Made by a program: the position numbers and the translations under genes
Assembly (NCBI GenBank): GCA_965644315.1
Contig: CBFFRQ010000095.1
Location: forward strand, 124,001 to 188,000
Origin: Caecitellus pseudoparvulus
Taxonomy: Eukaryota; Protista; Bigyra: Bicosoecida
Length of the DNA stretch: 64,000 nt
Reading direction: 5' to 3'
Notes under the pieces: generated by a model
Databases searched by the model: none
What the model was told of the DNA's origin: nothing
Seen by the model: only the letters and a program-made list of their open reading frames with translations
In this document: piece by piece, positions 1 to 64,000 of the stretch
Layout: each line of letters begins with the position of its first letter
How positions within the stretch are numbered: the stretch's first letter is position 1

Positions 1-21644: not shown

Positions 21645-24600
21645 CTAGGCGTACTTTCGGAGAAGCTCTTGAGCTCTTGCAAGGGCTGAGTTGGCTGAGT
21701 CGGGTCTAGCCTCTTGCTCAGGGTTCTTGAGTTGAGAGTGGGCAGGTGTGTGATGTTGGGCAAAGCCAAGCCGTGCTGCTCGTGCAGCAGCTTGGATGCG
21801 AGCATGGCGAGCTTCAGAGCTTTCGAGCACGGATTCAACCCTAGCACCTTGCGGGCTGCTGGAAGCTGACTCCTTGTGAAGTTCTGCTGAAGTGTGCGAG
21901 CGGTGGGGTCCGCGCAGAGTGGCCTGTGCGGCTTGGGTGCGTTGCGTTGGCCTCATTGACAGCACGCGTGACGCTGTAGCTCGCGCAGCTTGCAATGAAG
22001 GGTTCTGGCCATGAGTCTGGGGTCGAGTGGAACTGGAAGGGCTCCTTGCCGTTAGCGGTGCAGCAGCACTGGTCGGTGGCTTGCTTATGGATACATCGAA
22101 GTTGTTAAGGACGGAAACTGGGGACAGCTTGGTTGCGCTGGGTTGCGTTGCTCGGTGTCGCGTAGGTGCAGGAGGGCTACGGTCTGCTGGCCCAGAAGAA
22201 GGAAGTGCTGATCGGCTCGTTTTCATCGGACGTACACCCCCTGATGGCAAGCTGGGGAAGAGTTTTGGCTTCTCGGTTTCAAGCACTAGCTGGTTGTCCG
22301 ACTGGGCGCTTGCCAGCTTGTCCGCATCATCTGGGGTAGCCTGGCTTGCCGTCCGCTTGAATAGCTGCGAAAACGTCACATTCCGACCAGGCGAGAAGAC
22401 GGTGCTGGCCTCTGGTATAGTGGGCTGGATTCCCACTTCGGAAGGCCAGTACTGTGTGGCAATCGTCTGTATCCGTGTGCTCGGGTGCTGCGAGGATGAG
22501 TGGAGATCACCCCTGGCCTCCTGCGAAGGGGATGCTTCGGACCCAGCCCCGAGCGTCATCCGCGATTTGCGTCCTTCAATGGCACTAAACGTGTCTGGGC
22601 TCTTCATGTTCTCATCCATGTGCTTCCAGGTGCGCGTGGGAAGGGGTGCAGGAAAGTGCGGCTCTGATTGCACTTCCGCAATGGACAGTGACTTGCCATG
22701 CTCCGTTCGTTCCGCAGAAGGAATGCGCCAGTGAACCACACCTGAGGGCTGAGACGAAGGTTCTGAATCCGGGCCCATTGGCCTTTGGGTCGGAAGTTCA
22801 GTGTGCCTTTCGCTGACGGAGCCGAGCTGAGCAGTGTGTTCGGCGGCTGCCGCGCCGGCGTCGCTCTGCTCATCTGACCTAGAGAGACTGGCAAGCACTG
22901 CGGTTTGCTCCGTCAAGCCTACTTCGTCGCATGAATGTGCAATGGACTCGTGAGGCAAGGTTTGCGGTGGGCTTTCAGTCATTGGTTGCTTGCTGTGGCT
23001 GGGTTGGGCAATGTGGTGAGAGCCACGCAAGTGGGGAAAAGGAACATGCACGCGATGATCACCTACAGAGTAGGGCTGACTCCATCTTGCGCCGTGAGTA
23101 TGGCTACTCAGGCCAGTCGAAGTGTGCCAAGGCTCATACGTGTCCGCTGCAGGGCGCAAAGGCGGCTCCATTGGAGCTGGGAACGAAGCAGAATGTGCGG
23201 GCAGCTCAGCCTCGGGAAAAGCAAGGCTGGCTACTTGTCGTTGAGAGGGGTCTACAACATGCGGAAATGGAACGTGGGGCATGGCCGCCTCTTGTTGAAA
23301 TGGCTCAACTGGGGCCGGGTGTTGCGGCATAGTCTGGTTCTGCACAGGCTCCACCGGCTCCCGTTCTTCTGGGCTGGTGGCAGCTGGGATAGAGAGCCCC
23401 TCAGCTCGGGACACACTCAACTTGACCTCTTTGTGGGGGTGCGGTGGCTGCGGGCTCACGCTCTGCTCATGCCTTTGTTGCATGGCCCGAGAAGCTGCAA
23501 AGTCCAACAAGCGCGCAACGGTGTCTGCGGTGGAAGTCGGGGACATGAACCCCAAAACTCCTGGCTCTGTGCGAGCCGCTGGTGCCGGAGAGAGCCTCTG
23601 CACAGCCTCGTCCACGTCGCTCTGTACAGGCGGGCGGTGTGTGGCAGGCCTCGGTGGTGTCAGCCTGCGAACTCGGGCGGAACCTCCAAGGGAATCGCGA
23701 CCCTGCTCAGGACTAACGGGTTCAGCTCCTTCAGTGTGACCTGACTTCTTCAAGATAGGTCTCACGTACAGGCCCCTGAAAGCAAGCTGCCGTTGAGAGA
23801 CACTGAGCGCTTCGCTGCCGGTGCCCGTGAGCGCATGCTGCCCACCTGCCGTGACAACGGACGAGCCCGCTGCCTGGGATTTAGCGAGCTGCTGGTCCAC
23901 GTGGTGAGCGTCCAAGCTGAATCCATCTTGTTCATGTTCGGGGAATGCGTGTGACGCTGTGCAAGGCTCCACAGAGTCATCCGAACCATCCCTGTTGGGG
24001 CGATCTGTACCCCCACGCTCGCCCACTTCCGTTTCGACACCACTCTCGGGTTTCACACTCTCACCGCTGTCATCAACTGGACCCTCGCCCCCACAGCGTT
24101 CCGATCCTACACTGCTACTGCTGCCTACCTCAGAGCCACCACCCCCAGTGTCCTTCCCGCCACCACCTTCTGACCCACCACCCTCACTCTTACCAGGTTG
24201 GCTCTCACCCCCCTTGCTGCCATCAGCTCCTTCGCTTGAGCTGTCCCATCCCCCAGTTCTTGCTTCCCTCCTGTCGCACCCAGACTCTTCACCAGCACTT
24301 CCCCGCCCCCCAGTGACGGCTTCCGGCTCATCGCGCTCACCCCCTTCATCTGCAATACCAGATCCTTCAGTGCTTGCCCCTGCCTCGTCACAACCAACCC
24401 CTTCGCCGGCACTTCCCACACCAGCAGCGCCCTCACACGCAGACTGCCCAGATCCTTCGCCATGGTCGCTACTTTCTTCACCCAATGGTTCAAGATGCGC
24501 AGACCCACTCTCGCGTTCCTTGCTGTCATGATGGCTTTCGCTCGACACTTCCCCGTGCTGAATCACAGCCGACGCACCAGACAAGTCAAGAGTGGAGCAG

Positions 24601-27381
24601 CTGGACTCATCTGATTCCACCAGGTCAGAGTCTACGTCAAAGGGGAGGTGCACATCGCTGTAGTACAACGCTGCCCTGGCCTGCTTCATCGCATCCCCAT
24701 CAGCTGCATGAAGCTTGCGCTTGTCGGGAGAGGGACTGGAGCCGTCGAAACCCAAGACTCTGGCAATCGCTTGGCTGGCTGCGCTCGGGTGTTCATCCTG
24801 TGCGTGCTGAGGTTTCGCAGTCACAACCTCCATGCCGTCGGGTGGGGATGGTTGGGCACTCCCCACAGGCGCTTGCAAGGAAACATGCCACCTCTGCAGT
24901 TTGGCAGGCGGCGCACAGTACTCCCCTTCAAACGGAGCATGTGGGTCAGGCAGCGGGCTCGTCGCCTGCGTACCACTCTCCCCATAAGTCCGCTGCGGCG
25001 GAGATTTCCTCTGGCTATGGGGGCGTGATATGCGTGAAACTGATGGCACCGGGCTGGCCTCCTGCAGCACGAACTGGACAGGCTGAAACGCGCGGGGCTG
25101 TGCAGGCGGGGAATCGCCCCGCGACTGCAACTCCTCAGACTCCTCCAGATCATGGGGCAGTCCTTTGAACGTCAAGTGCAGGGTCTGTGTGTGCTGCGCA
25201 TCCTGGGAGGCTCCATCCGACACCCAGTCAGTTGAGGCGGTGGGCTGGCGTGCTGCGTACTGTGCGATGGAGGCAGCAGCGCCCCACTGCACGCCACGCC
25301 GGGGCTGAGTCAGAGCTTGTGGGCTTGCAAAGCCGCCGTCTTGCGCTGTTCGAGAAGGCAGGCACGACAGCGGGAGTGTCTGCGGCAGCCCGGCCGCCTG
25401 TGCGATGGCGGCGGCTGCTGGCCACAAGGCCACCGCAGTGGCGCCGCCCATGCTGCTTCGTTCTTTCAAAGGCACGTGTTGGCGAATGGATCCCAGCAGC
25501 ATGATCCCGTCCCTGTCTTGTTCGGGCCCCGCAATCACCCGCAGGGCTGCTTCCGCTGCCTGCGCCGTGCTGGGTGGCGGGAACAGGTCCTCCCCCCCCC
25601 ACGACCCGAGGGACTCCTCCAGCACACCCAGCGCATCTACACACGAGGCTTCATGCAAGGCGTTGAAGGCTGCTTGCTGCCACCTCCACTGGTCCGCCCC
25701 CGCAGCAGCCATGGCCACGGCCAGCGTGGCAACGAGTGGCGCCGGTGGAGGCACAGTGTGGTGGGCGAGGCCTGCCGCGATGACACGCGACGTGTCGCCT
25801 TGCAGGAACACCCTGGCGGGGCCTGAGGCGCGGGGCACTGTGCGCAGGGACAGGCCCTGTCCCAGCACTGTGCGCACATTCCCGCGCCGGGCAGTGTCCG
25901 GCTTGGCCTGTGCTGCTAACCCCACAATGTGTGCGTGTGTGAGGGCTAACGGCACCCAGCCACTGGTGGCAGTGTCCCCATGAGCCGTCCCATGTGCAGC
26001 AACTTTGCTGCTGTCTCCAGGCACGGGCGAGCACCACACCAGCTCCACGCCAGGGGAGCCGGCAGCCGCGTGCTGACTGCTCCACAAGGGAGAATGACTC
26101 TGCTGTTCCTCTGCAGTCCACGTGAATCCGAACGATGTCGCTGCGGCAGAGAGAGCCAGGACTGCGTCGACAGAAAACTGGTTCGCGGTGGCCAGGAGCT
26201 GCATGGGCACTGGGCACGGGCAGTGGGCCGGCAACGGCGTCAGCCGCGACAGGACAATGCCCCGCACCCGACTGAGCAAACACTGCAGTAGCTCAGGCAC
26301 ACACGCGTCTGTGGCGGCACAGCCCTCCACGTCAAAGACCTGCAGCGAGCCTGCGATGCCGGCGGTCGTGAGGCCTGCTGAGAGGTGCAGCGTGGCCGCT
26401 CGAGCCAGGGCCGTCACGCCTTCGTCACCGATGCTGTTCCCAGCCACCCGCAGGGTTTGGATGCGGGGGGCGTGCTGCGTCGCCTGCAGCGCCAGCGCGA
26501 GGGACGCCGCACCAGCAGGTCCCATGCCTACTCTGCGCAGGTCCAGGTGGCACAGCCCCTGCAGGAGGGTCGGCTGGGGTACGTGTGGTGGGGCGGGCGA
26601 GTCCAGGCTCACCCCCACCACAGGCACCTGGACACCAGCACGAGAAGCAAAGGCGGGGGGGTTGCCAGGCCGCTGTCCACTGAGGGCAGTAGCAAGCAGG
26701 CACACCCCCGTGTCACCTAGGGCGGGGTTGAACGCCACTCCCAGCCCGTCAAACGCCGGGTCCGAGCCTGCATCAGCCCGCTGCGCTCCCTGAGCAGCAA
26801 GCACATGTGCAGAGGACGCTGTGAGGCCGGTGTTGGAGAGCATGATGCTGCGCAAGGTGTGGCTGTGTGGAAGGCATGGGAGCAGTGTGGCGGCCCCCTT
26901 GTCGCCAATGGTGTTGTCAGAGAGGTCCAGCACTCTCAGCTGGCCGCTGCGTCGCACAAACTCCGCCAGCGCCGGCGCGACGGCGTGCGACAGGTGGTTC
27001 TCGCGCAGGGAGAGGTCGGTGACATCTAGAACTGGACGTCCACCCCCATGCGTGCCGAGCATGGCCTGCAGCATGGCAACGACTGCTTTGTCCGTGAGGC
27101 GGCACTGGTTCAGGTGCAGCGTGTGCAAGCTTGGAGCGCAATGCACCACCCTCAGCAGGACACCGACCGCCCGCCTCGTGACAAGGGCCTTGCCAGATAA
27201 ATCTACGTGATCTACATGTGGGGGATTCCGCATGCGCCCCCGTAACTCCGCGAGCCTGTGCAGAGAGGCGTGGAGTAGCCAGTGGGTGTGAAACGTGGGC
27301 GAAACGCAAGCGCCAAACCCACGGCCTAGCTGGCAGCTGGTGGGGCCTGCGGATGACATCCTGGGTGTGCCTGGACCACAT
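21645..27381 (-). CDS. Leucine-rich repeat (RNI/NLRC3-like LRR) protein with long disordered C-terminus; predicted intron 27322-27256
   Basis: LHTLHLNQCRLTDKAV, LSLRENHLS, LRVLDLSDNTIGDKGA, LRVAGNSIGDEGVTALA are RNI-type LRRs, followed by a Ser/Gly/Glu/Pro-rich tail. A 67-nt GT-AG intron joins ATG 27381 (MWSRHTQ...) in frame to the long ORF. Confidence 0.75.
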
Positions 27382-27625
27382 GATGTGTCAAGGCCCCGAT
27401 CGTGCGGAGCTGGCGACTCGCAGCCGTAGCCTGAGCGTCGTGAAGGGAGCAGCAGGCTCGGCTGGCTCAGGTGCACACCCGCAGCCAACGCCGCGCTGCA
27501 CTTGCCTGGCCACTGAGCGAAGTGGAAGGCTCCCCATGCACGAGGAGTGAAGGGGGTGGAAATGATCAACACCCCACGGCATCGATCCCACCACATGCCG
27601 TCCGCGATGTGAATTGTGTCCACAC

Positions 27626-28828
27626 TCATGACAAGTCCACTTCCCCGTCAGCGCCCACCTCGTACACGCCAGCTGCCCGGTTGGGCGCAGGTGCAGCGCC
27701 CCCTTGGTGCACGGAGCCATGGCGTGGGGCGGCGTTGTGCTGTGCCTGTGCCTGTGCCTGTGGGGGGCTTGGGCTGCTCTGTTCGACGTACATGTCAGGG
27801 ATGGAGGGGCCGAAGAAGACCTTGGACACGTTGGCCACGGAGCGGATCTTGGTGAACTCCAGGAAAGCCGGCGTCAGGCGCTTGGCGTTGGCCTCTGCCT
27901 CCTTCATGGACTTGTAGTGCTCCGCGTCCGCCAGTGCGCGTTCCCTGTCTACGTGCATGGCGTTGGAGATGTCAGCCATCTTGCGCCCAGCTTCCTTCTC
28001 CTCCAGCTTGCGCAGCATGTGCACGCGGGAGACGTTGGCGTCCTTCTGCGCAGACAGCGTGGCCAGGAGCTTCTCCGTCTGCGCCTCCATTTCGCGCACA
28101 CGCTGCACTTCGGTGGCGATGAGCAGCTGCGTCTTCTCCGCCTCCATGCGCTCGAAGTTCTCCTTGATTTGCGCAGGGATGCGGGGCTTGGTGACTCGCA
28201 CGCTGATGATTTCCACGCCCGGGGCCCACTCAGAGGCGCCCTGCTGCAAGGCTGCCTGCAGGGCTTCATCGAGAGTGTCGAACTTTGTAATGTACACCTC
28301 GCGCAAGGAGTGGGAGCTGCAGAACTGGTTCAACTCGTGGTGCACGCGGTCGAAGATGATGGGTCGGTCGTAGTGCACTGTGTAGTTCCTCACTGTCTCC
28401 AGCACGTGCTCCTTGCGCAGGCGGTTCACCACCTCCACTCGATCAAAGGACAGCAGCACACCGCCAGACGTGCCACAGGGGATGTTGCGCACGCTGTCAG
28501 TCTGGATCGTCACCTGCACCTGCTCCATTCTGAGGTGGCAGAGGGCAACTTCCGCATCCAGCACCACGCTCACTGGGAGGCAGCACGCAGCACGCACGAG
28601 TCGAGGTAGGGCACTTTCAGGTTGAAACCTGGCGTGGTTACTCGGTTTAGCAAGGCTCCGCCTCGCCAGTACACTCCGACATGCCCTGAGGGGAAGGCGT
28701 GGTGGCGTGCTGCGGAATGCTTGCTTGATTAGCAACACGCTCGCACCTTCCGACACTGTGTGAATGCCCAGGGGAATGGTGCCCAAGGCAAACAGGGCCA
28801 GAATGCCTCCAATGACTCGCAGAAACAT
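27626..28828 (-). CDS. ERLIN: Erlin (SPFH/band 7 ER protein); exons 28828-28747, 28685-28598, 28529-27626
   Basis: After splicing: N-terminal signal anchor, GHVGVYWRGGALL, VQVTIQTDSVRNIPCGTSGGV, HHELNQFCSSHSLREVYI and VRVTKPRIP, all hallmark erlin-1/2 motifs. Confidence 0.93.
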   Translation of the reverse strand: MFLRVIGGILALFALGTIPLGIHTVSEGASVLLIKQAFRSTPPRLPLRACRSVLARRSLAKPSNHARFQPESALPRLVRAACCLPVSVVLDAEVALCHLRMEQVQVTIQTDSVRNIPCGTSGGVLLSFDRVEVVNRLRKEHVLETVRNYTVHYDRPIIFDRVHHELNQFCSSHSLREVYITKFDTLDEALQAALQQGASEWAPGVEIISVRVTKPRIPAQIKENFERMEAEKTQLLIATEVQRVREMEAQTEKLLATLSAQKDANVSRVHMLRKLEEKEAGRKMADISNAMHVDRERALADAEHYKSMKEAEANAKRLTPAFLEFTKIRSVANVSKVFFGPSIPDMYVEQSSPSPPQAQAQAQHNAAPRHGSVHQGGAAPAPNRAAGVYEVGADGEVDLS

Positions 28829-28993
28829 GCCGTCAGCTCCTTGGCGTTGGCCGCGGGGTCTGAGTCCCTGGGCTAAGCCTGTCACGTGGCGACTGGCGCT
28901 GCGCTTGCACACGTGGTGCGAAGCAGACTACGTTGCGCGGCCGTCAAAGTGGGGGGAATGCGGCAATGCATAGCACGTGCATTCAAGTCGCCA

Positions 28994-31900
28994 CTACTGC
29001 AGTTTTGCCTCGGCGTCCTCGTCTGCCACCTGCAGCGGCAGCGACCCGCCGCCGCGCGCCAGGACGCCCGCCAAGGACACGAGCACGTCACGCAGCCCCT
29101 CCTGCACAGCGCTGCCCGGCACAAGGCGGGAGTGAGGCAAGAGCATCTGCCCCAGGCTGAGGAGCTGCTGCAGGGTGCTGTGCACTCTGCCGCTACGCGC
29201 AAACTGCGTCAAGCTGCGGCTGGCAGCGTCTGCTGCGGCTGTGGCCACGCCAGCTGCCTGCACCAGGGCCGCCTGTGGCACGGTGTGTAGTGTCGCGTGC
29301 CTCGCCTCCACGGCAGCCGCTTCGAGTGCTGATTCCTTGGTGCTCTTTCGGCTGCGGGCAGTGGTGGGCTGTGCCTCTGGCGACGGCCCACCTACCACTG
29401 CCACCACCTGCACCCACAAGCCCTCAGGGCACGCAGACGGCACCGCTGGTGCAGCGGGGGACGGCAGGAGCACTGTGAAGAGGCGGTGCGAGGTGCAGGC
29501 GGAGGGGTTCGGCCCCGTCCACACGCTCTGGCACTGCTGGCATGAGGCGGGGGCGGAGGCGGTGACACCCCCCTCCCCAGCTAACGCCTGCTCCTCGCTT
29601 GGCACAGCCCGCTGCAGGCAGGCCGCAGTGACGTCATGCACGGCCGTGCCCAGCACAGCCAGGGCCGGCAGCAGGTGGCAGGTGTGTGGCACCATGCTCG
29701 AGGCTGCTCGTGAGCGCAGTGCCTGCAGGCACGCGTGCACCTGCCCAGCAGGCACACCGTCAACACAGTGGGGCACCGTGCTCGCTTCGACTCGGGGGTC
29801 AGGCTGCTGCCCCTGCGCCACAAGGGTGACTTCGCTGTCCAGCACCGCCTCGGCGGCTGCCGCGACAGCGAGATCGGCGCGTGTCGCGTGAGGCAGGGCG
29901 GCGGCAGGGACGTCCAGGCCGGCGGGCGTGCTGCGGCCCTGCAGCGCCAAGCACTGCTGCACGGCAGCCAGCACAGACACCGAGTCGACTGTCCACATGG
30001 CATGCACGGGGCTGTCCATGGCACTGCCATCGGGACTCTCTTCGGGCCCTGCAGCGGGTGATGGTGGTGCCAGCGTGCTCTGGGCCTGCAACGCCACACA
30101 CCTGACTGCCGCCACTTCCTGCCACAGTGCTTTGGCGTGCGTCGAAGCCAGCGCTGCGTCGCTTGCGAGGGCAGACGCGACGGCGATCAGGGAAGCTTCC
30201 GCCTCCTGCATCCACGTCTGCACCATGACGGCGTCGTCGTGGGCGGCGGCCGCGACTCGCTCCGTCTGCACAGTGTGCAGGCGAGCCTGAGCGCACTGCC
30301 GCAGGGCGTGGGCGATGGAGAGGTGCACGGACACACGCAAGGCATCAACGGGGTGCTGCACTGCATCCAGCACGCCGAGCGCCAGGCGTGACTGCGCCAG
30401 ACCTTGCCGCAGCGCTTCGCAGTGCGCCGCTTGCACGCGAGGAGCGGTGAGCAGGACGCCCAGGCTGTGCTGTGCCGAGGCGTGCAGGGCCTGTGCCAGG
30501 GCAGGTGCAAAGGCGGTGCAGCCTTCGCGCCGCAGCCACCCTGTGCGGGGCGAGGCAGTGCCGGAGCTTGCCATGGCCAGTGCGCCCACCTTGCCCTGAG
30601 CCGCGCCCCCCGCCATGAGCAAGTGCACCGCCCTCTGTAGCAGGGAAGCAGCTGATGGTGTGCTGATGTCCATGCCTTGTTCCGCCAGGGCCACCCCTTG
30701 GCGCAGCAGGGTGGCTGTCGCAGTGCAGGTGGCGGCGAGGGTGGCCAGGGGTACTGCCCCCGCCACCAGCTGCCCCTGCAGACCAGACATGCCCCCGTGC
30801 AGTGCCGGGATCAGCAAGTCCAACACGCCCTCGCCCACAGCCAGCCCGCGGGACAGAGCTTGATGCAGAGTGGCCAAGGCTTCAGCCTGCAGGCCCAGGC
30901 GGACTTGCGCCTGGGCGGCCAGCAGACTGCAGTTCAGCTCAGCAGTCACGTCGTGGGCTTGTCGAGCCGCCACCACGGCGAGTCCAGCAGCCTCCGCGGC
31001 CTGTGACAGCGCCCCCACGCCCAGAAGAGCGGCGATGTTCAGCTGAGCGCACTGTAGCCAGAGTGTGCAGCCGGCAGGGGAGGACAAGGGGGGGTGAGCA
31101 GCCACCCCTCCATCTGCCCAGAACGAGGCAGCGCCCTGCTCTGCCCGGGCAGACAGCGCCTCCAGCAGCTCCCCTGCCACTGCGGCTGCAGCTGACGCGG
31201 CGTGGAACTGTCCAGCCACTAAGCGGGCGCCTCCGATCAGCAAGGCGGCCCGCACCGCTCGAGGGGATGGCGCAGCACCGCCGTCCTGCACATCCGCACT
31301 GCCCATGAGGCTGCACAGGGCCCAGCGGCCCCTGGCATCTGGCATGGGGGCGCGAAGCAGCCCAGCCTGCGCAGCGACGCGGCGGGCGAGGGCGACGGAT
31401 GCCCCCGTCAATTGCTGCGTCAGACCCATGGCTGAGGCCTGCAGGGGCGGCCCATCCCACGCGCCAGCACTGGGCAGCAGAGCTGTGGCGCTGGCGGCCT
31501 GCTTGTCCTTGCTGGAGCCGCGCTTGCCAGCGGACCGGGGGGACGAGGAGGTGGAGGAAGGGCGGGGCGAGGTGCCGTCGGTGCCCGGCAGCGGCCCCAT
31601 CCACACGCCGCCATCCATCGCAACGCCAGCGTCGCCAGAGCAGGGAGGCAAGGCAGGCTGAGCAGGGGCTGTGGCGGAAGTCTGCCGAGCACAAGCCAGC
31701 AGCACCTCAGCACGGGCCAGGGCCAGGTCTTGCACCAGGTCCCCCGGTACAGCGCCCAGCACCCCCTCATCCGGCACTAGGGAGGCGTCCGTCAGCCACT
31801 GCAGGGTGGGCAACGCTGCGGGGGATCCCACTGCCACATTGGGCGGCAGGGCGGGCAGGCGTGTGACACCCCCCGTGACGGCCTTGTCGGCAAGCGTGCC

Positions 31901-34900
31901 TGTCTGTCCCGCCGCCCCCGTTGGCGCCTGCCCCGGCCACACGTCACCACCGTACACCTTCGCCAAGTGGCCCGTGGCGGCAGGGAGGTCGCCGCCCCGG
32001 GCGCACGCCAGAGCCAGCCACACATGCACCTGCAGAGTCTGGGCTGGGCTGGCCAGGGTGAGGTGGGTCACGTGCAGCAGGCAGCGCAGCAGCGGCAGCA
32101 GCAGGGGCGTGTAGCGGCCGTCGGCGTGCGACAGCAGCCGCACAGCACAGTGCCGCAGCGCCAGCACGAACAGCGGCAGGGGAAGCAGGCGGCTGTGCTG
32201 CCACACCCGCCCGCCCAGAGCTGCCTCGCCCTCCTCCCCCACCCCGCACAGCAGGGCCGCCAGCGCGGCACACGCGTCCCTCTCCGCCTCATTCAAGGAC
32301 GCATCCGTGGCAGCCAGCAGGCCCGCGGCGGTGGCAGCCATGGCTGGCCCGCACGCCCCCATGCGCGTGAGGACGCCGGCCCCCAGGCCCTCAGGCGCGG
32401 GGGTCTTGGGGGGCGCATCCCCCCCCCTCGGCACCATGCCTGCCACCAGTCCTTGCCACACCCCCGGCTTGGCGCTGTCCAGGTGTCCGAAACAGGCGTC
32501 CAGGGCGTCACCCCAGGCTGCTGCAGCTGCCGCGGCAGCACCTGCCCCACCCACACTCATCGCAGCACAGCCTTGCTCCAGCAGGGCAGCGGACAGGGCG
32601 GGGGTGTCCTGTCTCGCACGCAGGGCTGGCAAGACCGCCTCGTACGCTGCCACGACGTCCCCAGCCTGGGCCATTAGGGAGGTGGGCGTGGGGGCGGGGT
32701 GGAACGTCACCGTCTGGCGCTGGCTGGGGCTGCGCAGGGCCCGCAGAATGCCCATGTGCCCGCCGCCGCCTGCACTGCCTGGCCGATCTACGAGGGGTGC
32801 GCCCTGCTCCTCGAAGGAGGCGGAGGCGGCGGCTGCCAGGTCCTCCAGCGCTTCCCGTGCCGCTGCCAGGCTGCGCTGCGCAGCGGGCGTGCTCTGGCGC
32901 AGGGCCTGCCGCCACCCTTCCAGCGCCTCTGCCCGTACGGTGCGAGTGGTAGCGGCACGCGCCAGCGCCTCCAGCGCCGCCTGCTCGCGGTCCAGTACCA
33001 GGTCCACGGCGCGTTGGGCGGGGTTCAGCATGTCCTGACCGTCGTCCACCAACAACGCCTGGCGGCGCTTGCGGCGCAGGTCGCTGTCCAGCAGTGCCTG
33101 CAAGCGGGTGGCTAGCTGCGCTGAGGTGTCGCTAAGGGTGGTGGCGTGCTGCACCGCCACTGCCGCACTGCACTGTGCCGCAGTGGTGCCCAGGGACACA
33201 GCAGAGGCTAGGGCCTCCTGGATGTCACCTGCCAGGGAGGAGCGGGAGAGGGCTGCGGCAGAGGCGGCGGCCGCCTCTGCCCGGCCCCGCACGAGGGCGG
33301 ACCAGGTGTCCAGGCGCGTGCCACCCACGACGCTGGAGGGGACGTCCCACGCCCCTGAGAAGTTCACCAGCGCACGGGGCGCGTGGCTGTGAGACGTGCC
33401 GACGCCAGACCAGGGCCCTGCCCCCGCCACGGGCGACGTGCCTCGCGTGGTGCCAGCAGCAGCCAGCACCCCCTCCAGCACGCCCGCCGCCGCTGCTGCC
33501 AGCTCGCCTGCTTGCTCCCACTGCCACGCAGACAGCAGGACGCCCTGGCACCAAGCCAGCAGGCGGGCGGCGGCCAGGACGTCGGCGATGTCCACGCGGG
33601 AGGTGGGGGTGGGGGGAGGGGACCCGCCCCCCTCCACACTGCCCCCCTCATCCTCCTCTGCCACCACCATGCCATCTTGATCGTCCACGCTCTCGCCCTG
33701 TACGTCTTCCTGCAGGGCCAGAGGGGCGGCGCCGCCCACCTCGCCTGACAGCACTGCAGTGGGGTGCAGGCCTGCCGTGGCCAGAGCGGCGCCGTGCGTG
33801 AGCATGATGCCGCCGCTGGCCACACCACGCAGCAAAGCGGCCGCCGCTGCCCCCAGCCGCCACACGGCAGCACAGGAACCCGTCACGGCCTGCGCTGCAG
33901 CTGTGACTTGCTCCTGCGCCGCAGTCACCAAAGCTGGCATGGCGGCCTCTGCCTCCGTCACACCCTCGCTCAGCAGCGGCTGCAGGGTGGAGGCGTCCAG
34001 GGAGGGCAGCATGTCGAGGGGGGCCGTGCCGACAGGGCTCATGCAGTGCCACGCCTGGGGTTGCACATGGTGTCGTGTGATGTGGGCCCACGCCCCGTCA
34101 CACGCCTCCGCCACGATGCCCCAGCCTGCACTGGCCACGCCCAGCACAGCGGCGTCGGCTGCCGTGTGCAGCACCGCAGCGGCACAGGCTGCCGTGTGCA
34201 GAGTGGCCAGTTGGCTGGCCTGCTGCGGCGAGGCACAGCCCTCCACCAGCGCCAGCACGGCGTGACCTGGCGCCCCCGCCGCACACCTGGACCAGGCTCG
34301 CCGCACCGCCGCCTCATCCAAGGAGGGGGGCGGGCAGGGAAGGGAGGGTGTGGGCACGGGCTCCAGGGCGGCGGGTGGTGGGGGCCCATCGCCGGGGGCC
34401 ACCTCCAGCCCTGCCGCCCGGTGAGCTGCTGCTGCCGCGTCAGCCGCCGCCACCTCGCGGGCTTGCTGCACGTCGTCGGCGCACAGCTGGCGCACATCCA
34501 GCAGGGGGCCAGTGGAGGGGCCCCGAGGCGCCGGCGTGCCTGAGTGAGAGGCGTCACTCCACGAGGCGGCCCAGGAGGGCAAGGGGCGCCCCACCACCCC
34601 CCGCCACGCCGCCGCCCCCGCTCGCAGCCCCGTAGCCTGCAGACGCGCCAGACACAGCAGCACGTGGCGGTGGTTAGCAGACAGGCCGCTCGTGGGCAGA
34701 GCCCCAGGCGCTCGCTCGGCACTGGCGGCCAGGACATCCTCCCACCGGACACCCGCCTGTGCCAGCGGCACGGACAGCGGCACGGGGTTGTCCAGAGCAG
34801 CCTGACGAGCCTCCGCCACCGCCACGGCGCCTGGTCCAGCCATGGCTGCCGTGGCCGCTTGGTCCCCGCCCTCCTTGCCTGGCAAGTGCCGGTGCAGGGC

Positions 34901-37900
34901 GTGCCACAGCTCCTGTAGGGCTGCCTGGGCTGGGGCCGGTGACGCGGTGCTGAGTCGCGTGGCTCGCAGCAGGCGCCCCAGGCCGCCCGGCAAGCCCCGC
35001 TGCAGCACGGCTGTGAACAGGCCCAGCACCTCGTTGGCAAGCGACGCCACGCCCACAGCCCAATTGGCGTGCAGTGCGTGGGGTGGCAGCTGCTCCATCG
35101 CAGCCTCCACGCTGGGGGGGTGGGGCAGTGGCAGGAGCGCCTTGGTCCACCCACCCACCTCGGGGGCCGTGCCTTGGTCCGCCAGCTCCGCCAGTTGGTG
35201 TGCCACAGCTCGGTACGCCGGGAGAAGGCTGGCGGGGGTGCTGGGCGGGGGCGGTGCGCCCTTGCCTGAGCTGGGCGGCAGCGGCGTCTCACTGCTCCCC
35301 AGCAGGCTGCAGCCCGTGCACGCCGCCCGCAGAGCCCAGTTCAACTGCGCCAGACACCACTGCAAGGAGGGCTGCCACACCAGGTCGGGAGTGCTGGCGT
35401 CTGGCGCGGCGGAGGGAGCCCCACCTCGCCCCTCAGCCCCCTCCTCCTCGTCGGGGTCACCCACAGGCTGCACACCCCCCACGAGCAGAGCAGACCTTGC
35501 CAGCCGCAGCGCAGCCACCACCCCCAGCAGGGGACACGCCCTGGCCAGGCGCTGCAGGCAGTGCTGGGCGGCGGCAGAGACCAGCGCACCAGGGGGCAGG
35601 CAGCCTGGAGGTGCCTGCCAGGCTCCCTCGTCCACCTCCCGAGCAGGCTTGATGGGGAGGGGGGATGTGGGCGCCATGGGGGGCTTGCCGCCCTTGCCGC
35701 CCCGACCCCCCCCTCGCTTGCCGCTGCTTGGGGACCCAGACCGCTTCCCGGCACCCTCGCCCGCGGGCGCAGCCGCCATGGCTGTCGTCAGGGCAGCCGT
35801 CACGGCTGCCTGGACGGGGGCAGAAGCCACCGTGCCGACAGGCAACCCGGCGCAAGTTGCTGCGATGGCGACACTGGCCAGAGCGTGGCGTGCCGCCTGC
35901 TCAGGGGTGCAGGTGGTGGCGGGGGGGGCGGGAGGCAGCAGGGTCCAAGGATCGAAGTGCGCGGTGTCCGGCTGCGGCGGGGCAGGTGCCTCCTGTGCAG
36001 GCGCCTTGGTGCCCGGTTTGGCCGCGCCCCCCCCGCTCGCCGGCACAGCGCCAGGCGCGGCGGCACGCTCCCTCCACACCTGCCCCTCCAGCACAGCATG
36101 CAGCAGGGCAAGGGAGGGCGTCATGCCTGCCACGTGTGCCGTCAGGCGGCCCAGCTCTGCGCCGCTCCCCTGCTCGGGGACACTGCGCAGGACCAGCCCG
36201 TCACTGCCCACTGTCCAGCCCAGCCCGGCCATGATGCCAGGCACGTCTGGCGTGCCGTGGCGCTGTGCCGCTGCCATGGCTGCTTGCCAGCCCGCTGCAG
36301 CAGGGGGGGGCATGCCCAGAGAGACGAGTGCTGTTTGCAGGGCGGGGAGTGGGCCACCCCACCCGCCAGATGGGCCCACCAGGAGCGGCGAGCCCCGACG
36401 CAGCAGCGCCCCCCCGCACTGGGCGTGCGCGCTGCGCAGGGTGGGTGTCCATGCCCGCGGTGGCAGAGCGCATGCCAGGCCCATCACACCCCGTGCCAGA
36501 GCCAGGAACTCACGACCTGATGCCGCCTGGCCAGCCAGGGGTCGTGTCTCCCACCATGCCCCGGCCACGAGGCGCCCGGCCAGCAGGGGCAGGTGTGCCG
36601 TGAGGGCCACCTGGCCTGCGTGCAGGAGAGTCACTGCCCGCAACGCAGCAGCGATGTGGGCGCGGCGGGCAGGCGGCACACCCCGCCCTCCCGCCCCACT
36701 GCCGTCGGAAGGCGGCAAGACGCCGTGCACCAAAGCCGCGGCAGCCTCGGGCGCGCCGTGTCCGCCGGACAGCGCCGCCAGGAGTGCCGTCTCGGCAGGG
36801 CGCGTGTCTTGAGGGGTGTGTGCGGCGGGGCTGAGCAGGGCGCCCGCCCCCCCCACATCCGTCACCACCAGCAGCGCCAGGCACTGCGCCAGGGGTGCCA
36901 GCAGAGCCTCGGGTGCAGAGCGCAGGCGCCCCGCTCGCAGCCGGATCCAGGCCAGGGGGTCCTCCGCCGCAGGGTCCAGACTGCCCCCCGCCAGGGCCAG
37001 GAAGGGCAGTGCCACCCGAGCTGCCGCTGCCCGGGCAATGGCCCACTCACCCACACGTGCCGCCTCCACAGCTAGGTATGCCCGGAGGAGGGGGAGGGGG
37101 AGGGGTGTGGCTGCCAGGATGCTAGGCGTGGAGGGGGTCACGTGGGGCTTGGCGGAGTCCCCGTTGGAGCCTGGGCCCATGAGTGCGCCCAGCTCCCGCA
37201 CGAGGTCAGGCGACAGCTGGCCGCTGCCTTGTAGTGCTGCTCCCCCCCCCTGCAGCGCAGTCGGCATGTGCCCCACTGCAGCTGCGAAGTTGTACGTCGT
37301 GTTGCGTGTGAGGCCGCCGGCTGAGGCAGGCACCCCCGGCAGGGCTGACGTCACGCCTCCGTCTCCCCACAGGGAAGCCTGCAGCAGGGCAGGCAGTGCC
37401 ACGGGGCGTTGGTCCGGTTCGTGTGGCACGAGGAAGCGCCCTGTGCCGGGCAGGTCCACGGCACTGAGCGTGACGGCTGTGCCGGACCCGAACTCTTTCC
37501 CCAGCAGCGCCACCGCAGGGTGAGAGGTTGAGAAGGTGCCGTGCTTGGGGCTGGCCTTGCCGCTCGCCGCACCGTCGTCACGTTCGGCAGGGTGGGGCAG
37601 GAGCAGCGTGACGGAGGTGGAGCATCGCGTGACGAGGCGTGGGGGGGAGCGGTGCGTGAGGGGGGGTGCGGCGCGCTGTCCCCCCTCGGCCTCCAGCGGC
37701 CCCCACGCCTCCTCCCACCGCTGGGCCGCGGCGCTGGCGGCTTGCTGCAGGCAGGTCTCTGCTGCGTGCAGGGCCTCCCGTCGCGCCACAGCGGTTGGTA
37801 GGTGGGGCAGGGATGCCAGGTGCACCAGCACGGCCCACTCAGGGTTGGCCCCAGCCTGAGACAGCAGGCGTGCCATGGCCTGCGGTGCCACGCCATGCAC

Positions 37901-40900
37901 CTGCGCTGTAGCTCCAGTGCCTGCCGCTGCGGTGGCGGGTTGGGCGGCACTGACGGCAGTGGCGCCACCCGTCACACTGGTCACCGTGCCGGGTCGAGCA
38001 GTGCCTTGCCTCGCAGTGAAGGTGCTGCCGGGCCTGCCAGTGGACATGGCAGAGGGGGGTGGGCCCACGGCGGCGGGCAAGGGTGCAGGCACCCCGCCCT
38101 CCCCCACCACACACCCTGCCGGCAGGGCAGACGTACGGACGTACGTGTCCCAGGGACCTTCCTCCTCCAGCCGGGCGCGACCTTGGGTCGCGTGCAGGGC
38201 CGCCTCGCGTGCCCGCCCCACGCGCCGCGCCGCCGCAGCCAGGTCCAGCGAGAACAGGCAGCTGAGCACATCCGCATGCACGGCGGCGAGGGACAGGATG
38301 CCGCGCACACCCTCACTGCGGCCGGACACGGCGTGGGGATGCAGGTGCTGGGCAGCCCCTGGCGTGGGGTGCAGGGAGTCGTCCGAGGGGGGCGGTGGGT
38401 GGGCCCACGCCTCCGCGTATGGCAGGGGCATGCCGGCAGCCAGCGTCGTGAGCTGGGCCCGGATGGGTGCTGCGTGGGCCATGGCGTCGTCGTCGCCCTC
38501 GGACCCCAGCACCGCCTGGGCGCTGAAGACGGAGTCCAGGGACCGCTGCACAGCCTCCTCCACTGGCACGAGTGTCTGCAGCGCACCAGACACGTCGTCC
38601 GCCTCTGCCTGCAGCACAGCCACAACGATGCCTAGGCGCCCCACACTGCCAGCGTCTGCCGGGGACAGGGGGGCACCCCGCCGCGCCACGGCCAACACGC
38701 CTCGCAGGGCAGCACTGCCCCACCCCCGAATGGCGCAGCGCACCACCGAGGCTCGCTGGGCGGCGGCAAAGGGCGTGTCCTCGCCACAGTGCCCCAGCTG
38801 CAGGGAGCCCGCCCCTCGCCATGCCTCCAGGGCCAGCACGGCAGTGGACAAGTGCTGGGCACCCTGCAACACCAGGCCAGGGTGCGAGTCCACGATGTTG
38901 AAGCCAGGTTGGCGCAGCAGTGACGTCAGCACTGCCGCCAGGGTGTCTGCGCTGTGTGGAGATAGGGCCAGGCTGGGGGGGAACAGGGACGCGCTGCCGC
39001 CTGCCTCGTCCGAGGCGCCCTCCTCCCCCTCCTCCTCCAGACCCGCCAGGCAAGCTGCCAGGGCGGGAGAGGGGGCGGGGAGCAGGGGCGCCAGCAGTGC
39101 CGCTGCCTGCCCACTCCACACGCCAGGAGTGGCAGTGGCCTCCGAGACTGCACGGCGCAGGGCCAGGCACTTGCCAGACATTTGCAGGCGGTGCAGCTGC
39201 ACCAAGGAGGGGGGGTCATCTGGGTCCAGAGGAGGGGTCACGCCCGCCGAGCCACTCTCATCCAGCTCCGGCAAGTGCATCCCCCCCTCCACATCCCCTT
39301 CTGGGGATGGAAGGGGGGTGCCGGTGGGCCAGGCGGGGTGAGGCGGCGCCAGAGTGAAGGCCAGACCCCGCACGCCCCAAGTGACCACCAGGCGCAAACC
39401 TAGCCCGGCAGCCATGTCCTCCACCGCATCCCCATCCACAGCAGGGTCCCCCCTCAGCAGCGGCAGGTGCAGCGCCATGCCGACCATGTCAGTCGAGCAG
39501 GTGGCAAAGCCAGCTGCCCGGGCAAGCGCTCCCCACACTCGGAATTCCGCAGTGAGAGAGAGAAGGCCGTGCCACTGCCCCGCGGGCGTGTCTGTGACAG
39601 CTGCTGTCGCCTCGGCTAGCTGGCAGTGCAGTGCCAGGGGCAAGGCCGCAGCCAGGCGAGAAGCCTCCACGTCCTCCAGTGTGAGGGGCGGGGTGGACGC
39701 AGCACCCCCCTCGCCCCCCTCTGCATCCGCCCCTGTCTCACCCTCTCCCAGCAGAGCCCCCCGCAGCGCCAGGAATGGCACATGACAGGCGGCCAACTGG
39801 GGCGCCACCTCACCCAACGCAGCAGCCATGGCCTGAGGACAGGCATCAGCCAAGAGCAAAGTGCTGGCCAGAGCCGTGCGCAGTCCAGCGGCGGTGGAGG
39901 GTGCAGCAGCCACTGCAGAGCGCAGTGCGAGGTCCGGCTGCACCAGGCCATGTGCGGCGGTGGCCATGGCTTGCAAGCGGAAGCGGGCGTGGTCCAGGGC
40001 CGCCACGGCACTGCGCGGGATGGGGGGGTCCATGGCCAGCTCCGCCTGCAGCTGGCGAGTGGCGGCCAGGCCGTGTGCGGCGATCCCAGCGGCACCCTTG
40101 GGGGAGTTTGCCGCCAGGTGGGCCTGGCTCGCCGCTGCCCACAACGAGACACGCCAGGGAAGGTACGGAGTGCCACAGAGGATGAGGGTGGCCTGCACGG
40201 CATGCAGAGCCCAGGTGAGCAGGGCTGCTGCTTCTGGGGCCGCGGCAGAGGGGGCTGCAAAGGGCGTGCTTGCGGCACTGCCGAGGCAGCTTCCCCGTCC
40301 GCTGGCCAGCAGCAGGCGTGCCACCCGCATCGCCAGGGAAACGCCGTTGTACACGAGCCAGTACAGCGCCTCACGCACCGCGCTGGGGCGGGTGGTGATT
40401 GCGCCCACTGCGCCTTGGATAAGCCCAGAGGCCTGTCGTGCCGTGCGCAGAGCGGCCGCCGGGGACGCAGTCGGCGCCAGGCTGGCCAGCGCCACCTCAG
40501 CCAGACCAAGGAGCGTGCGGGAGAACACCTCCACCAGGTGCAATGGAGCAGAGGGTGGGAGAACCAGCGTTCCCTCCTCCTCCTGCACTCCCTGTGTCAG
40601 CAGCAGCGCCACAGCTCGGCGGTAGGCTGCATCGAGAGCGGAAATTGGTGCGCCTGCATCGGCCAGCGCCGCACCTGCCGCCAGCAGGCCTTCCAGCGTC
40701 GCGAGAGGGCCAGCTGAGCGCACTGTACGCTGAGTTGCCTTGATAAAGTCCTGCTCAGCTCCACGGAACCTGGAGCCCTGCTCCGCAGCCCCGGCAGAGT
40801 GGCAAACTGCACTGTCGCCCGGCGCCCAAGCCGTTTTTGACGGCAGGGCCAGCTGGACGAGGGCAGCCGCAGAGTCTGTGATGGCGGCGGCCTTGCTCTC

Positions 40901-40903
40901 CAT
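28994..40903 (-). CDS. CFAP54: Cilia- and flagella-associated protein 54 homolog (central-pair C1d), ~3,970 aa, apparently intronless
   Basis: YWLVYNG, PYLPWRVSLWAA, PPRLVTRCSTSVTL, LLGKEFGSGTAVTL...LPGTG, GLTRNTTYNFAAA and ILAATPLP occur in the order of the conserved CFAP54 blocks. Start placed at ATG 40903. Confidence 0.75.
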   Translation of the reverse strand: MESKAAAITDSAAALVQLALPSKTAWAPGDSAVCHSAGAAEQGSRFRGAEQDFIKATQRTVRSAGPLATLEGLLAAGAALADAGAPISALDAAYRRAVALLLTQGVQEEEGTLVLPPSAPLHLVEVFSRTLLGLAEVALASLAPTASPAAALRTARQASGLIQGAVGAITTRPSAVREALYWLVYNGVSLAMRVARLLLASGRGSCLGSAASTPFAAPSAAAPEAAALLTWALHAVQATLILCGTPYLPWRVSLWAAASQAHLAANSPKGAAGIAAHGLAATRQLQAELAMDPPIPRSAVAALDHARFRLQAMATAAHGLVQPDLALRSAVAAAPSTAAGLRTALASTLLLADACPQAMAAALGEVAPQLAACHVPFLALRGALLGEGETGADAEGGEGGAASTPPLTLEDVEASRLAAALPLALHCQLAEATAAVTDTPAGQWHGLLSLTAEFRVWGALARAAGFATCSTDMVGMALHLPLLRGDPAVDGDAVEDMAAGLGLRLVVTWGVRGLAFTLAPPHPAWPTGTPLPSPEGDVEGGMHLPELDESGSAGVTPPLDPDDPPSLVQLHRLQMSGKCLALRRAVSEATATPGVWSGQAAALLAPLLPAPSPALAACLAGLEEEGEEGASDEAGGSASLFPPSLALSPHSADTLAAVLTSLLRQPGFNIVDSHPGLVLQGAQHLSTAVLALEAWRGAGSLQLGHCGEDTPFAAAQRASVVRCAIRGWGSAALRGVLAVARRGAPLSPADAGSVGRLGIVVAVLQAEADDVSGALQTLVPVEEAVQRSLDSVFSAQAVLGSEGDDDAMAHAAPIRAQLTTLAAGMPLPYAEAWAHPPPPSDDSLHPTPGAAQHLHPHAVSGRSEGVRGILSLAAVHADVLSCLFSLDLAAAARRVGRAREAALHATQGRARLEEEGPWDTYVRTSALPAGCVVGEGGVPAPLPAAVGPPPSAMSTGRPGSTFTARQGTARPGTVTSVTGGATAVSAAQPATAAAGTGATAQVHGVAPQAMARLLSQAGANPEWAVLVHLASLPHLPTAVARREALHAAETCLQQAASAAAQRWEEAWGPLEAEGGQRAAPPLTHRSPPRLVTRCSTSVTLLLPHPAERDDGAASGKASPKHGTFSTSHPAVALLGKEFGSGTAVTLSAVDLPGTGRFLVPHEPDQRPVALPALLQASLWGDGGVTSALPGVPASAGGLTRNTTYNFAAAVGHMPTALQGGGAALQGSGQLSPDLVRELGALMGPGSNGDSAKPHVTPSTPSILAATPLPLPLLRAYLAVEAARVGEWAIARAAAARVALPFLALAGGSLDPAAEDPLAWIRLRAGRLRSAPEALLAPLAQCLALLVVTDVGGAGALLSPAAHTPQDTRPAETALLAALSGGHGAPEAAAALVHGVLPPSDGSGAGGRGVPPARRAHIAAALRAVTLLHAGQVALTAHLPLLAGRLVAGAWWETRPLAGQAASGREFLALARGVMGLACALPPRAWTPTLRSAHAQCGGALLRRGSPLLVGPSGGWGGPLPALQTALVSLGMPPPAAAGWQAAMAAAQRHGTPDVPGIMAGLGWTVGSDGLVLRSVPEQGSGAELGRLTAHVAGMTPSLALLHAVLEGQVWRERAAAPGAVPASGGGAAKPGTKAPAQEAPAPPQPDTAHFDPWTLLPPAPPATTCTPEQAARHALASVAIAATCAGLPVGTVASAPVQAAVTAALTTAMAAAPAGEGAGKRSGSPSSGKRGGGRGGKGGKPPMAPTSPLPIKPAREVDEGAWQAPPGCLPPGALVSAAAQHCLQRLARACPLLGVVAALRLARSALLVGGVQPVGDPDEEEGAEGRGGAPSAAPDASTPDLVWQPSLQWCLAQLNWALRAACTGCSLLGSSETPLPPSSGKGAPPPPSTPASLLPAYRAVAHQLAELADQGTAPEVGGWTKALLPLPHPPSVEAAMEQLPPHALHANWAVGVASLANEVLGLFTAVLQRGLPGGLGRLLRATRLSTASPAPAQAALQELWHALHRHLPGKEGGDQAATAAMAGPGAVAVAEARQAALDNPVPLSVPLAQAGVRWEDVLAASAERAPGALPTSGLSANHRHVLLCLARLQATGLRAGAAAWRGVVGRPLPSWAASWSDASHSGTPAPRGPSTGPLLDVRQLCADDVQQAREVAAADAAAAAHRAAGLEVAPGDGPPPPAALEPVPTPSLPCPPPSLDEAAVRRAWSRCAAGAPGHAVLALVEGCASPQQASQLATLHTAACAAAVLHTAADAAVLGVASAGWGIVAEACDGAWAHITRHHVQPQAWHCMSPVGTAPLDMLPSLDASTLQPLLSEGVTEAEAAMPALVTAAQEQVTAAAQAVTGSCAAVWRLGAAAAALLRGVASGGIMLTHGAALATAGLHPTAVLSGEVGGAAPLALQEDVQGESVDDQDGMVVAEEDEGGSVEGGGSPPPTPTSRVDIADVLAAARLLAWCQGVLLSAWQWEQAGELAAAAAGVLEGVLAAAGTTRGTSPVAGAGPWSGVGTSHSHAPRALVNFSGAWDVPSSVVGGTRLDTWSALVRGRAEAAAASAAALSRSSLAGDIQEALASAVSLGTTAAQCSAAVAVQHATTLSDTSAQLATRLQALLDSDLRRKRRQALLVDDGQDMLNPAQRAVDLVLDREQAALEALARAATTRTVRAEALEGWRQALRQSTPAAQRSLAAAREALEDLAAAASASFEEQGAPLVDRPGSAGGGGHMGILRALRSPSQRQTVTFHPAPTPTSLMAQAGDVVAAYEAVLPALRARQDTPALSAALLEQGCAAMSVGGAGAAAAAAAAWGDALDACFGHLDSAKPGVWQGLVAGMVPRGGDAPPKTPAPEGLGAGVLTRMGACGPAMAATAAGLLAATDASLNEAERDACAALAALLCGVGEEGEAALGGRVWQHSRLLPLPLFVLALRHCAVRLLSHADGRYTPLLLPLLRCLLHVTHLTLASPAQTLQVHVWLALACARGGDLPAATGHLAKVYGGDVWPGQAPTGAAGQTGTLADKAVTGGVTRLPALPPNVAVGSPAALPTLQWLTDASLVPDEGVLGAVPGDLVQDLALARAEVLLACARQTSATAPAQPALPPCSGDAGVAMDGGVWMGPLPGTDGTSPRPSSTSSSPRSAGKRGSSKDKQAASATALLPSAGAWDGPPLQASAMGLTQQLTGASVALARRVAAQAGLLRAPMPDARGRWALCSLMGSADVQDGGAAPSPRAVRAALLIGGARLVAGQFHAASAAAAVAGELLEALSARAEQGAASFWADGGVAAHPPLSSPAGCTLWLQCAQLNIAALLGVGALSQAAEAAGLAVVAARQAHDVTAELNCSLLAAQAQVRLGLQAEALATLHQALSRGLAVGEGVLDLLIPALHGGMSGLQGQLVAGAVPLATLAATCTATATLLRQGVALAEQGMDISTPSAASLLQRAVHLLMAGGAAQGKVGALAMASSGTASPRTGWLRREGCTAFAPALAQALHASAQHSLGVLLTAPRVQAAHCEALRQGLAQSRLALGVLDAVQHPVDALRVSVHLSIAHALRQCAQARLHTVQTERVAAAAHDDAVMVQTWMQEAEASLIAVASALASDAALASTHAKALWQEVAAVRCVALQAQSTLAPPSPAAGPEESPDGSAMDSPVHAMWTVDSVSVLAAVQQCLALQGRSTPAGLDVPAAALPHATRADLAVAAAAEAVLDSEVTLVAQGQQPDPRVEASTVPHCVDGVPAGQVHACLQALRSRAASSMVPHTCHLLPALAVLGTAVHDVTAACLQRAVPSEEQALAGEGGVTASAPASCQQCQSVWTGPNPSACTSHRLFTVLLPSPAAPAVPSACPEGLWVQVVAVVGGPSPEAQPTTARSRKSTKESALEAAAVEARHATLHTVPQAALVQAAGVATAAADAASRSLTQFARSGRVHSTLQQLLSLGQMLLPHSRLVPGSAVQEGLRDVLVSLAGVLARGGGSLPLQVADEDAEAKLQ

Positions 40904-41106
40904 AGTGGCGTCAATGGATGCCCGTGAACACTGCTCGCTAGCTTGGCCTGGCGCTCGGAGCGCGAAAACGCCTGGCACAGCTGGACAGCACTACGCAAGC
41001 CTGACAGTGTGCAGGGCTGCCAAGATCGCGAGCGACACCGCAACCCCTTGCTGGACAGCGCGCAAAGAAGAAGCGACCACATTCAGCCGAGGCAAGTGTG
41101 CACGAC

Positions 41107-42183
41107 ATGGGATTCTGCAGGTCGATTTTGCAAGTGCGCAAGGCAGTGCTCAGGCCACTCCTCGGTGCTACCATGGGCGGGTGCCTGGATGCTGTGCTGA
41201 GTGCCAAGTGCACCTTTGTTCGCATGGGGGTGAGTGCCCTGCATGCCCCGACGCCTATGAAAGGCCTTGGGGGTGTGGACCCGGCTCACGGCTGGCTTGT
41301 GTCTTCTCGTGTCGCAGATCGGAGCAGTGGAGGACTCATTCCTGGCGCTGCTGCAGCCAGCTGTACTTGCAGAGACGTACAAGGCGCTGGTGCAGCAAGA
41401 AAAGAATGGGGTAGAATTGAAGCGACACCTGCACTTCATGGAGGAGTGCATGTCCATGACGCCTGAGGTGCTGATGAGGGAGATGGAGGAAGGGTGGACG
41501 AAGAGGCCTGAGAGCATCAGCGAGGAAGTCTGTACGGAGCTGTGGAGGGTCCACATGCGCCAAGCGTTTGAGGATGTAGTGCGGAGACGAGCGGGGGCTT
41601 CACTGGGTGACCAGCAAGTGCCTGCCGCCATCTGAGGCAGCAAGCACTGAGCTTGTGCCAAGCATGGAGCCCTGAGGATGCTGTGGCCCTCGCTCAAGTG
41701 TTTAATCATTTCAACCCCAAGGAGTTTGACGACTTCCTGTGCGACGTGAGCCTTTGTCCAGCCAACGAGATGACGCGAAGACACGGGTGCTCTGCGTTTG
41801 CATGCGTTTGCCCCTGCAGCGACAAAGCTCTGGATATACTCCTCATTGATAGCCCATGGATGTTTTCCCGTCAGTTTCTGCTGTACCGCCTGCAAATGGA
41901 GCAAGCAAAGTGTGGGGGCGAGTGCTTTGGAGCTGGAGATAGCGACCTACCTTTCTTGCGAAGTAGATGGCGCCCCTGCCATTCTTGTAGAGCCGCCATC
42001 CTGTGCCAAGGCGAACATCATCTTGTCTCAGGTATCTGCAGGGAGACGATTTGTTCCTCTGCTCGATGTGAGGTGCTCCGTGTCGTGGCTCGCGTCCTCA
42101 GGAGAGCGATCTGTGACCTGCAGCGCAACAGCTCCGGCCAGAGACGGGATGGACGGCGCCAGAGGTGCAACCTAGGCCTTTGA
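41107..42183 (+). pseudogene. Probably frameshifted gene carrying one copy of the novel ~150-aa module shared with the 54.6-58.1 kb gene; intron 41230-41317
   Basis: Spliced AVLSAKCTFVRMG|IGAVEDSFLALLQP aligns with the modules at 55-56.3 kb. The frame stops at 41635, while protein-like sequence (HLRQQALSLCQAWSPEDAVALAQVFNHF) continues in another frame. Confidence 0.5.
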
Positions 42184-42847
42184 GACACCCCCGCCGAGGA
42201 TCCTGGACCTCCATTGAACTGTGCATCCCCTGTTCATACTCGAGACTTGCGTCAAGTTCACTTTAGCGCGTAAACTGCGGATAAATCCCATGTGATACAA
42301 GTCCAGACCTCTTCCTGCAACAGAGCACGATCTGGGCAAGCAACGTGCAGCCGGCTCGCCAATGGACACAGCAATGATTCCATAGCTGGAACGCACATCA
42401 CTGGCTTGCGTTTGTTTGCTATTTTGGCCAACAGAGGCCATGTTTGGAATAGTGTTGTGTTTGAAACCCTGCTGTTTCGCTGAATGAAAATGCACCTGAG
42501 CCCGTGGCTCACGATGCCTGTAAATCTCACACACAGGAACATAACCGATACGCTACTGTGAAGTTGGTGATTCAGTTTTGCAAAATGAGGCAAGAAACCG
42601 TTGCTTGAGCGACTCATTTCTCAGATTGTGCACAACTTTCAGTCTTTGTCGCACTGCACACTGCAGCGAGTAGCGCAGCTCGCAACAAAACTGCATAACC
42701 ACGCACGCTCAACGCCTCTCACGTGTCGTGTGCTTCTTAATCTGCACCTGGGTTGCTCTGGCGCTCCCGAGCAATTTTTGGAGGCTCAACAAGCGAGCGT
42801 TACGCCGGCGTTTCAGCGCCCGACCACCTCGCACACCACCGCTCGCC

Positions 42848-43917
42848 ATGGCCAGCAGCCTGGTGAAGTATGACAACCCAGTCTTGGTGACGTCCTCGAA
42901 GAAGAAGCGAGGGGGCAAGATCCCCGCAGCGGAAGCCAAGGTGCGACGACGCAACGCGGGGCATGGAGGCACGCCAGTACTCCACTCGTGTCCTGTCCTC
43001 CCTGTTTGCAGCAACAACTGACTGCCACCGAGGACATCTTGAACAGCATCCTGCCACCTAGGTGTGTGCTTATCGCCTGTGTCGCCTGACTATCCGCGCC
43101 CGATGTGTGGGGACGGCGCCAGGCTTGTCACTTCTCAGCGCGCACGATCTTCATCGCGACGCTGCACAGGGAGTGGACGGCAGACGGCCAGCTGTGGGTG
43201 CAGTACGTCTCCAGCACCCCCGCAACACGCCTGGACGTCATCAACCTCCAAGTACGTGCCTGTGGATCTCGTGTCTCGTTCCCTGCCGCCCCGCGTGAAG
43301 CTTGGCAGCGACTGGGCTGTGGCTTGCGCTGTGGGAAGCGGTGCGGCACTGGCCTCCTCCGTCCCTGCAGGAGCAACTGGACTTGAAGCTGCAGCAGCGC
43401 CAGGCCCGCGAAACTGGCGTGTGTCCAATTCGCGAGGAGCTGTACGCGCAGTGCTTCGGTGCGTGGTGTCCGCCAGACGCAGCACCCACCGCCCGAACCT
43501 TCACCCCCCTCCGCCTCTCACTGCGCACCAGACGAACTCATCCGCCAAGTGACCATCAACTGCGCTGAGCGGGGCCTGCTGCTGCTGCGTGTGCGGGATG
43601 AGATCCGCATGACCATCGCAGCGTACCAGACCCTGTACGAGAGCAGCATCGCCTTCGGCATGCGCAAGGCGCTGATGGGGGAGCAGCGGCGGGGCGAGAT
43701 GCGGGAGGACATCAAGCGCCTGGGGCAGGAGAAGAGCGACCTGCAGCGGCAGGTGGCGGGCCTGCGCGCCAAGCTGGAGGAGCTGGAAGCCAGCGAGGCG
43801 GCACGGTCTGCCGCCGACGCCGAGCGGCATGCCGCCGAGGTGGCCACGCTGCAGGCCAACAACGCAGCGCTCAAGGCGAAGCTGGAGGATATCCTCGCGG
43901 CGCCGTCCAAGAAGTGA
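42848..43917 (+). CDS. DNALI1: Axonemal inner-arm dynein light chain p28; exons 42848-42940, 43012-43061, 43170-43251, 43371-43458, 43532-43917
   Basis: SLVKYDNPVLV, EDILNSILPPREW, QYVSSTPATRLDVINLQE, RQARETGVCPIREELYAQCFDELIRQVTINCAERGLLLLRVRDE, YESSIAFGMRKAL. Confidence 0.96.
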
Positions 43918-44162
43918 GCGCGTGGCAGTCGTCGCGCTGCTGTGGCAAAGCAAGCCGCTGGGAGAGTTCGGGAAGGGGGGGGGCAGTGCCCGGCTCCCCA
44001 GACACACGGCAAGGTGGCAGTGCCACATCCTGCATACAATGTGATGTTCGCGCACCGCCACCGCACACAACTAGTCACCCCCCGCTGCTGCCGCTTCCCT
44101 GCTGCTGCTGTGCGGAATTCGGGTCTGCACCTGCTCCCGCCCACACCCAGCCCCCGCACACC

Positions 44163-44988
44163 ATGGCGTCCCTGATCACCAACGCCATCGGCAAGTGGCA
44201 CCGCCACCACCAGTCCAAGCGCTTGATGCAGTTCGGTACGTATGGCTGTGCCGCCAGCACTTCCAGGGCCCCTTCCCACTCCGCTCACGCACACCACCGC
44301 ACTCGAGCCTCGTTCCTGCTGCCTGCAGGCCTCATGTGGCACGACGTCGTGGCTGATGGCCCCATCCTGGACAAGGCCGTGGCCCGTCTGCCCAAGGAGA
44401 TGCAGGAGCGCCGGGAGCGCCGCATTCGCCGGTGCGTGGCGCCGCCTGATGCCTCGTGCAGCATCAGCGAAGTGTGCAGGCTCAGCGGCCCGCCCAGCGC
44501 CGCACTGGCCACACGCCTGCCCCCGCGCCCTGCCCAGGGCCTTTGATCTGTCCCTCAAGCACAAGTACCTGCCTGAGGATAAGTGGGTGCGTGATGGCAC
44601 AGCACCAGCATGGGCAGCATCGTCCGCGCCCCCTCCAAGCAGCACCACGCACTGCCTGCCTTCTCCTCGCTGCTGCTCTGCAGGTTGACCCCTACGCCGA
44701 GTTTGACATGATGGACAAGCTCATGAAGCAGGTGCAGATTGAGGAGGACGAGCGCAAGCACCTGAACGACGAGTACTGGTGCGTGGGTGGCGCATGCGGA
44801 AATACGCCGAGCCCGCAACACCGCGTGCAGGCAGGCAGCAGTGAGCCTTCACGCGTCCCCCACTCCGCTGCAGGAACACATACTTCTCCACCAACAAGTG
44901 GTACTCCTACGACAAGGACCAGGTGTGGTTCTGGAAGCCCGAGGAGCTGGCTGGAGCCAGCCAGCCCACGCCCAAGTCCCTGCGGTGA
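44163..44988 (+). CDS. QCR7: Cytochrome b-c1 complex subunit 7; exons 44163-44235, 44329-44431, 44538-44586, 44684-44778, 44874-44988
   Basis: Spliced product: ...LMQFGLMWHDV...AVARLPKEMQERRERRIRRAFDLSLKHKYLPEDKWVDPY...EEDERKHL, the QCR7/UQCRB pattern. Confidence 0.88.
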
Positions 44989-45044
44989 TTCGGCGGTATG
45001 AAATGCACCACCACCGCGCCCGCAACCAAGGGTACATTGCACCT

Positions 45045-46356
45045 TCACATGTCAGGCAGGGCAGCCACTGCAGCCTGTTCCGCTGCCAGTCCCCGGCGGG
45101 TGACGGTCTTCACCGCCTCTGCAGCCCGCACGCGCTTGTCCAACGCCGCCACCTGCTGCCGCAACGCAGCGAGCTCGGCGTCACGCGGGTCAGCCGTCCT
45201 CCTGGCCCTGGCAGCAGACGGCGACGGGCGTGCGCCAATGTTGGCCAGGGATGCCGAACCTGAGCGGGAGGTGGCTGACGCGCCAGGCGGGCGGTAGGCG
45301 CGGCCTTCCAGCGGCGTGTAGGAAGGCGCGTTGGGGTTGGTGTGGCGTTTCGAAGTAAGGCCGCGCTGGCGGCTGCCCGCCGTGGTGCCGGGAATGTCCC
45401 CCACAAAGTTCGTGTTGCGGAAGTGCCGCCGCTTGTCGGGGGCCACGCCGCCCATCTTGTGCTTGGGCTTCCAGCCTGGCACGGCGCCTTCAATGTCGTG
45501 CGTGGTGAGGGCGTAGAACGGCGTGTTGGTGGCGTGGTGCTTGCTGCGCGGCTTGGACAGCGGGTCGTCCTCCACCCGCATGCCGTGGATGGTGTGCTTG
45601 GGCGCCTGCGGGTCGCTCACGCGCTTGCTGTGCCGCTTGCCGTCCGAGAGGATGTCTGTCACGTCCAGGCTGCGCGTGAAGTTGCGCTCGCGAGGGGCTT
45701 GCACCGTCGCGCCAGCGATGTCCTGCACTGACAGGGGGTCCCTCACAGGGCCCTTCACGTGCCTCATGGGCTTCGCGCCTTCGATGTCGTCCACCTTCAT
45801 GCTGTCCCGCAGGAATCGAGGGGGCGTCTGTGGCGGCGGGAGGGCGTTTCGTGAGGAAACCCCTGCTGTCTGCGGAGCAACGCACACCGTGCCGCCCACA
45901 GCGAGCACTCACCGTGGCCCGTGCAGCAGGGGCATCCCACTCATATGAGGGGTTCAGTGGGTCCACGTGCCGGCGCGACTGGAAGTTGCGTTTCCTGGCA
46001 TGAGCGCCTGTGTGCCGGGCGGGGTGGCGAGCAATTTCCGCACGTTGCACGACCCTGGCCCACGGCGCCCACCACGCACCATCGATGTCATCCGTGGTCA
46101 GGGACAGGTCGGGCTTGTTGCCCAGTGTGCGGTGCTGCAGGGCAGGCGCTGCCCCCTCGATGTCTCGAGTGCTCAAGGCCAAGTCCACTGCGCCCGAGCG
46201 ACGAGGCTTGTGCCGCGCCGCAGCAGTGGCGCCCAGGATGTCCCCCACGTGCAGGTTGTCCCGGGGAGCGGCAGCGGTCCGCCGCCCCGCTGCACGTTGC
46301 AGGGTGCTGCCGCCCGCGGAGGCTATGGACATGGTGGTCCACATGTCGTCAGCCAT
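45045..46356 (-). CDS. Protein of repeated L-x-[TV]-x-D-I-x-G-A motifs with RxxxPxxPxY linkers; probable ciliary/microtubule-associated protein; two introns
   Basis: LHVGDILGA, LSTRDIEGAAP, LTTDDIDGA, MKVDDIEGAKP, LSVQDIAGA, LTTHDIEGAVP, FVGDIPGT; RHVDPLNPSY, RHTNPNAPSY. GT-AG introns at about 46078-46008 and 45912-45828. Confidence 0.75.
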
Positions 46357-46701
46357 GGCGTCGAGGAGGCTGCGGCACGGACTGCGCCGGGAGAGCCCAA
46401 TGCAGACGGGAAACGTCAATCAACACTGGTTAAATCATTCAAAGTGGCAATCAATCAAGCTGCAAGCAACCACAAAAGGTGCGGGTGGCGAGATGTGGGC
46501 TCGCTGCGGCAGCACATGTGGGTGAGTCCCCAAAACGAATCTTTGCATCATTCGCGGACGTCGAAACTTGCCCCCCCGACACACGATCACCCACCCGGCG
46601 CCCAGTACTTTCCCGAGCCATCTGTACACTGCACTACTTTCAGCGCTGACTAGCCAGCGCACGTTGTTGTGGTGTTGTTTTCACATCCCCACGCGTCAAC
46701 G

Positions 46702-47637
46702 ATGCCCAAGAACTCCCAGCACCGCGGGTGTAAGTGAAGTGCCCCACATTGGCCCGTCTGTGCATGCGGCTTGCATGCGGCAGTCCAGCCGCACAGCGGG
46801 ATTGTTTGGTATTCAGACAATGTCCTGTGTCCAGCTGGGCGCGTGGCGCTGCGTGGGATGGCAGGAACTGCGCTGCAGTGCGGAATTGGGGTGGCAACCC
46901 AGCCATCCTGGCGCTGTGCCGCTCCCGCTGCTGGACTGCCGCCCCGCTGCCTGCCCATGCTGCCATTGTGACACCTGCCACCCCGTGTCCTGGGCAGCGC
47001 CTGCTTGCATCCCTCGCACGTGTTTCGGCGCCATGCTCCTGCCCTGCCTGTTCGTGCCTTGCGCTACTGGCGTGGCTGCACTCGGACTGCCCCCTCCCCT
47101 CTCACAGATGGCAAGGTGTTCGCCACCCCCCGTCGCCCCTACGAGAAGGAGCGCCTGGACCAGGAGATGAAGTACCTCGGCGAGTACGGCCTGCGCTGCA
47201 AGCGCGAGATCTGGCGCGTCCAGCTGGCCCTGGCCAAGATCCGCAAGGCCGCTCGCCGTCTCTTGACCCTGGATGAGGCCGACCCCATCCGCGTCTTCGA
47301 GGGTGATGCTCTGCTGCGCCGCCTGGCTCGCTACGGCCTGCTGGAGGAGGGCAAGCTGACCCTGGACGACGTCCTGTCCATGACCACTCAGATGCTGCTG
47401 TCTCGCCGCCTGCAGACTGTCGTGCTGAAGCTGCGCAAGGCCAAGACCATGCACCACGCACGCACCCTCATCCGCCAGCGCCACATCCAGGTCGGCAAGC
47501 AGCTGGTCAACGTGCCCTCCTTCCTGGTCCGCCTGGACTCCGAGCAGCACATCGACTTCGCCCGCCACTCCCCCTTCAACGCTGCCACCGGCACCCCCGG
47601 CCGCGTCGCCCGCAAGCGCCACGGATCCGCTGAGTAA
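46702..47637 (+). CDS. RPS9: 40S ribosomal protein S9 (uS4); exons 46702-46729 and 47108-47637
   Basis: Spliced [47 protein letters not shown]...RRLQT...[36 protein letters not shown], with strong codon bias. Confidence 0.98.
46777..46942 (+). ncRNA. Structured RNA element inside the RPS9 intron (46730-47107)
   Basis: Perfect 13-bp inverted repeat gcggcagtccagc (46777-46789) / gctggactgccgc (46930-46942) enclosing further stems: attgtttg/cagacaat (46801-46821) and ggatggc/gccatcc (46856-46862 / 46902-46908). Confidence 0.55.
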
Positions 47638-47716
47638 GCTCTTCAGACACATGCGTCAGTACAGACGCGCTCTCCCTGCCAGGTTGGAGGCACGCAATGC
47701 ATTCTGTCTGGCACGC

Positions 47717-48967
47717 TTAGAACTCACGCCCGCTGCTGTACACGGCAGCGCCTCGTCCTTCGTACGCCAGGACACCCCCCACGCCCTCGCCACGCCCAGC
47801 CTGCACTGCAGCAGCCACAAAGTCCCCGTGCCCGCCACTGTCCGGCACTTGGGACCAGCTCACCATGTCCCCTGCGTGGAACAGCGCCGAGGGGGGCGCC
47901 GTGGGGTGCACCAGGCGACTGCTGCGCCCACTGCTCCCACTCGCCGGCGGCACCGCCCTCGCCCGCGGCGGTGGCAGCGCGCGCACTGTGCTTGCCGCTG
48001 CCCGTGCACCTGCTCTGCTGTTGGTGCCAGGCGCCGTGCGCTTGGTGCGGCTGCGGCTGCTGCTGCTGCTGCTGGGCCGGCGTGAGCGCGCCTTGCCTCG
48101 CCCACGCCCACGGCGCTTGGAGGCTGCCTTGGGCTTGGCCGCTGCCTTATCGTCTGCAGCTTGGCGCTGGGCGATCATGCCTCGCAGGCGCACCTTGGAG
48201 ACCCCCCCGTCTGGACCCCCCCCCTCACCCCCCCCAGCTCCACGCGGGGCGCACTGCCCGAAGTAGTCAACATACGTCCACGCCCCACTGTGCAACTGCC
48301 TCTGCCCCGCCTCCGGCGGCTGACTCAGCAGGCGCAAGTGCTTGACCGGGATGAAGTGCGGCAAGTGAGGTAGAGGCGTGAAGGGTGCCGGTGAGGGGGG
48401 CCTTGGCGGAGGCGATGCCACCACAGTCTCCAGGCGGCCTCCTCGAGTCTGCCCCGTGGCTCGTACTGGAGCGGGTAGTGGCGCGTCCTCCACGCAGAAA
48501 ATCTCCACGCTGCTGTCAGAATCGCTGGCCGACGCGGTGGCCAACTGCAGCTGCCCCCTACCGCTCCCCTGCTGCACTCCGCCACTCCGGCCGCCCGCTG
48601 CGACTGCGGCGCTGTGCGTCCCTGCCCTATACTCCGCATCGCTGTCCGTCTCCGCGTCGAACACGTCCCCACTGCCCTGGCTGCCTTCCGAAGCGCCAGA
48701 GCAAGCGCTGCCGCAGCGCCCAGCGCCAACACCCGGCACGACGACGTCCGAATCGCCATCTTCACTCTGCGTTGACCCCATTCTATCGGCTACATTGCAA
48801 CCCGCGTCTCGAAAGAGGTCTTGGATGCTGTCAGAGTCGCTGGCGGTCTCGTCGCCCGCCCCAGCAACTGCGCTGGCCTCTGCGGAAATTGCCAAGCCCA
48901 CCGTCCCACAGAACTCGCAGGGCTTGCCTACGCCAGGAGGAGGAGCACCACACGCTTGGCAGTCCAT
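47717..48967 (-). CDS. Hypothetical protein with N-terminal CxxC-x9-CxxC zinc ribbon, acidic and basic low-complexity tracts
   Basis: MDCQACGAPPPGVGKPCEFCG; a short globular block LPHFIPVKHL...YVDYFGQ; a poly-Ser/Arg tract; intronless 416-aa ORF. Confidence 0.7.
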   Translation of the reverse strand: MDCQACGAPPPGVGKPCEFCGTVGLAISAEASAVAGAGDETASDSDSIQDLFRDAGCNVADRMGSTQSEDGDSDVVVPGVGAGRCGSACSGASEGSQGSGDVFDAETDSDAEYRAGTHSAAVAAGGRSGGVQQGSGRGQLQLATASASDSDSSVEIFCVEDAPLPAPVRATGQTRGGRLETVVASPPPRPPSPAPFTPLPHLPHFIPVKHLRLLSQPPEAGQRQLHSGAWTYVDYFGQCAPRGAGGGEGGGPDGGVSKVRLRGMIAQRQAADDKAAAKPKAASKRRGRGRGKARSRRPSSSSSSRSRTKRTAPGTNSRAGARAAASTVRALPPPRARAVPPASGSSGRSSRLVHPTAPPSALFHAGDMVSWSQVPDSGGHGDFVAAAVQAGRGEGVGGVLAYEGRGAAVYSSGREF

Positions 48968-49389
48968 GCAGCACCAGCGCTAACGCATTAAGCTTGTAGC
49001 CGCCGATTCCCCCGGAAGAGGCTGAGGCTGCAGCTGTGGCCTGCCCAGTCTTCAAACGCAAAGCGCACCACTTGCTCGAGTTCCTCCCAGCACTCGCAGC
49101 GACACAGGCGAGCATGTGTCGCTCGGAGAAGCCTTGGTGGGCTTGCAAATTCCTAAATTCCGGGTCCGCCTGCTGCAGGGAGGGAGATTTTGGAAAAGCA
49201 ATCTGTCCTGTGGAAAGAAACGAGAAATCAAGATCAGCTGGTGTGGTTAGGAGTAGCCAACTATTCTCAATCCGAAAGCACTAAACATTGTTTAATCCAT
49301 GCCCAGGTAACACATGCCTAAATATATGAATTCCCATGTTGCTTCGGCCTCGTAGCCGGCGAAATTACAGTTAAAACACCATGTGGCTG

Positions 49390-52300
49390 TCACCACTGCC
49401 GCGTCGTGAGGTGCACTGAGTGATCATGCCCGACAGCGCAGTCCCCGCCTGTCCGCCCGTCACAAGCCAGAATCTGGAAGACTGGCGGTGCACCAGGTTG
49501 TGCTGGCAGCATGTGGATGATCAGGTCATGTGCATGCATGTTGTCTGTGCTGGTGGTGGCGGTGAGGTTTGCCCCTCCTCGAAGGGCGTCCAGGCTGCCC
49601 TTGCCCAAGTACAGCGCATGGCGGTGCTGGCCGGTGGCGATGGAGGAGCCAGTCTCCAGCACCAGGCTCTCGAAGGCGCCTACCTCGCCTGGAAGACCAG
49701 CGTTCACTGCGAAACTGCCCTCTTCCCCCGCGCTGCTCACCATTTGCAGCGCCTTGAGCTCTTGCCACAGGCTTCGCGGTGTCACGTGCAGGGGCGGAAT
49801 GGGCCAGCGCAGGCGCAGGCGAGGGCCAGCATACGGCTTCACAGCCGGTACGCCGGTAATGCTGGGCAGGAATATCCACATGCCTGCCGCAGCCATGTGG
49901 AAGATGTGGCTGGCATTGCCAGCTGGGTCAATGACGCCAACTGCTGCAGTGGACGTGTCGGCGGCATCAGCACCAGCTCCCACCCCTGCGAAGAACTCCA
50001 CCGGAGTCCTGTACCAGTACCGCCGTGACACGCCTGCAAAGGCCTTGGCGGGGTCCGTAGCACTGCCTTCCCGTCCATCGCGTGTCGGCTCCCCAGCTTC
50101 GTCGTCAGGCCACTCCGTAATGTTGTGCGGGTTCCACGTGTTCAGCGGAGTCAAGAACAGGATCTCCAGCGGCACGGCATATGTGAGGCGCTGTGGGTTC
50201 CCCTGTGCATCGGGCAGCGGTGCCACTTCCTCCTGGGTCGTGGAGGCAACCCACAGTGACTCGTCATTCCACCCGCGGCGGCGGTGGTTCTGCCCCATGG
50301 CCCCTGGAGCACCAACTCGAAATGCCCTGTTGTAGAACCGCCCATTCAGAGGCGCAGACTTGTTCAGGCTGGAGTACGCATGCTCTGCCCCCCGCACCGG
50401 ATCATGGAACTCACACGGCAGTGGGGGCTCTCCGTCACGGTAGTTGTCCGCCCCAGGCACTTGCTCCATGAGTGAGTCCAGGAAGTCATACGTCCGCCGG
50501 GCATAGTCCCACGATTCTGCTCGAGACGCACTGCTGCCGGTGTACCCATTCAACATGAAGCGTGCAGCTCTGGAGCCGGCGGCAAGGCCGGGTCTTGTCT
50601 GGGGGTACTGGTACATGAGCTGCGTGCCGAGGTCGGGGGCGAGGCGAAAGCGCGCCAGCGGCACGTCGCCGCGCAACGGCGCACACAGAATGCGGTACGA
50701 CCACCGCGCCATTTGCGGCTGCACGCCGTCTCGCAGCGACCACACACGCGAGGGCAACCACGGAATGTTCTCCCCAGCATTCTTCCACCCTGTCGCCATG
50801 TGCAGCCGCGCCTTGTCGTACAGCTCTGCCCAGCTGGAAGCCTCCACCGCGTGGCGGTCTGAGCTGAACGGCTCGTTGAACGCGTCATCCACCAACCACG
50901 CGCCTTCAAGGTAACACAGGGCAGGCCTGAAGTACTCCTTGTAGGGGCGGATGCTCTCATCTTGCTCAGCCCACGCCCGAAAGTACTCACGCATTTCGGC
51001 GATTTGGGCTGACACGTTGGGCGCCGCTGCCACGGACGGCGGAACAGGGGGGCGCGGTAGCGGCTCTGTTGCATGCCAAGCGCTGCTACTGCGGCTCGGC
51101 ATGCGCAGGGAGTAGTCGTTGTGCCGAGTCCAGAACTCCACACCATTTAGCACGCCATGTAGCTCTCCCATGCCGACGGTGTCCCGGAAATCGCTGTGGT
51201 CGTGGATGGACATGATGCTGGGCGTCCACGCGCCTGCAGCCCACGTCCCTGCCATGTACTCCTCGCTGCCACTCATCCACGACCGACTTGTGGCCAGGCC
51301 AGAACTTGCATGGGAGCGCCTGGTCTGCTCCAGCTGCTCAGCCTTCAGCACGGCGTCGCGGCCAAGTGCAGCCACCATGTACTCCAGGCTCTGCATCTGC
51401 TTCGTCGCATTGCCCAGCAGAGGTGAGTTCAGCTCTGCAGATGCCACCACACCCTTCAGCCCAGCAACTTCCTCTGTAGCGTTCTTGCTGCTGCCTTCCA
51501 GCGAAGCGAGAGCACTGGACAGGTTTGTGAGGCTGGCTGTGGCGGCAGCCAACGCTGTTTGCAGCTGCTCAATGACTTGCTGCTGCTGTGCCTGGGCAGC
51601 CAGTGCAGCCTCGAATCGAGCAGTCAGCTCAGCATGAGCGTTTGATACGTTGGCAAGGCGTTGCATGGTCTCCGCCTGTACCGCAGCACAGTCAGCGGCT
51701 TGGGCGTCCGCGTCCATGCGGGCGGCCGACAAGTTCCCCTGCACCTGCCACACTTGCTCCTGCAGCGCAGTCACATTCCCAGTCAAAACGTCCACTCGCC
51801 TTGCGTCCAAGGATGTTACACGGACCAAGTCAGTGATGGTTTGGTGCTGCTCCTGCACTGTGCGCTGCAGCTGTATGAGGCTGGCGTTGTGGTCCGCTGA
51901 GTGGCTCGCGAGGCTGGACCGCAGCAGCTCCTGCTCTGCAGTCGCATGGTGCAGCACTGAGGCGGTGAAGTTCTGCTGACGCTCGATCATGCCCTGCATG
52001 TGCACAAACGTCGCATTGGTCGCTCCTTCGGACCGTGCCAGGGCCTTCCTCTGTGCGATGTCGAGGGCTGCCGTCTCTGCCGCAGCTTCGGCACGAACGC
52101 TGCGCACTTCCGCCTGCAGGCTGGCATTCAGCTGCCCCACGACGGTGTCCAAGCGGCTGGAAATGTCCTGCATGTTAATGGCCTGGGAGGGTGCTGCACC
52201 CATGGCGGCTGTGCTTGGGATGCCGGCTGCCTTCCCTGCGTTGCTCGTGGCTTGGGCGCTTCCGCTGTCGCCCTGAGCGCCACCCTCCGCGCCAGCCGTG

Positions 52301-52575
52301 GCGGATGGGGAGGCATGTGTTCCTCCCCACAACACAGCAACTGTGGCGATGATTGCGACAACGGCGACCCCCCCAGCTGCCTTGTACCATGTGAACGTGC
52401 AGGCAGGCTCCTTCCTGCCTTGCCTTGGGGCACTCGCAAAGTCCACAACTGTCCCGGCATGCTGCGCCGCAGAACCCCGCCCGAATGCACCTTCACCACC
52501 GGCATGCAGTGGATTGACTTGCCCGTGGTGGGTGCGCTGGTGCCTCCCGGTGGTGCCGGGCACGTGGCTTGCCAT
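49390..52575 (-). CDS. Type II membrane protein: TM helix, glycosylated coiled-coil stalk, large His/aromatic-rich extracellular domain; intronless
   Basis: TM GGVAVVAIIATVAVLWGG; stalk with many N-x-S/T sequons; globular region with SIHDHSDFRDTVGMGELHGVLNGVEFWTRHNDY, LDSLMEQVPGADNY and YAVPLEILFLTPLNTWNP; C-terminal HRH...HAH...CDG...C..GHDH. Confidence 0.85.
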   Translation of the reverse strand: MASHVPGTTGRHQRTHHGQVNPLHAGGEGAFGRGSAAQHAGTVVDFASAPRQGRKEPACTFTWYKAAGGVAVVAIIATVAVLWGGTHASPSATAGAEGGAQGDSGSAQATSNAGKAAGIPSTAAMGAAPSQAINMQDISSRLDTVVGQLNASLQAEVRSVRAEAAAETAALDIAQRKALARSEGATNATFVHMQGMIERQQNFTASVLHHATAEQELLRSSLASHSADHNASLIQLQRTVQEQHQTITDLVRVTSLDARRVDVLTGNVTALQEQVWQVQGNLSAARMDADAQAADCAAVQAETMQRLANVSNAHAELTARFEAALAAQAQQQQVIEQLQTALAAATASLTNLSSALASLEGSSKNATEEVAGLKGVVASAELNSPLLGNATKQMQSLEYMVAALGRDAVLKAEQLEQTRRSHASSGLATSRSWMSGSEEYMAGTWAAGAWTPSIMSIHDHSDFRDTVGMGELHGVLNGVEFWTRHNDYSLRMPSRSSSAWHATEPLPRPPVPPSVAAAPNVSAQIAEMREYFRAWAEQDESIRPYKEYFRPALCYLEGAWLVDDAFNEPFSSDRHAVEASSWAELYDKARLHMATGWKNAGENIPWLPSRVWSLRDGVQPQMARWSYRILCAPLRGDVPLARFRLAPDLGTQLMYQYPQTRPGLAAGSRAARFMLNGYTGSSASRAESWDYARRTYDFLDSLMEQVPGADNYRDGEPPLPCEFHDPVRGAEHAYSSLNKSAPLNGRFYNRAFRVGAPGAMGQNHRRRGWNDESLWVASTTQEEVAPLPDAQGNPQRLTYAVPLEILFLTPLNTWNPHNITEWPDDEAGEPTRDGREGSATDPAKAFAGVSRRYWYRTPVEFFAGVGAGADAADTSTAAVGVIDPAGNASHIFHMAAAGMWIFLPSITGVPAVKPYAGPRLRLRWPIPPLHVTPRSLWQELKALQMVSSAGEEGSFAVNAGLPGEVGAFESLVLETGSSIATGQHRHALYLGKGSLDALRGGANLTATTSTDNMHAHDLIIHMLPAQPGAPPVFQILACDGRTGGDCAVGHDHSVHLTTRQW

Positions 52576-52802
52576 GCAACGCAATGGTGCGCTGCGGAAA
52601 TCGGTCTCGCAGCCTGCTCTGAAACCGACGGCCTGCGCGACGACAGGAGAGGGTACCTAACGTTAAGCATGCAGTTGCCAGAACATGGATGCCTCTAAAC
52701 CTTCATGCAGTCTTTCTCGTGCTCCTTGCGGTTTTGAACCCAGCAGTGAGTTGGCCGAGTCACTGGCTACCTCCACCACAACTTCACACTTGCCCGCCCG
52801 CA

Positions 52803-54263
52803 TCACTTGCCTCTCACGGCATACCACCACGCATTCGCAGTGTAGCGCTCGATGTCACCCACCAAGGACATCTTCAGTTTCTTGGCCAGTGATGCAGCTC
52901 GCCGGAACTCAGGACCGGCGCCCGCGCCCACACCGCCCGGCGGCACCATGCTCACCATGGCAGCAAAAGGGTTCTGCTGCAGGGGAGCCAGGCGCTCCAG
53001 CCCCCCCCCCATGCTGTGCCACACAGCTGTCTCACCCAGTCCGTCCGTGTCGTGGTTTGCGCAGGAACACACCGTCACCATGCGCGAGGCCAGGCAGGCG
53101 CGCAGGCTTGGCAGCCAAGACTGCAGCAGCGCTCCGTTCGAGTTTCCAAAGCCGGGGTTCGGGATGAAAAGCAGCGTGTTTCCCCGATGAAGCTTGGCAG
53201 TGCCAATGGACATCCCTGGGGATCCTTCACTTGTCGTCCCCTGCCACAGCGGGCTTTCAAAACACCGCGCAAGAAACACATCCACTGTGCCGCGAACGCA
53301 TCGAAAACGCACAGCTGCACCAGTGCCAGAGCAGTCCTCGTATGGCAGCACATCGTGCCACTGCCCCACACACATGTCCTGCGCCGTGTCCTCTGTTGCC
53401 TGCGCCGCGCTGTCTCGAACGTCGACTTCCGGCCCGACAAGCACGAACGACAGCCTTTTCAGCGACACTGACCGCCCTGCTGCCGCACCTGGCATGGAGC
53501 CAGCGACCCGCACGCTGGGGATGGCGGCCAGGACTTCTCGGAGGTAGGGCGTGCATGCAGCCACGCGCTGCTCAGCCTTGCGTGATGCGCCTGCGATGAC
53601 GACGACCACTTCAGGCTGGGCTGCGGCGGCGAGGGGAACGACAGGGCACCACGACAGGGAGCGAATGGCGTGCAGTAGCGTGAGGGCGAAGGAGAGACCA
53701 TCGAGTGTGGAGGGGTGATATTGCACGCATGTCTCACCCTCCCCTAGGGTCTGTGGCGGCACCGGTGCGGTGCTGGGCACGGCTTGACTTCGTGGACCGC
53801 GTCGTTTGCCAGTTCGCAGGAGGGCCGTGGCAGCCACCTTGGGGAGGCCAGACACCCCAGCCACTGAGGGCGGCAGCTTGCCGTCCTTGCTGAGAGTCCA
53901 CGAAGGTGGGGTGGGAATGGCGCAGAGTGGGCGGCTCAGAAGGTATGCCTTCCACCCGACGACCTTGCCGGTTCGCAAGCCAGCAGCAGTGTCTGGCGGC
54001 AGGGCTGGCAGCCACTGGAAGACATGTGAGTTTGGCCACCGAAACGTGCCAGACATGCTGGCATCTGCAGCGGCATCATCACCGCACTGGCATGCAATGC
54101 AGTATTGGAGCGCCATGGCTTCGGCAGCAGCCTGCGTTTTGGCCGCGTTTCGGACACCGCTGGCGGCAAGCCGAGGTGCGTCCCGGTCAGCAAAGGCAAA
54201 CTCAGACAGTGCAGTGCCTTCCTCGCGCGCATGCAACAACCGAATGAGCTCATCGGCGGCCAT
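52803..54263 (-). CDS. MSS51-like C-terminal domain protein
   Basis: VVVIAGAS, LSFVLVGPEV, LFIPNPGFG, SWLPSL, VTVCSCAN and QNPFA match the motif order of the Mss51/ZMYND C-terminal (methyltransferase-like) domain. Confidence 0.7.
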   Translation of the reverse strand: MAADELIRLLHAREEGTALSEFAFADRDAPRLAASGVRNAAKTQAAAEAMALQYCIACQCGDDAAADASMSGTFRWPNSHVFQWLPALPPDTAAGLRTGKVVGWKAYLLSRPLCAIPTPPSWTLSKDGKLPPSVAGVSGLPKVAATALLRTGKRRGPRSQAVPSTAPVPPQTLGEGETCVQYHPSTLDGLSFALTLLHAIRSLSWCPVVPLAAAAQPEVVVVIAGASRKAEQRVAACTPYLREVLAAIPSVRVAGSMPGAAAGRSVSLKRLSFVLVGPEVDVRDSAAQATEDTAQDMCVGQWHDVLPYEDCSGTGAAVRFRCVRGTVDVFLARCFESPLWQGTTSEGSPGMSIGTAKLHRGNTLLFIPNPGFGNSNGALLQSWLPSLRACLASRMVTVCSCANHDTDGLGETAVWHSMGGGLERLAPLQQNPFAAMVSMVPPGGVGAGAGPEFRRAASLAKKLKMSLVGDIERYTANAWWYAVRGK

Positions 54264-54650
54264 GCTGCCTAAGCGGCTTCAAACTCTGCAGGCTGCAGCC
54301 CAAATCTCGCGGGCTTGGATGTGCGTGGATGGGGGGTCACAGCCACCAGGAAAACAAAAATCCGGTTCAGACTCTGAATCCTCAGCCAGCAGGCAGGCTG
54401 GGGTCGTCAATAAGAAGAGAAAGGAAAGAAATCACCTTGGGTTTCCTGATGTAGCTTGAGTCCTCACCTTGCACGTTCCAAGCGCAAGTGTTTGCGATAC
54501 TGCAGTGCTCCCTTGAAACGTGGGTGAAACACCATTTGCAGCCGCAACGCAAGACTCCTGGCAGACCTGCAGATCATTCAAACTTCATTCCCCCCTCTGT
54601 TCAGCAAACGCGCTAGGCATCCTGGTCTCGCTGTGCATACGCCAGAAGCC

Positions 54651-57600
54651 ATGTTGTCCAGAGTCCTGCATGCAGCGTCGTGCGCCGGACGCAGCCTGCA
54701 AAAAACAGGGCTCAAAAATGCGCGCTTTACCCCTTCCATGTCCCCTGCAGGGCACTCAGCTGCGCCGAAAGTCATCATTTACCAGCTACCTGCAGTATTT
54801 TCCACAGTGGGGGCGCCGTTTCATGGGCCTCAGCCTGCAAAACCTGCTTTACAGAGTGACAAGCACCCTGCTCATCTGCGTTTCGGCCAAGAGTCACTAA
54901 ACCCTGCAGTGGAACAGCACACCACAGCCCTGATCAGGGAACTCCACGCAAGTGGTATTGGAGAGGGTGCTATTCAGAGTGCCACTCACGCTGTTGCCAC
55001 CTTGAAGGTATCGTGGAGCTCCTAGTTTGGCACTTGGCCCAGCGAGCCAACGCAACACCTGTGCTTGCGCAGAGACCCCCTGATCCCCACACACTGTCAG
55101 TCTTGCTGGATCCTAGCGTTGTGGAGGATGCTTTCAAGCACTTTTCTGGTGCAAGCAGCCCTGGCCGCGCACAAGCTGAATTCCGCTGGTTCTACCAGAA
55201 ATGTCTGCCGTTTGGACCGGGGTTCCTATCCCGGGCGATGTCCATGTCCCGCCCGCCTGGGCTGTACGACTTGCCCGAGTCCCTCGTCTTGGCACCCTTC
55301 ATGAGCCCCCTTAAGCACAAGATGATGGAGGCCTCATTGAACATGAGCGCCACTGACAGCGCAGTCGCACACATGCGTGACTCGGTGGCTGCTTTCTTGG
55401 ACGCTGTCATGCTGAAGGAACAGCCGCATAACCGGGAGCCTGTCTTCAACGCAATCGCTGCACTGCAGGCCAGCTCGTGTGACAAAACGGCAGTTTTGGT
55501 CGCACAGTACTTGGTGCTGAAGACTATTGTGCGTGCCTGAAGAGGGGCTTGGCTGAGAACAAGCACTGCCATGTCACTGCAAATCTGCGCACTTGTGCCC
55601 GGTGCAGGACATATTCCAGCTGGAGCTTGCCCTGGCAATGCTGAATCCAGTTGTGTGCTCCAAGCTGCATGCGCTGTTCGGCTCCAGTGTGCACGGTGCT
55701 GGCTTTGAGCAGCACGAAGCGTTCGTACGCAGATGGATGCCTGTCGCACCCTCAGACGTGTTGGACAAAATTGCCACCGGATCCATGCCAGCCCCAAAGG
55801 GTGTGGATGAGGCTGCATGGATCTCGTTTCTCGAGCAAGGCTTTACGCCAGCTCTGCGGCAGGCGGAGCTGGATGGCGAGGTGCACAGCATGCGAAGGCT
55901 CGTGTCTGTTTGCTTCGAAGCAGCGATGGAGACGCTCAGTGCAAAGGACCAGTCGCGAGTCCGGGGCGCCTGTGCTGAGCTGCACGCAAGCTCGATTGAT
56001 GACGTCACTGTCCTGACAGCTGAGGCGGCGCTGTGTCGGGCTATGGTGAGAATGCCTGCTGCCTGTACTTGGCCGCTCCAAACGGCACTCGCCAAGCATA
56101 TCGCCACGTGTCCGTGCTCTTGCGCTGTGCAGGGGAGAATCTACGTAGACTCGGCCCTGATAACGTTGAAGCCAAGAGTTGTGCACACGCTGGGCACGTT
56201 GGTGGGCGAGCCAGCGGGCTCTCTTCAGGCGGTCAAGCGGCATGGAGCGCTCCTTCAGCATTTCTGTGAGACAAGCCCTGCACAGTTGACGCAAGAATTA
56301 TGCCTTGCCTTGCTGCATACACGGGATGGTGTGGAGGAGGTTGCTCGGACAGAGCCCCGAGAGGATGGAGCTCCCACAGCACTTTGCGAGGAACCGGAGG
56401 CTGCCAAGGGAACCTCAATCCTCCACCCCCAAAGCTTTCAGGCCACTGGGCCCTCGAACCAGACGCCGGGCTGGGGTGTACGTCAGCGTCCGTTCCTTGG
56501 TGATAGTGCTGGAGGATTCGACCCTTGGCAGCGGATGTCAGACTTGAATGGGAGCAATTTGCAAGTTGCTCAGAGCTTGCTTGGTTGGATGAGACAGGCT
56601 GGACCAGCATTCCGACTTCGAGACCCGAAGCAATGGCCCCTTCTCCACGCCCTGGCACAGCAGCATGAGAAAGCTGCCATTGAGCCAGTGGCAGATTCCC
56701 AGAGCATGCCGGATCTGGACCCCTCCAACTTTCAGTGGAGCCTGGGGTGCCAGCCAGTCATAGTTGATGGAAAGCTGGCTGCAGCCACGCTTCGATTTCC
56801 GGAAATAAGCTTCGGCGGGATAGGCACAAACCGAGTGTCCCAACCATGTGATCTTGCACCATTCAAAGAGCCTCTGTGGATCCCAGCAGCGCCTTTGGGG
56901 TTCGGGGAGTTTCGCGAGGCAAGCGCAGGCCAAACCCCAACCACGGAACTGCACACTTGGACCTTCTTGTTGACTCCACAAATCGCCAACTTTCTGGTCA
57001 AGGCCATCTACGGCCTCGATGGCAGGAACAGTGGAGTCTTCCTGGCTGGCCATCGCGATGTGGGCATCTCATCCTCGCTGCGTGCGTTGGAGTCTCTTGT
57101 TTGCATCGCTGGGCATGGAGACGTGCTGTACTTGGACGACGCAAGTGTCCTTGCGCCGACCGCAGACAAGGAAGAGCTGCGTCGAGCTTTGTTGCAGGGG
57201 ACTTTGACGTTCTCCTGCGGCCCAGGCCTCACTTCACTGAGAGTCCACTCACTGCTCAAGAACATTGCCGAAGGAAAAGACACTGAAGCCTCTTTGTCCG
57301 AGCTTCTGGAGTGGTACTGCGCCCCCGATGAGCCCCACCATGGCGGCCAACCGCCGCCGCCTCGGATGCTCATCCTGGACAATGCGAACAAGCTTCATGC
57401 AGAGTACTTGAGGCATGGGCAGAAAAGTGCAGACCGCAGGTGGAGGACAGTCGAAAAACTCCTCTCCTGGACAGGTCGGCCGAACAAGGTTCTGGCGTAT
57501 GGGGAAGACTTCCGGTCCTTCCGCATACCAGGAACAGAAGGCAGGGGTCCTTTCTTCGACTTTAACTCGCCAGGAACGTTGCCGGACTCTGTTTGCGAGC

Positions 57601-58124
57601 TGACCCCCCTGCCAGTGGAAATGGCTGTGCAGCTGATGAGTGGTCAGCGCCAAAGTGGGGGTGCATCTGCATATGCCTGCCATGTAGATGACGCGACGGT
57701 TGACTCAGCAGAGGCTGGAAACCCTTTCTTGCTCCCAGGGCCCGTTCGACAGCTCTTGGACAGCAGCTCGGATGCACTTTTCAGCCTGAAGCATTTCGCG
57801 CACGAACTTGGGGCAACACCATCTGTGATGCTCACAGTAGTGAAGGCCTTCGCAAATGTCGCGCGGCTTACCCCCGAGCAGTTTGGTCAGAAGCTGGTCG
57901 ACGTGAAGAACGAGTGGATGCGCGAGAAAGCGAAGTGGTGGGAACGCCATATTCGCGAGTGGATCAACGAAGATGAGAGCCGAACTGATGCCGAAAGGAC
58001 AGCTACTTTGCGTGCCATCCAGCAGGCTGCTCGCGCACATCTATCAACTGGCAAGAGTGAGAACGTGCACGCATCAAACCACCTGAGCGACGAGGCCCCA
58101 GACGGAGCAGATCGCGGGCGGTGA
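54651..58124 (+). CDS. Multi-exon protein: three tandem ~150-aa novel helical modules + degenerate P-loop NTPase-like domain; introns 55008-55072, 55529-55607, 56046-56132; 5' end uncertain
   Basis: Three phase-0 GT-AG introns join ORFs 54633-55025, 55013-55540 and 55593-58124 in frame. Walker A-like GVFLAGHRDVGISS and Walker B-like RMLILDNAN are present. Confidence 0.7.
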
Positions 58125-58320
58125 AATGTGCTGACCACTGGGCAGTTTCGCGACGTGCTATTCATTGCTAGGGTGAGCTGCAGCACCTTCCAGCTCGTGC
58201 GGTCTTGAAGATCCTCAGCTCGCTCAACACACTTGAGGCGAAGGGTGTCCGGCGCTCGCCTAGGTCAGGTGCGACGCCACCCCGCTCCAAAGCAGCTGAG
58301 TAGCACACAGTGCAGGCACG

Positions 58321-58845
58321 TCAGTGGTCACTGGCATCAAGGATGATCTCCAACTCTGCCTTCAGCTGCTCCATCTTCAGGCCGAGACTGCGGGTCAAGT
58401 CATCGCGCTGCTCCTGCGGCAGTTTGGCCCGCAGCTCGTCGTACTGCGACAAGACCTGTTGCACTGATTCAATGGCATCTTCAATATCAGACGCATAGTA
58501 TGATGTGCCTGCGCTGTCATTTGCATCTTCAATGTCCGATCTTGCTTCGATGAACTGTGCAGGGGGCGCGTGGGGCGCGCGGCGTTTCGTCGGGGTTTCG
58601 GCCGCTTGCCCTCCACGTCAGCGACGCACGCTGTCTTCCAGCTCCAGCTTGGCGCGGCGCAGCTCATCTGCATCCATGGCCACGATGGTACAGAAAGACT
58701 GCGTCAGGGCGCTCGCTGCCACGGGCAGGCCTGGGAGGCTCTGCAGGGGAATCGTGAGTCCAGTCGCGCACACGAGAGCTGGTGTGGTCACCCTGCATGC
58801 TGCCACGAAAGCCGCAGCACGTGCGGGAGCCCTGCTCAGCGCCAT
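58321..58845 (-). CDS. Small mitochondrial-targeted helical protein (resembles the plant 'embryogenesis-like protein' family); intron 58629-58555
   Basis: Arg/Ala-rich presequence, then FIEARSDIEDANDSAGTSYY...LTRSLGLKMEQLKAEL, a motif recalled from that family. Confidence 0.75.
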
Positions 58846-59041
58846 GGTGTAGCAAGCGATTTTTTCTCTGGGCAGCATGTCAAGCTGCTTTTTTCTGCCA
58901 GAAATCCGCTGCGCGTGGAGTTTGGCCGTCGAAGACCACTGGACATCAACACACGGCCATTACAGGCGCTTCCCGCGGTTGAGTTTGGGGACTGCCTCGA
59001 GCAACACACCGTTCTCGAACACAGCCACATATTCGGACGGT

Positions 59042-60189
59042 TCAGTCCAAGCTGAATGTGCGGATCGGGTCAGGGCCCTGCTCTTCCTCCACACCTGGGC
59101 GCTCAGCCATCCCTCGCAGACGCCCGGCACGCACGTCGTGGGCTTGGGCCTGCTGCTTCAAACGCTCGTACGCTTGGCGCAGGTGCTGCACGGACAGTGG
59201 CGCCTCTTGCATCGCCTCAGGGGACTGCGCCCGGGCAGCTAGGGGTGGTGGAGGTGGCGGTGTGGCGGGGGAGCGGAGCTTGGAGGGGCCTGTGGGCTGG
59301 GCCAGCGGTGGGCGCGATGATACATCGCGTGGAGGAGCCCGCTCCTCACCGCAGGGCGACAGACGTTTTGCCTTCTCGCGAAGTTTCGCGCCCTCTCCTT
59401 TGCGGCGGCATTTGCGCCGTCGAGGCAGCTGCCGAGAGAGGGCAGGTGCTGCCGCAGCCTGGCGGCTTGAGGCCGCAGGCGGCTTGGCTGGCGCAGTGGA
59501 AGAAGATGCGGCACTGGGGTGACGGGCCTTGCGCCGCGCAGCTAGGCGCCCGCCGTATCGGCGTGTGGCTGCCTTGGGCGTGGCTGCTTCTGACGTGTGT
59601 TGAGCGGGTTTGCAGCGGGGTTGCGCCAGGCGGCTGGCCTGGGCACGCTGGGAAGCATGTGAAGGGTGGGGGGTGCCACTGCCCTGCACACGCCTGGGTT
59701 GGCGTTGCTGGGCCTGCGCGGCCTCTGCTGGCTGCGGGGGCGCGCTTGGTGACTTCACGCTGCGCCGCAACGCAGCACACTCGGCCTGTGACCGGCTGAG
59801 CGCCAGGGACGTAGCCGCAAGCTCCTCCTTCACATCCCTCAACTCACCCTTCAACTGGAGCACTTGCATCTGCATAGGGCACAGGTGGCAAGGGCTGCTC
59901 TGCAGTTGCAAAGGGAGCGGAAGGCGCTGGTGCAGCTCACGTTTGCGCGTGCCAGGCTTGCTGGGTCTGACAGCTGCGATGACAGGTGCCGCACCATGGA
60001 CAGCTGGGCAGCCAACTTGGCGTTCCATGCCTGCTCGTGCTCGTTGATGAGCTGTTTGGCCAGGCGCATCAGGTCTTGCGTGCCCTGAGCCAGCAGGCGT
60101 TTCACACTGGCGGATTCACGATCAACCGCTCGCTGGCTGCGCTCCAACTGGCGAAACAGAGCAGCAGCTTGGTGAACGGAAGAAGTCAT
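59042..60189 (-). CDS. Hypothetical coiled-coil protein with basic/Pro-rich tail; intron 59940-59870
   Basis: MTSSVHQAAALFRQLERSQRAV... spliced in phase 0 to MQVLQLKGELRDVKEELAAT...; canonical GTGAG donor and TGCAG acceptor. Confidence 0.65.
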
Positions 60190-60497
60190 TGTCGTGGACG
60201 TACAGGCCAGGGCTCTTGGTCTGTCCCCGTGGATCCCCGAAAGCGGCGTGGCGTGGAGCTTCAAACAAGCTTGGCTCGCAGTTTACAAGGGGTGCGAGTT
60301 GGCGTGCCCGGAGCAGCCTGTACGCGTGCTTTCCAACGCTTGACAAAACAAACTCCTCCAACGCTTCACCTTAAGGGTCTTGAGCACCGCGGTTGGGACC
60401 TTGCTGTTTGTTTTGACACCTCACGCGTGTCTCCAAGCCAGCACTAGCGTTACGGGTGAAACGCTCCGCTTTTGCTTGCTGCCTGCTTTGCAGCAGC

Positions 60498-63400
60498 ATG
60501 GCGTCGCCCGCTGACACCCTAGCGCGCGTGCGCGATGCAAGGCGGTGTACAGACGACGATATGCATGCTCTCGCGGCGGCAGACAGAACCGCCCTTCGTG
60601 CAGCGCAAGCGGAGCTGGTCCTGGACAGCAGAGGGCTGACAGCGCTGAAAGTCATCCTGGCCTCCAAGCCGCCTCTGGCTGTGGCGCGGGACACAGTCAC
60701 GTGAGGCTGCCGCGCTGCCTTGTCATACATGCACTGCCCACTCTTCTGCACTCCCCTCGACGAGCACAGGACGATGCTGCAAGCGCTGCTGGCCGGCGAG
60801 GGCGCCGTGCCTGGCCAGGTGACTGGCGTGCTCACCTCCTTCCTGCACGCCGTGGCGGCACCGCACCCACTGGCCAGCATGGCCTTCCACATTGGACAAG
60901 ACGTCATCCAGGCCGCCCTGGCACTGCCCAGGCTGGCTGGTGGCGTGCAGGGTGCACCACCCCACACCCCGACCTGGCTCCCACACGGCATTTCGCTGCT
61001 GTCCGCTGCGCTGACGGCTCTGGACTCACCCGAGGCGCTGCCTGACCCCAGACACGCCGAGGCACTGCCCACTACGGCGGAAACGCTCCGTCTGCACCTT
61101 GTGTCTGCGCTGCTGGGGGGGGGGGCCTCATCCCCTGCGGCGCCCCACCCCGCCGTGCTGCATGCAGTGTTGGAGCTCCTCGCGTCACTAGGCACGAGTG
61201 TGCCCCCCTCCATGCCGCTGCTCGCTCTGAGCAGTGCCGCCAAGGGGGTGTGTCGTCGGGAGTTCCCCGCCACGGACGTGCCGGGGGTTGTGCACGCTGT
61301 ACTGACACTGGCCAGGGCGTGTGCGCCACCAGCGCAAATTGGGCGGGGTGCGCCCAGTTCAGACATGGCAGCGTTGTTGGGAGGGGGCGGCACACGCCAG
61401 TCATCTCGAAAACAGTCATCCCTCCCTGCACCCGCTGTGCGAGCTGTGACCAAGCACTTGACGCGCCACGCGCTGCAAGTGTGTTGGTGGGTGCTGACGT
61501 CACTCGTGAACCGCCCAGACACACACCCCGCCAGCACCCTACCCCACGCCGCCACAGCCCTCGTAGCCATGGCAGTGGCCTGCCAGCACCAGCCGGCTCT
61601 CGCAGGGGCTGCAGATACCCTGCGGAGCGCCAAGGCAGGCGCCCCACACAGCCCACCACCCCCGACGCCGGGCAAGCCCTATCCAGGCCACAAACTGCTG
61701 TCCGCCCCCCGACAACTGGACACCATGGCCATCGCGTCAGGACTGATGGGGGGGCGGGAGTCTGTGCAGGCGACCTGCAGGCACATCAGCGCTGCATTGC
61801 TGCGCAGTGCAGAGTCAGCGACCGGCGTGTCGGCGGCGTTGCTGCGAATGTGCAAGTGGTCGGAAGCGGCATGGCACACCTTTGCCCCACCCCTGACGCA
61901 GGTGGCGCTGAGCCTGCTCAGCCACCGACCGGCACCTTCTTCCCTGGCTTCAGCACGGGGCTCTCAACCAGGCGTCGGCGACATCGTGCTGCCAGCGCAC
62001 ATGGAGTGGTGGGCGCGGCAACCCGCGAAACGCCTGACAGTGGGCGCAAGCCTCGGAGCGAAGGGTACACCGCCGTGCCCCCCTGCGACGGCTCTGCCCA
62101 CCTGGGCACTTCCCTGGCTTGCTGCCGCACAGGGCAGCGGGGACGCGCTGGTGCCGTGGGATGGCCTGGCCTGGGATGGGGCGGCAGCAGGGTGGGGTGT
62201 GGCCGGTAGCGGCGATACGTCGCCGGAAGAGTGGTGCCAAGCACTGGCAAGCCGGGCACGCACAGCACTCCAGGGACATAGGCGGTCATGGATGGGTACT
62301 GGGGGAGTGCAGGGAGAAGGTGGTGCGGACGAGGTGGGCCAGCCTGGGCCGGGTGCCGTGGGGCTCGGGGTGACGGACGTGCCCGCTGGCCACTTCCCTA
62401 TGCTGGGACTGTCCCAAGCCCAGGAAGCCGCTCCACAAGCATTCCTGCACGTGTCAGCGACAGCTCAGGCCCAAGCGCCTTGGTTGCGGTGTGCCGCCTT
62501 CGGCAGCACCATGCTCCATCGTCTTGTGCTGGGTGCACCCGCCACTGCGGAAAGCGCTCTGAGCGGAATCCTCACCAGTGTGTCCGCAGGCAAGCCCGGC
62601 TGCCCAGAGCAAGTCGTGACGCTGGCAAGCATACTCAGACAAGCCCCGCTCGCCATTCTCGGCGGCAGCAGTGCCGACGTGCTGCCTGCACAGCAAGGCG
62701 TTGCATTGAGCTTGTCCCAGGCGCTGCCGCCGTCCCACACCGTGGCGCAATCGCAAGGGGCGCTGGCGACCCCCGCAGCGGCCAGCCGTATCGCAGAGCA
62801 GCTCATGCACATGGTAGAGCTTGCACTGCAGCAGACACCCGATGTCTGTGCCGCCCTCACAGGCGCGTTGGCGCCGATGCTGGAGCTTGGCTTGCACTCT
62901 GCAACCCTGGCAACTGGGGCAGCTGCAGCGGGCGGGGCAAGCTTCCCAGCCGGTCGCAGCGGCGCCGCAGAGCTCGCGCGCAGCGTTTTGGATAGGTTTG
63001 ACCTGTTGACGCGCAAGGCGGGAGTGCACCGCAGCGCCCTGCTGCGCGTGAACGCTGTGCAGTGCACTCACCTCCGCCTGCGCTGCCTGCTCGGGTGCGC
63101 CATGCAGCAGGCAGCTCATGCGGCAGGTGCACTTCAAACGTCTCAGGACGGCATCGATTTTGCGTCCAGTCAGGCTGTGTCTCTCTCTCGGCCACCCTGG
63201 TTGGCTGCTGCCGCGCTGGAGTCCGCTGGTGTGCTGCAGCGTTCAGCTGCCCAGCAACTGCATGTGCGCGTGGCTGTGCACGACGGAGTCGTGGCGCTCG
63301 CCCTCGACATTGCCAGTGCAGCTCGACGCATTTCCAGCGAGGGCGCTGCGGGTCTGTCCCGAGGCAGCATCCCTCTCCTGGCTTGCATTGTGACACACCT

Positions 63401-64000
63401 GGACGCTGTGGTTGCTGCACGCTTGCTGCCGTGCGCACCGGCCTTGCGCAAGGGCAGCCGGGGGCCCAGGACCAGAACAGTCGTGCATGGCATGGAAGGC
63501 ACAGTGGACACCACCCCTCGCCCGCTGGACGTGGGGGGCGCCGTGTCTGCCACGGGCACTGTCATGGAGCCCCTGCCTAGCCTGCTGCGCGCGGCGTTTG
63601 CAGTGGCCTGTGCTGTGGAGAGCCTCATTGACGCCTGTGCCCACGGCGGCATGTGCAGCCTAGACTGTGTCGCGCGCGAGTCTTCCATTGCTGACGCCTT
63701 GCAGGAGCCAGGGGCCGGAGCCGGCTCCCCCGGCAAGCGCCAGCGCAGCCTGGCCGACGAGCTTGGCGCAACCAGGCAGCACAGCCCTGCTCTGCGTGGC
63801 CTGGGCCTGACGTCCATCGTCTGTAGCCAGCAGGCTCTGCTGGGTCTTGCCCGCTCCGTGGCGGCCGCATCCCTGGAGGGTGTCGGCGCCCCAACTCCGC
63901 ACTCGTGCCCGCCAACTCACGTACCGCCCAGCACGCGACCTACCACCCTGGCCCCCATGCGGGCCCGCTCGGAGCTCATGTTCGCCACGTCTGCCGCCTT
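60498..64000 (+). CDS. FANCI-like alpha-solenoid protein, 3' truncated by window edge; intron 60701-60769
   Basis: After splicing, the frame appears to stay open to the window end (it is absent from the ORF track, consistent with no stop codon). Blocks TDVPGVVHAVLTLA, SLSQ...SQ...LMHMVELALQQTPDVCAAL and RPLDVGGAVSATGTVMEPLPSLL resemble FANCI EIPPLVYQLL, LRRCLSQQADVR and PPLKL...EPLDYLL in the same order. Confidence 0.55.

Follow-up and report, generated by a model that had tools for sequence, protein, structure and literature searches.

By sequence comparison, a helical repeat of 147 residues appears to be previously undescribed and to form a large gene family in one marine protist species. 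In the window, that is, the whole 64,000-nt stretch of Caecitellus pseudoparvulus DNA that was analysed, three such repeats precede a P-loop NTPase-like domain. The mapped duplications and exchanges of the repeat point to unequal crossing-over of an intron-containing domain and not to the shuffling of exon cassettes.

The spliced frame of the window gene opens with the ATG at 54651, closes with the stop at 58124 and comprises 1080 codons. Its parts are as follows, with the two NTPase motifs of exon 4 given last:

54651..55007 (+), exon 1, 119 codons: presequence-like N-terminus, low-complexity spacer and first helices of repeat 1
55008-55072 (+), intron 1, 65 nt, phase 0, within repeat 1; same site in the C43 paralogs
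55073..55528 (+), exon 2, 456 nt (152 codons): second part of repeat 1 and first part of repeat 2
55529-55607 (+), intron 2, 79 nt, phase 0, within repeat 2
55608..56045 (+), exon 3, 438 nt (146 codons): second part of repeat 2 and first part of repeat 3
56046-56132 (+), intron 3, 87 nt, phase 0, within repeat 3
56133..58124 (+), exon 4, 663 codons and the stop: final part of repeat 3, then a linker, the P-loop NTPase-like domain and a helical region
57048..57071 (+), degenerate Walker A, GHRDVGIS, with Ile in place of the Lys of the paralogs
57366..57383 (+), Walker B-like motif, MLILDN, aligned with paralogs

A sequence-only reading had proposed four phase-0 introns, three in this gene and one at 41 kb. 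All four were confirmed at their donors (introns 1-3 and intron 41230-41317), each with GT..CAG ends, phase 0 and junction peptides matching those it had quoted, as were the lengths and 0-0 phase of the two internal exons. In length and in their ends, the introns are like those of the p28 dynein light chain gene, also located in the window, and the GT and AG of intron 3 are retained in a divergent allele (L031/L038). At the RNA level, a contig of run X2 (seawater, labelled metatranscriptomic) joins 55527 to 55607, with intron 2 removed, the removal being exact given a G at 55528, an allele found in a second strain; this is one contig of depth 2.8 with 18 nt on its short side, and thus support rather than proof. 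The junction of intron 1 was not seen among the contigs examined.

Exon 1 starts with MLSR, has a net charge of +5 over 30 residues and 0 acidic residues in 60, and its start and frame are kept in the C43 paralogs; its tail scores against positions 118-145 of the repeat profile. A possible fifth, out-of-frame copy had been suspected at 54790-54850. That region scores -1.9 bits against the profile and is another frame of exon 1, and a contig of run X1 (54665-54917) passes through it without splicing, so the suspected copy falls away. Exon 2 scores 143.6 bits against profile A1, of which it is itself a member, and is 57% identical to the orthologous exon of C43. Repeat 3 ends within exon 4 (approximately 56133-56350; 31 bits to profile positions 5-71). 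Upstream, at 52803-54263 (-), lies a divergently oriented neighbour with a weak match to the MSS51 C-terminal Pfam family (E 2.8e-5).

Exon 3 as a single query gave 62 matches in the window's own genome, and a profile built from 24 exons gave 123 on 19 contigs, with no already named domain matched. Genome-wide, all 83 pairs of adjacent profile matches (83/83) are separated by 63-110 nt, so every copy seems to carry an intron. The 44 full internal exons, found in 30 loci of the same genome, are all 143-153 codons long and stop-free, and 28 of the 44 are below 90% identity. The earlier claim of an intron at one fixed codon in each copy extends to the family, since both splice sites lie exactly at the profile-predicted positions in 39/44 exons and within one codon in the other 5/44, against a chance expectation of approximately 3e-4 per exon. 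This test is partly circular, as 11 seed exons set the ends of the profile; the non-seed exons (C93, C43; L032, L034, L035-L040) behave the same as the seed exons. Arrays consist of 1-7 repeats.

Among 1.84 billion proteins, the profile found 36 credible matches. Those mapping to the studied loci do so at approximately 68-99% identity, and four distant ones that were tested map to other contigs of the window's genome at 84-99%. This is an indication that, at the sensitivity of HMMER, the repeat is restricted to the species or its close kin. Three public gene models (CAE7819400.1, CAE7440250.1, and CAE7334364.1), which come from the same organism but are filed as Symbiodinium sp. KB8, agree with this splice position in paralogs at several junctions and depart from it at others. 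The corresponding assembly (GCA_905221625.1) has contigs 85-98% identical at the protein level to the window's organism and thus contains contaminating DNA from outside the dinoflagellates, the genes of which bear a wrong label in NCBI. One of the models, CAE7334364.1 (L036:1606-5087), joins an ankyrin-repeat ORF to a repeat gene and probably represents two merged genes, its ankyrin part being approximately 50% identical to ankyrin ORFs at window 16450-21285. Other sequences are found upstream of repeat genes as well: a phosphoglycerate-kinase-like fragment on a metagenome contig (L034:1-322), possibly a chimeric assembly, and, before a repeat-only gene, the C-terminus of another protein, which is single-copy and carries a nuclease-like QxK motif (L032:1-1527, equivalent to G000:C62:9950-11473).

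The repeat is predicted with confidence to be all helix (pLDDT 95.9, pTM 0.87), on the basis of a junction-spanning stretch of a public gene model and a 48-row alignment, and in the model one 40-residue helix connects successive repeats. No match was found in Pfam and none of significance in PDB, BFVD or Atlas, with the window protein searched exon by exon; low scores are no proof of a new fold where helical bundles are concerned. The fold search gave no solenoid match either. A likeness to the C-terminal subdomain of TBC RabGAPs was set aside, as it is below a meaningful level for helical bundles, shows 4-14% identity and has no sequence support. These results support the earlier proposal of an unnamed, all-helical repeat of approximately 147 residues as a variable N-terminal region on an NTPase.

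The exon is not the unit of the repeat, as had been supposed. The intron is located at model position 57|58, whereas the structural matches fall into two distinct stretches, 1-105 and 148-205. Genes open with profile positions ~90-147, the last third of the exon-defined module, and close with positions 1 to ~90, its first two thirds. Since the structural unit 1-105 spans 57|58 and the gene ends agree with it, the natural domain straddles the intron, its exact boundary being estimated from the predicted model. The window gene thus comprises three domains, each with an internal intron.

Breakpoints of duplication and exchange were mapped in several family members, two of them at the following places in the window:

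55950..56560 (+, approximate), allele-swap tract of the estuarine allele L031/L038, with both ends exonic (exon 3 and exon 4)
41180..41669 (+), the 41-kb copy, a detached 3′ fragment of a C38-type repeat-only gene at 89% nucleotide identity: last 50 nt of an exon, intron 41230-41317 (88 nt) and last exon 41318-41635

The estuarine allele is 61-88% identical to the window within the tract and 97-100% in the flanks. It also has an in-frame stop in the linker, right after the repeats, which would yield a repeat-only product from the window locus. In C43, one gene has an extra repeat, contained in a near-identical tract of approximately 580 nt with a 530-nt period that begins near codon 70 of one exon and finishes near codon 88 of the next. 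In C54/C38, the homology between an NTPase-type gene and its repeat-only neighbour begins near exon codon 99, and the repeat sequences of the NTPase-fused and repeat-only genes are 85-100% alike. The 41-kb copy had been read as a fourth module of another gene. Its intron stands, whereas the copy itself is a detached fragment of 490 nt, whose homology begins within an exon, 50 nt before the donor, and which differs from the C38-type gene by 13 synonymous and 13 non-synonymous codons.

According to the sequence-only reading, symmetric exons would be duplicated through introns or skipped, giving variable N-termini. All internal exons are indeed 0-0 and in register, and skipping would preserve the frame and yield a hybrid domain. 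However, tandem duplication of a unit with one intron makes identical phase automatic, so the 0-0 symmetry is no evidence for exon shuffling. Every mapped breakpoint is exonic, the tracts starting and ending inside exons, and as introns make up approximately 1/7 of the unit, this fits homologous crossing-over anywhere in it and not intron-mediated shuffling. The domain straddles the intron, and neither introns at domain boundaries nor recombination through introns, by which exon shuffling is recognized, was found. No skipped junction occurs among the RNA contigs, which are too thin to exclude skipping. Overall, the exon-cassette model is very improbable. The nearest pattern on record is that of the LRR arrays of Tetrahymena with 90-bp exons, which were attributed to unequal crossing-over (PMC6564038). 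Those arrays likewise have one intron per repeat in a single phase, clonal expansion, a copy number that varies by unequal crossing-over, and fusion to other domains, but the present unit is a 147-residue helical domain with phase 0 introns, arrays of 1-7 and exonic breakpoints.

Approximately 55 paralogous matches to exon 4 were found, most of which belong to open frames 1000-1200 codons long, and a repeat lies upstream of the NTPase on C26, C32, C54, C74, C87, C93, C95, C109, and C196. A full-length member (L036) has an intact Walker A (APSGYGKS; GEGTGKT in C54), a Walker B, the helical region and then a further 380 residues with an FP-x-x-D...LECS pattern. The paralog NTPase matches AAA_16 and AAA_22 weakly (E 0.006 and 0.018, respectively), in support of the NTPase assignment. 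The C-terminal tail has 39 matches in the own genome, nearly all directly behind an NTPase match, and shows no match in Pfam, NCBIfam or PADLOC; a REase-like motif seen by eye makes it a probable nuclease.

A point that the sequence-only reading missed is that the NTPase of the window copy is degenerate and lacks this C-terminal domain. The replacement of the Walker A lysine by isoleucine is also present in two metagenome alleles, and the gene stops before the nuclease-like tail, as it does in these two alleles, one of which has the additional stop behind the repeats. The tail is present in the C43 gene, the closest paralog, and has no match on the window's contig and no remnant downstream of the stop (58122-58124). 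Among other loci, only the last 100 residues of a C32-type NTPase-nuclease remain at G000:C65:30450-30746, opposite the C65 repeat-only gene. Several of the NTPase-nuclease paralogs on C74, C93, C109, C196, and C87 have TGA stops inside the match; these are either broken copies or have stops near the C-terminus.

Many family members, also overlooked before, have no NTPase, and most repeat arrays are not fused to one. A repeat-only gene is placed tail to tail with an NTPase gene, 1.8-2.4 kb apart, on C26, C32, C43, and C93, and the C32-type convergent pair recurs in an independent assembly (L036). On C38 and C54, repeat-only genes are located upstream in tandem, and perhaps so on C74 and C196. 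For approximately 25 of the 37 strong NTPase matches, no adjoining repeat could be detected, and in the L036/C32 pair the partner's repeats are not the ones that the NTPase's own repeat resembles most. The window gene has no partner gene within 12 kb. Its repeats are most similar to those of the C43 repeat-only genes, whereas its NTPase is most similar to that of the C43 armed gene, which suggests an origin by recombination within such a pair.

Crinklers in the strict sense have a ubiquitin-like header with LxLFLAK and HVLVVVP motifs. The present header is instead all-helical and shows neither a Crinkler Pfam match nor an LxLFLAK/HVLVVVP header. In STAND proteins the sensors are normally C-terminal; here the repeats are N-terminal and no match to a STAND/NLR family (NB-ARC/NACHT with C-terminal sensor repeats) was found. 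Header-only paralogs beside a header-bearing NTPase are known from CARD-only and PYD-only proteins and from paired NLRs. The adjoining genes described here follow the same arrangement, but without death-fold or NLR homology, and the likeness is one of logic only.

The closest resemblance is to the CR (Crinkler/RHS-type) proteins of the NTPase+HTH+REase class, which PMC5289972 reviews after Zhang et al. 2016 and in which unrelated, often helical headers are described on an NTPase and REase. In common with that class, a lineage-specific N-terminal header, here helical and unrelated to the enzymatic part, precedes a P-loop NTPase, behind which come a helical region and then a nuclease-like tail, and the family is large, recombining and present in a free-living eukaryote. 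Walker A and B are both present in the C54 and L036 paralogs. The family differs in that the header is a new tandem repeat and not Ubl/LxLFLAK, with a presequence-like start, that many header-only genes are paired with armed genes, and that the window copy has neither the Walker A lysine nor a C-terminal nuclease domain. None of the CR/RHS families gave a significant sequence match; a search with Pfam RHSP (PF07999) found nothing, its control being uninformative, since the control genomes were silent as well.

We tentatively favour, at somewhat short of an even chance, a reading that assigns the window gene, as a disarmed and decoy-like copy, to a lineage-specific Crinkler/RHS-like family, whose armed proteins would consist of a presequence-like start, 1-3 header repeats, a P-loop NTPase and a nuclease-like C-terminal domain. 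The many members made of the repeat alone, beside an NTPase gene and often tail to tail with it, would use the repeat as a protein-interaction module, attach to the armed protein at its header or body and keep the nuclease in check, as an antidote or decoy by analogy with CARD-only proteins. Recombination would re-deal the binding specificity, and the window protein would act, if at all, as a decoy. The compartment may, on the weak ground of composition, be the mitochondrion. The architecture, the pairing and the repeat sequence shared between NTPase-fused and repeat-only genes on C54/C38 speak for this reading, as does the estuarine allele, which stops after the repeats. Against it count the weak purifying selection on the allelic changes of exon 4, the nuclease assignment by eye, the missing CR/RHS match, the many NTPases without a repeat and the mismatch of repeats in the L036/C32 pair.

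The repeats may instead be variable sensors of ligands such as viral or parasite proteins, as in paired immune receptors, the repeat-only gene sensing and the NTPase-nuclease executing, in the manner of paired plant NLRs; the window gene would then encode a sensor whose dead NTPase is retained as a scaffold. Divergence and swapping are much more rapid in the N-terminal repeats than in the NTPase part, many members are situated close to contig ends, and NB-ARC/AAA clusters are among the language-model neighbours of the NTPase (0.79), which is a lead only. We consider this unlikely, though the most serious competitor, given the N-terminal position of the repeats, the lack of any STAND-specific motif or family match, and pairs that are convergent and not head-to-head. 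More doubtful still is a role as organelle factors, in which the repeats would recognise mitochondrial RNA or DNA and the tail process it in the PPR/OPR-RAP manner. All 6 inspected starts are M-L-S/T, basic and acid-poor, and 4 of the 6 pass a presequence-like filter, against 5% of internal windows, in this heuristic test of composition. A repeat of 147 residues without solenoid likeness, in a species-restricted, recombining and often broken family, is however unlike housekeeping factors. To a comparably low degree, the window copy could be a decaying, functionless recombinant, only the armed paralogs being of importance. Its dead Walker A, missing tail, stop in one allele, lack of a nearby partner and weakly constrained exon 4 would agree with decay, but the 1080-codon frame is intact, no indel occurs across 2.85 kb of the second strain, the codon changes listed for exons 1-3 are 7 synonymous versus 8 non-synonymous, and spliced RNA is seen.

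In its most far-reaching form, the favoured reading would make each armed NTPase-nuclease and its repeat-only partner a mitochondrion-targeted toxin-antidote (or sensor-executor) unit of a free-living protist. A new helical fold would set the specificity, crossing-over between the partners would re-deal it, and the window gene would be a toxin turned antidote; we regard this full version as improbable, if slightly less so than the organelle and decay readings.

The scope is one species; the anatomy is secure, whereas the function is inferred and the window copy is disarmed. Within this scope, the family offers a clear case in which exon shuffling does not appear to account for uniform intron phase, which would result instead from unequal crossing-over with exonic breakpoints. 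It adds an apparently undescribed, confidently predicted repeat domain and a Crinkler/RHS-like family with header-only partner genes, and the linked armed and repeat-only pairs make testable how CR-type nucleases may be kept from harming their own cell and what role headers may have in free-living protists.
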